A DNA stretch of 64,000 nucleotides, from positions 1,888,001-1,952,000 of the forward strand of contig OZ220480.1 in the NCBI GenBank assembly GCA_965116025.1, in the 5' to 3' direction. Of the stretch, positions 1 through 64,000 are shown piece by piece; position 1 is the first letter of the stretch, and each line of letters starts with the position of its first letter. A program made the translations under genes and the position numbers. The notes under the pieces are model-generated. The model searched no databases. It had not been told where the DNA came from and saw only the letters and a program-made list of their open reading frames with translations. Source of the DNA: an uncultured candidatus Porisulfidus sp. (GTDB lineage: Bacteria; Pseudomonadota; Gammaproteobacteria; Poriferisulfidales; Poriferisulfidaceae).

Positions 1-266
1 CGTGTACTCGATGGGATTGGGAGCGGCGCTGGTGCCGCCGTAGGTCGCGTCGCTGCAGGTGACCGCGTTGGAGGCGACCGCGCCGCACTCCTCCGCTTCG
101 ACGGAGGACGGGATCAGTGGAAGCGAGAGAAAGGCCGTGAAGCCGGCCAGAGCGGTCAGGAAACGGAGGCTATGCCCCCCCCCCCCCCCCCCCCCCCTAT
201 GCGGGAAGACGACGAGGCGCCGCGACGCGCGGCGCGAATCTCGGAAACGGATAGATTCTTAGCCAT
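1..266 (-). CDS. 5' end of a secreted, possibly autotransporter-like protein; interrupted by a poly-G tract and out of frame as assembled; continues off the left edge
   Basis: ATG at 266 gives MAKNLSVSEIRAARRGASSSSRI, then G23. The frame from 174 reads HSLRFLTALAGFTAFLSLPLIPSSVEA-EECGAVASNAVTCSDATYGG (hydrophobic h-region, VEA cleavage site). AGAGGG lies upstream; TATAAT at 312-317 on the minus strand. Confidence 0.65.
175..197. repeat. Homopolymer C23 (G23 on the coding strand)
   Basis: 23 consecutive C counted directly. Confidence 0.95.
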
Positions 267-819
267 TATTGTTATTGTCCCTCTTCAAGGATCGGTCTCG
301 AATAGTCACGCATTATACAATAGCCCCGGCACCCACATGCCTCCCTCTTTGACGACCGAAATCGCGCCGAATCCTCGCTGCCAAGCACGCTGAATTGAAA
401 TTACTGGACAGGCAAAAACCGTCAGAAGCGATTAGCTTGGAGATTGAAGTCTCACTGACCCCAAACGCTGGCCGGTGCGGGCTATGCTAGAGTACCTAGC
501 ACAAGCTGACGACATAGCGAGATTATAAAACCTTGGCACAAAGGGAAAACTTGCTAGGACGGCCTTCCGTGGCTTTCTCTCGACCTCCGCGCTTCGCCTT
601 AACGCCGGGAACGCGAAGTGATGACAGGTTGTCACCATAAGCGTTGAATGACCCTCGATTCGGGACCGAAACCGCATTATGAAAAACCTGCAGTGCACGG
701 TACTGCCCGTTTTGGCACCAAAAACGCACGCATCCACGTCATAAGTTCGGCTAAAAAGCATTGGAAGAAGATAGCGTATATCAAACGGTCTTTATCCTGA
801 ACATGGTCACTTAACTCCC

Positions 820-1878
820 TTGGCACAAGAGGACCGCATTGTGAGGCCCATGGCTCTAAGCCCGTTCGCAGGCGCTGGCGGGCTTGATATAGGCGTTGAT
901 CAGGCTGGCTTCAAAACAATATGCGCGATTGAACGCGACCATCATTGCGTATCCACTCTTCGTCGCAATGCCAGAAAAAAAACAGTCTGGCAAGTAGATA
1001 TTAAAGCTCTTTGCGGAAAGCGCGTAGGAGAAATTCTTGAGATTCGCCCCGGTGATCTATCGCTATTGCATGGCGGCCCTCCATGCCAACCATTCAGCCA
1101 GATCGGAAGAAAAGGCGGTATGGATGACCCGCGTGGAAAGCTTGTCTTCGAGATGGTCCGTTTCGCGAAAACGTTGCGTCCGACCGCCGTCCTGATCGAG
1201 CAAGTTCCAAAATTCCTCGACACCCCGGTCGCGAATGGAATGACGGCCCTTGACGCCATTATGCAAGCATTTCATGACATCGGCTATGATGTGAAAATCT
1301 CAGTGCTGGACGCCATTTATTTTGGCGTTCCCCAAAAACGCCGGCGCGCCATTATCGTTTGCGTTCCCGAAGGGCAGTATTTTTATTTCCCCGCGGTTGG
1401 TATATACGAACAAAAAACGGTTGGCGATGCGATTAGGAATATGCCCAGAGCCGTTCCCATGACCGAAACTCCTTTGATGCCGAATCACGTCGATGTGACT
1501 CCAGAACGAGACCGAGAGCGTATCTCCTTCGTTCCCGAAGGACAATGGCTGTCGAAAGTGAGGAGCGCGCCACCAAACATCATTAGGAACCTGACTGCGA
1601 AAGACTCCACCAAGTACCGGCGCGTCAACCGAACCGAACCGTCTCTCACGCTACGTTGTGGCGAAGCTCTGTATCACCCGGTGGAAGACCGCTATCTGAC
1701 GCCTAGGCAATCAGCCAGAATACAGGGATTCCCGGACCGTCATGTGTTCGTTGGCCCAATCCGTAGAAGGAGTGGAAACGTCCGTGATCTAGATCAACAT
1801 AGACAAGTAGCGAACGCCGTTCCACCACCACTCGCTAAATCCGTAGCGGGTAGTTTACGTGCTTCGCTATGCCTGTAG
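820..1878 (+). CDS. DNA (cytosine-5) methyltransferase
   Basis: Motif I FAGAGG, motif IV GGPPCQPFS, motif VI variant EQV, motif VIII PQKRRR, motif IX RIQGFP, motif X QVANAVPP. Confidence 0.95.
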   Translation: MAQEDRIVRPMALSPFAGAGGLDIGVDQAGFKTICAIERDHHCVSTLRRNARKKTVWQVDIKALCGKRVGEILEIRPGDLSLLHGGPPCQPFSQIGRKGGMDDPRGKLVFEMVRFAKTLRPTAVLIEQVPKFLDTPVANGMTALDAIMQAFHDIGYDVKISVLDAIYFGVPQKRRRAIIVCVPEGQYFYFPAVGIYEQKTVGDAIRNMPRAVPMTETPLMPNHVDVTPERDRERISFVPEGQWLSKVRSAPPNIIRNLTAKDSTKYRRVNRTEPSLTLRCGEALYHPVEDRYLTPRQSARIQGFPDRHVFVGPIRRRSGNVRDLDQHRQVANAVPPPLAKSVAGSLRASLCL

Positions 1879-2732
1879 TCTACGAGTTGTTCGGCAAAGC
1901 CATCGCCAGCGGCAACCATAAGGGGGTTTTGCGGGATGCCTCATGCCCTCACATGGCAGGAAAGCAATGTGATGGAGGCGGAAATCGAGACATGACCCGC
2001 TGGCCAGCGCAAGATCAACCTCTGGCACCATTCTTCAAAGAGACAGTTGGCCAGCATGGCAAGGGTTTCATCCCATGTGGAATCTGTTCGATATCTTTAG
2101 AACGAAGTTGGGCGGTATGCCCTCGCCGACTCCTCACCTTCGATGCGGAACACCCATCCCCCCAGCAACGGCCACTTTTTGAGCGGGTTTTGTCTCTTGC
2201 TGGATTTAAGTCCGGTGACGTGGTTAGGATCTGGTCAGAAATACCATTAAGAGACTATTCCTGCAATTTGAATTACAGAATCGATTATGTATTGCGAGCT
2301 GAGGGTTGCCCGCCCGTAGTCATAGAAATCATGACCGCATCCACATCGGGCGGAAACAGGACACAGAGAACTGACATCAAATCCGCCTTCTGCGATGCCG
2401 TTTTGTACACACACGGAAATCTTCCGAAATTGAATCAATGTCTTGGCGTAAACATCCGACAAGTATGGGCGCGGATGGCATCGCAGTTAATCGTAAAGTC
2501 GCAACTCGCTAATCAGTGGGGTGGTTGCGCGATATGGATCGTGCAGGATACGCTCATGGACTATATTCAGAAAAATACTGGCCTCCAACTAGACAACCTA
2601 TTATCTCCAAATTGGAAAACCGGGGAAGTTAATGTTTTGTCAAGCAGCATCCAAAATCCCGATGATATACGCCTCTATGCTGGACCGACTTATTGGACGC
2701 GCCCGCGCTTCCGGATATCGACACTCTACTAG
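1869..2732 (+). CDS. NotI/EagI-like restriction endonuclease; C-terminus possibly frameshifted
   Basis: Overlaps the MTase stop. ELFG..CPH..CDGG..GICS..VCPRR Cys pattern resembles the NotI metal-binding domain; RIDYVL..VIEIMT resembles a PD-(D/E)XK core. Confidence 0.65.
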   Translation: MPVVYELFGKAIASGNHKGVLRDASCPHMAGKQCDGGGNRDMTRWPAQDQPLAPFFKETVGQHGKGFIPCGICSISLERSWAVCPRRLLTFDAEHPSPQQRPLFERVLSLAGFKSGDVVRIWSEIPLRDYSCNLNYRIDYVLRAEGCPPVVIEIMTASTSGGNRTQRTDIKSAFCDAVLYTHGNLPKLNQCLGVNIRQVWARMASQLIVKSQLANQWGGCAIWIVQDTLMDYIQKNTGLQLDNLLSPNWKTGEVNVLSSSIQNPDDIRLYAGPTYWTRPRFRISTLY

Positions 2733-2925
2733 GAAAGCTTGAGGATGACCGAATGATAGCGGAACTCACCATTCCTTGAATAGGGAGCGAAAATGTCGAT
2801 CACTACCAAAACGACAAGCCTTGGAAATGGGAGTCTGCCGGTCCTGCTCCGTAAGCCAGCGGCGTATATCTTCGCCATTGTTGAGAGGGAAGCGTCCACT
2901 CTGATGAAGTGGAGATAACCCGAGA

Positions 2926-3441
2926 ATGAACGAGCCTAAATTCATCCCCTTGGGAATCGCGGTCCTGACCGTCTCCGACAGTCGAGACGCGAGCCAAGAT
3001 AAATCTGGAGATCTGCTAGCCGAAAAAATCGCCAGCTCCGGACACCGGCTGGCCGCGCGCGGCTTGGTCGCGGACGACCTCTATCGTATTCGGGCCCAAA
3101 TCTCGGTCTGGCTCGTCAACCCGGACGTTCAGGTGATCCTGACGACTGGAGGCACCGGCGTGACCGGGCGAGATGGAACGCCAGAAGCGATCCTTCCTCT
3201 TCTGGACAAAAAAATCGACGGATTCGGGGAAATGTTCCGCTCGCTCTCATACGAGGCCATCGGAACGTCGACGCTCCAGTCCCGAGCTTTGGCCGGCGTG
3301 GCCAACCGTCGCTATCTGTTCTGTCTTCCCGGATCTCCCGGCGCATGTCGCGACGCGTGGGAGAAGCTGATCAAGAAGCAACTTGACCACCGGACTCGCC
3401 CCTGCAACCTAGTGGAACTTATGCCGCGGCTCGGCGAGTGA
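2926..3441 (+). CDS. moaB: Molybdenum cofactor biosynthesis protein B
   Basis: IAVLTVSDSR, TTGGTG, DGTPEA, SRA, LPGSPGAC. Confidence 0.95.
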   Translation: MNEPKFIPLGIAVLTVSDSRDASQDKSGDLLAEKIASSGHRLAARGLVADDLYRIRAQISVWLVNPDVQVILTTGGTGVTGRDGTPEAILPLLDKKIDGFGEMFRSLSYEAIGTSTLQSRALAGVANRRYLFCLPGSPGACRDAWEKLIKKQLDHRTRPCNLVELMPRLGE

Positions 3442-3442
3442 A

Positions 3443-4486
3443 TCACCCCCCGATATAAGACATCTCGACCTTTTTGGAGCGTGTGATCTCGCGCGCGCGA
3501 AGCTCGGAATAACGGTCGTCCCGGTCTCCCCACAGGCGGACCAAATCCCGCCGTAGCACCGCGTCATCGGCGCCGGAGCGCAACGGACCTTTCAAGTCAT
3601 GCCCGCGCGACGCGAACAGACAGGTGTACAGCATGCCGTCAGCGCTCAACCGCAGGCGATGGCAACCTCCGCAGAACGGTCGCGTCACGGACGCGACCGC
3701 GCCAATCTCGCCCTGCCCGTCCCGGTAGCGCCAACGGCGCGCGACCTCGCCTGGATAGTTCGGCCGCGCGGGCTCGATCGGCCACTGATCGTCGATGATT
3801 CGCAACGTCTCCTCCATCGAGACCACCTCGTCTAACCTCCAGCCATTCGCGTTTCCCACGTCCATATACTCAATGAAGCGGAGGACGTGTCCCGTGCCTC
3901 GAAAGCGCTCCGCCATCGGCAAAATCTGGTCTTCGTTGGCGTGGCGCTTGACCACCATATTGATTTTTACGGGACCCAAGCCCGCCGCGGCCGCGTGATC
4001 AATGGCCGCCAGCACCTCGTCGACCGGCCGTTGGACATCGGAAAGACGCTGAAACACCTCGTTGTCGAGTCCGTCGAGGCTGATCGTGACTCGGTTCAGT
4101 CCCGCCTCCGCCAAGCGCGCGGCAACCTCTCCAGTCAGCAAAGAACCGTTCGTGGTCAGGCAAATGTCCGTAATTTTCGGAATCCGGGCCAAGCGCTCGA
4201 TCAGGGCATCCAGATGCCGTCGGAGAAGCGGCTCGCCGCCGGTCAGCCGCAACTTGACCACGCCCAAATCAGCGAAGACGCGGACCAGCCTCTCGATCTC
4301 CTCGAATCTCAGCAGCCGGGAGCGTTCCAGGAACACGTAGTCGGAATTGAACACCTCCTTCGGCATGCAATACGTGCAACGAAAGTTGCAACGATCCGTC
4401 ACCGAGACGCGCAAATCTCGCAATGGACGGCCCGCGCGGTCCAGGGGCAGTGGTAGAGAATTGGACGGAGCGGTCGAGACGTTCAT
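3443..4486 (-). CDS. moaA: GTP 3',8-cyclase
   Basis: LRVSVTDRCNFRCTYCMP radical-SAM motif, FCGGCHRLR, C-terminal MSYIGG. Confidence 0.97.
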   Translation of the reverse strand: MNVSTAPSNSLPLPLDRAGRPLRDLRVSVTDRCNFRCTYCMPKEVFNSDYVFLERSRLLRFEEIERLVRVFADLGVVKLRLTGGEPLLRRHLDALIERLARIPKITDICLTTNGSLLTGEVAARLAEAGLNRVTISLDGLDNEVFQRLSDVQRPVDEVLAAIDHAAAAGLGPVKINMVVKRHANEDQILPMAERFRGTGHVLRFIEYMDVGNANGWRLDEVVSMEETLRIIDDQWPIEPARPNYPGEVARRWRYRDGQGEIGAVASVTRPFCGGCHRLRLSADGMLYTCLFASRGHDLKGPLRSGADDAVLRRDLVRLWGDRDDRYSELRAREITRSKKVEMSYIGG

Positions 4487-4584
4487 GCGAATTCCCCTTT
4501 ATAGCCTAGGGCGAGGCTATCCATATCTTACGGCGCGAAACGGGCTTGCCCGAAAAGGCCCCGTCTCGGGCATCGCGGGTCCGG

Positions 4585-8820
<4,236 letters not shown>

Positions 8821-8829
8821 GGTCTCCTG

Positions 8830-11800
8830 TCAGGCGCGCGGCATGGGAGTGGACGGGAACGGAAATTCCGGCATTCGGTCGCGCTCTATATCGAAATTAA
8901 TGCCCAACGCGCGCACCTCGCGCAACAGAACGTTGAACGACTCGGGAAGCGAGGCGTGAAGGTCCAGCTCGTCCGCGATGATTCCCTTGTACACGCGGTT
9001 GCGCCCCTCGACATCGTCGGATTTCACTGTCAGCATCTCTTGCAGAGCGTAGCTGGCCCCATACGCTTCGAGCGCCCAGACCTCCATCTCGCCGAAACGT
9101 TGCCCACCAAACTGCGCCTTCCCGCCGAGCGGTTGCTGCGTGACCAGACTGTAGGGGCCAGTGGAACGGGCGTGCATCTTGTCGTCCACCAAGTGGTTGA
9201 GCTTGAGCATGTACATGTAGCCGACGGTGACCTCGCGGTCGAATTCGTTGCCCGTTCGACCATCGCGCAACATCGTCTGGCCGCTGGTCGGCAAGCCGGC
9301 CAGTTCCAACATGGCCTTGACCTCCCGCTCGTTGGCGCCATCGAACACCGGCGTGCCAACCGGAACGCCCTCGCGCAAGTTCTCCGCCAGCGCACGGACC
9401 TCTTTCGCGCCAAACGTGCCGAGCCGCACGCTCTGGACTCCATCGTTTCGGTAGATCCGTCCCAGGAATTTGCGAAGCTCGTCAGCCCTAGCGGTCCGCT
9501 CGAGCAGCTGGCGCACTTGCGTTCCAAGCGTCTTGGCCGCCCAGCCCAAATGAGTCTCCAGCACCTGCCCGACGTTCATCCGCGATGGCACCCCCAAGGG
9601 GTTGAGCACGATGTCGACTGGCGTGCCGTCCTCCATATACGGCATGTCCTCGACCGGAACCACCATGGAGACCACGCCCTTATTGCCATGCCGCCCAGCC
9701 ATCTTGTCGCCCGGCTGCAGGCGGCGCTTGACCGCCAGCGACACCTTGATCGTCTTCAGAACGCCCGGCGCCAACTCGCTACCCGCCTCAATCTTCTCCT
9801 TCTGTTGGTCGAACTGCCGCTCCAGGGACAGGCTTTGCGACCGCAATCGCTTCCGCAACGCCTCCAGCCCCCGGCTAAGGTCCTCCTCGCGCATGCTGAT
9901 CTTGAACCAGTCCTTGCGCTCCAACCCGTCCAGATACGCCGCCGTGACCGTGAAGCCTTTCTCTCGATTCGGGCCCTTGTCGGCCTTCTTGCCCTGGATC
10001 AGGCTACGGACCCGCAGGTAGACGTCTCCTTCGTAAATGCGCAGCTGATCCTCCATGTCCTTACGCGCCTGCTCCACCGCGATGGCCTCGACCTCGATCG
10101 CCCGCGCGTCCTTGGTCTCGCCCTCGCGCGTGAAGACCTGCACGTCGATGACCGTTCCCTCCATTCCCGAAGGCACTCGCAGCGACGTGTCCTTAACCTC
10201 GGACGCCTTCTCGCCAAAAATCGCGCGCAACAGCTTCTCCTCCGGAGTCAGCTGAGTCTCGCCTTTCGGGGTGACCTTCCCGACCAGAATATCGTTCGGG
10301 CGAACCTCGGCGCCAATGTACACCACGCCGCACTCGTCGAGCTTGCCCAAGAGTCCCTCGCTCACGTTCGGGATGTCCGCCGTGATCTCCTCCACTCCCA
10401 TCTTGGTCTCTCGCGCCACGCAAGTCAGCTCCTCAATGTGGATGGTGGTGTAGCGATCCTCTTCCAGAACCCGCTCCGAGAGCACGATGGAGTCCTCGAA
10501 GTTGTAGCCGTTCCAAGGCATGAACGCGACCAGCATGTTCTGGCCGAGCGCCAGCTCGCCCAAGTCTGTGGCCGAGCCGTCCGCCAGCACGTCTCCCTTC
10601 TCGATGCGGTCGCCAGGGCGAACGCGCGGATGCTGGTTGATGCAAGTGCTCTGGTTGGATCGGACGTATTTGGTGAGACTGTAGATATCCACGCCAGCTT
10701 GCCCCTCGCCGGCCTCCTCGTCCTCGACGCGCACCACGATCCTGTTGGCATCGACGTCATGCACCTCTCCGCCGCGATTCGCCAGCACCATAGCTCCCGA
10801 ATCCACGGCCAGAGCGCGCTCCATGCCCGTCCCCACCAACGGCTTCTCGGCACGCAGGGTCGGCACCGCCTGACGCATCATGTTCGACCCCATCAGCGCC
10901 CGATTGGCATCGTCATGCTCCAGAAACGGAATGAGCGAAGCCGCCACCGAGACGATTTGGCGCGGCGAGACGTCAATGTAATCGACCTTCTCCGGCCGCT
11001 CCAGAGTGAACTCCTTCTGGTGACGGCAGGAAACCAGCGGGTCCGTGAAGCGGCGACTCGAGTCCAGCGCCGCGTTGGCCTGCGCGATGATGTACTGCCC
11101 CTCCTCGATCGCGGACAGATAGTCGATTTGGTCCGTGACCCGGCCCTTGCTCACCTTCCGGTACGGAGTCTCCAGAAACCCGAAGTTGTTGAGGCGGGCA
11201 TAGACCGCCAGCGAGTTGATCAGTCCGATGTTCGGGCCCTCCGGCGTCTCGATCGGACAAACCCGCCCGTAGTGGGTCGGATGCACGTCGCGCACCTCGA
11301 AGCCAGCTCGCTCGCGGGTTAGTCCGCCTGGGCCCAGCGCGGAGATCCGGCGCTTGTGCGTCACCTCCGCCAGCGGATTGTTCTGGTCCATGAATTGCGA
11401 CAGCTGGCTGGAGCCGAAGAATTCCTTGATCGCGGCCGACACCGGCTTCGCGTTCACCATGTCCTGCACGGTCAAATCATCCGCCTCGACCTGCGTCAAG
11501 CGCTCCTTAACCGCCCGTTGCACCCGCGACAGCCCAGTGCGGAAGGCCTGCTCCACCTGCTCTCCCACGCAACGCACTCGGCGATTGCCCAGGTGGTCGA
11601 CATCGTCCACCACGTCGCGGCCCTGGTGAATGTCGATCAGCACGCGCAACACGTCGATGATATCCTCCACCTCAAGAACTCCTGGCCCCTCCATGCTATC
11701 GCGCCGCAAACGACGATTCAGCCGCATGCGCCCGACCTGGGAGAGGTTGTAGCGCTCTGGATTAAAGAACAGGCCGTCGAAATGATTGCGCACCGTATCT

Positions 11801-13377
11801 TTCGTGATCGGCTCGCTGGGACGCAGCACCCGATAGATGTAGGTCTGGGCTTCCTGCTTGACCTCCTCCGCGCTATATTTTGGTGGACGCATATTGAAAT
11901 CGTCGGTGCGCAGAGTGCCGGGAACGCCTTGCGTCGCGTCCGAGCTCTGGATAACCTCGAAGCTGGTGATCGGCAATCCCGCCAAATCCTCGAGCAAAGA
12001 ATTGTCCAGCAGGGCGTTGAGGCGCAGATTCTCGTATATCTCCCCTGTTTCCTCGTCAAAGATGTCTCGCGCCAACGCGCGGTTGTGAAAGAACGAGGCT
12101 GGAACCTCAACTTCGTTCATGCCAGCCTTTCGTAGCTTCTCCACGTGAATCGGCATCAAGGTGCGCCCGGCGCGCACTTCCACGCCAGCCTTCTCCGCCC
12201 GAATATCGAACGACAACTTCTGCCGCTGAAAATTCTCGACCTTGAGAAAAAAACGGCCGCGCAGAGGCAGGACCATCGAGCACAGATCCGACTCGCATAT
12301 TTCCGACAGTTTCTCGGCCCGAGCCTTGGTCAAGCGCGTCCCGGCCTTGACCATGTTTTTCCCCTCATGCGTCAACGTGAACGGAAGTTTCTTGCCGACC
12401 AGCGATTCCGGGCGAGCTCGCCAGCCATGCTCGGCATCAAAGACATACGCGGCGTCATCCTCGCCAGAAGCCAAGAACTTCTGGAGGAAGTCCTGCGGAA
12501 CCAGCGCGCTCTCCACGCCCGCCTCGGCCAGCTTGCCGAGCGCGCTCGAGCTAAGATTCCTGCCTTTCGGCAAAACCGTCTCCCCGCTCTCGGCATCCAT
12601 CAGGGGGAAAGTCAACTTCGCGCCCTCAAGCAACGACAAAGGCACCTCGCGCCACTGCTCCATCCGCACCGGGCAACGATCCATGAAGGTCTCGAGGATA
12701 TCCTCTTCCGACAGGCCGAGCGCGCGCAACAGGATGGTCACCGGAATCTTTCGACGACTGTCGACCCTCAGGTACAGCAAATCCTTATGGTCAAAGCCAA
12801 ACTCGAGCCAAGAGCCATACTCCGGCTTGATTCGGGCGTGATGAAGGATCTTGCCCGAGGAATGCCCTCGTCCCTTGTCGTCAGTGAAAATCACTCCTGG
12901 CGATTGCAGAAGCTGCGACACCACCACCCGTTCCGTTCCATTGATCACGAAGGTCCCATGCTCGGTCATCAACGGAATATCGCCAAGATACACGTCCTGC
13001 TCCTTGACTTCCTTGACCTTGCGCGGCCCTCCCTTGGGGCCATCCTTCTCGTGGATCACCATCCTCGTCTTTACGTGCAGGGGCGCCATATAGGTCTGGC
13101 CCCGCCGCTGGCACTCGCGCACGTTGAAGCGCGGCTCGCCCAAATCGTATTTTTGGCAGTTCAGGTCGATATGCCCGGCATGGCTCACGATCGGGAAGAT
13201 CGAGTTGAGCACGGCTTGAATGCCTTGGTCCTTGCGCTTTCGCGGCGGCACGTCAGTTTGCAGGAAATCGCGGTAGGACTCGCGTTGAACCTGCAGCATA
13301 TCTGGAATCGAGAGCACTTCCGGAAGCTTTCCGAAATCTTTCCGGATGCGTTTTTTCTCGGTGTAGGAATAGGCCAT
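8830..13377 (-). CDS. rpoB: RNA polymerase beta subunit (1515 aa, enlarged beta-i4 insertion)
   Basis: [43 protein letters not shown]. Confidence 0.99.
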
Positions 13378-13401
13378 GCCCACCTCGGGTAGTCGTCAAT
13401 T

Positions 13402-13438
13402 AAAAATGCGGGCGGCGCGTCTGGCGCGCCACCACGCA
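13402..13438 (-). terminator. Intrinsic terminator/attenuator between rplL and rpoB
   Basis: Minus strand TGCG-T-GGTGGCGCG-CCAGA-CGCGCCGCC-CGCA-TTTTT; same position as the E. coli rpoB attenuator. Confidence 0.7.
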
Positions 13439-13464
13439 GGGTCTGTCACGGAACCTCGCGCCGA

Positions 13465-13851
13465 TTATTTCAACTCGACGGTCGCGCCCGCTTCCTCCAG
13501 TTGTTTTTTCATCTCCTCGGCCTCTTCGGGTGGAACGCTTTCCTTGACCGCGCATGGCGCGCCCTCCACCATGTCCTTGGACTCTTTCAAGCCCAGGCCA
13601 GTTATGGCGCGGATCGCCTTAATGACGGCGATCTTGTTGTCGCCGAACGAGGCCAGCATGACCGTCCTCTCGGTCGGGGCCTCCTCCCCGGCCGCCTCGC
13701 CGGGCGCTCCCGCCACCGGCGCGGTCGCCACCGCCGCCGCGGAAACGCCGAATTTCTCCTCCATCGCGGAAACGAGGTCGACGATCTCCATCACGGTCAT
13801 GTTGGAAATGACGTCCAGGATATCTTCCTTGGAAACGCTTGCTGTGGTCAT
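13465..13851 (-). CDS. rplL: 50S ribosomal protein L7/L12
   Basis: [37 protein letters not shown]; AGGAG RBS. Confidence 0.98.
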
Positions 13852-13884
13852 GGTCAATAACTCCTAGTGGTTTGATCAGGGGGG

Positions 13885-14415
13885 TCAGGATTCCGTCTCG
13901 CGACTGTCGCGGTACGCCGCCAGCGCGCGCGCCAAACTGCCCGGAATGTCAGCCGCCACGCGCGCCATCTTCTCAATCGGCGCGCGCATCACGGCCATCA
14001 ATCGCGCCAACGCTTCGTCGCGGGTCGGCAAGTCCGCCAGTTTCTGGACATCGGCCTTTTCCAGAACGGCACCGTCCATCGCGCCAAACTTGAGTTCCAG
14101 CCGCTCGTTCTCCTTGCCAAAATCCCGAAACAGTCGCGGGGCGTCCATCGGTTGCCGCTCGGAAAAGCCGAGCAACAAGGGACCGATCAGTCGCTCCCGA
14201 ACGCAGGCATGTCCAGTACCGTCCAGCGCTCGCTTCGCCAAATTGTTCTTAACGACCCGGACATCGACTCCGATCTCTCGGGCCTGACGGCGCAACTGAC
14301 TCAACTCGGCGACGTTCATGCCCCGGTATTCCGCGGCGACCATCGATTGCGCGCGCGCCGCGACTCGCGCCACATCCCGCACGATGGCGTCTTTCTGCTC
14401 GCGTGTTCGCGCCAT
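13885..14415 (-). CDS. rplJ: 50S ribosomal protein L10
   Basis: EYRGMNV..LRR..RVVKNNL, LADLPTRDEAL; start set at the ATG after AAGGAG. Confidence 0.97.
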   Translation of the reverse strand: MARTREQKDAIVRDVARVAARAQSMVAAEYRGMNVAELSQLRRQAREIGVDVRVVKNNLAKRALDGTGHACVRERLIGPLLLGFSERQPMDAPRLFRDFGKENERLELKFGAMDGAVLEKADVQKLADLPTRDEALARLMAVMRAPIEKMARVAADIPGSLARALAAYRDSRETES

Positions 14416-14447
14416 GCTTCGCTCCTTCCGCCTATCGCTCGGCCGCA

Positions 14448-15134
14448 TCACACCGTCGCCGGGTCCACCCGAATACCCGGACCCATGGTCGAGGACACGG
14501 TGATTCGTTTGATGTAGATCCCCTTGGAAGAGGCGGGCTTGGCCCGGATCAGTTCCGCTATCAAAGCCCGGAGGTTCTCGGCCAAAGCCGTCGCCTCGAA
14601 ATCGATCTTCCCAATCGAGCAATGCACGATGCCGCCCTTGTCGGTGCGGTAACGAACTTGCCCGGATTTCGCGTTCTTGACCGCCGTAGCAACATCGGGC
14701 GTAATCGTTCCGGTCTTCGGGTTCGGCATCAACCCGCGCGGACCTAGGATCTGTCCCAACGCTCCCACCACCGGCATACTGTCCGGAGTCGCGATCACCG
14801 CGCTGAAATCAAGGTCGCCCCCCTTGATCCGCTCGGCCAAATCCTCGAGACCAACTACGTCGGCGCCCGCCTCGGTCGCGTCCCGCGCCGGATCGCCTTG
14901 CGCGAACACGGCCACCCGCGTCCGCTTGCCCGTGCCTTTCGGCAGGACCATCGCGCCGCGCACGTTCTGGTCGCTCTGGCGGGAATCCACGCCAAGATTG
15001 ACGCTGATGTCGACGCTCTCCCCAAACTTGACCGCCCCGCTGGCGGAGCGCGCCAAATCGACCGCCTCATCGACCGGATACAACCGGTCCACGACGATGC
15101 CAGCCTGGGCCTCAATCATTCGTCGACTTCTCAC
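14448..15134 (-). CDS. rplA: 50S ribosomal protein L1
   Basis: [25 protein letters not shown]. Confidence 0.98.
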
Positions 15135-15562
15135 AGCTCCGTCTCCAAGCCCATGCTACGAGCGCTCCCCGCGATGATTTTGACGGCCGCGTCCAGATCG
15201 TTCGCGTTCAGGTCCGGCATCTTGATCGTCGCGATCTCCTCCAATTGCGCTCGCGTCACCGAACCGACCTTCACCGAGTTCGGAGTCGCGCTGCCCTTCT
15301 CCACGCCAGCCGCCTTGCGCAACAACACCGCGGCGGGCGGCGTCTTGATCACGAAATCGAAGCTACGGTCCGCGTACACCGTAATGACCACCGGCAACGG
15401 CATCCCTTTCTCCATCGACCCCGTGCGGTCGTTGAACGCCTTGCAGAACTCTGGGATGGCCAGACCGTGCTGGCCCAAGGCCGGGCCGACCGGGGGCGCC
15501 GGATTGGCGGACCCCGCCGGCACCTGAAGCTTGACGTAAGTCTTGATTTCCTTGCTCGCCAT
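15131..15562 (-). CDS. rplK: 50S ribosomal protein L11
   Basis: [22 protein letters not shown]. Confidence 0.98.
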
Positions 15563-15572
15563 GAGCTCGCTC

Positions 15573-16151
15573 CTAATCCTTAGTGACCTGATCGAAACTC
15601 AACTCGACCGGCGTGGAGCGCCCGAAAATCTGGATGCCCACGCGCAGGCGGCCTTTCTCGTGGTTAGCCTCCTCGACCACGCCGTTGAAGTCGTTGAACG
15701 GTCCGTCGATGACCCGCACGACTTGGCCCGGCTCGTACACCACCTTGACCCGCGGCGCCTCCTGTCCCTCCTCGGTGCGCGCCAGTATGGATTCGACCTG
15801 GACATCCGGGATCGGTTCCGGCCGATGCCGGGCCCCACCAATGAAGCCTAGCACCTTGGGCGTGTCTCGCACCAGATGCCAGTTCTCTTCGGACCACATC
15901 ATCTGGACTAAAACGTAGCCGGGGAAGGTCTTTCGCCGAACGACCTTCTGTTTCCCGTCGCGCAACTCGATGCTGGCCTCCGAGGGAACCTCAATGCGCC
16001 CGAACTCGGACTGCTTACCCATGCGCTCTATGCGCTCCTGCAATTGGATCCGCACGCGCTCCTCGTAGTTGGAGTACGCCTGGACCGCGTACCAACGCAA
16101 GCCTTCGTTTTGGTCGTCTTCCAAGGTCGTCTCTTCCGTCATCGCGCTCAT
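15573..16151 (-). CDS. nusG: Transcription termination/antitermination factor NusG
   Basis: [23 protein letters not shown] motif [18 protein letters not shown]. Confidence 0.97.
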
Positions 16152-16519
16152 CCCAAGAACAGGCTGATCCCCCAAGAGAGGATTCGATCCAGCAACCACA
16201 GAAACAGGGCCATCACGATCACCGCCACGAACACCACCAGGGAAGTCTGCAGGGTCTCGGCGCGCGTGGCCCATACCATCTTGCGCACTTCGGCGCGCGC
16301 TTCGCGCATGAACTCCAGGAAACGCTGACCATGCGCCGAGCCCGCCGCGACCGCCATGGCCGCCGCGAACAGCGCCACCAGGCCAAGCGCCCGGTACAGG
16401 AGCGCTTGCTCCGAGAAATAATAGAAGCCACCGATCGCCGCCAGCGACAACGCCGCCACCGCCGCCCAGCGCAACATGTCCGCCTGCGAGAGGCCCGGCT
16501 CGACGCGCTCTCGCGCCAT
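16148..16519 (-). CDS. secE: Preprotein translocase subunit SecE
   Basis: 3 TM segments, EARAEVRKMVW; located between tRNA-Trp and nusG. Confidence 0.95.
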   Translation of the reverse strand: MARERVEPGLSQADMLRWAAVAALSLAAIGGFYYFSEQALLYRALGLVALFAAAMAVAAGSAHGQRFLEFMREARAEVRKMVWATRAETLQTSLVVFVAVIVMALFLWLLDRILSWGISLFLG

Positions 16520-16537
16520 CACGCGACCCCCCACCGC

Positions 16538-16613
16538 TGGCAGGCCAGGAGGGACTCGAACCCCCAACCTGCGGTTTTGGAGACCGCTGCTCTACCAATT
16601 GAGCTACTGGCCT
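16538..16613 (-). tRNA. tRNA-Trp (CCA)
   Basis: AGGCCAGTAGCTCAATTGGTAGAGCAGCGGTCTCCAAAACCGC...GGTTCGAGTCC...GCCTGCCA. Confidence 0.97.
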
Positions 16614-16667
16614 TCGCGAGCATAATTTCACCACCTTTGGGCCTGACTCGAATCAACGTTCCGGCGC

Positions 16668-17858
16668 TTACTTGGAGATTTTGGTGACGACGCCGGCGCC
16701 GACCGTGCGGCCGCCCTCCCGGATGGCGAAGCGCAAGCCCTCCTCCATCGCGATCGGAGCCCCCAGCGACACCTCCAGCGAAACGTTGTCCCCCGGCATC
16801 ACCATCTCCGTCCCCGACGGCAGCGACACCGCCCCCGTCACGTCCGTCGTCCGAAAGTAAAACTGCGGACGATACCCCCCGAAAAACGGCGTGTGACGAC
16901 CCCCCTCCTCCTTCGACAGAACGTACACCTCCGCTGAAAACTCCGTGTGCGGCGTGATCGACCCCGGCGCGCACAGCACCTGACCCCGCTCAACCTCCTC
17001 GCGCTTCACGCCCCGCAGCAGCGCCCCGATGTTGTCCCCCGCCCGACCCTCGTCCAGCAGCTTCCGAAACATCTCCACCCCCGTGCACGTCGTCCGACCC
17101 GTCTCCCGCAAGCCCACGATCTCCACCTCGTCGTTCACCCGAACCACCCCGCGCTCCACGCGCCCCGTCACCACCGTCCCCCGACCCGATATCGTGAACA
17201 CGTCCTCCACCGGCATCAGAAAGTCCCCGTCCACCGCCCGCTCCGGCTCCGGAACGCTCGCGTCCAACGCCTCCACCAGCCGAGCGATCGAGCCCACCCC
17301 ATGCGGACCCTCATCCCCCTCCAGAGCCTTCAGTGCCGAGCCCACCACGATCGGAACCTCGTCCCCCGGAAACTCGTACTTGCTCAAAACCTCCCGAACC
17401 TCCATCTCCACCAGCTCCAGCAGCTCCGCGTCGTCCACCTGGTCCGCCTTGTTCAAATACACCACCATGTGCGGAACGCCCACCTGACGCGCCAGCAGGA
17501 TGTGCTCCCGCGTCTGCGGCATCGGACCGTCCGCCGCGCTCACCACCAGGATCGCCCCATCCATCTGCGCCGCCCCCGTGATCATGTTCTTCACATAGTC
17601 CGCATGCCCCGGACAGTCCACGTGCGCGTAGTGCCGAGACCCCGACTCGTACTCCACATGCGCCGTCGCGATCGTGATCCCACGCTCCCGCTCCTCCGGC
17701 GCGTTGTCTATCTGATCGTACCCACGCGTCTCCCCCCCGTGCGCCTCCGACATCACCTTCGTCAGCGCCGCCGTCAGCGTCGTCTTCCCGTGATCCACGT
17801 GACCGATCGTCCCCACGTTCACATGCGGCTTCACTCGCTCAAATCGCTCCTTCGCCAT
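16668..17858 (-). CDS. tuf: Elongation factor Tu
   Basis: [21 protein letters not shown]. Confidence 0.99.
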
Positions 17859-17893
17859 CTCTCTCTCTCCCGTTGTTTTAGGTTGTTTTAGTC

Positions 17894-17969
17894 TGGAGCC
17901 CATAACCGGATTTGAACCGGTGACCTCTTCCTTACCAAGGAAGTGCTCTGCCGACTGAGCTATATGGGC
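17894..17969 (-). tRNA. tRNA-Thr (GGT)
   Basis: GCCCATATAGCTCAG...CTTGGTAAG...GGTTCAAATCC...CTCCA. Confidence 0.97.
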
Positions 17970-17994
17970 CGCGCGCCTCCGCCATCGGCGACAG

Positions 17995-18068
17995 TGGAGC
18001 GGGTGAGCGGAATCGAACCGCCACTATCAGCTTGGAAGGCTGAGGTTCTACCGTTGAACTACACCCGC
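17995..18068 (-). tRNA. tRNA-Gly (TCC)
   Basis: GCGGGTGTAGTTCAACGGTAGAAC...CTTCCAA...GGTTCGATTCC...CTCCA. Confidence 0.97.
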
Positions 18069-18099
18069 CCAACCCGCTTCCTCCGCTGGCGCCGCCCCT

Positions 18100-18184
18100 T
18101 GGTGGAGGGGGTAGGATTCGAACCTACGAAGGCTGAGCCAGCAGATTTACAGTCTGCCCCCGTTGACCGCTTGGGTACCCCTCC
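18100..18184 (-). tRNA. tRNA-Tyr (GTA)
   Basis: 85 nt with long variable arm, GCAGACTGTAAATCTGC anticodon arm, CCA end. Confidence 0.97.
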
Positions 18185-18313
18185 CAAAAATTAGGCTAAA
18201 GTATGTATTTTACCATAACCGAATTCTGTCTCGAGGCTCCATCTTTGAAGGACAAACGATGCGGATACTCGCTCGACCTATCGCTTCCGTCTCGGCCACA
18301 AAAAGAAGCCTAG

Positions 18314-18389
18314 TGGAGCTGGCGAGAGGATTCGAACCCCCGACCTGCTGTTTACAAAACAGCTGCTCTTCCTGCTGAGCTACGCCAGC
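18314..18389 (-). tRNA. tRNA-Thr (TGT)
   Basis: GCTGGCGTAGCTCAG...CTGTTTTGTAAACAG...GGTTCGAATCC...CTCCA. Confidence 0.96.
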
Positions 18390-18464
18390 CCGAGCCGTGG
18401 CGTGAATCTATTATAGGGCACTGCCAAATTCCAGGGGCATCCAAAAGAGCAACCACCCCAAATT

Positions 18465-19874
18465 TTAAAAGCTCACCTTGAGTTTCAGGGCTTCATTCCG
18501 TCGCTTGATTTTGGCGCGCAAATACTCCATGGGCCTATTGCCCTTGATCCGATTGCAGTTGCCACAGAGCAATTGATAGTTCTCGTAATAGTCCCCGCCA
18601 TTCTTTGACTTGGGAATAATATGGTCGATTTCCAGATTCCAGATGTCCATCTCCACACCGCAAGCGTTGCATAGTCCTTTTTGATCGTGAAACAATCTCG
18701 CCTTCACGTTCTGGTCGTCGGACGCGCACCGCTCCAGATCCGTGCGCGTTGGGGGTCTCGTGGAGTGCGCGAAATCCGTGAACAGGTTACCCTCGGAAGA
18801 AAGCCGATCCACTACCATCTCCGCAGCCTTTTCGGAAATATCTATGCCGATCCAATTTCTCCGCAAATGTTGCGCGGCCACGCACGTAGTTGCGCAACCG
18901 CAGAAAGGGTCGAACACCAAATCACCTTCCTCGGAACTGGCGAGGATGATCCTCTCCAGCAGGGCGAGAGGCTTCTGGGTGGGGTAATTCGTTCGCTCTT
19001 TTCCCTGCACCGGAAGAATATCATCCCAGAAATTTCCCGCGGGCACCCCTTGGTAATCCCCCTCGTATTTCCTGCGCTCCAGTTTTCCGTCCGGGCGAAT
19101 GACAATATTACCTTTCCGATATTCCTCTTCCATCCGCTCCTTGCTCAAGCGCCATCCTGATGGATGAGGGTTTCTGAACCCTCTCCACTCGTAGCACAGG
19201 TTCGGCCTAGCACCCATATTGGGAGTACGCCAGATATGAGCGTTGTCCAAGTAGTATCTCTTCCCTTTTTCATCAACATGATTAAATTTACTCGCGCGTT
19301 CATCATCGGTCATTTGTTTGTATGGCTTGACTCGGACCGCGCTTGACCGCGCGTAAAAGAAAATGATATCCGTATTGCTACCCCAGGATTTTGGCTGGAA
19401 TTGAGATCCCTTTTGCCGGGAAGTGGCCCGCTTCCAGGAAATTTCCTCTCGGAAGTTGCTTTTCCCGAAAATGGCATCCATTGCCATTTTCAGGTAATGG
19501 CTCGCCGTTGGGTCGCAATGCAGATAAAAGGAGCCAGTCGGCTTCAAAACGCGGCGCATTTCGATAATGCGCTGGGTCATATAGGTGAGGTACGACATCA
19601 TGGGTTTGGAGTGGATTTTCTCTACCGACAAAATGAACTGCACTAGATAAGGGTATTTTTCCACCAATTGATCCAGATAGGATTCGTCCACGTCCTGCCA
19701 TGCCCACATATCCTTGAAAGACGCGCCAGCCGCCTTGCTCCCAACTGGAGCTTCGTAGAGTCGTTTGGAATTGAAGGGAGGATCGAGATAAATGAGATCG
19801 ACGGTCTCGCTGTCCATACCGTGCAGGATATACAAATTATCTCCTGTATATAAGAAGTTGTCGCTCATGATCAT
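18465..19874 (-). CDS. Beta-class N6-A/N4-C DNA methyltransferase fused to a C-terminal HNH endonuclease domain
   Basis: IYLDPPFNS (motif IV) precedes YPTQKP and FDPFCGCATT (motif I); C-terminal CNAC..EIDHIIPKSKNGG..NYQLLCGNCNRIKG. Confidence 0.9.
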   Translation of the reverse strand: MIMSDNFLYTGDNLYILHGMDSETVDLIYLDPPFNSKRLYEAPVGSKAAGASFKDMWAWQDVDESYLDQLVEKYPYLVQFILSVEKIHSKPMMSYLTYMTQRIIEMRRVLKPTGSFYLHCDPTASHYLKMAMDAIFGKSNFREEISWKRATSRQKGSQFQPKSWGSNTDIIFFYARSSAVRVKPYKQMTDDERASKFNHVDEKGKRYYLDNAHIWRTPNMGARPNLCYEWRGFRNPHPSGWRLSKERMEEEYRKGNIVIRPDGKLERRKYEGDYQGVPAGNFWDDILPVQGKERTNYPTQKPLALLERIILASSEEGDLVFDPFCGCATTCVAAQHLRRNWIGIDISEKAAEMVVDRLSSEGNLFTDFAHSTRPPTRTDLERCASDDQNVKARLFHDQKGLCNACGVEMDIWNLEIDHIIPKSKNGGDYYENYQLLCGNCNRIKGNRPMEYLRAKIKRRNEALKLKVSF

Positions 19875-19919
19875 GCCGCCGCGGCCACGCGTTCCCTGTC
19901 GAAATTCCGGTGCTTTTCA

Positions 19920-20885
19920 TTATACGGGCGTACGCTGGAAGCCGCGGCGCGACAGGGTCAGAAACTTCTCGCATGCCGAGTCCAGCGGAGCCTGAAACCG
20001 CGCCGCGCCCCCCCGCGCGGGATGCGCGAGCTCCAAAGAGCGCGCATGCAGGAACAACCGCCGAAAGCCCTGCTCCCGAGCCCATCGGTTCACCGCGCGA
20101 CTGCCGTATCGGTCGTCCCCGACGATTGGACACCCGGCCTCGCTGGCATGCACTCGAATCTGGTGGGTGCGACCCGTTTCGATGCGAACCTCCATCAAGC
20201 AACTTCGCGCGAACTGTTCCAGAGGATGGAATCGGGTGAGCGCCTCTCGGCCTGCCTCGTCGACCACCGATTTTCGGCGTTTGGCGTGATGGTGACGGAC
20301 CAGCAGGGGCTCGCGCGCTTCCCGGATCTCTTCTGGCCACCGCCCCGCCACCAAGGCCCAATACGTTTTCCGCACGGACCTCTCCCGGAATTGCGCTTGC
20401 AGATTCAACAGGGCGCGACGATTGCGGGCGAGGATGAGACAACCGCTGCTACCACGGTCCAGCCGATGCGCGAGCTCTAGAAATTCTTTCTCGTCGCGCC
20501 GTCGCCGCAAAACGTCGATCAATCCGAAGCGGACTCGACTGCCGCCATGCACCGGCAACCCGGCCGGCTTGTCGACCACCAGAAGATCCGCGTCCTCATG
20601 CAGCACCGGCACAGGAATATCGGGAATTGGCGACGCGCGCTTCATCGATCCTTCCGGCTCATGCGGAGGGATTCGAACATCGTCGTCGGCGCGGAGGCGA
20701 GAGGACGGCTTCGCCCGGCCGCGATTGACGCGGACCTGACCCGTCCGAATCCACCGGTACACGACTTGGCGAGGCACGTTCACCCGCGCGAGCAAAAAAT
20801 TGTCGAGACGCCGTCCGAGCTCGTTCGCGCCAACGCGAACTAGCCTCGTTCGCTCGGTCTTAGCGCGTTCATCGCCAGAGGTCAT
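19920..20885 (-). CDS. rluC: 23S rRNA pseudouridine synthase, RluC-type
   Basis: N-terminal S4 domain (RLDNFL..GQVRVN), HRLDRGSSG, GRTHQIRVH. Confidence 0.9.
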   Translation of the reverse strand: MTSGDERAKTERTRLVRVGANELGRRLDNFLLARVNVPRQVVYRWIRTGQVRVNRGRAKPSSRLRADDDVRIPPHEPEGSMKRASPIPDIPVPVLHEDADLLVVDKPAGLPVHGGSRVRFGLIDVLRRRRDEKEFLELAHRLDRGSSGCLILARNRRALLNLQAQFRERSVRKTYWALVAGRWPEEIREAREPLLVRHHHAKRRKSVVDEAGREALTRFHPLEQFARSCLMEVRIETGRTHQIRVHASEAGCPIVGDDRYGSRAVNRWAREQGFRRLFLHARSLELAHPARGGAARFQAPLDSACEKFLTLSRRGFQRTPV

Positions 20886-20978
20886 TCAAAGTCATTCCAG
20901 GCGCGGGGATTCCATTCTACGCGGACGAAACGCTCCGAACTCGTATAATGCGAGCGTGATGATCGCGAGAGCGTTTCC

Positions 20979-21248
20979 ATGATCCACCTTGACCCGAAGC
21001 ATCTGGACGATTTGGCCCAACGCTTGGACGCGCTGATCCCGGAGTCCCTGCACTCAACCCGGGAAGAGATCCACAAGACGGTCCGGGCCTGCGTCGAAGG
21101 CCTGCTGCAGCGCTTGGACGTGGTGACTCGGGAAGAATTCGACGTTCAATCCAAACTGCTCGCCAAAACTCGCGAGCGGCTGGAGGAATTGCAGAAACGC
21201 TTGGACGCGCTGGAAAGCGACCAGCGTCCAAAAGATCCGGTCAGTTGA
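20979..21248 (+). CDS. ubiK: UbiK/YqiC (BMFP) family accessory factor
   Basis: LDVVTREEFDVQ..L..TRE.LE.L coiled coil; TATAAT at 20944-20949. Confidence 0.85.
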   Translation: MIHLDPKHLDDLAQRLDALIPESLHSTREEIHKTVRACVEGLLQRLDVVTREEFDVQSKLLAKTRERLEELQKRLDALESDQRPKDPVS

Positions 21249-21714
21249 GGCTTTCCAGCATATAGTCGACCGCGATTCGGACCTGATCGTCCGAGAGATC
21301 CGGTCGCCCGCCTTTCGGCGGCATCAGATTCAGACCGTTGATCACGCTCTCGTACAAAACTTCCTTCCCTTTCGACAAGCGATCCCCCCAGCCCGCCGGA
21401 TCCCCCAGTTTCGGCGAATTCAGGACGCCCGTGGTATGGCAAGCCTGACAAACGGCGTTGTATACGTCCTCTCCCGATTCCAAATCCGGCTCCGCCCGGG
21501 CTTCCGAGATCAACGCTATCGAGGCGGTCGCGAGCGGGGCATCGCCAGTATTGAGGTGGCCAACCGGCTCGATCCTCCGCTGGATCGCCTCAGCCACTTC
21601 AGGATCGCTCAGCTTCAGATCCGGTTCCACGATGCTCTGGGCGATTATGAACAGCGCGAGCGTCGCCGCGATCAGCGCGCAAAGAAGGCCCATGAAGAAA
21701 GTCGGCGTCGCCAT
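21241..21714 (-). CDS. Cytochrome c5 family protein
   Basis: N-terminal TM, RIEPVG, CQACH heme motif, MPPKGG. Confidence 0.9.
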   Translation of the reverse strand: MATPTFFMGLLCALIAATLALFIIAQSIVEPDLKLSDPEVAEAIQRRIEPVGHLNTGDAPLATASIALISEARAEPDLESGEDVYNAVCQACHTTGVLNSPKLGDPAGWGDRLSKGKEVLYESVINGLNLMPPKGGRPDLSDDQVRIAVDYMLESLN

Positions 21715-21780
21715 CAGTGCGGGATACTCCTTATGAGAACGTTGTGATATTGGATATTGATCGGGGCTAGAGCCTCTGGG

Positions 21781-22434
21781 TCAGTCCAGCGCGGCGAACG
21801 TCTGATCGCGGATCTCCTCAATCTCTCCAGAGCCGTCGATCACGTGATACCGCGGAGCGCCCTCTCCGCCGGACTCCGCCCATCGCGAATAGTAGTCGAT
21901 CAGCACCTCGGTCTGGTCATGGTAGACGGCAAGCCGTTGCCGCACCACCTCCTCGCGGTCATCGTCACGCTGGATCAGCGGCTCTCCCGTCTTGTCGTCC
22001 CGGCCTTCCTCTCGAGGAGGATTGTTATCAACGTGATAGACGCGCCCGGAAGCCGGGTGCACCCTGCGTCCGCTCATGCGGCGGATGATCTCCTCGTCGC
22101 TCACCCGGATCTCCACCACGTGGTCAATGTCGATCTCGTACTCGCGCAGGGCTTCCGCCTGATCCAGAGTCCGGGGAAATCCGTCCAGCAAGAAACCATC
22201 GCCACAGTCGGGCTCCGCGATTCGTTGCTCAACCAACCCCAAGATCAGCTGATCCGGAACCAAGCCCCCCTGGTTCATGATTTCCTTCGCCTCCTTGCCA
22301 AGCGGGGTTTGGTCCGCCACCGCCTTGCGCAACATGTCACCCGTCGAGATTTGCGGAATCCCGTATCGCTCGCAAATGAAATTCGCCTGAGTCCCCTTTC
22401 CGGCACCGGGGCCGCCCAATAAAATCACGCGCAT
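21781..22434 (-). CDS. adk: Adenylate kinase
   Basis: [25 protein letters not shown]. Confidence 0.98.
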
Positions 22435-22524
22435 TGGCTTGTGCTAACTCGAATCGTTTGACTTGGCGGCTCGCGCGCGACCGCGCGACCACGCGGAGAA
22501 TTTTACCATAGCCCCCCGCTCAGG

Positions 22525-22725
22525 CTAATCGCGCTCATCGATCCAAGCCATCTGGATCGCCTCCAGAACGCGCTCGCCGCAACGCGCCGGATCGTCTTCG
22601 AAGTCCTCAAGGGCCAGCACCCAATCGCGCAAGTCCGTGAAGCGGACGTATCGCGGATCGACCTCTGGATGCGCCTCCTCAAGCTCGATCGCGATATCCA
22701 GCGAATCCGTCCAGCGAAGTCCCAT
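22525..22725 (-). CDS. iscX: Fe-S assembly protein IscX
   Basis: WTDSLDIAIEL, RFTDL, LEAIQMAW; end of isc operon. Confidence 0.95.
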   Translation of the reverse strand: MGLRWTDSLDIAIELEEAHPEVDPRYVRFTDLRDWVLALEDFEDDPARCGERVLEAIQMAWIDERD

Positions 22726-22737
22726 CGTTTTTCCTCC

Positions 22738-23076
22738 CTAATGATTCTCGGAAACCTGGTTTATCGTGTAACGCGGGAGCTCGACGACCAGATCCGTCTC
22801 GCCTATGATCGCCTGGCAACTTAGCCGGGAATCTGGATCCAGCCCCCACGCGCGGTCCAGCAAATCCTCCTCGTCCTCGGTCGCCTCGTTCAACGACCCC
22901 CCGCCCTCTCGGACATAGACGTGGCAAGTCGTGCATGCGCAGGACTTCTCGCAGGCATGCTCGATTTCAATGCCGCTCGACAAGGCCGCGTCGCAAATGC
23001 TCGTGCCGGGCTCCACCTCGATCACCCGTTCGGTCGGGCAAATCTCCTCGTGCGGCAAAAACCGTATGGACGGCAT
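22738..23076 (-). CDS. fdx: ISC 2Fe-2S ferredoxin
   Basis: HACEKSCACTTCH, SRLSCQ. Confidence 0.96.
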   Translation of the reverse strand: MPSIRFLPHEEICPTERVIEVEPGTSICDAALSSGIEIEHACEKSCACTTCHVYVREGGGSLNEATEDEEDLLDRAWGLDPDSRLSCQAIIGETDLVVELPRYTINQVSENH

Positions 23077-24926
23077 CAGTCCCTCTCCTGGAATTCCTCG
23101 AGCCTGCGCCCGCGCATCGCCTGCTGGACGCCACGGTTCATCCGCCGTTCCACGAAAGGGGCGCAAGCATCCTCCAGCGCCTTGACGCGATCACGGATCT
23201 CGTCAGCATCGGTTCCCTCTCGCGCACGCGCGAGCGCCTGAAGCGCCGCCTCGATCTCGTCGCGCTCCGTCTCGCCCGACAGCATATCCCCATCCACCTC
23301 CAGCGCGTCCCGCAACGCCTGCGTCACCCGGTCCGCCTCAACGCGCCGCTCGTTCAGAGCGCGACTCGTCACGTCCTCCCGCGCATGCTCGATCGAATCC
23401 CGTAGCATTCGCTCGATCTCCTCCTCCTCCAGCCCATACGACGGCTTGACCGACACTCCGGCGCGAACGCCGCTCACGGTCTCCACCGCCTCCACCATCA
23501 GCAATCCGTCCGCATCCACTTGAAACTCGACCCGGACGCGGGCGACGCCCGCCGTCATTGGCGGGATACCGCGCAGCTCGAAGCGCGCCAGCGAGCGGCA
23601 GTCCGAAACCAGTTCTCGCTCGCCCTGCACCACATGGATGGCGAGCGCGGTCTGCCCGTCTTTGAAGGTGGTGAACTCTTGGGCATGATGGGCCGGGATG
23701 GTCGTGTTGCGGTCGATGATCCGCTCCACGAGCCCTCCCATGATCTCGATCCCGAGCGATAGAGGAATGACGTCCAGCAGAAGCAGATCCTGGTCCTGGG
23801 CGTTGCCAACCAGCGCATCGGCCTGGATCGCGGCGCCCAACGCCACCACGCGGTCGGGATCGATTCCGACATGCGCCTCGCGGGCGAAGAATCTCGAGAC
23901 CTCGCGCCGCAAATATGGCATTCGCGTCACGCCGCCAACCAGAACCACCTCTTGGATATCCCCAACCGCGACCCGCGCGTCCGACAGGGCGCGGCGGCAA
24001 CACCGTAGCGTTCGCTCGATCAGGGGCGCCGAGAGCCGCTCCAGCTCTTCCCGGGTCAGGGTCAACGCCTCGCCGACCCCGAGATCGATTCGAACCGAAT
24101 TTCGTTCCGACAGATCCTCTCGCGCCTGGCGCAGCGTGCGTAAAAAGGTTCGCGTCCGCGTCCGATCCGTCCGCTCCACGCCAGTCTCGCGCCGCGCCCA
24201 ATCCAGCAGGATCCGATCCAGATCGTCCCCACCGAGTTCGGCATCTCCTCCCGTCGCCAGAACCTGGAACACGCCTCGACTCAGGCGCAGGATCGAGATA
24301 TCGAAAGTTCCCCCGCCCAAGTCGAAAACCGCGATCAGCCCGCGATCCTCTTCGCGGTCCAATCCATAGGCGATTGAGGCCGCGGTCGGCTCATTGAGAA
24401 GGCGCAATACCGGCAGTCCGGCAAGGCGCGCCGCGTCCTTGGTCGCCTGCCGCTGCGCCTCGTCGAAATAGGCTGGCACTGTAATGACCGCGCCGTCCAG
24501 CGCGCCGCCTAACTCCCGTTCCACTCGGTTTTTCAGGGCCGACAGAATATCCGCGGAGATTTCGACGGCGGTTTTCGGTCCGGCCGCCGTGCGGAACCGA
24601 GGAGCTCCCGAATCCAGATCTCCCTCTAGCTCGCGCTCGTCAGCGAGATCTCCGGCGCCGCGTCCCATCGCGCGCTTGATCGAGAAGAACGCTTCGCCCG
24701 AGGAATCCGCGGAAGGGGACGATGCCGCGCGTCCCACCGTCACCGAGCCATCCGCGGCGTAGAGCGCGACCGAAGGGAGGCGATGCCGCCCTTCCGCGTC
24801 CGGTAACGTGACCGCTCGCCCATCCCGCGCCACCGCTACCAACGAGTGCGTGGTTCCCAGATCAATGCCGCATGCGCGACGTCTAGGCCGCGCCTGCCCC
24901 GGCTCGGAAATCTGCAACAACGCCAT
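23076..24926 (-). CDS. hscA: Fe-S chaperone HscA
   Basis: MALLQISEPG, GIDLGTTHS, FTTFKDGQT. Confidence 0.97.
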   Translation of the reverse strand: MALLQISEPGQARPRRRACGIDLGTTHSLVAVARDGRAVTLPDAEGRHRLPSVALYAADGSVTVGRAASSPSADSSGEAFFSIKRAMGRGAGDLADERELEGDLDSGAPRFRTAAGPKTAVEISADILSALKNRVERELGGALDGAVITVPAYFDEAQRQATKDAARLAGLPVLRLLNEPTAASIAYGLDREEDRGLIAVFDLGGGTFDISILRLSRGVFQVLATGGDAELGGDDLDRILLDWARRETGVERTDRTRTRTFLRTLRQAREDLSERNSVRIDLGVGEALTLTREELERLSAPLIERTLRCCRRALSDARVAVGDIQEVVLVGGVTRMPYLRREVSRFFAREAHVGIDPDRVVALGAAIQADALVGNAQDQDLLLLDVIPLSLGIEIMGGLVERIIDRNTTIPAHHAQEFTTFKDGQTALAIHVVQGERELVSDCRSLARFELRGIPPMTAGVARVRVEFQVDADGLLMVEAVETVSGVRAGVSVKPSYGLEEEEIERMLRDSIEHAREDVTSRALNERRVEADRVTQALRDALEVDGDMLSGETERDEIEAALQALARAREGTDADEIRDRVKALEDACAPFVERRMNRGVQQAMRGRRLEEFQERD

Positions 24927-24929
24927 GCT

Positions 24930-25454
24930 CTATCCCTCGGGGAGTCGCTCCCGACGGGCCCGCAGGGCTTGCCGCAAACGACGGTAGAAAGAGAGTTTCC
25001 GAAGGGTTTCGCGCGCGGCTGGCCAGCGCTCGTCGGCGTAGCGCGCCGCGAAATCCTTCCAGAGGCCTCCGGACTCCCGTTCCAAACGGGCCTCGAACGC
25101 CTCGACCTTCGCCATATCGTCGATCTCCTCCATCTCCTCGCGCAGTTCCATCTGTCTCGCCAAAAACCCCGTATCGGACGACGTGTCGCTTTCCTCGTCC
25201 ACCTCCACGCCCCGCGACCGCAATAGGTACGCGGCCCGCTCGTGGCGGTCGCTCAAGATTCGGTATCCCTGGTTGACGTGCGCCGCGGCCTGCGCCGCGA
25301 GGCGCCGCTCCTGGTCGCCCGCCGCCGCGAAGCGGTCCGGGTGCAGCTCCCGCTGCAGAGCTCGATATCGCTCGGTCAGGCTTCGCTCGTCGATCTCGAG
25401 CGAGAGCGGCAATCGAAACAGTTCGAAGTAATTCTGGGGAATGTCCAGCGGCAC
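24930..25454 (-). CDS. hscB: Co-chaperone HscB
   Basis: J-domain HPD, QMELRE. Confidence 0.95.
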   Translation of the reverse strand: MPLDIPQNYFELFRLPLSLEIDERSLTERYRALQRELHPDRFAAAGDQERRLAAQAAAHVNQGYRILSDRHERAAYLLRSRGVEVDEESDTSSDTGFLARQMELREEMEEIDDMAKVEAFEARLERESGGLWKDFAARYADERWPAARETLRKLSFYRRLRQALRARRERLPEG

Positions 25455-25475
25455 CGCCGCCCCCTGGCCTTGCCG

Positions 25476-25799
25476 TCAGATGCTGAAGCTCTCGCCACAA
25501 CCGCATCGCGCCTTCTCGTTGGGATTGGTGAAGCGGAAGCCCTCGTTCAGGCCCTCGCGTCCATAATCCAGTTCGGTCCCATCCAGATAGGCCAAGCTTT
25601 TCGGCGACACCACCACCTTCACGCCCTTATCCTCGAACACCTGATCGCCCTCTTCCACGGAATCGGCGAACTCGAGGACGTAGGCCATCCCGGAGCAACC
25701 GGTGGTTTTCACGCCGAGCCGCAAGCCGAGTCCGCGTCCGCGCGCGCGCAGATGAGAGAGAATCTGCCCGGCCGCGGCCTCGGTCAGCGAGATGGCCAT
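25476..25799 (-). CDS. iscA: Fe-S assembly protein IscA
   Basis: GCSG, CGCGESF. Confidence 0.97.
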
Positions 25800-25811
25800 G
25801 ATGGCTTGGCC

Positions 25812-26240
25812 TCAGACGGTCTCCGTCAGGCGCGTCTCGTCCGGCGCGGCGGCCCGGCCGTCCGCCTGCTTGCCCTCATAGTCCTCGATCGCGGCGCGGA
25901 TGGCGTCCTCCGCCAGCACCGAGCAATGGATTTTCACCGGCGGCAACGCCAGCTCCTCAGCGATGTCGGTGTTGCGGATCTCTCCGGCCTCCGCCAAAGT
26001 CTTGCCTCGCACCCATTCGGTCAGCAAGCTGGAAGACGCGATCGCCGAGCCGCAGCCGTAGGTCTTGAACTTGGCGTCCTCAATCACGCCGTCGTCGCCA
26101 ACCTTGATCTGGAGCTTCATCACGTCCCCGCAGGCCGGCGCGCCGACCATACCGGTTCCCACCCGCGCGTCGCTCTTGTCCATCGAGCCAACATTGCGTG
26201 GATTCTCATAGTGATCCAAAACTTTCTTGCCATATGCCAT
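25812..26240 (-). CDS. iscU: Fe-S scaffold IscU
   Basis: [21 protein letters not shown]. Confidence 0.98.
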
Positions 26241-26264
26241 GATATTTTCTCCTGCTTGAAATGA

Positions 26265-27488
26265 TCAATGTACCGCCCACTGCACCGAGTCCAGGTCGAT
26301 CCCTTCCTGGTGCATCTCCCACAGAGGCGACAGTTCTCGGAGCCGCCGCACGGCTCGCTTGACGAGCCCGATGGTGCGGTCGACCTCCTCTTCGGTCGTG
26401 AAGCGTCCGATGGTGAAGCGCAGCGAGCTGTGCGCCAACTCGTCGTTGCGGCCCAGCGCGCGCAGCACGTAGCTTGGCTCCAGCGAGGCCGAGGTGCAGG
26501 CCGAGCCACTGGACACCGCGATGTCCTTAAGCGCCATGATCAGCGATTCGCCCTCCACGAAGTTGAAGCTCACGTTGAGGCTGCCCGGCGCCCGGCGCTC
26601 GAGATCTCCGTTGAGATAGACCTCGTCCATCTCGTTGAGACCATTCCAAAGCCGGTCACGCAACGCGCGAACGCGCGCCGATTCCTCCGCCATCTCCTCG
26701 CGGGCGATCCGAAACGCCTCGCCCATGCCCACGATCTGGTGGGTCGGCAGAGTGCCGGAGCGCAACCCGCGCTCGTGTCCGCCCCCATGCATCTGCGCCT
26801 CCAGGCGCACCCGGGGCTTGCGGCAAACGTACAACGCGCCAATGCCTTTCGGACCGTAGATCTTATGCGCGGACAGGGTCATCAGGTCCACGCCCATCGC
26901 GTGGACGTCGATCGGAATCTTGCCCGCGCTCTGCGCCGCGTCGACGTGCAGGATCACGCCGCGCTCGCGGGTCATCGCGCCGATCGCCGCGATGTCCTGG
27001 ATCACGCCAATCTCGTTGTTGACGTGCATAACCGAGACCACCGTCGTGTCCTCGCGCAACGCGGCCCTCAGATCCTCCAAGTCGAGCAGGCCATTCTCTC
27101 GCGGTGCCAGATAGGTCACCTCGAAGCCCTCGCGCTCCAACTGCCGACAAGTGTCCAGCACCGCCTTGTGCTCGGTCTTCACGGTGACGATGCGCTTGCC
27201 CTTCTTGCGGTAGAAGTGAGCGGCTCCCTTGATCGCCAGATTGTCCGACTCGGTGCCGCCGCTGGTCCAGATGATCTCGCGCGGGTCGGCGCCGATCAGC
27301 GCCGCGACCTGGGACCGCGCCTCGTCGACCGCCTCCTCGGCATGCCAGCCGAAACTATGCGAGCGCGAGGCCGGATTGCCGAACTCGCCATCCGGCGTCA
27401 GGTACTGGCGCATCTTGTCCGCCACCCGCGGGTCCACGGGCGTGGTGGCCGAGTAGTCTAAGTAAATTGGGGAAGTGACATCGCTCAT
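26265..27488 (-). CDS. iscS: Cysteine desulfurase IscS
   Basis: [27 protein letters not shown]. Confidence 0.98.
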
Positions 27489-27982
27489 AGGGTGGCCTCC
27501 CGCCCCTCCAAGGGCGCGTTCGCGAGTGATCCTCGGTGCTCGGCGAATTTGGCGCTTTGGCGCAACGCCACCTCGCGCACTCGCCGTTGCCCCAGCACGT
27601 CCGCCAGACTGACGCGATCCAGGTAGCGCTCGATCTCGCGGCCCAGCTCCGCCCACAAGCCGTGCGTCAGGCAAGGCTGGTTGTCCTGGCAGTTCTCGCT
27701 TCCGCCACAGCGCGTCGCCTCCACGCGCTCATCGACCGCCGCGATCACGTCGGCGACCGAGATCGTCGGCGCGTCCCGCGTCAGATGATATCCACCGCCG
27801 GGCCCGCGCACGCTGTCAACCAGACCAGCCCGGCGCAGACGGGAAAACAATTGCTCCAGATAGGAGCGCGAGATGCCCTGGCGCTCGGCGATGCCAGCCA
27901 GCGCCACCGGTCCCTCTTCTCCATGCAACGCCACGTCGAGCATGGCGGTCACGGCATAGCGTCCTTTCGCGTTCAATCGCAT
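27485..27982 (-). CDS. iscR: Fe-S cluster regulator IscR
   Basis: [21 protein letters not shown]-x5-C-x5-CLTH. Confidence 0.96.
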
Positions 27983-28025
27983 GATGTCAAGCGTTCCATT
28001 CGGCGCGGTCGAGGGTCATTCTCGC

Positions 28026-28050
28026 ATACCCGACTAAAATAGTCAAGTAT
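28026..28050 (-). promoter_or_regulatory. IscR type-1 operator overlapping the isc promoter -35
   Basis: ATACCCGACTAAAATAGTCAAGTAT fits ATASYYGACTRwwwYAGTCRRSTAT; the minus strand reads TTGACT-17 nt-GAGAAT. Confidence 0.85.
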
Positions 28051-28192
28051 TTCTTAAGGGATAGGCGGAACGGGCGCTCCGAGGTCTTGCTTTATGATAG
28101 CCACGCTTTCGACCGCCGCGGAACGCCCACGGGAACAGGGGCGTCGCGCGCGGATCCACGCCGCGCGAGCCGAAACCCCGAGCCGAAACCCC

Positions 28193-28981
28193 ATGAGCGC
28201 CTTGCTGAACATCGCCGTCGATGCCGCCGAGGCCGCGGGCCGGATCATCATCCGACACCACCAGTTCACCGACCGGGTCGCGGTGGAACGCAAAGGCGCG
28301 CACGACTTCGTCTCCAGCGTGGACCGCGAGGCCGAGCGTGAAATCGTCGAGCGCCTGCGTAAGGCGCATCCGGAACACGCGATTCTGGCCGAGGAGGGCA
28401 CCGCCGGAATCTCCTCCAAAGCCGAATTCGAATGGCTGGTCGATCCGCTGGACGGCACCACCAACTACCTCTTCGGCTTTCCGCACTACGCCGTGTCCAT
28501 CGCCCTGCGCCGGCGCGGCAAGATCCTCCTCGGCGTCGTGTACGACCCGTTCAAGCAAGAGCTGTTCACTGCGGAGGACGGACGCGGAGCCCTTCTCGAC
28601 GGACGGCGCATTCGCGCCCGCGCTCGGGGCGGGCTGGCGGACGCCTTGCTGGCGACCGGATTTCCATTCCGCGACGGCGCCGACCTGGACCGCTACATCG
28701 CCACCTTGCGAGCCCTGATCCCAGGAACGGCCGGAATCCGCCGCGCGGGGTCGGCGGCGCTGGATCTCGCCTACGTGGCGGCGGGCAGATTTGACGGTTT
28801 CTGGGAATTCGGTCTCAAGCCTTGGGACATGGCCGCTGGAATCGCGCTGGCGCGAGAAGCTGGCGTGATCGTGAAAGACCTGGGTGGCGGAGAGGATCCA
28901 CTCGCTAGCGGCGACATCATCGCCGCGACGCCACGGGTCCTGGAGGAAATGCTGGAAAGACTCGAGGAACTGGACGAATAG
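28193..28981 (+). CDS. suhB: Inositol monophosphatase / Nus factor SuhB
   Basis: WLVDPLDGTTNY, RRAGSAALDL, WDMAAG. Confidence 0.95.
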   Translation: MSALLNIAVDAAEAAGRIIIRHHQFTDRVAVERKGAHDFVSSVDREAEREIVERLRKAHPEHAILAEEGTAGISSKAEFEWLVDPLDGTTNYLFGFPHYAVSIALRRRGKILLGVVYDPFKQELFTAEDGRGALLDGRRIRARARGGLADALLATGFPFRDGADLDRYIATLRALIPGTAGIRRAGSAALDLAYVAAGRFDGFWEFGLKPWDMAAGIALAREAGVIVKDLGGGEDPLASGDIIAATPRVLEEMLERLEELDE

Positions 28982-29384
28982 CCGAAACGTCCGCGCGGCG
29001 CCACGCCATGCCCGAGACGCCACGTAGACTGAGAATGATAGAACTTGCGGGCGAAGGCGATCCCGAATCCGTGATAAGGTGGCGAATGCGATTAAGCGTT
29101 CGCGCCAGCGACGGCATGGCCCCAATGGGATTGATGAGAGAACTGGGTACGAAAACTCTCTAAAAGAGATAAAGCGACCCGATACTGATGGCCGAGGATT
29201 TTCCCTGCCGCGGAAACAGGAAAATTAGAGAAGGAATGGCTAGCTGGACGGCTTTTTGATGACGCGCGTATTGAAAGAGCGAGCGTTCCACCATCCAGAC
29301 GGTCCTCGGCCTCATTGAAGCGACCGCGCGCCGTCGCGCATGTTTAGTAGTGAATTAATCCTTCCAGAGCGTTATCCAATCGAC

Positions 29385-29711
29385 ATGAAAATACTGGGAA
29401 TCCTGCTTGGCGTCGCTACGATCTTCATCATGGGCGGGGCGTTCCTCTTGCTGCTCGAGAAGGAAGACGCGAACGCGCTCGCCGCGATAATGTGCCTCAT
29501 TCCCGTCGCGTCTGGGATCGTCTTGATCGTCAATTCGAGCAAACTCCAGAAAAATAGATTGCGCAACCGCGCCGATGCGGACGAAGCTCTTTCGAGACTT
29601 CAGGAGAGAGTCGCCGCTTCCGGGGTTGATGTCGAGCGATGGGCGCAGGAAATCGAGCGAGAGCGCCAAAAGAGCTCGAAAAGACGCGCGGAGGATAAGT
29701 TGATCGAATGA
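29385..29711 (+). CDS. Hypothetical 2-TM membrane protein with a charged helical C-terminus
   Basis: Two hydrophobic segments; its stop overlaps (ATGA) the start of the PIN pseudogene. Confidence 0.5.
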   Translation: MKILGILLGVATIFIMGGAFLLLLEKEDANALAAIMCLIPVASGIVLIVNSSKLQKNRLRNRADADEALSRLQERVAASGVDVERWAQEIERERQKSSKRRAEDKLIE

Positions 29712-30082
29712 TTCACTTGGACACCAGCTTCCTGCATTCGCGCGACTCGCGCGAGCTTCCCCAAAGCCGAAGCCGCCTTGGAGTGGCTACGTTCTGAGAA
29801 AGTCTTGCGCATGAGCTCCGTCGCGTAGGCGGAGCGCCTGGGTGGCAGCCCACATGCGATCAAAAACATCTCCTTCGCCACTCGCGTCGTGACGCGGCGA
29901 GTGGATTTCACGGAAGAAATGGCGAAACTGGCGGCCTGCCTCTTCAATGGCTCGGGGCGTCACCGGGAAACGATGCTCGATTGCATGATCGCCGCCACCG
30001 CGCTCACGCCGCATTCCAGCGTCGCGACATCGAACCGGAAAGATTTCGAGGCGTTCCAGCGCTTCGACCTGCGCCTGGCGAC
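29708..30082 (+). pseudogene. vapC: VapC/PIN-domain toxin pseudogene
   Basis: MIHLDTSFL, then a frameshift; MSSVA*AE with TAG at 29826-29828; LDCMIAATAL and ATSNRKDF PIN motifs; native stop not evident. Confidence 0.8.
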
Positions 30083-30092
30083 CACCGCCACC

Positions 30093-31016
30093 TTACGGCC
30101 GGTTGTCCAGCTCTTCCACCGTCGCGACCTCAAGATCGCGACGGCTCACGCCGAGCGTCAGCAGGGAGCTTCCCGCCACGTAGATCGACGAGTAGGTGCC
30201 AACGATCACGCCAACGATCAGCGCGATAGAGAACGCGTGAATCACCTCGCCGCCAAAGAAGAATAGCGCGACCAGAACTAGCAACGTGGTCAGTGAGGTC
30301 ATCAAGGTGCGCGCCAAGGTCTGGTTGATCGAGACGTTCAGCACGTCGACGCTGGAACGGCGTCTTAGTTGCCGGAAATTCTCCCGGATGCGGTCGAACA
30401 CGACGATAGTATCGTTAAGGGAATAGCCGATCACCGCCAAAATCGCCGCCAGCACCGTCAGGTCGAATTCGATCCGAGTCAGCGAGAAGAATCCGACGGT
30501 CAGGATCACGTCGTGGACCAGCGCGATAATGGCGCCGAACGAGAAGCGGTACTCGAAGCGCAGGGCCACGTAGATCAAGATCAGACCCAGCGCGTACAGC
30601 ATGGCGAGCCCCCCGTCGTCGCGCAATTCCTCTCCGACCTGCGGCCCGACGTACTCGATCCGGCGCACCTCCAGCTCGCCCGCTCCGCGCAAAGACCGCA
30701 ACGCCCGTTCGCTCAGCTCGCTCTGCGGACGACCGTCCGGCTTGATCCGTACCAGAACTTCCCGCGCCGACCCGAAATGCTGCGCCACCGCGCGCTCGAA
30801 GCCAGCTTCATCCAGTCGAGCCCGCACTTCGTCGAGTTCCACCGGATCCGGATAACCAACCTCAATCAGGGTCCCTCCTTCGAAATCCACTCCTAGGTTC
30901 AAACCCTGGAACGAGAGAGAGCCGATGGACAGAATCAGCAGTACGCCAGAAAGGATCGTCGCGTGGCGGCGACGGCCCATGAAATCAATAGCGAGGTCGC
31001 GCGGAAGCAATCGCAT
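30093..31016 (-). CDS. secF: Protein translocase subunit SecF
   Basis: GVDFEGG, VGPQVG, IGYSLNDTIVVFDRIRE. Confidence 0.98.
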   Translation of the reverse strand: MRLLPRDLAIDFMGRRRHATILSGVLLILSIGSLSFQGLNLGVDFEGGTLIEVGYPDPVELDEVRARLDEAGFERAVAQHFGSAREVLVRIKPDGRPQSELSERALRSLRGAGELEVRRIEYVGPQVGEELRDDGGLAMLYALGLILIYVALRFEYRFSFGAIIALVHDVILTVGFFSLTRIEFDLTVLAAILAVIGYSLNDTIVVFDRIRENFRQLRRRSSVDVLNVSINQTLARTLMTSLTTLLVLVALFFFGGEVIHAFSIALIVGVIVGTYSSIYVAGSSLLTLGVSRRDLEVATVEELDNRP

Positions 31017-31018
31017 GG

Positions 31019-32887
31019 TCAAACCGCCAGGGTCGGGGCGCGCTGGGCGCCGTAGATGCTGTTGACGATGGCTCGGGTGCCCATGATCGCGGTGAACATG
31101 GAAGCCACGATGCCGATGGAAAGAGTGACCGCGAACCCTTTGATCGGCCCGGTGCCGAAGGCGAACAGCACGATCGCCGCGATCAGGGTGGTGATATTGG
31201 CGTCGGCGATGGTCGACAGCGCCTTGCCATAACCAGCCTGGATGCTCGCTTGGGGCGTGTTGCCGTTGTTCAGCTCCTCCCGGATCCGCTCGAAGATGAG
31301 AACGTTCGCGTCCACCGCCATGCCGACGGTGAGCACGATTCCCGCGATGCCCGGCAGAGTCAGCGTCGCGCCTGGAATTAGCGACATCGCCGCCACGATC
31401 AGAACCAGGTTGGCGACCAGCGCCAGGTTGGCGATCAACCCGAACAGTCGATAGTACAGCGCCATGAACGCCATCACCAACAAAAATCCGATCAGCACCG
31501 AGAGCGCGCCGAGATCGATATTCTGCTGACCAAGGCTTGGCCCCACGGTGCGCTCCTCCACGATGTACATCGGCGTCGCCAGCGCGCCGGCGCGCAGCAG
31601 CAAGGCCAAATTGCGCGCCTCGCGCGACGTGTCCAGTCCGGTGATCTGGAAGCGCTTGGACAGCTGCTCCTGGATGCGCGCGACGTTGATGACCTCGCGA
31701 GTCTCGCGGGTGACCCTGCGGGACTCGCCATCGACCACCACCGTGTCGGCGCGCTGCTCGATGAACACCACGCCCATCAGCCGCTTGACGTTCTCGCCCG
31801 TCACCTTGGCGAACCGACGAGCTCCGTCTCCGTCCAAAGTGATGTGCGCCGCGGGAAGGCCGCGCTCGTCAAATCCCGAGGACGCGTCGATGATGTGCTC
31901 CCCGGTCAGCATCACCCGGCGCTTGAGCAGCACCGGGTTGCCGTCGCGCTCATAGTACAACTCGTCAGCCAGCGGCACCGCGCCAGTCTCCGCGGCCAGA
32001 TAAGGATCCGCCTGCTCGTCCACCAGGCGGAACTCCAGCGTGGCGGTCGCGCCCAGGATTTCCTTCGCCCGCGCCGTGTCCTGCACGCCAGGCAGCTGCA
32101 CCACGATCCTGGTGCGTCCCTGCTGTTGAATCACCGGTTCCGCGACGCCCAACTCGTTGACTCGCTTGCGCAGGGTCACCAGGTTTTGGCTGATGGCGTT
32201 GCGGCGGATCTCGTCGCGCGTGGTCTGGGTCAGTCGCATGACCACCGATGGTTGTCGTCCCTCGCTTTCTTCCACGGTCACGTCGAAGATGCCGAAGTAC
32301 TCGTCCTCGACCGCCTCCTCGATTCGCTCGAGCGTCTCCGCGTCGCGGGCCAGCGCATGCAATTCCTCCCCATGCGCTCGCACCCCTCGAGATCGAATGT
32401 CTCGCTCGCGCAGCAGGGTCCGGACCTCCGCCGCGTATCGAGCGTACGCCTTGTCGATCGAGGCGTCCAAGTCAACTTCCAGCAGAAAGTGCACGCCACC
32501 GCGCAAATCCAGCCCTAGGTTCATCGGGTGCGCGTTCAGCGCCGCGAGCCAGCCTGGCGTGGACGGAGCTAGATGCAACGCGACCGAGAAGCGATCCGAC
32601 AGGGCGTCGCGGAGCGCGTCCGCGGCCTTCAGCTGGTCTTCCGGGTCGGAGAACCGAACCAGCAGGGACTCCTCCCCGTCACGCTCGACCTGACGGTGGG
32701 AAATTCCCTTCAGCTTGAGAATTTGCTCGACCCGCTCCCGCTCCGCCTCCCCGACGGCGATCCTCGACGAGGAGACCTGCACCGAGGGGTCCGACGGGTA
32801 CAGATTCGGAGCCGCGTAGAAAGCCGCGATTAACGGAACGCCGATCACCAGGAGGTTCTTCCACCATGGGTACTGGTTCGCTTTCAT
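31019..32887 (-). CDS. secD: Protein translocase subunit SecD
   Basis: LGLDLRGGVHFLLEV, GMAVDANVLIFERIREE. Confidence 0.98.
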   Translation of the reverse strand: MKANQYPWWKNLLVIGVPLIAAFYAAPNLYPSDPSVQVSSSRIAVGEAERERVEQILKLKGISHRQVERDGEESLLVRFSDPEDQLKAADALRDALSDRFSVALHLAPSTPGWLAALNAHPMNLGLDLRGGVHFLLEVDLDASIDKAYARYAAEVRTLLRERDIRSRGVRAHGEELHALARDAETLERIEEAVEDEYFGIFDVTVEESEGRQPSVVMRLTQTTRDEIRRNAISQNLVTLRKRVNELGVAEPVIQQQGRTRIVVQLPGVQDTARAKEILGATATLEFRLVDEQADPYLAAETGAVPLADELYYERDGNPVLLKRRVMLTGEHIIDASSGFDERGLPAAHITLDGDGARRFAKVTGENVKRLMGVVFIEQRADTVVVDGESRRVTRETREVINVARIQEQLSKRFQITGLDTSREARNLALLLRAGALATPMYIVEERTVGPSLGQQNIDLGALSVLIGFLLVMAFMALYYRLFGLIANLALVANLVLIVAAMSLIPGATLTLPGIAGIVLTVGMAVDANVLIFERIREELNNGNTPQASIQAGYGKALSTIADANITTLIAAIVLFAFGTGPIKGFAVTLSIGIVASMFTAIMGTRAIVNSIYGAQRAPTLAV

Positions 32888-32924
32888 GGACAAGCCCGAG
32901 AATCGCCGGTCGAGCGGACCGTGA

Positions 32925-33251
32925 TCAATCGCTTTTCGCGAGCGACCCCTTCGGCAAGACGTTGCTGACCGAATCCCGGCGCAGGCGGACCTCCACGCCC
33001 TTCGCCAGTTCCAGACGCACCGTGCTGGATCCGATATGCGTGATCCGCCCCATCAGGCCACCGTTAGTGGACACCTCGTCGCCCTTTCGCAAGGATTCGA
33101 TCAAGGCGCGATGCTCCTTGACTCGCTTGTTCTGCGGACGAATGATCATGAAATACATGATCGCGAAGAAAATCGCGATCATGGCGAACATGGACCAACC
33201 GCCCATAGCGCCCGCCGCGTCCTGCGCCATCGCGTCGTCGATCAGAATCAT
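32925..33251 (-). CDS. yajC: Preprotein translocase subunit YajC
   Basis: YFMIIRPQ.KR, LRKGDEV.T.GG. Confidence 0.95.
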   Translation of the reverse strand: MILIDDAMAQDAAGAMGGWSMFAMIAIFFAIMYFMIIRPQNKRVKEHRALIESLRKGDEVSTNGGLMGRITHIGSSTVRLELAKGVEVRLRRDSVSNVLPKGSLAKSD

Positions 33252-33355
33252 GGAGCCGAATGCGTCGGTTTCGAGTGGGACGCATTATGCCATAAGGGGC
33301 GCCTTCAATGGAAAGGCGCCCTCGGGCCGGAACGCTCGTCGTTAGCGGCGCTCGC

Positions 33356-34624
33356 TTACTGAAACACCGCCTCGGGATCGTCCAAGCTGTCCGATCCCTC
33401 GAATTCGACCGTTCCCAATTTCAGGGCCGCCGCCGCGCCTTCGATGCCGCCAGTCTGGACCCGCAGCGCGTTGATGGCCGCCTGCACGCGGGCGTTGCCC
33501 GCGGCGTTGTCGGCACCGATCATCTGGTCGTAAGCCTCGCCGCCTTTCGCGCTTTCCACAAGTCGCTCCATCGCCTCCATAGTGGAGTCCAACTGCTCGC
33601 GCAAACGCCGGTCCGCGTCGGGCGAGGCGGCCGCGACCAGAGACGATATCCCTGGACCTCGTAGCGTCGAGCCATCCACGCGCCGGTATTCTCCGAGGTA
33701 GATATTCCGGATGCCGAGCGCGTCGTAATAGTGCGAATAGTGCGTATTGTCGCTGAAGCAGTCATGCTCCTCTTCCGGATCGTGCAGCAGCAAGCCCAGT
33801 TGCATGCGCTCTCCCGCGAGCTCGCCATAAGACAGGCTGCCCATGCCCGCGATGATCGTGGTCAGGCCCCGCTCGACCGCGCCATCAAGCAACCCCGTCC
33901 GGGCCGCGCCATCCGGCCCCCACTGGGCATGCATCCAAGCGAGATCGTCGACCAGCAGGTCGGTCGCGGCTTTCAGATAGGCCGCCCGGCGCTCGCAATT
34001 TCCCCAAGAGCAACCGTTCGGGTCGAAATCGCTCGCGGGGCGGACGCCAGCGCCGGGGCCCGTGCCGTTGAGATCCTGGCCCCACAGAAGAAACTCGACC
34101 GCGTGATATCCGGTCGCCACGTTCGCCTCGACGCCGCCGATCTCATGGAGCGTGTCCGCGAGCAAGGCTTTGGTGATTTTCGTCGCGTCGACGGTTTGCC
34201 CGCCGAACTCGAAGCGCGGGCTCGCGATGACGTTGGCCCGGTAGCCCGGGTTCTCCTCGGACTCCGCTCCGTAGCTGGCCGAAACGTAGTCGATCAGGCC
34301 CTCATCCAGCGGCCAGGCGTTCACCTTGCCTTCCCAGTCATCGACGATCGCGTTTCCAAAGCGGTAGACCTCGCTCTGCTGGTAGGGAACGCGCGAGGCC
34401 TTCCACGCCGTCCGCGCCGCTTCCAGATTCTCCGTGGTCGGCCGAGCGATCAACCGATCCACGGCGGCCTGCAGGTCGCGCGCGGTGGAGAGGGAATCCC
34501 CATACACGGCGTGAGCCAGATCGGCGTAGTGGACCAGCACCGCTCGTTCCGCATCGCCGGCGAAGGCGGGCGTGGACGCGAGCGCCATGCTGGCCGCGGC
34601 CAGAAGAATTCGCTTTGGTTTCAT
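33356..34624 (-). CDS. Imelysin-like (IrpA/IcmP, peptidase M75 family) periplasmic metal-binding protein
   Basis: Signal peptide, NAWPLDEGLIDYV, GYHAVEFLLWGQD, EEEHDCFSDNTH. Confidence 0.92.
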   Translation of the reverse strand: MKPKRILLAAASMALASTPAFAGDAERAVLVHYADLAHAVYGDSLSTARDLQAAVDRLIARPTTENLEAARTAWKASRVPYQQSEVYRFGNAIVDDWEGKVNAWPLDEGLIDYVSASYGAESEENPGYRANVIASPRFEFGGQTVDATKITKALLADTLHEIGGVEANVATGYHAVEFLLWGQDLNGTGPGAGVRPASDFDPNGCSWGNCERRAAYLKAATDLLVDDLAWMHAQWGPDGAARTGLLDGAVERGLTTIIAGMGSLSYGELAGERMQLGLLLHDPEEEHDCFSDNTHYSHYYDALGIRNIYLGEYRRVDGSTLRGPGISSLVAAASPDADRRLREQLDSTMEAMERLVESAKGGEAYDQMIGADNAAGNARVQAAINALRVQTGGIEGAAAALKLGTVEFEGSDSLDDPEAVFQ

Positions 34625-34670
34625 GTCGTCATCTCCTCAAAGGCAAATAAAGAAACTGATAGTCCTCCGA

Positions 34671-36125
34671 TCAGAATTCGGCCGCGAGCTGGACCGTGAT
34701 GGTGTCGGCGTTCTCGTCGGTGCCCACGAAACCGCATTCGGTTTCCGTGTCGTCACTGTTATAGGAGCAATTCGCCGACTCATCGGTGTCGTAGTCCTCG
34801 TCATGCGCCCACTCGACGCCGAGGGCAACCCCTTCCGCCAGCTCGATCGACCCGGCAAGCATGAAACGAGTCTTCGGTAGCTCCAGCCCCACCGCGTCGT
34901 CGGTGCCCTGCATGCCGATCGCGAGGTTGGCCGCGCGCGTTCCGATCATGAAATCGTAGCCCGCCTCAATCATCCAACTAGATGGCTTGGCGCCACGGTT
35001 TTGGTACTCCATCTCCTCATCCGCGTTTGTGACCAGAGAGCCGCCGTACGATAGCGCGTCCGCCTGAAAGCGCTCGGTCGCGGCCAGATACTCGGCCATC
35101 AGCGCGACGTCTCCGTAGCGGAAGCGAGCGCTGGCGGCGATGCCAGAAACCTTGTCGGCGTAGGTGGCCGGAACATCATCCTCGGAAAGCGCAACCACTT
35201 CCTCGGCGATCTTCTCAATGCAGTCCAGCACGTCTTGGTTCGTGCTTGGCGATTCGGCCAAGCATGTGCGATCAACCGCGTCGCTCACCGTCGCCAAGCC
35301 CGCGGCCACCAAGTTTCCGCTCACGGCATCCTGCAGAGCATCCGTATCGCCAATATCGTCGACGTAGGCCACGTCCAGCCCAAACTCCGTGCCGTCGCCT
35401 TCCATCGCGTAGCCGAGCGCGACCCCCAGGTTATCGAGCCGGTTGTCACCATCCTCGCTGTTCTCTCCGTTGTAGAGGAACGCCGATCCATACAGATTCT
35501 CGCCCTCAACGCTCAGCATGAACGTCGTGTCCCGAGTCTCTCCGAGCTCCAGCGTCAGCGAATCCGAGATCATGTTGCTCTCGAACACCCCGAACGGAAG
35601 ATACGTTCTCCCCCCGGTGATGGCCCAAGGACCGTCCGGCGGCGCGATGGTCAGGGTCGCGATATCGACATCGATGTTGTCATCGTTCTCGTCTTCCTCG
35701 AACAGGAGGACAATCTCGCCGCTCACCCAATCGTGCATTCGCGCGGCCACGCCCAGCTCGACCGTCGCCACGACCGCGTCCGACTCGCTGTCGCCCTCGT
35801 AGGGGTCCTCGTAGCCCCCCTCCACCTCGATGAGGCCGGTGATCTCGACGCTATCGGACCAGTGGGCGCCTTCCTCGGCATGCGAGGCGGCGGCCGCTTC
35901 AGCCGCCTGCGCGGTCTCTTCCACCCGCGCGCCCAACTTGTGGATCAGGCGATCTTTCTCGACGATCACCTTGTTCTGATCGACGACGCGCTGCTCCAAG
36001 CGCTGAATTCTCCGCTCCAGGTCGGCGAGCCGCTCGGCTACCGACTTGCCGTGTCCATCCGCGAAAGCGGGCGCGTGGCAGATCAACGCGACGAGGCTCG
36101 TCACGGTCAAGAATTTCCGGTTCAT
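34671..36125 (-). CDS. LbtU-like outer-membrane porin with an N-terminal coiled coil
   Basis: Signal peptide, coiled coil, ITGLIEVE, YLPFGVF..MISDSLTLELGET, C-terminal QLAAEF. Confidence 0.7.
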   Translation of the reverse strand: MNRKFLTVTSLVALICHAPAFADGHGKSVAERLADLERRIQRLEQRVVDQNKVIVEKDRLIHKLGARVEETAQAAEAAAASHAEEGAHWSDSVEITGLIEVEGGYEDPYEGDSESDAVVATVELGVAARMHDWVSGEIVLLFEEDENDDNIDVDIATLTIAPPDGPWAITGGRTYLPFGVFESNMISDSLTLELGETRDTTFMLSVEGENLYGSAFLYNGENSEDGDNRLDNLGVALGYAMEGDGTEFGLDVAYVDDIGDTDALQDAVSGNLVAAGLATVSDAVDRTCLAESPSTNQDVLDCIEKIAEEVVALSEDDVPATYADKVSGIAASARFRYGDVALMAEYLAATERFQADALSYGGSLVTNADEEMEYQNRGAKPSSWMIEAGYDFMIGTRAANLAIGMQGTDDAVGLELPKTRFMLAGSIELAEGVALGVEWAHDEDYDTDESANCSYNSDDTETECGFVGTDENADTITVQLAAEF

Positions 36126-36202
36126 TCGTTCTCTCCTTTCGAAAAAGTCTGTTGGTGGTGGGATCCGTCCGGCCCGCGCGGCGCGGGCCTTCCAGAATCC
36201 AC

Positions 36203-36235
36203 ATTATATCCGATGTTGTAACAATATAACGTTTC
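36203..36235 (-). promoter_or_regulatory. Putative Zur box (36213-36235) next to a TATAAT -10 (36203-36208), upstream of the porin
   Basis: Minus strand GAAACGTTATA-T-TGTTACAACAT versus the Zur consensus GAAATGTTATA-N-TATAACATTTC; left arm 10/11, right arm partial. Confidence 0.5.
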
Positions 36236-36445
36236 TCCCTTGGCCGGAAGGTCCGCGGACGACTCCCCGGTCCAAGCGTGAACGCGCCAAAAACTACGCC
36301 GCGACGAGCGACCGGCCTGATCCCGGTCTTCCACTGGCGCATGCTGCTCCGCGAGCTTCTCCTTTCGGGCGCGGGGCGCGCTCGCTGGCGCGGAACGCAG
36401 ACTCAGGACGTTCCCAGTGGAGAGAGAAAATGTAATACTAATAGT

Positions 36446-36486
36446 CATAATGAGAATCATTATCACTCTAAATTTGATTTTGTCAA
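36446..36486. promoter_or_regulatory. Fur box (36446-36464) overlapping a minus-strand sigma70 promoter
   Basis: CATAATGAGAATCATTATC matches GATAATGATAATCATTATC at 17/19; the minus strand reads TTGACA-16 nt-GATAAT. Confidence 0.85.
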
Positions 36487-36513
36487 GCCTTTCTCGCGGG
36501 AGATAATACGCTC

Positions 36514-38031
36514 ATGCCATGCGCTTTCCTCTCACGCCAGCCCGGAGCGAGCGTCCCCCTCGCGTTGGCGACCGCCTGCGTTTTCATGGCGCTTCCTCTT
36601 CCCGCGGCGGAACCCGCGCGGGACCAAGCCCGCGTCGATCGCGTCACGGGACCAACTGACGACTTCACCCGCCCCGAAGCCTACGAGCTCCGGCCTGGGG
36701 GAGCCGCGACGAGTTTCAAGATTCCCAATCGCGACGCCTTCTCCCACCCCTCCGCCAACATGCCGCCCGCGCGCCAACTCGAGTTTCACGTCGGCGACGG
36801 CATTTTCCGGAAGCTTTGGGTTTCCTCGCCCAGCTCGACCGTCTCCTCGGACGGTCTCGGCCCCCTGTTCAACGCGCGCTCTTGCCAACGTTGCCACCTC
36901 AAGGACGGCCGGGGCCGTCCGCCCATCGCGGGCGAGCGCCCCGAATCTTTTCTGCTCCACCTCTCGGTCCCGCCGCGCGACGAGAAAGAGCGAACCGCGA
37001 TCCAAAACCATCGGCTGGCGAGCGTTCCAGAGCCCGCCTACGGCGACCAGCTCCAGAACTACTCGGTCCAGGCGGTCCCCGCCGAAGGCGAGGCGACGAT
37101 CTCCTACCGCGAAATCCCGACGCCCTTGGCCGACGGAGAGATGGCGAGCCTGCGCGCCCCAATCTACGGCATTGAGAGCCTCCGTTATGGCCCCCTCCAC
37201 CCCGACACGATGATATCGCCCCGGGTCGCCCCGCCCGTCATCGGCATGGGCTTGCTGGAAGCCATTCCGGAAGCCGATATCCTGGCCGGCGCCGACCCGG
37301 ACGACCGCGATGGCGACGGCATCTCGGGGCGGGCGCGCTGGGTGTGGAACGACGAGCGTGGAAAGAAGGCGCTGGGCCGCTTCGGGTGGAAAGCCGGACA
37401 GCCCACCGTCGCGCAGCAAGCGGCGGTCGCCCTGCGCAAGGACATCGGCATCTCCTCCCCGCTCTATCCCGCTCCATATGGCGACTGCTCCCCGAAGCAG
37501 GAGAAATGCCTTCACGCGCGCCATGGCGCGCCCGATCCAGAATCCGCCGAAATCAGCCAGAAGCTGCTCGACCTCCTGGTTTTCTACAATCGCAACCTGG
37601 CCGTCCCGGCGCGGCGCCGCGTAGCCGACCCCCAGACGCTGGAAGGAAAGCGTCTGTTCTACGAAGCCAACTGCGTCGGTTGTCACCGACCCAAGTTCGT
37701 GACCCGAAGGGACTCCATCGGGGAGGAGCAGTCCTTCCAGCTGATCTGGCCCTATACCGACCTGTTGCTGCACGACATGGGCGAGGGGCTGGCGGACGAC
37801 CGACCGGAGGGCGGCGCCTCTGGACGCGAATGGAGGACCCCGCCGCTATGGGGCGTCGGCCTGACCAAAACGGTCAGCGGACACACGCTGTTCCTGCACG
37901 ACGGTCGGGCCCGGAACCTGCTTGAGGCCATTCTCTGGCACGGCGGCGAGGCCGAGGCCGCGAAACGGCGCGTCGTCGCCATGACGAGGGAAGAGCGCGC
38001 CGCCCTGCTCGCCTTCCTGAACTCGCTGTAG
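36514..38031 (+). CDS. Di-heme oxidoreductase (DHOR family)
   Basis: DGLGPLFNARSCQRCH, GRFGWKA, CVGCH, YTDLLLHDMG, WRTPPLWG, LHDGRAR. Confidence 0.92.
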   Translation: MPCAFLSRQPGASVPLALATACVFMALPLPAAEPARDQARVDRVTGPTDDFTRPEAYELRPGGAATSFKIPNRDAFSHPSANMPPARQLEFHVGDGIFRKLWVSSPSSTVSSDGLGPLFNARSCQRCHLKDGRGRPPIAGERPESFLLHLSVPPRDEKERTAIQNHRLASVPEPAYGDQLQNYSVQAVPAEGEATISYREIPTPLADGEMASLRAPIYGIESLRYGPLHPDTMISPRVAPPVIGMGLLEAIPEADILAGADPDDRDGDGISGRARWVWNDERGKKALGRFGWKAGQPTVAQQAAVALRKDIGISSPLYPAPYGDCSPKQEKCLHARHGAPDPESAEISQKLLDLLVFYNRNLAVPARRRVADPQTLEGKRLFYEANCVGCHRPKFVTRRDSIGEEQSFQLIWPYTDLLLHDMGEGLADDRPEGGASGREWRTPPLWGVGLTKTVSGHTLFLHDGRARNLLEAILWHGGEAEAAKRRVVAMTREERAALLAFLNSL

Positions 38032-38139
38032 CGGCGGGGCGAAAACCCTCCTTAAATTCGGCGACATCCTCGCGCGCTCCGACGCGATGGTCCTCAGCGT
38101 CCGCGACGGAAACGCGGTTCGGGATCTCCCGCCACCCAG

Positions 38140-42696
<4,557 letters not shown>

Positions 42697-42700
<4 letters not shown>

Positions 42701-42894
42701 GCCAGCCATCGCGTGACATACAGCAGCAGCACGCCCAAAGTGACCGCGATCAGTCCCATCATCCGGAACTGCGGGGTCGGAAGCTGGACCATCCGCATCA
42801 TCATGCGGCGCGCGAGATCCGGGTTCAGGAGAGCGACGAGGCCCTCCAGCATGAGCACCAACGCGATGGCCGCCAGTACGAATTCCCACTGCAT
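42697..42894 (-). CDS. DUF2065 (YjeT-like) membrane protein
   Basis: AIALVLMLEGL; conserved position after hflC. Confidence 0.85.
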
Positions 42895-42909
42895 GGCGGG
42901 GAAGCGGCG

Positions 42910-43770
42910 TTACTTCTTGAGCTGCTTGAAGTATTGAAAGAACTCCGAGTCCGGCTCCACGACCAGCACGTCGCCCTTGTCTCGGAACGTATTGATATAG
43001 GCGCTCAGGCTGCGGGTGAACGCGAAGAACTCGGGATCCTGATTGTAGGCCTCGGCGTAGATCTCGGTCGAGCGGGCGTCGCCCTCGCCCCGGATCTTCT
43101 CGGCGTCGCGATACGCCTCAGCCTGAATGACGGTCCGCTGACGATCAGCGTCGGCGCGGATGCGCTCGGCCGTCTCTTGCCCGCGGGCGCGGAAGTCCTT
43201 GGCGGTGCGGCTGCGCTCCGCCCGCATTCTTCGGTAGACCGAGTCGCTGACCTCGTCCGGCAACTCGATGCGACTGATGCGAACGTCCACCACCTCGATG
43301 CCCAAGTCGCGCGCCAGCCGATTGGACTGCACCTGCAACACGTTCATGATCTCGTGGCGCTCGCCCGAGATCGCCTCCTGAATGGTGCGCACGCCGAACT
43401 GGTTCTTGAGGCCATCCTTGACGATCTGAGTCAGCCGCCCCTCCGCGCGGGCTCGGTCGCCCTGGGTGGCGCGGAAGTACTCGCTGACGTTCTTGATGCG
43501 CCATTTGACGAAGAAATCGACCGACACGTTCTTCTTCTCGCTGGTCAGGAACAGCTCCGGCTTGGAGTCCAGCGACAGCACCCGGGCATCGAACCTCTGC
43601 GCGTTGTTGACGAACGGCATCTGGAAGTGCAGGCCAGGCTCCAGACCCGCTCGGCGGATCTCGCCCAGCTGGAACACGATCGCCGTCTCGGTCTGACGCA
43701 CATAGAAGGTGCAAGCCCATACCAGGACCGCCACGATTCCGGCCGCGATCAGGCGCGCCTGCATGCTCAT
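42910..43770 (-). CDS. hflC: FtsH modulator HflC
   Basis: SPFH domain, RMRAER, PDSEFF. Confidence 0.96.
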   Translation of the reverse strand: MSMQARLIAAGIVAVLVWACTFYVRQTETAIVFQLGEIRRAGLEPGLHFQMPFVNNAQRFDARVLSLDSKPELFLTSEKKNVSVDFFVKWRIKNVSEYFRATQGDRARAEGRLTQIVKDGLKNQFGVRTIQEAISGERHEIMNVLQVQSNRLARDLGIEVVDVRISRIELPDEVSDSVYRRMRAERSRTAKDFRARGQETAERIRADADRQRTVIQAEAYRDAEKIRGEGDARSTEIYAEAYNQDPEFFAFTRSLSAYINTFRDKGDVLVVEPDSEFFQYFKQLKK

Positions 43771-43771
43771 G

Positions 43772-44911
43772 TCAACGTCCCTCCCTCAAACGCGGGAGGA
43801 TTCCGGAGCTCGTCGAGCCGCCTCCCCTCTCCCCGGTGGAGGACCCCGGCTCACGCACCGGAGCCTCGCGTCGATCCAGAATGCGGTCCAGCGGCAGGAA
43901 CAGCATGTTGCTTCCCTTGTCCACGTCGACCACCACCTTGGAAGAGTTGGACAACACCGACTCCACCGCCGTGAGGTACATGCGCTGGCGGGTCACCTCT
44001 GGAGCCTTGCGGTACTCGGTGAGCAGCTGGGTGAAGCGGGAGGCCTCGCCCTCGGCGTTCGCGATCACCTGCGAGCGGTAGGCCTTCGCGTCTTCCAGCA
44101 TCCGCGCCGCCTCGCCGCGCGCCTGCGGAAGAACCTCGTTGGCGTACGCCTGCGCCTCATTCTTGTACCGCTCCATGTCCTCGCGCGCCTTGGTCGCGTC
44201 CTGGAAGGCGTCCTGCACCGCGTTCGGCGGCTGCGAATCTTCCAGGTTCACCGTCAGAATCTCGATGCCGGTGCCGTAGTCATCAAGGATTTCCTGCATC
44301 AGGGTCATGGTCCGGCTTCCGATCTCCGCGCGACCCTCGCGCAGGATGTAGTCCATGTTGTTACGCCCCACCACGGTGCGGATCGCGCTGTCGAGCACCC
44401 CGCAAATCGTGCTCTTGAAGCGACACGCCCGGTCGAACTCGATATCCGGGTTCTCAACGTTGAACAGGTAGTCCTCGGCGTTCTTGAGCCGGTACTGCAC
44501 CGAGAACTTGAGCTCGACGATGTTCTCGTCCTGGGTCAGCATGGTGGTGCGCTTCTCCACGCTCCGGTTCCCGGTCACGTTGACCACCTCCACGTTCTCG
44601 ATCGGATATGGGATATGCCAGCCCGGCCCCGGCATGGTGGTGCGCTCGTGCTTGCCGAAGCGGAGCACGACGCCCCGCTCGCTGGCCTCGACGATGTAGA
44701 AGCCGGACAGCAACCACAGGATCAGCAGCACCAGCAGGATGCCGCCGGCGCCGACCGACCATTTGCGGCCCCCGCCCTCGCCGCCACCGCCCGCCTTGCC
44801 AGCCAACCCGAACAGGCGTCGGAACAGCTTTCCGAACAGGTCATCCAAGTCCGGCGGCCCCTGACGCGCGTTGCGCTGCCACGGGTTCCCGCCATTGTCT
44901 TTCCAAGCCAT
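43772..44911 (-). CDS. hflK: FtsH modulator HflK
   Basis: MAW..NPW..GPPDLD, MLTQDENIV, APEVTRQRMYL. Confidence 0.96.
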   Translation of the reverse strand: MAWKDNGGNPWQRNARQGPPDLDDLFGKLFRRLFGLAGKAGGGGEGGGRKWSVGAGGILLVLLILWLLSGFYIVEASERGVVLRFGKHERTTMPGPGWHIPYPIENVEVVNVTGNRSVEKRTTMLTQDENIVELKFSVQYRLKNAEDYLFNVENPDIEFDRACRFKSTICGVLDSAIRTVVGRNNMDYILREGRAEIGSRTMTLMQEILDDYGTGIEILTVNLEDSQPPNAVQDAFQDATKAREDMERYKNEAQAYANEVLPQARGEAARMLEDAKAYRSQVIANAEGEASRFTQLLTEYRKAPEVTRQRMYLTAVESVLSNSSKVVVDVDKGSNMLFLPLDRILDRREAPVREPGSSTGERGGGSTSSGILPRLREGR

Positions 44912-45031
44912 GAAGGTTCCGAATGAGGACATGGCTGGCTATTCTAGCAAAGGCGGAATCTCCCATGGAGACCGCGTGGCCCTTCCTTGCCGAGAACGAG
45001 AGTGGAGATGGCTCCTGGGGAGGAGGGACGA

Positions 45032-46624
45032 CTACGAGCGCGGCATGGACGGAAATAAGCCAGCCTGCCGTTCCCCGCGGGACCGCGCCGCCTCTGGCAA
45101 AAGTTCGGTGATCGCCTTCGCCGAAACGTTTCCCAGTTCCCTCGGCTCCAGCTTGCGCAACCCACCGCCATACACGCGACCCTCGTCCAGCAAGGCCCGT
45201 GGGTGGATCCGATTCAGGAAATCCCAGATCTGCCGCGTCAGTTCCGGCCGTCCTCGCAAAGCGCGCCGGATCGGCTCCTTCGGATACAGCATCAGGTACA
45301 CGTTCGCGGCCGTCGCCCTTGAATGGTTCAATATGAACCGAAAGGGCCGGCCGGACTTCTTGTCGCCGCGACCCAGATACGTGCAGACGATCGGAGCCGG
45401 CGGGCGATCTTCCTGCGCGTACCATCGCGCGCGACGCCGGCAAAGATAACCGTCGGCGACGCCGTTCGCCTTCCCCTCCCTCAAATAAATCCACAAATTC
45501 GGGTAACGCTCCCGGATCTCTCCCTCCGCCCATGGAGGATCGAGCAGAAACAGGCGGCGCTCAAGCACGGGATTTCCATCTCGATCTCCCATGACCTCGT
45601 CGACCGGCACATGCCGAGGACTCGGGAGGATCGGCCGAAACGCGGCCATCGGCAACTCGCGGCGCTCGATTTCCCGATCCGACAAGATAAAGTATCCGTT
45701 TCCGCCCGTGACCAGCCCTCTCTTGATCTGAAAGAAGTCTCCAAGCACCGGCCCGCCGACCGCCTCACGTCGCTCCCCCATCGGATAGCGCGTCCACTTC
45801 GATTCTTGGCGCAACCACTCCGTTGGAATTCTTCGATCCACCTTCGCCCGCTCCAACGTTCCCCCATAAGAGAATCGAGTCTCGTATCTCGCTCGCGGAC
45901 ATTCCTTGCGGAACCAAACCATGGCCGACGACACCAACGCGTCATCGAATTGCGCGTCTTTCGGATCAAAGCGATGAATATGAAGGAGCGTGACTCTGTC
46001 AAGCAAATACCGCTTCAGCGGAGCGCCGTAATTCACGTCCATGAATTCGCTCGGAATCAACCAACCCGCCAGCCCGCCATCAGCCATCCACGCATGACTC
46101 AAGGCCAGAAAATAGCAATACAGCCCGGCCAGCCCACCAACCCGCGCGCCGCGAGCCTCCCGCGCGCGTCCTCAACCGGTGTTTCTCGAACGATGGAATA
46201 TGGTGATGCCGCACATAGGGCGGATTGCATATCAATAAGTTGAATCTCCCGATGACATCCGGCGCCTCGGCTTTCGTGAAATCCTCCAAACGAACTTCCA
46301 GCCCCATTCCGCTCCAGAGGCGCGCTGCCGGCTCACCGTAACGCGAGTCGATCTCATACCCTACGGCGGCATCGACGCGTGAGCGCGGAAAGACGTTCAG
46401 CAACGCCGAATAGAACGCTCCCGTTCCAACCGCCGGGTCCAAGAAACGCGTCCTCTCGTCCTTTTTCCGAGGCGCGCTTTCGCGTAACGCAACATTGCGA
46501 CCGCCAAAGCTGTCGGAGTCGCGAATTGCCCCATCCGATTTCGCGCGCCCGAATCTTTTTGGGCATCAAGCCCCCGTTGCAGATCAATTCGCTCCGCTTC
46601 CAGTTCCGCGACATCTCTCCTCAT
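45032..46624 (-). pseudogene. Gamma-class N6-adenine DNA methyltransferase (XhoI/PaeR7I/Eco57I-like), two frameshifts
   Basis: GQFATP (46397-46624), FLDPAVGTG and CNPPYVRHH (46080-46442), and LIPSEFMDVNYG plus TRD (45032-46102) lie in successive ORFs in shifted frames. Confidence 0.85.
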
Positions 46625-46666
46625 CGCCTCTGACTCGTCGAAATCCAGAGCGCGGGAAAAACGCGA

Positions 46667-47935
46667 TCAGGACGCGGGCCAAGACGAGACCCGAAATCTC
46701 TCGACCCGCGAGAGATGCGGCGATGGCAACCATAAACGCATCTCGCACTCTCCCTGTTCCGTGAACGTCTCTTCCTCCACCCGCCCAACCCGATACAGCT
46801 CCGCCCGCAACGGGTAGGCCGAGGCTGGAAGGCGGAGACGTATCTCGGATTCCTCCGCCTGAATCTCCCGTAGCAAACGCGCGCGCAAAGATTCCACGCC
46901 CTCGCCCGTGCGCGCCGACACCCACGCGCGTCCAGACGCGCTCGCGGCCCGAACGTCCGGGGCAAGCAAATCGACTTTATTGTGAACCTCGATCAACGGA
47001 ACCTGGTCCGCGCCGATTCGCGCCAGAACCTCTCGCACCCGTGCCGCGCGCTCCATGCATCTCTCATCGCCACGATCAATCACATGCAATAGAAAATCGC
47101 ACTCGAGCAACTCTTCAAGCGTCGAGTGGAACGCGCGCACCAACTCCACTGGAAGATCTCGAACGAACCCCACCGTGTCGGTCAGCACCGCTTCTCTTCC
47201 CTGGCCCAATCGCAGGCGCCGGTGCGTCGGATCCAGCGTCGCGAACAACTGATCCTCGGCCATCACCTCGGCATCGGTCAAGCGATTGAACAGCGTGGAC
47301 TTGCCAGCATTGGTGTAACCAACTAAGGCCACGTGAAACAGTCTCGCGCGGCGTCGGCGAGCCCGACTCTGCCCACGTTGCCGCTCCACCAGCGCCAAAC
47401 GTCGCCGCAAGGCATCGATTCGCCTCGTCAGCAGCCGGCGATCCAATTCCAACTGGGTCTCGCCCGGCCCGCGCAGGCCAATGCCGCCTTTCTGTCGTTC
47501 CAAGTGGCTCCAGCCCCGCACCAGCCGGGTCGACAGATAATTCAACTGCGCGAGTTCGACCTGCAACTTTCCCTCGTGCGATCGGGCGCGTTGCGCGAAG
47601 ATGTCCAGGATCAGTCCGGTGCGACCCAGCACCCTGCACTCCAGTGCCGCCTCAAGGTTGCGCTCCTGGCTTGGACTCAGGTCAACGTTGACGACCACCA
47701 ACCGGACATGGTGGTTCGCGCGGATCTGCCGAAGCCGCTCGGCCTGCCCTCGGCCAATATAGAAACGGGGATGCGGGGCGCGACGATGGAGGTCGATATC
47801 CGCTCTCGGGGCCAGCCCGGCGCTGACCGCCAGCTCGGCGAACTCCTCTCGATCCGGGTCTTCCTTCCGAGCGCCCGCGCCAACCGTCACGCGCGCCAGC
47901 ACGCACCCGGATTCGGCGGATGCCCGCTCAAACAA
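46667..47935 (-). CDS. hflX: Ribosome-splitting GTPase HflX
   Basis: RGPGETQLE, GYTNAGKSTL, FATLD, DTVGF, NKVD. Confidence 0.97.
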   Translation of the reverse strand: MFERASAESGCVLARVTVGAGARKEDPDREEFAELAVSAGLAPRADIDLHRRAPHPRFYIGRGQAERLRQIRANHHVRLVVVNVDLSPSQERNLEAALECRVLGRTGLILDIFAQRARSHEGKLQVELAQLNYLSTRLVRGWSHLERQKGGIGLRGPGETQLELDRRLLTRRIDALRRRLALVERQRGQSRARRRRARLFHVALVGYTNAGKSTLFNRLTDAEVMAEDQLFATLDPTHRRLRLGQGREAVLTDTVGFVRDLPVELVRAFHSTLEELLECDFLLHVIDRGDERCMERAARVREVLARIGADQVPLIEVHNKVDLLAPDVRAASASGRAWVSARTGEGVESLRARLLREIQAEESEIRLRLPASAYPLRAELYRVGRVEEETFTEQGECEMRLWLPSPHLSRVERFRVSSWPAS

Positions 47936-47955
47936 GCGGACCCCCCCAGACGCGC

Positions 47956-48207
47956 CTAATCGGCCAGCTCCTCGCCCGCTGGCGGCTCCACCCGCTCCAG
48001 CTTCACCGGACGCGTCGGAACGATCGTGGAAATCGCGTGCTTGTAGACCATCTGATTAACGGAGTTCTGGAGCACCACGACGAACTGATCAAACGAGTGC
48101 ACCCGGCCCTGCAACTGGATCCCGTTGACCAAGTATATGGAGACGGGGATATGGTCTTTTCGCAACTGGTTGAGGAATGGTTCCTGTATGGTTTGTCCTT
48201 TGGCCAT
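47956..48207 (-). CDS. hfq: RNA chaperone Hfq
   Basis: QEPFLN, YLVNGI, YKHAIST. Confidence 0.98.
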
Positions 48208-48238
48208 CAACCCACCCGCGACGGAAGTCTGATTTTTC

Positions 48239-49204
48239 TTATTGGCATGATCCGGCTCCGAGCCGATTCGAGGACCACCAGCGAGCGACCGCCTCCATGG
48301 CTTCATCCGACCTCGCGCAGTCAGTTGTGCAGTGTATCACGCCCGGCGCATGCCGCAACCAACTCAATTGCCGCTTCGCCAGTTGCCGGGTCGCCGCCAC
48401 CGCCCGCTCGCGCATCCCCTCCCGGTCGCAATCCCCATCCAAATACCGCCACACTTGCCGATAGCCGACGCAGCGCATGGCCGGGCGATCCAAGTCCAAA
48501 TCCCTCCGCGCGCGCAGCCGGCGCACCTCCTCGACCAGCCCCTCCTCAAGCATGCGATCAAAACGCTCCCCGATCCGCCCATGCAAACGCGCGCGGTCCT
48601 TTGGCCAAAGCGCCAATTGACAATAATCTTCACGCCCGGGCATCGCCGGCGCCCGCGCGGTCCATGCGCTAAGAGGCCGACCACTCGACTCGAACACCTC
48701 CAGCGCGCGGGTAACGCGCTGGCCATCTCCTGGCTGGAGCCGTCGCGCCGTCTCTGGATCGCACTGGGACAGGCGCTCATGCAACGCTGGAGCGCCCCGT
48801 TCCTCCAATTCCTGGCGCAGGCGCCAGCGCACTCCCGCGTCCGCGTCCGGGATGCGCGAAAGTCCTCGCGTCAGGGCGAGAAAGTACAGACGCGCGCCTC
48901 CAACCAGCAGCGGGACGCGCCCGACCGCGTGAATCTCCTCTATGTGTCGACGCGCTTGCCGAGCGTATTCGTAGGCGGAAAACGATTCCGCGGGATCCAG
49001 AATGTCGATCATGCGATGCGGCGCGACGGCCAGAACCTCCGGACTCGGCTTGGCGCTGCCGATATTCATGCCGCGATAGATCATGGCGGAATCCACGCTG
49101 ACGATCTCGAACGGCCAGCGGCGGACCAGTTCCACCGCGCAGTCGGTCTTGCCCGAGGCGGTCGGCCCCATCAAGGCCAGCACCGCGATTCGGCGTTCGC
49201 TCAC
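48239..49204 (-). CDS. miaA: tRNA dimethylallyltransferase
   Basis: [34 protein letters not shown]. Confidence 0.97.
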
Positions 49205-50934
49205 TGCCCTCGCATGAATAGCTTGTCGAGCTGGTCGACGCTCAGTTGCACCCAAGTCGGACGGCCATGGTTGCACTGGCTGGACCGCTCGGTCTCCTCC
49301 ATGTCGCGCAACAGCACGTCCATCTCGTCCAGCGAAAGCTTCCGGCCCGCGCGCACGGCGCCATGGCACGCCATCGAGGAAAGCAACTCATTCTCTCTCT
49401 CTCGCACGCGCCCGCTACGCCCGTGTTCCACGAGATCCGCCACCACGTCTCGCATCAGAGTTGATGGATCGGCCTTTGACAACAGGGCGGGCACGGCGCG
49501 GACCCGCACCTGGGTCGGGCCACTCACGTCCACCTCAATACCTAGATCCCGCAACAGGTCTCCGTATTCCTCCACGCAGGCGACCTCGGACTCGCTCAAA
49601 CTGACGCCTTGCGGAACAAGCAGGGGCTGCATCCGCACCCCTTGCCCGTCGCGCGCCAACTTCAAGCGTTCGTAGGTGATGCGCTCGTGCGCGGCATGCA
49701 TATCGACCAGCACCATCCCCTCGGCGTTCTCCGCCAGAATGTAAATCCCGTGCAATTGCGCCCGAGCGAATCCCAAGGGTGGAACGCCTCCAGAAGCGTT
49801 GGACGACGATACCGCGCCAGCCTTCAGCGAAACGCCATCGGAGCGCTTCCCGACCGGTAGCGAAATGGGCGACTGCCGCGCCTGCGGATTCTCGTTCACC
49901 AAAGTCCGGAACCGCTCCACGTCGTGCCCGACATCACCGGGCCGCACCGCGCCGATCGCCTCGGCCACGCCGCGAGCGAGGATCTGGTGCACCTGGCGGG
50001 ACTCCCGGAAACGGACCTCCATCTTGGTCGGATGAACGTTGGCGTCAACCTCACCGGGCGGGGCTTCCAGATAGATCACGTAGCAAGGATGGCGCTGGCC
50101 GTAGAGCACGTCGGCGTACGCCTGCCGAATCGCGTGCGTCGCGACCTTGTCGCGCACGTAGCGCCCGTTGACGTATAGATATTGCTGGTCCGGCTGGCTA
50201 CGAGAGCAAGTCGGCAGCCCGACCCAGCCGTACGCCCGCATCTCCCCGAGAGCCTCCTCGAAGAACGTGGACTGCTCGGCGAACTCGCTCCCGAGCACGG
50301 CTTCCAGTCGGTCTCGTTCCGTCACCCCGTCGCCGATGCCCGGATAGCGCAACAGGCGGCGCCTGTCGTGACTGGCCTCGAAGTCCACTGTGAGGCGACC
50401 AAGCGCCAGACGACGCAAAACCGTGGCGATGTGCTTCCATTCAGTCGACGGCGCACGCAAAAACTTGCGTCGCGCCGGAGTGTTGTAGAACAAATCGCGG
50501 ACCTCGACCGTGGCGCCGCCGGGATGCGAGCTCGCGCGCGGCTCTTCCTCTGGCGCGGCGCCCTCGACACGCCAGCCATGCTCCGAGCCGCGCGCGAGGG
50601 AAGTCAAGGTCAGGCGCGAGACGGACGCGATGCTCGGAAGCGCCTCGCCACGAAACCCCAAACTCCGCAGGCTCCAAAGATCCTCCACCTCGCTCAGCTT
50701 GGAGGTCGCGTGGCGCGCGAGCGCCAGCGCCATCTCCCCGCGAACGATGCCGTGACCGTCGTCCACCACCGCCAACCGTCGCTGGCCCCCTTCCTCCACC
50801 TCCACCCGGACATGCCGAGCGTCGGCATCCAAACTGTTCTCCACCAGTTCCTTGACCACGGAAGCGGGCCGCTCAATGACTTCCCCCGCCGTGATCTGAT
50901 TGATCAGGTCCGAACTAAGTTTCTTGATGCCCAT
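49201..50934 (-). CDS. mutL: DNA mismatch repair protein MutL (endonuclease-bearing type)
   Basis: GEVIERPASVVKELVEN, GFRGEAL, DMHAAHERITYE, ACH, CNHGRP. Confidence 0.98.
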   Translation of the reverse strand: MGIKKLSSDLINQITAGEVIERPASVVKELVENSLDADARHVRVEVEEGGQRRLAVVDDGHGIVRGEMALALARHATSKLSEVEDLWSLRSLGFRGEALPSIASVSRLTLTSLARGSEHGWRVEGAAPEEEPRASSHPGGATVEVRDLFYNTPARRKFLRAPSTEWKHIATVLRRLALGRLTVDFEASHDRRRLLRYPGIGDGVTERDRLEAVLGSEFAEQSTFFEEALGEMRAYGWVGLPTCSRSQPDQQYLYVNGRYVRDKVATHAIRQAYADVLYGQRHPCYVIYLEAPPGEVDANVHPTKMEVRFRESRQVHQILARGVAEAIGAVRPGDVGHDVERFRTLVNENPQARQSPISLPVGKRSDGVSLKAGAVSSSNASGGVPPLGFARAQLHGIYILAENAEGMVLVDMHAAHERITYERLKLARDGQGVRMQPLLVPQGVSLSESEVACVEEYGDLLRDLGIEVDVSGPTQVRVRAVPALLSKADPSTLMRDVVADLVEHGRSGRVRERENELLSSMACHGAVRAGRKLSLDEMDVLLRDMEETERSSQCNHGRPTWVQLSVDQLDKLFMRGQ

Positions 50935-51030
50935 CCCGCTGGACGCCACGCCTCACCGTACTGATTTTCGCATCATACCAGCAAAATAGGCCGTCAAGGC
51001 TGACGCGCCCTCATTGCCGAACGCAAAAAA

Positions 51031-52767
51031 TCACGACCGGAACAGCCGATATTCGACCAACGCGGACTGGCCGATTATCTCGATGATCGTGACCGAGAGA
51101 TCTGTCCCATAAGAGTCAATCAGCCGCAACGGCTTGCCTAACCGAAACGGCACGGGCTGCCGCCGACCCTCGTCTATGGTGATATTGTCCACGTACAAAT
51201 ACGTGCGATCAAGCGAATCGCGTATTGGATTCAGCCTTCCTCGCAAGCCGGGTAGATTCCCGGAACCTTGAGCGAAAATAGTCGCGCCACCCGATTCGAG
51301 CGGCTCGAGATTAAGCGGCAATCTACCCCGGTCCGGGGTCCACTCCCGCTCAATCCCCGCGGCATACCCTAGCCCGGCGGCGTAGATCGTCATCGGCAAA
51401 TGCGTAGCGTATAGGTTCAGAGTCGCTTCACCAGACTCGTCAGTAACCGCCCGCACCCACGTCTTGTTGGGAAAGAGCGCGAGAACATCAATGCCTGCCA
51501 AAGGCTCGCCTCCAGAACGCGCCACGACTGTCGCGTCCGTCGAAACGAACTCCAATTGGGCGGAGGGAATGCGCAACATCAGATTCGATTCGTCGATCAC
51601 CTCATATACCGGTAGCGCACCGGTGGCTTCCCATGTTCGCTTGCGAATAATCTGCACGCCAGCACCTCGGCAATCCATCAGATATTTTCGATGCTCCGAC
51701 CTTGGCGCGTTGCCCACGGGAATGCGGCCGAACACGGAAGCGAGCGCTTCATTACGGGTTGCTTGGCTGAATTCCATGCCTTCAATAGTGATACCGTTCG
51801 GCAACCGCCCCGGCGAATCGATCTCCAGACGATCCTCGAACATGGACAGCCTAATTCGCCGCGATGATATGGAATAGTCGCGATGCACGACTGCGTTGAC
51901 GATAGCCTCGAAGACAGCGGTTTCGCTGTACTGCGGGATGTTTTCCCGCGCTGGCATCTTGCGCGCCGCGACTCGCATGTTGCGGACGACGAACCGCATG
52001 GCGTCCGCGATCTGGAGTGGCAACGGACCCACGATTTCCCGCGCGTCCAATTGCCCCGAAGCCCGATCCAGTCCGCGATAGCAGGTCGCCATGATGGTCG
52101 CTTGTGGCAACCAGTCCTGAGGCGAGGAAGAGCAAAGCAACACCCCGGCGACGGTCGCGCGTTCCACGCCAGCCTCATCCTGCGCCAGAAGGCGGAGATT
52201 CATCAGACCGTGCCGTGGATTGGTGGACTCATCCACACTGAGTAGCGACTCCCACAGTCGCTCACTGAGCGTCCCAAATCCAGTGTCGGGCACGATCTGC
52301 TTATCGAATCGCAGATAGCGGCTCTGCGCACGGTCTCGCGTTAACCTCAGGCACTCCTCCCTATGCAGGCGGCACTTGGTCGCGCCCACGCGGATGAACG
52401 CTCGCCCACTCCGCTCGTGAAGGGTCCCGCCGCGTGGCGCTTCAACAAGCAAAAACGCCTTGCCATCAAGCTCACGGTGGTAGGTATCAATGCGTAACGG
52501 TGGCTCTATGGCATCGGTACTCGCTTCCATCAAAAGGCGGTCAAGAGCTACCATCTGCTCCCGCGACATTCCCTGAATCGTTCCGTCATCAGCCACCCCA
52601 CATAGCATCACGCCACCGCTCGCGTTGGTGAAAGCACCCAGCTCATCCGCCAAATCGTCTAGATGTGGACTGGTCGGACTGTCGCCACTGAACTTGATTT
52701 GCTTGAATTCCCAGCGGCTGTCCTCACCCAAGCGAAGTTGTCGACGGATGTCGTCGTCTTGGATCAT
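51031..52767 (-). CDS. Schlafen/AlbA_2 domain + HATPase_c_4-like protein with an extra C-terminal beta-rich domain
   Basis: GEDSRWEFK, AFTNASGG..GVADDG, EAIVNAVVHRDY, SPGRLP, TRNEAL. Confidence 0.8.
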   Translation of the reverse strand: MIQDDDIRRQLRLGEDSRWEFKQIKFSGDSPTSPHLDDLADELGAFTNASGGVMLCGVADDGTIQGMSREQMVALDRLLMEASTDAIEPPLRIDTYHRELDGKAFLLVEAPRGGTLHERSGRAFIRVGATKCRLHREECLRLTRDRAQSRYLRFDKQIVPDTGFGTLSERLWESLLSVDESTNPRHGLMNLRLLAQDEAGVERATVAGVLLCSSSPQDWLPQATIMATCYRGLDRASGQLDAREIVGPLPLQIADAMRFVVRNMRVAARKMPARENIPQYSETAVFEAIVNAVVHRDYSISSRRIRLSMFEDRLEIDSPGRLPNGITIEGMEFSQATRNEALASVFGRIPVGNAPRSEHRKYLMDCRGAGVQIIRKRTWEATGALPVYEVIDESNLMLRIPSAQLEFVSTDATVVARSGGEPLAGIDVLALFPNKTWVRAVTDESGEATLNLYATHLPMTIYAAGLGYAAGIEREWTPDRGRLPLNLEPLESGGATIFAQGSGNLPGLRGRLNPIRDSLDRTYLYVDNITIDEGRRQPVPFRLGKPLRLIDSYGTDLSVTIIEIIGQSALVEYRLFRS

Positions 52768-52875
52768 CACGCCACTACCCGGTGTGAAAGATTCATGTTG
52801 CAAGCGCGAGCCTCGCCGAACGAGAGATCGGGAAGGAGCGTCGTTCGGGAAAGGAAGCGAGATTTTTGCTGGTGC

Positions 52876-53292
52876 TCATCGCCATGCTCTACAGCTCATA
52901 GTCCCGTATAGGATAATGACACTGTCAATGAAATTCGTTGCGACACCCAAACACGCCTTCAGCCTCTCTTCGTCGTAATCGCGCGGTACGTTGGTCCGAG
53001 CGTCAGCGTATCGCAACCAATGCTCCAGCGGCACTGATAGCTACTGATTCTCATGCGCGATACGAAACACGGGCTTTGAGCTGTTGGGCAGGTCAGCAGA
53101 GCCGAGGCACTCGGCCAGATGGAGCTTCAACGCCTTCCACAAGCAGTCATAGCAGATTTTGAAGCACCGGATGATGGATTCAGCGATTCCCTCGCGATCC
53201 AAGTCGGAGAGCACCGAACTTTCGCGCCGATGGTTAGCGTACTGCTTCTCCAAGCACTTCAGGGCCAACTCAAATTTCCCACAGTCGATCAT
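52876..53292 (-). pseudogene. HEPN (HI0074-like nucleotidyltransferase substrate-binding) pseudogene
   Basis: DREGIAESIIRCF.ICYD.LWK..K..L, PNSSKPVFR; in-frame TAG at 53041-53043, after which the frame continues (W..YADARTNVPRDYD) to TGA at 52876. Confidence 0.7.
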
Positions 53293-53636
53293 AAGAATCG
53301 ACTTCTAAGCGCAACAATATATTCAGCACAAAACCGACATCTTGATGACCCCACCTGTATCCGACTCCTTTCCAAGCCGCACTTCGGGGGGTGTCACGCA
53401 TCCCTTGCCAGAATCGCGCCTCTGCATCACCGCCAAGAAATCGGACTGGTTCAGCGAGAATCATGCTCTGGTCATCCATTCCAGAAACTCAAGATATCGA
53501 GATTCTCGATCACCGAATCCAGCGGGACCGCTCGCTCTACTACCTACGAAACTGCGTGATCGGGCTCTTCGCCTTGTCCTCTATGAGAAACCGCATTACG
53601 ACTCGGACAGCAGTCGGCCAGCGTAGGAACAGCCAT

Positions 53637-54245
53637 TCACGAATTCGTCCGTCTCATAGGCCTGCGTAGATCATACTCGCAGTTGGCACGGTTGCGAAAG
53701 GCGGCCTCAATCAGAAACTTGAGCGCTCCTCCCTGGTTTATTCTTTCCCATGGAGCAACCGAAATTTTGACATCCTGTTCCATAAAATTATCGATGATTC
53801 GGTCAGGCATATACGGATATCGACGCTCGTATTCCGCTCGCTCCTCGACGTGCATCCACTCATCAACATCCGGGTACAGCAGCTCCTTCTCTTCATTCCC
53901 ATGGGGCGCGTGGAAGCGGCCAGGAGATATTCCCGGAAGATTGATAACGACTATCCCCGACTTCTTATTCACCGAACCGTCGTACATGCTCGAGTGAATT
54001 TCCCAATCGACATGCTTTCGGCGTTTAGTCTCTCTGCCGACTAACACTATGGTCACGGTCGAGTCCTTGAGATATTCGTCACGAATAGCGCGGCGTATTC
54101 GCTCGTCGCTCCAATCACTCGGGATGTCGCCAGTGTCGACGGACCGATCTACAAAAACTGAATGCTCTTTTCCAAATTCGACCAGATCTTCCTTGTATTT
54201 CTGATCGTCGCGGTGATGGTAACTAATGAATACCTTATGCATCAT
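53637..54245 (-). CDS. ThsB-like TIR domain protein (DUF1863/MTH538 type)
   Basis: KVFISYHH..D, IRDEYLKDSTVTIVLVG, RKHVDWEI with the catalytic Glu. Confidence 0.88.
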   Translation of the reverse strand: MMHKVFISYHHRDDQKYKEDLVEFGKEHSVFVDRSVDTGDIPSDWSDERIRRAIRDEYLKDSTVTIVLVGRETKRRKHVDWEIHSSMYDGSVNKKSGIVVINLPGISPGRFHAPHGNEEKELLYPDVDEWMHVEERAEYERRYPYMPDRIIDNFMEQDVKISVAPWERINQGGALKFLIEAAFRNRANCEYDLRRPMRRTNS

Positions 54246-55062
54246 GCCCTCCATTAGCAAGAGCGTTGCGTAGCCCCCGTGAAATGAGAGCCACGGCTTC
54301 CTGAATATGAGGAGTGCGGGCCAAAATAGCGTTCTCGTCGCGAGACAATCCGTTGTGCAGGTCGTCTGGCGAATATTTTTGGAAACGATCCCGACCAACC
54401 CATCCATTACGCGAACCGGCCCAGCGCTCGGCGATGCCAACTGTCTCCGCGATATCACGCGCGCACCCTCCGAATCCCCCTATGAGGAACACAGGCTGAC
54501 CTGCTTCAAGAGACAAATATGCCTCCTCGGCGATGCCGGGCATCACCCCTTTGTAGCCCTCGATTCTGCCGCCGAGCATGATTCGCGCCTGAATGTCCTC
54601 GCGCATGGTGGTTCGCATCGATGTAAGTCCTACCGTCCACTCATCTTCATCCGGCTCATGTGGTCGTAACGTCAGCCGTTGCTTTTGCGCGAGACGCGTA
54701 CCATCCAGCGCAAGGAAGACGATATGACTGCAGGGCTCATGTTCAGCAGAGGACGCGACAATCTCGTCCGGCGTCATGCGGATATGCACCGGCCAAGCCA
54801 AATAGTCAGTTACGGAGACTTCCCCACGATGTCGAGGATGATTCTGATAACGCCCCACCAACTCGGCTATAAGCTCCGTGAATCCATGTTGCTGCAGGTC
54901 TCCACCGTAGGCTAGGCTTCTTCCCGACGCGAGTATCTGGAGAGCGATCTCGGCCATCGCGTCATGCAGATGCCGGTCGCTCAACCCCAAGGACCACAAA
55001 TCCGGACTCTCTGAAACCGAGACCCCGACGGTATTCAATCTCTCGATATTTGGTGTGGTCAT
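54235..55062 (-). CDS. Stand-alone SLOG domain protein (LD_cluster2-like)
   Basis: VGVSVSES, LAYGGD, RIMLGG, PGIAEEA, PVFLIGGFGG. Confidence 0.82.
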   Translation of the reverse strand: MTTPNIERLNTVGVSVSESPDLWSLGLSDRHLHDAMAEIALQILASGRSLAYGGDLQQHGFTELIAELVGRYQNHPRHRGEVSVTDYLAWPVHIRMTPDEIVASSAEHEPCSHIVFLALDGTRLAQKQRLTLRPHEPDEDEWTVGLTSMRTTMREDIQARIMLGGRIEGYKGVMPGIAEEAYLSLEAGQPVFLIGGFGGCARDIAETVGIAERWAGSRNGWVGRDRFQKYSPDDLHNGLSRDENAILARTPHIQEAVALISRGLRNALANGGHDA

Positions 55063-56225
55063 GAGCGTTTCTCCAGCCAATCCGCCAACGTCCTCACACG
55101 AACATCCGGCGCAATCTCTCTGAACAGCCGTTCTTCATCCGCGCTCAACAGTGGTTCAGGATAAACGATTGTCGGGGTCGACTCTCCATCGCAAGAAGGC
55201 AATGCCGCCAATGCGATCAACTCCGGGGGCCGGGCCGTAAACACAACCCCCGACGAATCCGCCAAATGGCATCCTACCTGACAGAGCCATAGCCATGTGC
55301 GGAAGACCTCGTCCAAGAGATAGCTCACAACGATGGAGATCTTGTCCATCTGGTCGGGGTCCATGCGTACGACCGGCACATTGCCGAGATAGGCCATTCC
55401 CCTTGGATCGATATCCCGCACACAATCGACCACGACCATCGGCACCAATCGTCGCTTCGCCTCAATAATCTCGCGCCGGCACCACTCGCGCGACGAGTAT
55501 GAAGCGGAATGCACCGCCACGACAGCCCCAGCATCAATCTGATGCAGAAGAACATCCCCGAATGGCAACCCCGGTGGAATGTCGTGGATGTCAAAGAAGC
55601 TATCGAGCGGGCTGTGTTCATAGATCCAGTCGCGAATGCGATTTCCCACCGATTCGCCATCTCCGTCATGTTTCGAGTGGCTAATAAAGACCTGTATCTT
55701 TTCCAAATATCTTTCATACGCCACACTTCCACCCTCGACGCTTTGATGCGCATCTATGCGATGTCGCAACATGCGACAAAATTCGTGGGTCAGTTCCAGC
55801 ATGAGACGCTGAGATCGCCCCATATCAGTTCCATCCCAGCAATTCCAACGCAGAGCTTGTTGCTCAAAATTTGCTTCGACACCCCGGTCATCCATCGTCA
55901 CGGGGAAGAAGCCAGCGGGAATGCCTTTATCGCGCGCATCCCGCGCGATCCCATGCACATATTCAACCCAAGCTGGATCATCAACAAGCGTCGCTTCCGT
56001 CAAAACAACGACAGCGGTGAGATCCGCATCGTTCCAATTGATCGATGAAGGAGTGCGCTCGTCCTGAATCGGCACGCTAAGTCCGAAGACGTTGATACCA
56101 TGCGGCGCGCCAATGGACATGCTGGAATCGCGTCCAAAGCGTTCGTGAAATTGCTTCGCGATTTCACGGCCTCCCGTGTACGAGGGATGCCATATCACGT
56201 ACAACGAGAAGAGTGGGCGCGCCAT
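55059..56225 (-). CDS. TIR domain protein with an N-terminal TIR-like domain and a C-terminal PPEL..YPEP module
   Basis: VFISHSKHDG, FFDIHDIPPG, YSSREWCRREI. Confidence 0.85.
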   Translation of the reverse strand: MARPLFSLYVIWHPSYTGGREIAKQFHERFGRDSSMSIGAPHGINVFGLSVPIQDERTPSSINWNDADLTAVVVLTEATLVDDPAWVEYVHGIARDARDKGIPAGFFPVTMDDRGVEANFEQQALRWNCWDGTDMGRSQRLMLELTHEFCRMLRHRIDAHQSVEGGSVAYERYLEKIQVFISHSKHDGDGESVGNRIRDWIYEHSPLDSFFDIHDIPPGLPFGDVLLHQIDAGAVVAVHSASYSSREWCRREIIEAKRRLVPMVVVDCVRDIDPRGMAYLGNVPVVRMDPDQMDKISIVVSYLLDEVFRTWLWLCQVGCHLADSSGVVFTARPPELIALAALPSCDGESTPTIVYPEPLLSADEERLFREIAPDVRVRTLADWLEKRS

Positions 56226-56591
56226 TGATTCTTTGGTCCGCCGAATCAATGTCTCGACAGATCTCCCGGCAAGCGATGTTTCCCGGCATCAGAGTTAGGA
56301 AGCGAAAAACCATCACCTCCGCTATAGTCTTGGTCGGTCGAGCACAACCACACGAAGCAAATCTCCTTCCACCGTCGATCCATAATCACCACAACGCCTC
56401 ATATTCAGATGCCAAACCGTGCGCCCATTATAAAGTGTCCGCCTATCGACGGTCTCTTTCGACGATATTGAAGAGCAGGGAATTATGTAGGTAACTTGAC
56501 AAGACGGATTGTAATCCACCTACTACTTGACAAGAGATGTAATGAACATATGATATATCGTAACTTGAATATGAAAGTTATGGAGAGAGCG

Positions 56592-57524
56592 ATGTCGAGG
56601 AGAATCGCGAAGACCCTCGGGCTGTTCGACCTGATGAAGATGTATCCGACTGAGACGGACGCCGTTCGATACCTGGAATCCCTCCGATGGGGCGAGAAGC
56701 CGCGTTGCGTCCATTGCGGCGCGACCGACAAGATCACCGCCCAGAAGAAAGCGGGCGATTACTGGTGCGGCTGGTGTCGCCACTACTTCACGGTGCGATC
56801 CGACACCCCGCTGGAGCGATGCAAGATCGACCTGCGCAAGTTCATCTACGCGGCCTATCTGCTGATGACCTCCCGCAAGGGGATCAGTAGCCTGCAGCTG
56901 AGCAAGGAGCTGTCCGTGCAGCAGCGCACCGCCTGGTATATCCTGCATCGTCTGCGCGTGGCCTGCGGCGGCAAGCTGGAGCCCCTGCGCGGGACCGTGG
57001 AGGTGGACGAGGTCTATCTCGGAGGGCGGGAAGCCAACAAGCACGAGAGCCGGAAGGCGCATGGCGGGCATTTCGCCGAGAAGCAGATCGTGCTGGGGAT
57101 GCGCGAGCGAGGCGGGCGCGCGGTCGCCTTGCCGATCGAGCGCGCCGACAAGCCCACCCTGCAAGGGGCCGTCCACCGGCATGTCCAGCCGGGAACCACG
57201 ATCTGCACGGACGAGAACCCCTCCTACCATGGCGTCGCTCGCCGGCATCGCGCAGTGAACCACAGCGCGAAGGAATACGTCAATGGCATGGCGCATACGA
57301 ACGGGATCGAATCGGTCTGGGCGGTGCTCAAGCGCGGCTTCGACGGCGTCTACCACAACTGGTCGAGAAAGCATTGCCGCCAATACGTCAACGAGTTCAT
57401 GTTCCGTCTCAACGAGGGGAACTGCGAGCGCGACACCCAGGACCGCCTGGACGATCTGTTCCGGGCCATGATGGGCAAGACGATCACGTACGAGGATCTC
57501 ACCGCGTCCGGGGAAGGCTGGTAG
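56592..57524 (+). CDS. IS1595-family (ISXO2-like) DDE transposase
   Basis: Zn ribbon CVHC..CGWC, KGISSLQL HTH, VEVDEVYLGG, TDE, HTNGIESVW, YVNEFMFR. Confidence 0.95.
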   Translation: MSRRIAKTLGLFDLMKMYPTETDAVRYLESLRWGEKPRCVHCGATDKITAQKKAGDYWCGWCRHYFTVRSDTPLERCKIDLRKFIYAAYLLMTSRKGISSLQLSKELSVQQRTAWYILHRLRVACGGKLEPLRGTVEVDEVYLGGREANKHESRKAHGGHFAEKQIVLGMRERGGRAVALPIERADKPTLQGAVHRHVQPGTTICTDENPSYHGVARRHRAVNHSAKEYVNGMAHTNGIESVWAVLKRGFDGVYHNWSRKHCRQYVNEFMFRLNEGNCERDTQDRLDDLFRAMMGKTITYEDLTASGEGW

Positions 57525-57533
57525 CGGGAGCCG

Positions 57534-57689
57534 ATGAACCTTCGAGCGTTGGCCCGGGCCATCCGCGCGCTGATCCGAATGCGCTCGGTGCCCTACGTCC
57601 GCCCGCCGGAGCCGACCAGGAAAGACTTGGAGAGAAAGTTCCTGATGCGCGTCGATAGGAAGGGAAAGCCGACCATCAAGGAAGTCTGA
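57534..57689 (+). CDS. 51-aa basic passenger ORF inside the IS
   Basis: GGGAG RBS then MNLRALARAIRALIRMRSVPYVRPPEPTRKDLERKFLMRVDRKGKPTIKEV; fills the gap between transposase and right IR. Confidence 0.5.
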   Translation: MNLRALARAIRALIRMRSVPYVRPPEPTRKDLERKFLMRVDRKGKPTIKEV

Positions 57690-57810
57690 AGCCCGGCTTT
57701 GTCAAGTTACCTACATAATTCCCGAAGAGCACATTAGTTTGGAAATCAGGGTATTATGAGGCGAGCAATTTCATAATCACGTGAGGCTTTAAAGTCCCAC
57801 AGGTGGACAC

Positions 57811-60800
57811 ATGAGCGAGCAAACCCCGATACGTCCTGGACAGATTTTGGTCGGCATCCTGTTTAACCAGCCGATGCGAGTCGAGACCGTGCATGCGAAT
57901 GGAGCTAACTCTTGGAGTGTGGGTCTGGTCGGTACGCATACGGGACAATTTCGTCGCGTTGTCCTTACCGATGATGCCATCAAGAAGATATCCATCATTG
58001 ATGGATCCAACCACTCATACGATGGCGATGGCCACGTTCTTCGGCTCGGCTTGAAAGCTTGCGCGCTCGGGATCGCCCATGAATTTGATCCTTATTTCGG
58101 CCTTTCGATATCCCGAGTGGATCCACTCCCGCATCAACTCGAAGCAGTCTACGAACACATGCTCAAACTGTCTACAGTTCGGTTTCTGCTTGCCGACGAT
58201 GCTGGTGCAGGCAAGACGATTATGGCGGGTCTACTGGTGCGCGAGCTCAGATTACGTGGACTCGCGGAACGCATTCTAATCGTCTGCCCCGCAAACCTAA
58301 CGTTCCAATGGCAACGTGAACTGAGCGAGAAATTCGACGAGAAGTTCCTCGTGCTCAAAGGTGGAGACATCCGTGATCAATTTGGTGTCAACCAGTGGTT
58401 GGAGCAACAGCGTATCATCACTTCGCTCGACCTCGCAAAACGTACCGATATCCTTCCCGGACTACAGCAAGTGCATTGGGATCTCGTCATCGTTGATGAA
58501 GCGCATCGCATGTCTTGGTCGCCACCAGCCAGAAAGACGGCGCGCTATTCGCTCGGCGAGTTGCTACGCGACAGCACCGACCACATCCTTCTACTAACCG
58601 CCACGCCACACAAAGGCGACCCGGAGAATTTTGCGCGGTTCTTGCAGCTCATCGACCGTGACGCTTATGCTGATGTCAAGTCGATTCATGAGGCCATAAA
58701 CCATCGTCGGGCGCCATTCTACCTACGGCGCACCAAAGAGGCGATGTTCTACTTTCCAGAGCGCCAAACCGACGGCGAATGGAAGGCGCGCCCAGTGTTC
58801 ACGAAGCGCATCCCCCGCACAGTCGGATTCATGATTGATGAGGATGAATGGGAACTGTATTTAGAGATCACCCGATTCGTGAAGCGGCAGAGTGCAAATG
58901 CTGCCGCCCAAAGAGACGATCCTCGCGCACGAGCTGTCGGTTTCCTGATGGTGCTCTACCAAAGACGCCTTGCCTCCAGTGTTTTCGCGATGCGGCACTC
59001 GCTTGAGAACCGGGCCAAACGCCTTGAAAAAAGATTGCAGCGCGCTCAGTTTGTGGCAAAGAACGCACCACCAAGCCTTCCCGATCCTGAGGAGATCGAT
59101 GAGATGGAAGATGATGAGCGGGAACGCTTTGAAGAACTGCTTGATGCGGTCACTTTAGCCGATAACGCCGAGCAAGTGCGCGACGAAATTTTGGAACTGA
59201 GACAGTTTGCGGACAGAGCCAAGGCGATCGAAAACTCTGGCAAGGAGGCGAAGCTCACCAAGCTCAAAGACATACTACAGAGTGAAGGCTTCTTCGACCT
59301 TCCCGGTCAACGCTTGCTCCTGTTCACCGAATTTAAGGATACGCTCAACTGCCTTGTAGACCATCTCAAAACTTGGGGATTTACGGTCGGCTATATTCAC
59401 GGCGGCATGAAGCCTGGTTCGCGTGACGAGCCGGGCACTCGGCTTCACGCGGAACAGCAGTTCCGGGAAGGAAAAACCCAAGTATTGGTCGCCACAGAGG
59501 CGGCAGGCGAAGGTATTAATCTGCAGTGTTGCCATATTCTCTTCAACTACGATATCCCATGGAATCCAAACCGGCTTGAACAGCGCATGGGCCGGATCCA
59601 CCGGTACGGGCAAAATCATGACTGCCTAATCTTCAACTTCGTCGCGACCAATACTATCGAAGGGCGTGTCCTCAAACGTCTGATGGACAAGCTTCAGGAA
59701 ATCAGGGACGCGCTGGATGACGACGTGGTATTCAACGTGATTGGTGAAATCCTGCCCGCCACGCAAATCGAACGTGTATTGCGAGACTACTATGCGGGCA
59801 GGCTGGATGAGGCCAATTTGGAAAACCACATGCTGGAGGGCGTAGACGAAGATCGTTTCCGGGCCATTTGCCAGACCGCGCTCGAAGGCCTCGCATCAAA
59901 GAAGCTTAACCTCGAGATGCTCATCGAGCGACGCGCCAAAGCAAGAGAGCAACGCGTCGTACCGGAGAGCATCGCCCGGTTCATGGTAGATTGCGCCAAG
60001 GATGCGTCGCTGGCCCTCAAATCTGTGCCGAAGCTTGCCCATACGTTCGACCCTGGGCGAACACCGCCCGTCCTGAAGAAACACGAACGAGGCGCGGACT
60101 GGAAGCTCCCACAAATCGCGGCGCGCTATCCCCGTTTGTCGACGGACCGTGAAACGGCAGATCAAAACCATCTGGAATGGATCACACCCGGTCACCCTCT
60201 GTTCGAAGCGTTACGCCTCCACGCTCTTGAAACTGCAAAAAACGTCTTTACTCAAGGGGCATGCTTCCACTCTCTGGCCCATGAGGCACCGACGCGACTC
60301 GACGTATACCGGGCGAAAGTCGTAGACGGATTGGGGCATACTGTTCATGAGCGGCTTTTCGCCGTTGAGTTGCGCGAAGACGGCGAACCGCAACGACGAG
60401 AACCCGGACTGCTTAGCGATCTCACCCCCGCTGCTCCACCAGATAATATCCCATCCGTAGCACATCTTCCAGAGGCCACCGATTGGCTTATGGAAACCAT
60501 GTTGGAACCATTCCTTGAAAAGGTTCAGTCGGAACGTTCGGCTGAGATCGAACGTATCACCAAGCATGTGGAACTGTCGCTTACCGAGGTACTGCAGCGG
60601 ATCGACGTAGAGATTGGCCACGCCGCCGAAGAGGCGAAAAAAGGAAGTGCCGGAGCCAAGGGTCGTCTCACCCAAGCAGAAGCACGTCACGGCGAAGTAC
60701 TGGAGCGGCGCAACCGCCGCAACGAGGAGCTTGAACGGGAGCAAAACGTAACGCTGCAGGAAGTCGAAAGACTAACAAGTTTGCTGATCCTACCTCACCC

Positions 60801-61215
60801 CGAGCGCAGCGCTCCCGAAGTCAAGCGATTGCGGCCAAACCCCGAAACTGAGATGAAGGCGATGCGCGTCGTCATGGACCATGAAAACGCGCGAGGATGC
60901 CAAGTCTACGATGTGCACGAGAAAAATCTTGGTTACGACGTGACGAGCCTCGACCTGCAGTCTGGCGAGCTACGCCTGATCGAGGTGAAAGGGCTTGCCG
61001 CAACAACCGGCAATATCCTGCTTACTCCGAACGAGTTTCGAGTGGCCGAGGACCGCCGAGATTGCTACTGGCTCTATATCGTGACCGGTTGCGCGAGTGC
61101 CCTGAAGCTCAAACTTATCAAGAACCCTGCCCGTCTTCAATGGCGCGACATAACTAAGGTGCAACACTACTGGCTTGCAGTCGACACGTTGCATGCTACT
61201 GGAAGTGACCAGTGA
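57811..61215 (+). CDS. SNF2-family helicase/ATPase with a C-terminal DUF3883 (NOV-C, PD-(D/E)XK) domain
   Basis: LLADDAGAGKT, DEAH, LTATPH, EGINLQ, QRMGRIHR; C-terminal GYDVTS..RLIEVKG..LTPNE. Confidence 0.93.
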   Translation: MSEQTPIRPGQILVGILFNQPMRVETVHANGANSWSVGLVGTHTGQFRRVVLTDDAIKKISIIDGSNHSYDGDGHVLRLGLKACALGIAHEFDPYFGLSISRVDPLPHQLEAVYEHMLKLSTVRFLLADDAGAGKTIMAGLLVRELRLRGLAERILIVCPANLTFQWQRELSEKFDEKFLVLKGGDIRDQFGVNQWLEQQRIITSLDLAKRTDILPGLQQVHWDLVIVDEAHRMSWSPPARKTARYSLGELLRDSTDHILLLTATPHKGDPENFARFLQLIDRDAYADVKSIHEAINHRRAPFYLRRTKEAMFYFPERQTDGEWKARPVFTKRIPRTVGFMIDEDEWELYLEITRFVKRQSANAAAQRDDPRARAVGFLMVLYQRRLASSVFAMRHSLENRAKRLEKRLQRAQFVAKNAPPSLPDPEEIDEMEDDERERFEELLDAVTLADNAEQVRDEILELRQFADRAKAIENSGKEAKLTKLKDILQSEGFFDLPGQRLLLFTEFKDTLNCLVDHLKTWGFTVGYIHGGMKPGSRDEPGTRLHAEQQFREGKTQVLVATEAAGEGINLQCCHILFNYDIPWNPNRLEQRMGRIHRYGQNHDCLIFNFVATNTIEGRVLKRLMDKLQEIRDALDDDVVFNVIGEILPATQIERVLRDYYAGRLDEANLENHMLEGVDEDRFRAICQTALEGLASKKLNLEMLIERRAKAREQRVVPESIARFMVDCAKDASLALKSVPKLAHTFDPGRTPPVLKKHERGADWKLPQIAARYPRLSTDRETADQNHLEWITPGHPLFEALRLHALETAKNVFTQGACFHSLAHEAPTRLDVYRAKVVDGLGHTVHERLFAVELREDGEPQRREPGLLSDLTPAAPPDNIPSVAHLPEATDWLMETMLEPFLEKVQSERSAEIERITKHVELSLTEVLQRIDVEIGHAAEEAKKGSAGAKGRLTQAEARHGEVLERRNRRNEELEREQNVTLQEVERLTSLLILPHPERSAPEVKRLRPNPETEMKAMRVVMDHENARGCQVYDVHEKNLGYDVTSLDLQSGELRLIEVKGLAATTGNILLTPNEFRVAEDRRDCYWLYIVTGCASALKLKLIKNPARLQWRDITKVQHYWLAVDTLHATGSDQ

Positions 61216-61598
61216 CTCAAAAGATTAAACATCTGGAACTCATTCAATGCGTGATCAATCGTCTTGCCGCCAACTCGTTCCGCATCAAAGGATGGGCCGT
61301 CATCCTTGTTTCGGCACTTCTCGTTCTGCTCGTCCGGGAAGGCCGGACCGATCTCGCCTGGATCGGTCTCGTCCCGGTATTCGTCTTCTGGGGGCTCGAC
61401 GGCTACTTCTTGTGGCAGGAGAGATCATTCCGTAGCCTTTATGACCATGTCCGTGTGTTACAAGACGACCATGTAGATTTCTCTATGGACACATCGGCGT
61501 TTCGCCAATTCTGGCTCAATACGGTATTTTCAGTCACCCTATGGCCCTTTTACGTTGCATTGGCCATTTCGATCTCAGCCGCTCTCTTGCTCAAATAA
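61212..61598 (+). CDS. Small 3-TM membrane protein of the type found beside ThsB-like TIR genes
   Basis: HLELIQ.VINRLAANSF.IKGW, WGLDGYFL.QER.FR.LY; GTGA overlap with the helicase stop. Confidence 0.75.
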   Translation: MTQKIKHLELIQCVINRLAANSFRIKGWAVILVSALLVLLVREGRTDLAWIGLVPVFVFWGLDGYFLWQERSFRSLYDHVRVLQDDHVDFSMDTSAFRQFWLNTVFSVTLWPFYVALAISISAALLLK

Positions 61599-61621
61599 TC
61601 AATTACATGGAGACACCTAAG

Positions 61622-62119
61622 ATGAAGCGAAAAGTGTTTTACAGTTTTCACTACGAAAAAGATAGTTGGCGTGCAGCTATGGTGCGTAACATCGGAGCTA
61701 TAGACGGAAATGCGCCAGCCACCGACAACGATTGGGAATCAGTAAAGAAAGGAGGAGATTGGGCGATCAAGAGATGGATCGCAAAACAGATGGAAGGCCG
61801 AACATGCTGCGTCGTCCTAGTGGGGACACATACCGCCAATCGCAAGTGGATCAATCACGAAATCATCAAATCGTGGAACAAAGGCATGGGGCTGGTTGGA
61901 ATACATATTCACGGTTTGAAGGACTGTGACGGGTGCGCATCATCAAGAGGGAGTAATCCATTTGACTTTATCACTTACAGAGATCAGTGCCGAACTTTGT
62001 CGTCCACCGCGAAGTGCTACGACCCACCAGGCAGGAATAGCCGCGAACGCTATGACTGGATCGCTATGCACATATCAAACGCAGTTGAGGAGGCCATTCG
62101 GATTCGTAATGCATGGTAA
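61622..62119 (+). CDS. ThsB-like TIR domain protein (DUF1863 type)
   Basis: KRKVFYSFHY..D.WR...VRN, IKRWI..QM, VVLVG, RKWINHEI with the catalytic Glu. Confidence 0.9.
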   Translation: MKRKVFYSFHYEKDSWRAAMVRNIGAIDGNAPATDNDWESVKKGGDWAIKRWIAKQMEGRTCCVVLVGTHTANRKWINHEIIKSWNKGMGLVGIHIHGLKDCDGCASSRGSNPFDFITYRDQCRTLSSTAKCYDPPGRNSRERYDWIAMHISNAVEEAIRIRNAW

Positions 62120-62152
62120 TCTCGCCGTCCTGTCATCTGGCGAAATGTGCAG

Positions 62153-64000
62153 ATGATTCCCCAGCAGTGCAAGCGCCTAGCGGAGGTGGACTTCCCGATC
62201 GCTGCAGTATCGCGCCATGCGGCACGCGAAAAATCTATTCGCCACGGCCACCCATCGACGTTACATCTCTGGTGGGCACGACGACCACTCGCCTCGTCAC
62301 GGGCAGTACTACTGGGGCTTTTACTACCCGACCCCTGCGACCCTCATTGTCCAGAGGCATTCAAGAAAGAAGCACGTAAAATATTACCAACGGTTGGATG
62401 TCGGCGTGTGAAATCTGACCAAGCCATACGCTATAGCCTTCTGAAATTCATCGCCGACTTCGCTAACTGGGATAACAGCGCAGAACAGATTTATCTTGAT
62501 GCGGGCCGGTCTCTTGTAAGAGCCGCTCATGGGCAGGCTCCACCATTGGTAGTTGATCCGTTTGCGGGAGGTGGATCAATCCCCCTAGAAGCATTGCGGC
62601 TTGGTTGCGATGCGTTCGCAAGTGACCTCAATCCGGTAGCCTGTCTAATTCTCAAGGTTATGTTGGAGGATATCCCGCGTCATGGTCCGGATCTAGCCAA
62701 TGATCTGTGTGCGATAGGTGCTGAAATCAAACAGCAAGCCAAACAGGAGTTGTCAGATCTCTACCCCAATGATACGGACGGTGCAACCCCGATAGCATAT
62801 CTCTGGGCGCGCACGGTAAGTTGCGAAGCACCGGATTGCGGTGCTGAGATTCCGCTGATGCGTTCGTTCTGGCTGTGCAGGAAGACAAAACGTAAGCGAG
62901 CACTACGATTTTCCATCAAACGAAATAAAGGTACTCCACCCCAAGTGACGTTTGATGTGTTCGAACCCAAGACCGATGGCGACGTACATGCAGGCACCGT
63001 GACTCGCGCCAAAGCAACATGCTTGTGTTGCGGCACAGTCCTACCACCTGAACGGGTACGCACGCAGCTCGCTACCGAGCGCGGTGGTGCAGATGTGATT
63101 TTCGATGAGGAAGGCAAACGTATCGGTGGAGCACGAATGACAGCAGTAGTGACGCTTCGACCACACGAAGCGGGCCGCCATTACCGCTTACCGACAGATG
63201 CGGACTATGCAGCAGTGCGTAAGGCGCAAGCACGAGTCGCAAAAATACTGGGAAAGTGGGAGCGTGGTGGTAGGCAGGGGCTATGCCCAGTGCCAAATGA
63301 ACCTTTACCACCAATCGGGACACTAGGATTTCGAGTTCAGCGCTACGGCATGCTCAAGTGGGGCGATCTGTTTACCGCACGGCAGAAGATTGCACTGGTG
63401 GAACTGACAAATCTAATTCGACAGGCTGGTAGCAAATCCGAAATTGGACTTATCTCTGCCGCAATCAGCCGATGTGCAACCCACTGGTCGTCTGGAACAA
63501 TGTGGATACAGGACCTCGAAGCTGTAGCAAATATATTTGGCCGACAAGCATTACCTATCGTTTGGGATTTTGCAGAAGCATGCGGTTTCGGCGACGGTGG
63601 AGCGACTTTAGATGGACAAGTTAGCTGGATTGCCAAAGTGGCGGGGCAACTTCCCATTCGAAAAGCAGCAAACATACAAGCTTCAGATGCCGCTGACTAC
63701 CCACTCCCGGATCAAAGCGCAACTATCTGGTTTACGGATCCACCTTATTACGATGCCGTTCCGTATGCCGACTTATCCGATTTTTTTATGGTTTGGCTAA
63801 AGCGCGGTCTGCCCAATCACCCTCTCTTGCGTGACCCCTACGATCCAAACAACCCTCTTACGCCCAAGGACCGTGAAGCAGTACAGGACGAAACAAAGAA
63901 AAATGATGGTCGCTCCAAAGATCGTTCATGGTTCGAGGAAACTATGGCGAAAGCGTTCACCGAGGGAAGGCGCGTTCTTACCAAGGATGGTGTTGGTTCT
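62153..64000 (+). CDS. DUF1156-containing adenine-specific DNA methyltransferase; runs off the right edge
   Basis: Absent from the ORF track because it has no stop in the window. Hand translation gives MIPQQCKRLAEVDFPI..REKSIRHGHPSTLHLWWARRPL, DPFAGGGSIPLEA (62555) and FTDPPYYD (63731), all in one frame. Confidence 0.92.
   Translation, partial: MIPQQCKRLAEVDFPIAAVSRHAAREKSIRHGHPSTLHLWWARRPLASSRAVLLGLLLPDPCDPHCPEAFKKEARKILPTVGCRRVKSDQAIRYSLLKFIADFANWDNSAEQIYLDAGRSLVRAAHGQAPPLVVDPFAGGGSIPLEALRLGCDAFASDLNPVACLILKVMLEDIPRHGPDLANDLCAIGAEIKQQAKQELSDLYPNDTDGATPIAYLWARTVSCEAPDCGAEIPLMRSFWLCRKTKRKRALRFSIKRNKGTPPQVTFDVFEPKTDGDVHAGTVTRAKATCLCCGTVLPPERVRTQLATERGGADVIFDEEGKRIGGARMTAVVTLRPHEAGRHYRLPTDADYAAVRKAQARVAKILGKWERGGRQGLCPVPNEPLPPIGTLGFRVQRYGMLKWGDLFTARQKIALVELTNLIRQAGSKSEIGLISAAISRCATHWSSGTMWIQDLEAVANIFGRQALPIVWDFAEACGFGDGGATLDGQVSWIAKVAGQLPIRKAANIQASDAADYPLPDQSATIWFTDPPYYDAVPYADLSDFFMVWLKRGLPNHPLLRDPYDPNNPLTPKDREAVQDETKKNDGRSKDRSWFEETMAKAFTEGRRVLTKDGVGS

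Follow-up and report, generated by a model that had tools for sequence, protein, structure and literature searches.

A three-gene TIR and SLOG operon of an uncultured candidatus Porisulfidus species as a candidate Thoeris-like signalling system

Introduction

Can the product of one bacterial TIR protein be read by a SLOG protein that then switches on a second TIR? The question is raised by a stretch of 64,000 nucleotides (the window) from the genome of an uncultured candidatus Porisulfidus sp., in which three overlapping genes encode a large TIR protein (g1), a stand-alone SLOG protein (g2) and a small ThsB-type TIR protein (g3; Table 1). TIR and SLOG domains have been linked before: computational work on TIR-SLOG, or 'SLOG-TIR', conflict systems was reportedly published by Burroughs, Aravind and co-workers (NAR 2015), is said to be the source of the Pfam family LD_cluster2, and has the domain pair and the predicted role of the SLOG domain in common with the window. 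Type III Thoeris, with the components ThcA and ThcB1-4, is likewise said to have been reported by van den Berg et al. (Cell Host Microbe 2024).

According to the available parts of three accounts, type III Thoeris consists of multiple TIR proteins and a SLOG-containing effector (bioRxiv 10.64898/2025.12.03.692087, 10.64898/2026.01.22.701046, PMC13276650); a preprint on this type states that abortive infection is not seen with it and proposes a nuclease, NucS, as the effector. Excerpts of two articles predict that SLOG domains sense or process NAD-derived molecules in antiviral systems (PMC9503650, PMC7824862). The accessible portion of a preprint by Yirmiya distinguishes 29 putative Thoeris types (Figure 1C, Tables S1-S3), among which the g1-g2-g3 architecture may already figure. 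Within the literature searched, we found no mention of PF18163 or LD_cluster2, and none of the papers on TIR-SLOG or SLOG-TIR combinations characterises such a system in its available portion; nor did we find a functional characterisation of any LD_cluster2 system, a point to be set against the mechanism discussed below.

Results

Organization of the operon

All three genes lie on the minus strand as open, intact reading frames. The g1 stop codon and the g2 start codon share the ATGA at 55062-55059, and the end of g2 overlaps the start of g3 by 11 nt at 54245-54235; direct reading of the window sequence thus returns the same three genes and the same two overlaps as the first-pass annotation. 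Alignments show g1, g2 and g3 to be full length when set against their homologues, and the operon is also intact in a related strain, with 101 differing positions in 3072 nt and one in-frame 3-nt deletion. That the operon lacks a SIR2 or Macro effector was borne out by Pfam, which places neither domain in g1-g3: the Macro domain had no match at E<=0.01 in these proteins or in the scanned neighbours, and SIR2_2 had 0 matches across the whole 2.02-Mb genome (99.4% complete).

Table 1. Positions in the window of the operon, its domains and motifs, and two neighbouring elements
Feature	Position	Strand	Description and basis
g1	55059..56225	-	388 aa; flavodoxin-like domain at the N-terminus, TIR in the centre, short alpha/beta region at the C-terminus
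g1 N-terminal domain	55716..56225	-	about aa 1-170; flavodoxin-like alpha/beta fold
g1 TIR domain	55296..55703	-	about aa 175-310
E252 codon, WCRRE motif	55470..55472	-	putative catalytic Glu of g1 TIR; invariance and Roq1 alignment
g2	54235..55062	-	275-aa stand-alone SLOG; Pfam LD_cluster2 (PF18163)
GGFGG motif of g2	54466..54480	-	glycine-rich SLOG motif, aa 195-199; motif alignment
g3	53637..54245	-	202-aa ThsB-type TIR; Pfam ThsB_TIR, PADLOC ThsB models
E82 codon (VDWEI)	54000..54002	-	putative catalytic Glu of g3; invariance and structure alignment
IS1595-family insertion sequence	56478..57723	+	perfect 25-nt terminal inverted repeats; transposase domains
Second ThsB-type TIR gene	61541..62119	+	between hmaA and hmaB

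The large TIR protein

The length of g1 is counted from the ATG at 56225, which is favoured over a later start because conservation among homologues begins at residue 4; the database copy (P0001) uses the later start and has 353 aa. Its description as a 388-aa TIR protein with a WCRRE motif was upheld by a Pfam match to TIR_2 (38.9 bits, cut-off 28, residues 187-282 of the 396-aa open reading frame) and by W248, C249 and E252, none of which varies among the 66 aligned homologues. Homologues of g1 form 1269 protein clusters (90% identity), mostly of about 390 aa and distributed over several phyla. In an AF2 model of the protein (pLDDT 82.7, pTM 0.86) the TIR domain superposes with VIA-align on the TIR of MAL (Z 14.0, rmsd 2.8, 132 aligned), and on those of SARM1 (Z 13.8) and MyD88 (Z 13.7). 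The profile of the domain also matches the Roq1 TIR (E 9e-4) and sets E252 opposite the second E of the Roq1 WCLEE motif, which we take to be the catalytic glutamate of plant TIRs. With a TIR fold and a conserved glutamate after strand C, g1 has the marks of an enzymatic TIR, and catalysis is predicted. Submitted whole to Foldseek, the model gave only generic two-domain Rossmann-like matches (TM 0.2-0.3).

The N-terminal domain of g1, which is without a Pfam match, contains the conserved elements WHP (12-14), D83, W86 and QALRW (123-127); its family counts 738 representatives, and in all of the scanned representatives that have a TIR match (15 of 16) it lies directly N-terminal to TIR_2. The first 150 residues had been called TIR-like, so that g1 would be a 'tandem TIR', a claim that could not be upheld in that form. 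Modelled alone (pLDDT 85.9), the domain takes up a flavodoxin-like fold in which TIR and receiver domains are tied at Z 9-10: VIA-align gives 9.9 for Cat1, 9.6 for TIR-STING, RPS4 and TIRAP, 9.6-9.3 for REC and 10.2 for an Adc wing domain. There is no similarity to the protein's own TIR at the level of sequence (hhalign probability 0.6%), and its identity as a second TIR is not established. Foldseek gives no match for the domain at E<=0.001, and hhalign comparison of the C-terminal region of g1 with the N-terminal domain and the TIR gives no signal of internal duplication. The named language-model neighbours of the domain are TIR families (0.87-0.91), which is a lead only.

The SLOG protein and the small TIR protein

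The assignment of g2 as a stand-alone SLOG was borne out by its match to LD_cluster2 (230.7 bits, cut-off 25.3, model positions 6-205 of 264). Its homologues form 1571 protein clusters (90% identity) in several phyla, and the best 120 of them are 269-292 aa long. Occurrence is patchy, PF18163 being found in 5 of the 401 genomes of a phylum sample. We aligned 24 SLOG-cluster-2 domains, taken both from stand-alone proteins and from fusions to TIR, patatin, CHAT, AAA and EF-G domains: G195, G196, G198 and G199 are retained in 22-24 of them, and YGGD (52-55), R150 and PGxxEE (175-180) are retained likewise. Neither the PADLOC 2.0 models nor the NCBIfam models (E<=0.01 for NCBIfam) recognise g2, and current annotation therefore probably misses this family. 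Sequence comparison found no relative of g2 among solved structures, the best match (E 0.56, an actinin chain) being meaningless.

The third protein, g3, matches ThsB_TIR in Pfam (75.3 bits, cut-off 21.2) and the ThsB models of PADLOC, and D80, W81 and E82 of its VDWE motif are invariant in 31 of 31 aligned homologues, in agreement with the earlier description of a ThsB-like TIR carrying VDWE. A single-sequence search of solved structures gave none at E<=0.01; ThsB was found only by profile search, which matches 6lhy and 9b7d (E 2.5e-8) and places E82 opposite the E of VRYEI. The putative catalytic glutamates of both TIRs of the operon are thus intact.

Genomic context

The operon sits within a defence island: GC content is 0.50-0.58 in the island as against 0.64 in the flanks, and the neighbours encode HmaA, HmaB, a Schlafen/AlbA_2 protein and an insertion sequence. 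The earlier designation of a Thoeris-like TIR/SLOG operon is supported by this setting together with the TIR_2, LD_cluster2 and ThsB_TIR matches. A second ThsB-type TIR gene (PADLOC ThsB1 217.9 bits and PDC-M50B 207.6 bits; Pfam ThsB_TIR 95.8 bits) possibly encodes a further signal maker.

The IS1595-family element, which begins 253 nt before g1 on its upstream side, separates the operon from the divergent hmaA and is absent from the related strain, whose contig runs from 56469 straight to 57724. The element is outside the system; it may affect the g1 promoter and disturb expression in this strain, which would count against a working relay here. A simple scan upstream of g1 detected no sigma-70-like promoter.

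Linkage and partners in related loci

Of the 65 non-redundant related loci with at least 400 nt upstream, 64 have g1 as the immediate upstream neighbour of g2. The 69 junctions comprise 57 with a 4-nt overlap, five with a 1-nt overlap, five with a gap of 2-9 nt and two in-frame fusions, and of the 31 longer LD_cluster2 proteins, 26 join g1 to g2 with the order kept. The comparison of split and fused forms that the first-pass annotation had suggested thus shows mostly split genes with a 4-nt overlap, natural fusions also being found, and its statement that the SLOG is a free polypeptide agrees with both the adjacency and the conserved overlap: g2 is natively separate. A recent nonsense or frameshift lesion as the origin of the g1/g2 split, the scenario that would have undone the earlier reading, was rejected on the same junction survey. 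Since the 4-nt overlap is conserved, the adjacency nearly constant and g1-to-g2 fusions natural, a functional and physical connection between SLOG and large TIR appears likely from these gene arrangements.

Patatin, CHAT, AAA and EF-G-like domains are further fusion partners of the SLOG-cluster-2 domain. Fusions of the types Patatin-Ndom-TIR-SLOG and Ndom-TIR-SLOG-CHAT occur, and CHAT (P0267, P0268, P0270) or patatin (P0390) can be added to the TIR-SLOG pair; at one locus (L076) a SLOG::patatin fusion still has g1 upstream. In P0350 the N-domain and TIR module follows a different nucleotide sensor, cNMP_binding.

The third TIR partner is not constant: it is ThsB-like in 38 of 73 non-redundant loci, a pentapeptide-TIR in 7 and a TIR-WD40 protein in 6. 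This partner is swappable and carries sensor-type repeats. An extra TIR gene is present within 3.5 kb in 29 of the 32 loci with long flanks; among the remaining three, a TIR gene is indicated at L042 and L100 by the cluster label and a Pfam scan of the cluster representative, and L076 has only a weak TIR match. Other TIRs, a DS-4-like nucleotide-modification block and unrelated restriction genes are the neighbours that recur, the compact form of three genes clearly predominates, and one related locus (L007) is plainly decayed, with stop codons.

Comparison with known systems

The closest layout is that of type III Thoeris. Both have a protein of about 380-390 aa built of an N-domain, TIR_2 and a C-terminal part, the gene of which abuts or overlaps a stand-alone SLOG gene (ThcB4 adjoins ThcA in 6 of 6 distinct type III loci, L016 being a duplicate of L010); both have small ThsB-type TIR genes around this pair, and SIR2 and Macro are absent from both. 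The SLOG proteins belong to different clades: g2 is an LD_cluster2 protein of 275 aa, whereas ThcA of type III is an LD_cluster3 protein of 188 aa. The NCBIfam model for ThcA (NF058525, cut-off 110 bits) equals Pfam LD_cluster3 and is matched by a true ThcA at 245 bits, whereas g2 gives no NCBIfam match at E<=0.01, and the hhalign probability between the g2 family and ThcA is 12.8%. The ThcB4 model (NF058526, cut-off 220 bits) is matched by g1 at 36.8 bits in the TIR core only, far below the cut-off. In hhalign, g1 and ThcB4 are aligned at 95.7% probability (E 9.8e-9) over 148 columns that span the second half of the N-domain and the TIR, and the C-terminal parts are not alignable; remote homology of g1 and ThcB4 is supported by this profile comparison. 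No NucS nuclease domain, as has been proposed for type III, is seen in the window system, and only type III has been tested against phage, the window system being known from sequence. Because its proteins fail both NCBIfam models, we regard the window operon as a new variant and not as a member of type III. The novelty that had been assumed for it is accordingly reduced: the proteins are outside the ThcA and ThcB4 families, but the split layout already exists in type III. The LD_cluster2 operon would be a widespread sibling of type III Thoeris.

With type I Thoeris the window shares a ThsB-type TIR with a catalytic glutamate, g3 being alignable to solved ThsB, as well as the presumed roles of a SLOG-superfamily receptor and an NAD-consuming output. 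By contrast, ThsA of type I joins SIR2 to SLOG, whereas in the window no such protein was found, a TIR is the presumed output, receptor and output are separate polypeptides, and the SLOG is of the LD_cluster2 and not of the ThsA type. The effector of type II, which combines a Macro domain with transmembrane helices, was likewise not found, as judged by the Macro search. What the window has in common with Thoeris in general is a ThsB-type TIR with its glutamate and a SLOG-superfamily partner, encoded between two TIR genes.

In TIR-SAVED, TIR-STING and the CRISPR-associated CARF-TIR protein Cat1, a TIR NADase assembles under the control of a nucleotide-binding sensor, and the same logic is proposed here; both domains of g1 have TIR-STING and Cat1 as structural neighbours. 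Unlike in those systems, the sensor in the window is a SLOG, usually separate, and its presumed ligand is made by a TIR and not by a cyclase.

Discussion

We hypothesize, with a probability of about 0.48, that the operon encodes a three-gene Thoeris-like anti-phage signalling system that works as a TIR-to-SLOG-to-TIR NADase relay. In this mechanism g3, or other small TIRs nearby, would detect infection, and a g3-type TIR would convert NAD+ into an ADP-ribose-derived messenger. The receptor of that messenger would be g2, forming one working unit with g1, either bound to it or made in equal amounts; messenger binding would then switch on the g1 TIR, most likely via oligomerisation, as in ThsA, TIR-SAVED, TIR-STING and Cat1, and the active TIR would deplete NAD+ and halt the infected cell. 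The parts of signal maker, signal reader and NADase output, and the defence against phage, are what we infer. As a domain whose fusions vary and whose motifs are unchanged in 24 contexts, SLOG-cluster-2 may act as a transferable sensor, and the position of the N-domain and TIR module behind cNMP_binding in P0350 fits an output module. The patatin and CHAT fusions, and the retention of g1 beside the SLOG::patatin protein, mean at the same time that killing is not necessarily the task of the g1 TIR, which could instead produce or process the signal. Nor do the type III findings, as far as the accessible text of that preprint goes (no abortive infection, a NucS effector proposed), fit a simple NAD-depletion model.

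An unlikely alternative is that the SLOG itself is the effector and both TIRs are signal makers, g1 a long ThsB-type sensor and g3 a short one; g2, once activated by the signal, would then deplete or block a nucleotide as a LOG-like N-glycosidase or as a binder. It is in line with the annotation of type III, in the available accounts, as multiple TIRs plus a SLOG-containing effector, with the remote homology of g1 to ThcB4, and with the retention of g1 even where the SLOG has a patatin domain of its own. A 396-position PADLOC ThsB model (TIR at positions 139-221) shares the build of g1 and is weakly matched by it (27.4 bits), so that long TIR proteins of such build can be sensors. The PGxxEE and GGFGG..E motifs of g2 presumably resemble LOG-type active-site motifs, which also counts for this alternative. 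However, a signal maker and an effector coupled 1:1 in translation, or fused, would be unusual, whereas fusion of sensor to output is common; the joining of LD_cluster2 to unrelated effectors such as patatin and CHAT with unchanged motifs is better explained by a sensor; and the N-domain and TIR are also found behind the cNMP-binding sensor.

It is quite unlikely that g1 and g2 jointly make or convert a signal in two steps, the TIR cleaving NAD+ and a SLOG enzyme remodelling the product, or that they amplify the g3 signal by feed-forward, with the effector elsewhere or supplied by lineage-specific fusion. Such fusions do supply the TIR-SLOG pair with an additional effector, as in the CHAT and patatin proteins and at L076, but neither the window nor most of the related loci have a further conserved effector gene beside g1, g2 and the TIR, and the compact three-gene form, being the commonest, must be self-sufficient if functional. 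We think it very unlikely that g1 and g2 form a universal receiver on two chains for different phage-sensing TIRs (ThsB, pentapeptide-TIR, TIR-WD40 and the TIR of DS-4-like operons), in which the g1 TIR, after activation through the SLOG, makes more messenger and does not just consume NAD+. That the operon provides no working defence in this strain, having been silenced or left to decay after the IS1595 insertion, or serving NAD or nucleotide housekeeping instead of antiviral functions, seems highly improbable: the insertion with its perfect ends close upstream of g1, its absence from the related strain, the lack of a promoter in the scan and the decayed L007 locus would be expected of such a history, but the three reading frames are intact and full length, the insertion is outside the coding region, and the patchy distribution, low GC and defence-gene neighbours point to a mobile defence role.

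If the relay mechanism is true, the operon would be a natural split effector, with SLOG sensor and TIR output on separate chains and fused forms available for comparison, and would be well suited to studying the activation of an enzyme in trans by a SLOG receptor; whether the product of one TIR can switch on another would become clear as well. The universal-receiver arrangement, if true, would constitute a TIR-to-SLOG-to-TIR feed-forward amplifier, an all-or-none immune switch; we know of no such feed-forward logic described for bacterial TIR signalling. The g1/g2 family is large and extends over several phyla, and what is learned from it could inform the still uncharacterised type III Thoeris of like layout.

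The operon and its genomic setting

Three overlapping minus-strand reading frames fill positions 53637-56225 of the window, encoding a large TIR protein (g1), a stand-alone SLOG protein (g2) and a small ThsB-type TIR protein (g3). The g1 stop and g2 start share an ATGA (55062-55059), the g2 and g3 frames share 11 nt (54245-54235), and GGAGGG lies directly 5' of the ATG ATG of g3. PADLOC models matched g3 (several ThsB models) and, weakly, g1, with none matching g2; the NCBIfam model 'Thoeris type III ThcB4' scored 36.8 bits on g1, below its cut-off of 220, and no NCBIfam model matched g2 or g3. On these results, the coordinates, overlaps, motifs and domain calls of the first-pass annotation are correct. 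No SIR2_2 domain was found in the whole genome, a single 2.02-Mb contig that is 99.4% complete. Another TIR_2 protein is encoded outside the window (locus L101, G000:C1:988565-988975; 85.6 bits, 383-aa open frame). The ATG at 56225 is a better start for g1 than that of the database copy P0001 (353 aa), which begins at M36 and so lacks 35 residues (window 56120-56225), including the conserved P4, Y9 and W12-H13-P14.

Features of the operon and its surroundings in the window
Feature	Position	Strand	Length	Remarks
AlbA_2/HATPase_c_4 protein	51031-52803	minus	590 aa	weak PADLOC matches to pAgo-associated models
nucleotidyltransferase-substrate-binding (HEPN-like) remnant	53041-53292	minus	83 aa	sub-threshold
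g3, ThsB-type TIR	54245..53637	minus	202 aa	Pfam ThsB_TIR, 75.3 bits
g2, SLOG	55062..54235	minus	275 aa	Pfam LD_cluster2 (SLOG cluster 2), 230.7 bits
g1, large TIR	56225..55059	minus	388 aa	Pfam TIR_2, 38.9 bits
IS1595-family element, intact	56478-57723			perfect 25-nt inverted ends
HmaA-type SNF2 helicase	57811-61215			593 bits
second ThsB-type TIR gene, between HmaA helicase and HmaB methylase genes	61541-62119	plus		PADLOC ThsB1 217.9 bits, PDC-M50B 207.6 bits; Pfam ThsB_TIR 95.8 bits
HmaB-type methylase	62147 to window end

From directly after mutL (49201-50949) to the window end, GC is low (0.50-0.58, compared with about 0.64 leftward), and this stretch contains the operon. The second ThsB-type TIR gene in this stretch could belong to an Hma variant or provide an additional signal maker for the g1-g2 pair. 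The IS1595-family element, 253 nt upstream of the g1 start and at about twice the contig depth of its flanks in run X1, is a recent, strain-specific insertion, since a related-strain contig joins 56469 directly to 57724 (an empty site). The operon is otherwise kept: over 53398-56469 that contig differs from the window at 101 positions and by 4 small gaps, one of them a 3-nt in-frame loss within g3. Segment 52932-53055 is replaced in the related strain.

Conservation of the g1-g2 pair

Database relatives number 1269 for g1 (the best 120 being 52-100% identical, mostly of 384-400 aa) and 1571 for g2 (the best 120 being 68-100% identical, 269-292 aa). The related loci comprise 7 from reference genomes, 4 from the phylum sample and 80 from metagenomes (91 in all; 73 after collapsing redundancy). 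Where at least 400 nt of upstream sequence was available, g1 stood directly upstream of g2 in 64 of 65 loci, the exception being L082; the redundant L084, of the L080 group, likewise lacks g1. At the 69 readable g1/g2 junctions, counted from the start codon closest to the g1 stop, a choice biased toward short distances, 57 showed a 4-nt stop/start overlap (ATGA or GTGA), five a 1-nt overlap and five a separation of 2-9 nt, while in two (L005, L017) the frames continue as a single fused gene. On these comparisons the split is native, and an origin by a recent nonsense or frameshift lesion, the counter-evidence named in the first-pass annotation, is excluded. L007 is a decayed locus, interrupted by stop codons. 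PF18163 (LD_cluster2) occurs in 5 of the 401 genomes of the phylum sample; the three-gene system is genuine and conserved, and it is widespread but patchily distributed.

In one subgroup of g2 homologues (L080, L082, L083-L085; 46-47% identical), g1 is absent from such upstream sequence as is available (941 nt in L082, 1035 nt in L084). The L080 group has a convergent ThsB-like gene downstream of the g2 homologue, and the 156 nt available downstream in L082 is too short to reveal one. This subgroup may represent a two-gene SLOG and TIR form.

Fusions and shared SLOG motifs

The split form prevails at the junctions, and fused forms emerged from a search for longer g2 relatives: by BLAST, 26 of the 31 proteins found join a g1-like part to a g2-like part behind it, matching the gene order. 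These natural fusions are classic 'Rosetta stone' evidence for joint action of g1 and g2. Most are of 546-776 aa, and three of 1211-1789 aa also carry a CHAT protease domain. The other five comprise two SLOG-patatin proteins, one SLOG with EF-G-like domains, one AAA-SLOG and one odd g2/g3 chimera, so that LD_cluster2 is found joined to unrelated output domains. Identical motifs are kept in 24 LD_cluster2 domains from all these contexts (Y52-G53-G54-D55, R150, G164-G165, P175-G176..E179-E180 and G195-G196-x-G198-G199), which points to a single common biochemical role, most simply ligand binding.

Domain structure of g1

The AlphaFold2 model of g1 is confident (pLDDT 82.7, pTM 0.86), and its residues 175-310 are predicted to form a TIR fold (Z 14.0 to MAL, 13.8 to SARM1 and 13.7 to MyD88; rmsd 2.5-2.9 over 121-132 residues). 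W248, C249 and E252 do not vary among the 66 homologues, and the family profile places 'sreWCrrE' opposite 'SSTWCLEE' of the Roq1 TIR. The catalytic glutamate of plant TIRs lies at this site.

The N-terminal 170 residues match nothing in Pfam. Modelled alone (pLDDT 85.9), this N-domain is predicted to be a flavodoxin-like beta-alpha sandwich, whose closest solved chains are tied: a decarboxylase wing domain (Z 10.2), the Cat1 TIR (9.9), the TIR-STING, RPS4 and TIRAP TIRs (9.6) and receiver domains (9.6-9.3). Foldseek returned nothing at E<=0.001, profile comparison of the N-domain with the TIR of g1 itself gave a probability of 0.6%, and the named language-model neighbours are TIR families (0.87-0.91), a lead at most; a 'tandem TIR', as first annotated, is therefore possible but not established. 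The N-domain has a conserved polar set of its own, comprising W12-H13-P14 (after strand 1), D83, W86 and Q123-A124-x-R126-W127. Sixteen members of the N-domain family (738 representatives), chosen as longer or atypically placed, were scanned with Pfam; in the 15 with a TIR_2 match the N-domain always directly precedes it, in architectures that include Metallophos-Ndom-TIR, cNMP_binding-Ndom-TIR, Patatin-Ndom-TIR-SLOG and Ndom-TIR-SLOG. The g1 module of N-domain and TIR lies behind a cyclic-nucleotide-binding domain (558 aa) or a calcineurin-like phosphoesterase domain (775-786 aa) in P0350, P0366, P0418 and P0419.

Variable TIR partners

In the g3 family D80-W81-E82 is kept in 31 of 31 sequences, and its profile finds the solved ThsB structures 6lhy and 9b7d (E 2.5e-8), aligning E82 with the Glu of VRYEI. 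The third partner differs between loci: ThsB-like genes are present in 38 of 73, lying either downstream of g2, the arrangement seen in the window, or more commonly just upstream of g1; 7 loci have pentapeptide-repeat-TIR proteins, 6 have TIR-WD40 proteins and 3 have small TIR_2 proteins. With two TIR HMMs, 29 of the 32 loci flanked by 2 kb or more on each side showed an additional TIR gene no further than 3.5 kb away; in L042 and L100 the cluster label and a Pfam scan of that cluster's representative identify one, and L076 holds a weak TIR_2 (E 0.0095) in a WD40 protein. The g1-g2 core is thus constant while its TIR partners, some bearing repeats, are exchanged, much as ThsB sensors vary round a constant effector in classical Thoeris.

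A recurrent block adjoins the pair upstream (L034, L077, L090, L094, L096 and others). It combines a small ThsB-like TIR of about 157 aa with Nmad2 (present in 13 of 73 loci), MazG_C (11 loci) and an unknown protein of 225 aa, and in some cases HMUDK_hel (5 loci). Because by product names it resembles DS-4/NTTI, a validated five-gene system of DefensePredictor (supplement of PMC13092281), this block may feed signals to the TIR-SLOG pair.

Discussion

We favour, at a probability of just under one half, a reading in which small TIRs (g3, perhaps also the second ThsB-type TIR) would detect infection and produce a messenger derived from NAD, which the SLOG protein g2 would bind. The associated large TIR g1 would then be activated as the output; the analogy of ThsA, TIR-SAVED, TIR-STING and Cat1 makes NAD+ depletion its most likely form. 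The putative relay from TIR to SLOG to TIR proposed in the first-pass annotation gains real support from comparative sequence analysis.

Several observations count against this relay. The Sorek-lab preprint names the SLOG protein as the effector of type III Thoeris. A preprint also reports no abortive-infection phenotype for type III Thoeris and proposes a NucS nuclease effector. Fusions adding patatin or CHAT to TIR-SLOG exist, and L076 (3802-10764), where a stand-alone g1 precedes a 1125-aa SLOG-cluster-2::patatin fusion and the WD40 protein with the weak TIR_2, keeps g1, with a 4-nt overlap, although its SLOG carries a patatin effector domain of its own. Three rival readings are less likely than the relay: g2 as the effector beside two signal-making TIRs is unlikely, g1 and g2 together as a signal factory or amplifier somewhat more so, and a silenced or non-defence locus is more doubtful still.

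True type III Thoeris loci, reached through the NCBIfam ThcB4 model (matched in 7 of the 401 phylum-sample genomes), share the layout of the window: a ThcB4 of 380-430 aa (N-domain, TIR_2, C-terminal region), then an abutting or overlapping ThcA of 188-217 aa, a stand-alone LD_cluster3 SLOG, with small ThsB-type TIR genes nearby. Remote homology joins g1 to ThcB4 over a region that begins with the final N-domain strand ('GLP..FPV') and continues through the TIR (hhalign 95.7%, E 9.8e-9, 148 columns); g2 and ThcA belong to different SLOG clades (12.8%). One type III locus (L015, 6696-8312) encodes, immediately 5' of ThcB4-ThcA, a 538-aa LD_cluster2-patatin protein that the CBASS lipase model also matches (219.9 bits), a further link of LD_cluster2 to TIR signalling. 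Because the layout matches but the SLOG clade differs and the window proteins fall below both NCBIfam cut-offs (ThcA and ThcB4), membership of type III Thoeris is rejected, and the system is a counterpart in parallel to it that uses a different clade of SLOG.

The Aravind group predicted the class of TIR-SLOG systems, according to PMC9503650 and PMC7824862. PF18163 or LD_cluster2 is mentioned nowhere in the papers searched, and the architecture may already be catalogued among the 29 putative Thoeris types that one preprint lists. The window's system is a new form of a known Thoeris-like theme, not a new kind.

What the first reader, a model, noticed from the sequence alone, without database searches (positions are those of the whole stretch)
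57811..64000. Membrane-protein + TIR cassette nested inside an SNF2-helicase/DUF1156-methylase (restriction-like, BREX-related) operon
Seen: helicase-DUF3883, then via a GTGA overlap a 3-TM protein, a ThsB-like TIR 23 nt later, and the DUF1156 methylase 33 nt after that, all co-oriented. Known: SNF2 + DUF1156 genes normally occur with a DUF499 ATPase in restriction-like defence loci. Inference: the TM+TIR pair has no ThsA-type ligand-binding domain. It could be a two-gene abortive-infection module (TIR signal opening a small pore) that guards the host restriction system and fires when a phage inhibits it, as PrrC does inside type I RM loci.
Basis: partly seen in the sequence, partly recalled or inferred. 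Interest (0 to 1): 0.72.

Follow-up and report, generated by a model that had tools for sequence, protein, structure and literature searches.

The report
Thoeris-type pair inside Hma defence operon
Two intact genes, a TIR enzyme and a small membrane protein with three predicted helices, sit inside a known Hma anti-phage operon; they match an already catalogued defence candidate and are likely a Thoeris-type system in which a phage-triggered nucleotide signal would open a cell-killing pore, which makes this an ordinary case of defence genes nesting in a known hotspot.

Summary
The layout is real. The host operon is Hma (type-1 BREX-related): HmaA helicase-nuclease, HmaB DUF1156 methylase and, past the window's end, HmaC DUF499 ATPase. 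The nested pair matches PADLOC candidate PDC-M50: membrane gene M50A (1e-44), TIR M50B/ThsB (2e-62), catalytic Glu intact. The membrane family is large (5,058 clusters) and sits beside a TIR in 57-67 of 80 related loci, in either order and with several TIR clades. Only 13 of 80 have the full Hma-embedded order; 0 of 13 loci from evenly drawn genomes and 0 of 10 plasmid/phage loci show Hma. Published work finds 63% of Hma loci carry interchangeable cargo. Best fit is type V Thoeris (TIR makes 3'cADPR; three-helix DUF2270/ThsF effector): the family shows weak, in-register DUF2270 similarity above controls, but ThsF sequences could not be seen. Side finding: 12 proteins fuse a SLOG domain to this membrane domain. 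New member of a known kind; low interest.

The parts
57811..61215 (+). HmaA: SNF2 helicase with C-terminal NOV_C (PD-(D/E)XK) nuclease, 1134 aa
   Evidence: Pfam SNF2 4e-16, Helicase_C 3e-24, NOV_C 2e-20; PADLOC HmaA 2.2e-178
61212..61598 (+). Membrane protein, 128 aa, three predicted helices; PDC-M50A; likely Thoeris effector (ThsF-like)
   Evidence: PADLOC PDC-M50A 9.7e-45, four models; no Pfam hit of its own; hydropathy; AF2 model; weak family-level DUF2270 similarity
61622..62119 (+). ThsB-type TIR enzyme, 165 aa (alternative start 61607); PDC-M50B; catalytic Glu80 present
   Evidence: Pfam ThsB_TIR 1.6e-27; PADLOC ThsB 1.2e-65 and PDC-M50B 2e-62; PDB 8WCF 7.5e-36, 9B7D and 6LHY 5e-23; Glu in 57 of 58 aligned neighbour TIRs
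62153..64000 (+). HmaB: DUF1156 adenine methylase; continues past the window to 65155, followed by DUF433-like (65293-65550), DUF5615 PIN (65547-65924) and HmaC DUF499 ATPase (65917-68685), all in window numbering
   Evidence: Pfam DUF1156 8.5e-23; PADLOC HmaB 2e-88; DPPY motif in sequence; downstream genes

Best explanation
The pair is PADLOC candidate PDC-M50 nested in an Hma operon and is likely a self-contained Thoeris-type abortive-infection system, most likely type V: the ThsB TIR would sense a phage protein and convert NAD+ to a cyclic ADP-ribose (3'cADPR inferred), which would bind basic pockets of an oligomer of the membrane protein and breach the membrane. Shown here: gene identities, intact catalytic Glu, tight TIR linkage, independence from Hma. 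Inferred from published relatives: phage sensing, signal identity, oligomeric pore, cell death. Its place between hmaA and hmaB is best read as cargo in a known insertion hotspot that shares the operon's promoter (inferred) and has travelled with one Hma lineage.
For: PADLOC M50A/M50B and HmaA/B/C matches. TIR's closest solved relatives include B. cereus ThsB (6LHY named as BcThsB in PMC11204291) and an entry called cyclic ADP-ribose synthase ThsB1. TIR adjacency: 57 or 67 of 80 GTDB loci, 9 of 13 loci from evenly drawn genomes, 9 of 10 plasmid/phage loci, in both gene orders and with at least four TIR groups, which fits a diffusible signal better than a fixed protein contact. Twelve full-length proteins among 21 hits fuse a SLOG cluster-2 domain to this membrane domain, which marks it as an output domain of nucleotide signalling. 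DUF2270 link: 19 of 100 members hit it at E<=1, one passes the curated cut-off (25.2 bits), hits share one register; a 9-sequence DUF2270 profile scores 60 of 392 members at >=5 bits against 0 of 392 reversed and 0 of 392 shuffled; 0 of 9 canonical DUF2270 genes have a TIR within 1.5 kb, so the TIR-linked 'DUF2270' effector must be a divergent branch. The family occurs in B. thuringiensis and Neobacillus, the taxa from which type V was tested. Frequency (8 of 300 and 5 of 200 genomes) is of the same order as the 1.2% reported for type V.
Against: The window protein itself has no DUF2270 hit; 0 of the 74 closest relatives hit it. Profile-profile comparison is weak (probability 8%, 2% and 7%), with a shallow DUF2270 alignment. 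DUF3278 hits as many members (20 of 100, best 1.8e-5) and the Atlas's nearest named family is 8xMP (0.84). No ThsF or ThsJ sequence could be seen, and type IX also makes 3'cADPR with an effector the text does not describe. One of two tested type V systems did not respond to added 3'cADPR. 13 of 80 loci show no nearby TIR. No experiment exists for this locus.
Confidence: 0.68

Rival explanations
1. Same signal-and-pore logic, but another Thoeris type: type IX (ThsJ) or one of the predicted, untested membrane effectors, possibly with another signal.
For: DUF2270 similarity is marginal; 29 effector types were annotated, several with membrane helices; type IX TIR also makes 3'cADPR.
Against: Three helices, in-register DUF2270 hits above controls and high abundance fit type V best; no SLATT, macro, ion-channel or DUF6650 hit in the Pfam scans.
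Confidence: 0.17
2. Roles reversed: the membrane protein senses infection at the envelope and the TIR is an NAD+-depleting killer.
For: Many bacterial TIRs are NADase effectors; the Thoeris survey itself warns of this for unverified types.
Against: The TIR is a short stand-alone ThsB-clade protein; the membrane protein has almost no outside-facing loop, swaps TIR partners freely and is fused behind SLOG domains.
Confidence: 0.07
3. One reading: the pair monitors Hma and fires when a phage inhibits it, like PrrC in type I RM.
For: The arrangement is kept in 13 of the 80 closest loci across several phyla at 63-81% identity; Hma-linked copies cluster on the tree (4 changes against 19.5 in shuffles); the helicase stop overlaps the membrane gene's start. 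Payne et al. raise backup roles for embedded systems.
Against: 61 of 80 loci have no Hma gene at >=55% identity (53 of them with over 3 kb flank each side); 0 of 13 loci from evenly drawn genomes and 0 of 10 plasmid/phage loci show Hma; 0 of 12 methylase-picked Hma loci carry the gene. Within Hma the TIR is swapped (L022, L028, L038) or decayed (L008, L018, L074). PrrC is almost only found embedded. Clustering is also what one insertion plus hitch-hiking gives.
Confidence: 0.05
4. The pair is decaying, inactive cargo in this genome.
For: Broken TIRs are common among relatives, and the genome's second copy is followed by a truncated ThsB.
Against: Both frames are full length, keep the catalytic Glu and the family's invariant residues.
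Confidence: 0.03

Closest known systems
PADLOC candidate PDC-M50 (A + B); Payne et al. 2024, 10.1101/2024.01.29.577857
   Same: Both genes match the two component models over nearly their full length, adjacent. [quoted passage not shown]
   Different: Here embedded in Hma. The paper's main text does not name PDC-M50; its tables were closed.
Type V Thoeris (ThsB + ThsF/DUF2270); Yirmiya et al. 2025, 10.64898/2025.12.03.692087
   Same: Two genes; ThsB-clade TIR; effector with three membrane helices and no separate ligand-binding domain; common; weak DUF2270 similarity in the family.
   Different: The window protein has no DUF2270 hit of its own; signal, heptamer and defence are untested here; identity with ThsF is not proven.
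Hma / type-1 DUF499-centred BREX-related system (PMC11232893; PMC12839542)
   Same: Helicase-nuclease, DUF1156 methylase, DUF499 ATPase in order; cargo between the genes, as in 62.7% of 1,485 (Payne) and about 66.5% (Liu) of loci.
   Different: The cargo is a TIR-membrane pair and a DUF433-like/PIN pair rather than Septu, PARIS, Ppl or HEC systems; a TIR cargo is not named in the sections read.
PrrC in EcoprrI (guard)
   Same: Suicide-type module inside a restriction-like operon.
   Different: PrrC is almost always embedded and held off by the RM complex; this pair is mostly free-standing and nothing ties it to Hma proteins.
Type I and II Thoeris (SIR2-SLOG; TM-macro)
   Same: Same TIR family as type I ThsB (6LHY, 9B7D); type II also kills through the membrane.
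   Different: No SIR2, SLOG or macro domain in the effector.

Membership tests
Hma / type-1 BR | SNF2 helicase with C-terminal PD-(D/E)XK nuclease (HmaA) | tested here: met
Hma / type-1 BR | DUF1156 N6-adenine methylase (HmaB) | tested here: met
Hma / type-1 BR | DUF499 AAA+ ATPase (HmaC) in the same operon | tested here: met
PDC-M50 | Adjacent genes matching PDC-M50A and PDC-M50B models | tested here: met
   9.7e-45 and 2e-62; PADLOC's own score rules were not available
Thoeris (any type) | Stand-alone ThsB-clade TIR with catalytic glutamate | tested here: met
Thoeris (any type) | Effector gene consistently next to thsB | tested here: met
   57-67 of 80, 9 of 13, 9 of 10 loci
Thoeris (any type) | TIR makes an ADPR-derived signal on infection that activates the effector; phage defence | not testable with these tools
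   needs LC-MS and plaque assays
Type V Thoeris | Effector with three membrane helices | tested here: met
   predicted only:
Type V Thoeris | Effector belongs to DUF2270/ThsF | tested here: inconclusive
   family-level weak hits above controls; none for the window protein; hhalign weak; ThsF sequences not seen
Type V Thoeris | Ring-shaped homo-oligomer (heptamer in AF3) | not testable with these tools
   the complex tool takes at most four copies
Type V Thoeris | Signal is 3'cADPR | not testable with these tools
   inferred from the TIR clade only
Type I / II Thoeris | SIR2-SLOG or TM-macro effector | tested here: not met
   128-aa effector with no such domain
Type VII Thoeris | SLATT-domain effector | tested here: inconclusive
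   no SLATT hit in the Pfam scans shown; remote kinship not excluded
PrrC-like guard | Found almost only inside its host system | tested here: not met
   13 of 80 fully embedded; 0 of 13 and 0 of 10 in independent sets
PrrC-like guard | Held inactive by the host complex and released by a phage inhibitor | not testable with these tools
   needs co-expression with anti-restriction proteins
E. coli TIR-I (PMC11350192) | Partner protein of the listed pair belongs to this membrane family | tested here: not met
   listed pair AGK12357/8 are 367 and 376 aa; the plasmid gave no match to the family profile
E. coli TIR-III, IV, VII, VIII (PMC11350192) | Partner protein belongs to this membrane family | tested here: inconclusive

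The most novel reading that the evidence does not exclude
One Hma lineage has domesticated a Thoeris pair as a guard: the cassette spread with it across at least five phyla, the pore gene stays fixed behind the helicase while the TIR sensor is swapped, and the TIR fires when phage blocks Hma. This would be the first second-messenger guard of a restriction-like system. The same pore might also be the missing killer for SLOG-only (type III-like) Thoeris, as the SLOG-membrane fusions and the SLOG-TIR-TIR cluster 5 kb upstream hint.
Probability: 0.06. Interest if true: 0.7.

Novelty: new member of a known kind. Interest (0 to 1): 0.2.

Why it matters
As it stands it matters little: Hma, cargo inside Hma, the PDC-M50 pair and TIR-plus-three-helix Thoeris systems are all described. 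Two small additions are useful: the likely identity of PADLOC's untested PDC-M50 with type V Thoeris, which would give a mechanism to a family of some 5,000 clusters annotated as hypothetical; and the SLOG-membrane fusions, which could help locate the signal-binding step and the effector of type III Thoeris. If the guard model were true it would link second-messenger immunity to surveillance of a restriction system.

Tried and rejected
Fold searches of the model gave nothing specific: Foldseek no hit at E<=0.001; wide search only generic helical bundles, Z<=9.2. Four-copy complex prediction: no answer (score 0.22, mark 0.42), counted neither for nor against. NCBIfam: no real match. Counting helices to separate canonical DUF2270 from this family did not discriminate (three segments each). 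A Bacteroidota-enrichment test was not possible: the centre genome proved to be Ignavibacteriota. A metagenome scan for close HmaA relatives returned one fragment. The methylase matched only this genome among 401 of its phylum at E<=1e-60, so cargo could not be counted there. TIR-I of Wang et al. rejected; a guessed accession match to TIR-IV failed. Promoter and terminator scan at chance level. Sequencing runs: no RNA holder listed. Earlier scan findings: none relevant. Literature: no listed paper contained PDC-M50; DUF2270 and type V Thoeris appeared only in the Yirmiya preprint among 20 listed of 86. P0121, P0122 and P0057 look like frameshift read-throughs, not true membrane-TIR fusions, and were not counted.
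Full report
Observation. The window lies at G000:C1:1888001-1952000, so I read on: the methylase ends at 65155, then come a DUF433-like gene (name by recalled resemblance), a DUF5615 PIN gene and a DUF499 ATPase at about 65917-68685. GC is 0.46-0.59 across the operon and most of about 51,000-69,000 (one IS bin reaches 0.64), against 0.59-0.71 either side, so the region is likely an acquired island.

Host operon. PADLOC names the three large genes HmaA (2.2e-178), HmaB (2e-88) and HmaC (3.5e-90). Hma is the type-1 DUF499-centred BREX-related system (PMC12839542; passages and section 29 read); HmaA's nuclease defends against T4 (PMC11232893; abstract and section 18 read). Cargo inside Hma is the rule: 931 of 1,485 systems (62.7%) in Payne et al. 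(10.1101/2024.01.29.577857; first third of Results, sections 10 and 11 read) and about 66.5% in Liu et al. Embedded genes are co-oriented in 96.7% of cases, so co-orientation says nothing special.

The nested pair. The membrane protein matches four PADLOC PDC-M50A models (best 9.7e-45) and the TIR matches PDC-M50B (2e-62) and ThsB (1.2e-65). PDC systems are that paper's 145 untested candidates; its supplementary tables were closed, so I did not see how PDC-M50 is defined. The TIR aligns with solved ThsB proteins (8WCF 7.5e-36; 9B7D and 6LHY 5e-23) and keeps the glutamate (Glu80) that aligns with theirs; that this is the catalytic residue is recalled. It is Glu in 57 of 58 aligned neighbour TIRs. 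The membrane protein has three hydrophobic segments and conserved basic residues outside them; its model is a helical hairpin plus a third helix.

Distribution. The family is large: 1,166 close homologues and 5,058 clusters at 50% identity. Of 301 GTDB matches the 80 best were returned, a set biased toward the query. A TIR lies within 300 nt in 57 of 80 by tblastn with the window TIR and 67 of 80 by local profiles, which were seeded partly from the same loci and include fragments. The full order helicase-membrane-TIR-methylase holds in 13 of 80; four more have the helicase upstream with a broken TIR or no methylase in range; 61 have no Hma gene at 55% identity or more, though some have distant SNF2 or methylase genes 1-6 kb away. 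In evenly drawn genomes the family occurs in 8 of 300 (own phylum) and 5 of 200; of those 13 loci 9 have an adjacent TIR and none has an Hma hit within the 1.5 kb flanks, two being cut by contig ends. Ten plasmid and prophage loci that I chose from some 140 matching records have an adjacent TIR in 9 cases, in either order, and no Hma hit. Conversely, 12 Hma-type loci picked by the methylase in other genomes, with their upstream DNA visible, carry other ORFs or none, never this gene (the centre genome and one cut locus left out). This genome has a second family copy at C1:91889-92305 among IS elements, followed by a truncated ThsB and a convergent intact TIR, without Hma.

Tree. In a quick tree of 101 family members (fragments and duplicates left out; the careful search did not finish; 134 columns) the 21 Hma-linked copies cluster (4 changes against 19.5 in shuffles) in a shallow group spanning Pseudomonadota, Binatota, Acidobacteriota, Latescibacterota and Tectomicrobia, with helicase, membrane protein and methylase mostly 60-81% identical to the window. 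That fits one insertion carried along by horizontal transfer. Inside the group the TIR has been replaced by another ThsB subgroup in three loci and is broken or missing in others. This is the only evidence that leans toward functional coupling, and hitch-hiking explains it as well.

Which Thoeris type. Yirmiya et al. (10.64898/2025.12.03.692087; text parts 1-5 of 8 and Methods read, figures and tables not held) verified types V-XI. Type V pairs a 3'cADPR-making ThsB with ThsF, a three-helix DUF2270-annotated protein modelled as a heptameric channel with basic pockets, in about 1.2% of genomes. The window protein has no DUF2270 hit, nor do its 74 closest relatives. But 19 of 100 more diverse members do at E<=1, one above the curated cut-off, in one register, and a DUF2270 profile scores 60 of 392 members at 5 bits or more against none of the reversed or shuffled controls. 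Canonical DUF2270 genes had no TIR within 1.5 kb in 9 of 9 loci, which are partly related to each other. Against this, hhalign probabilities are 2-8%, DUF3278 hits 20 of 100, and the type IX effector is undescribed in the text. I put type V at about two in three, and Thoeris-type logic of any type at about 85%.

SLOG fusions. A search with P0182 returned 21 proteins; 12 carry a SLOG cluster-2 region followed by the membrane domain with differing linkers, two more are fragments with the membrane domain. SLOG domains bind TIR signals in type I Thoeris (PMC11204291, passages), so the fusion supports reading the membrane domain as the output of nucleotide signalling. Their gene neighbourhoods could not be fetched.

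Mechanism, step by step. Shown: identities, intact frames, conserved Glu, TIR linkage, independence from Hma. Inferred from relatives: phage protein activates ThsB; NAD+ becomes a cyclic ADPR; the signal binds between subunits of the membrane protein; the membrane is breached and infection aborts. Untested: any contact with Hma.

Verdict. A new member of known kinds: a PDC-M50, likely type V Thoeris, pair in an Hma hotspot. Interest 0.2. Closed supplements of the two preprints, and two oversized files of PMC11350192 (of which I read text parts 1-2 of 7, passages and parts of three supplements), may already state the identity I could only infer.

Noticed in passing
window 53637-56249 (minus strand): Three overlapping genes: TIR_2 protein (55059-56249), SLOG cluster-2 protein (54235-55080) and ThsB TIR (53637-54458); resembles type III Thoeris as described in the Yirmiya introduction. 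The same block sits directly upstream of a truncated Hma-membrane-TIR locus in L003 at 74-79% identity.
   Followed up: partly
P0182, P0164, P0450-P0457, P0461, P0462: SLOG cluster-2 domain fused to the PDC-M50A membrane domain in 12 proteins of 36-91% identity with different linkers; not seen described in the papers searched.
   Followed up: partly
window 56496-57524: IS1595-family transposase between the SLOG-TIR cluster and hmaA.
   Followed up: no
G000:C1:91889-92932 (L110): Second PDC-M50A gene followed by a truncated ThsB and a convergent intact 123-aa TIR, flanked by IS30-like elements (IS family by recalled resemblance), inside a glycosyltransferase region.
   Followed up: partly
65293-65924 and 69187-69420 in window numbering (beyond the window; L001): DUF433-like plus DUF5615 PIN pair embedded between hmaB and hmaC, shared by several related Hma loci; a second DUF433-like copy marks the island's right edge.
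   Followed up: partly
window 51031-53292 (minus strand): Schlafen AlbA_2 plus HATPase_c_4 protein (590 aa) and an 83-aa fragment resembling a HEPN nucleotidyltransferase partner (recalled resemblance), at the island's left edge next to mutL.
   Followed up: no
L094 1921-6132: Vibrio chagasii plasmid island with two membrane-family genes and at least two TIR genes, like the multi-copy Thoeris islands in the Yirmiya paper.
   Followed up: no
L096 1347-2635: TIR plus membrane-family pair next to the integrase of a 14-kb Vibrio phage of Vinavirales.
   Followed up: no
H101-H103, H148: In some actinobacterial plasmids the family match lies in a gene annotated as HIT-domain protein, possibly another nucleotide-binding fusion.
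   Followed up: no
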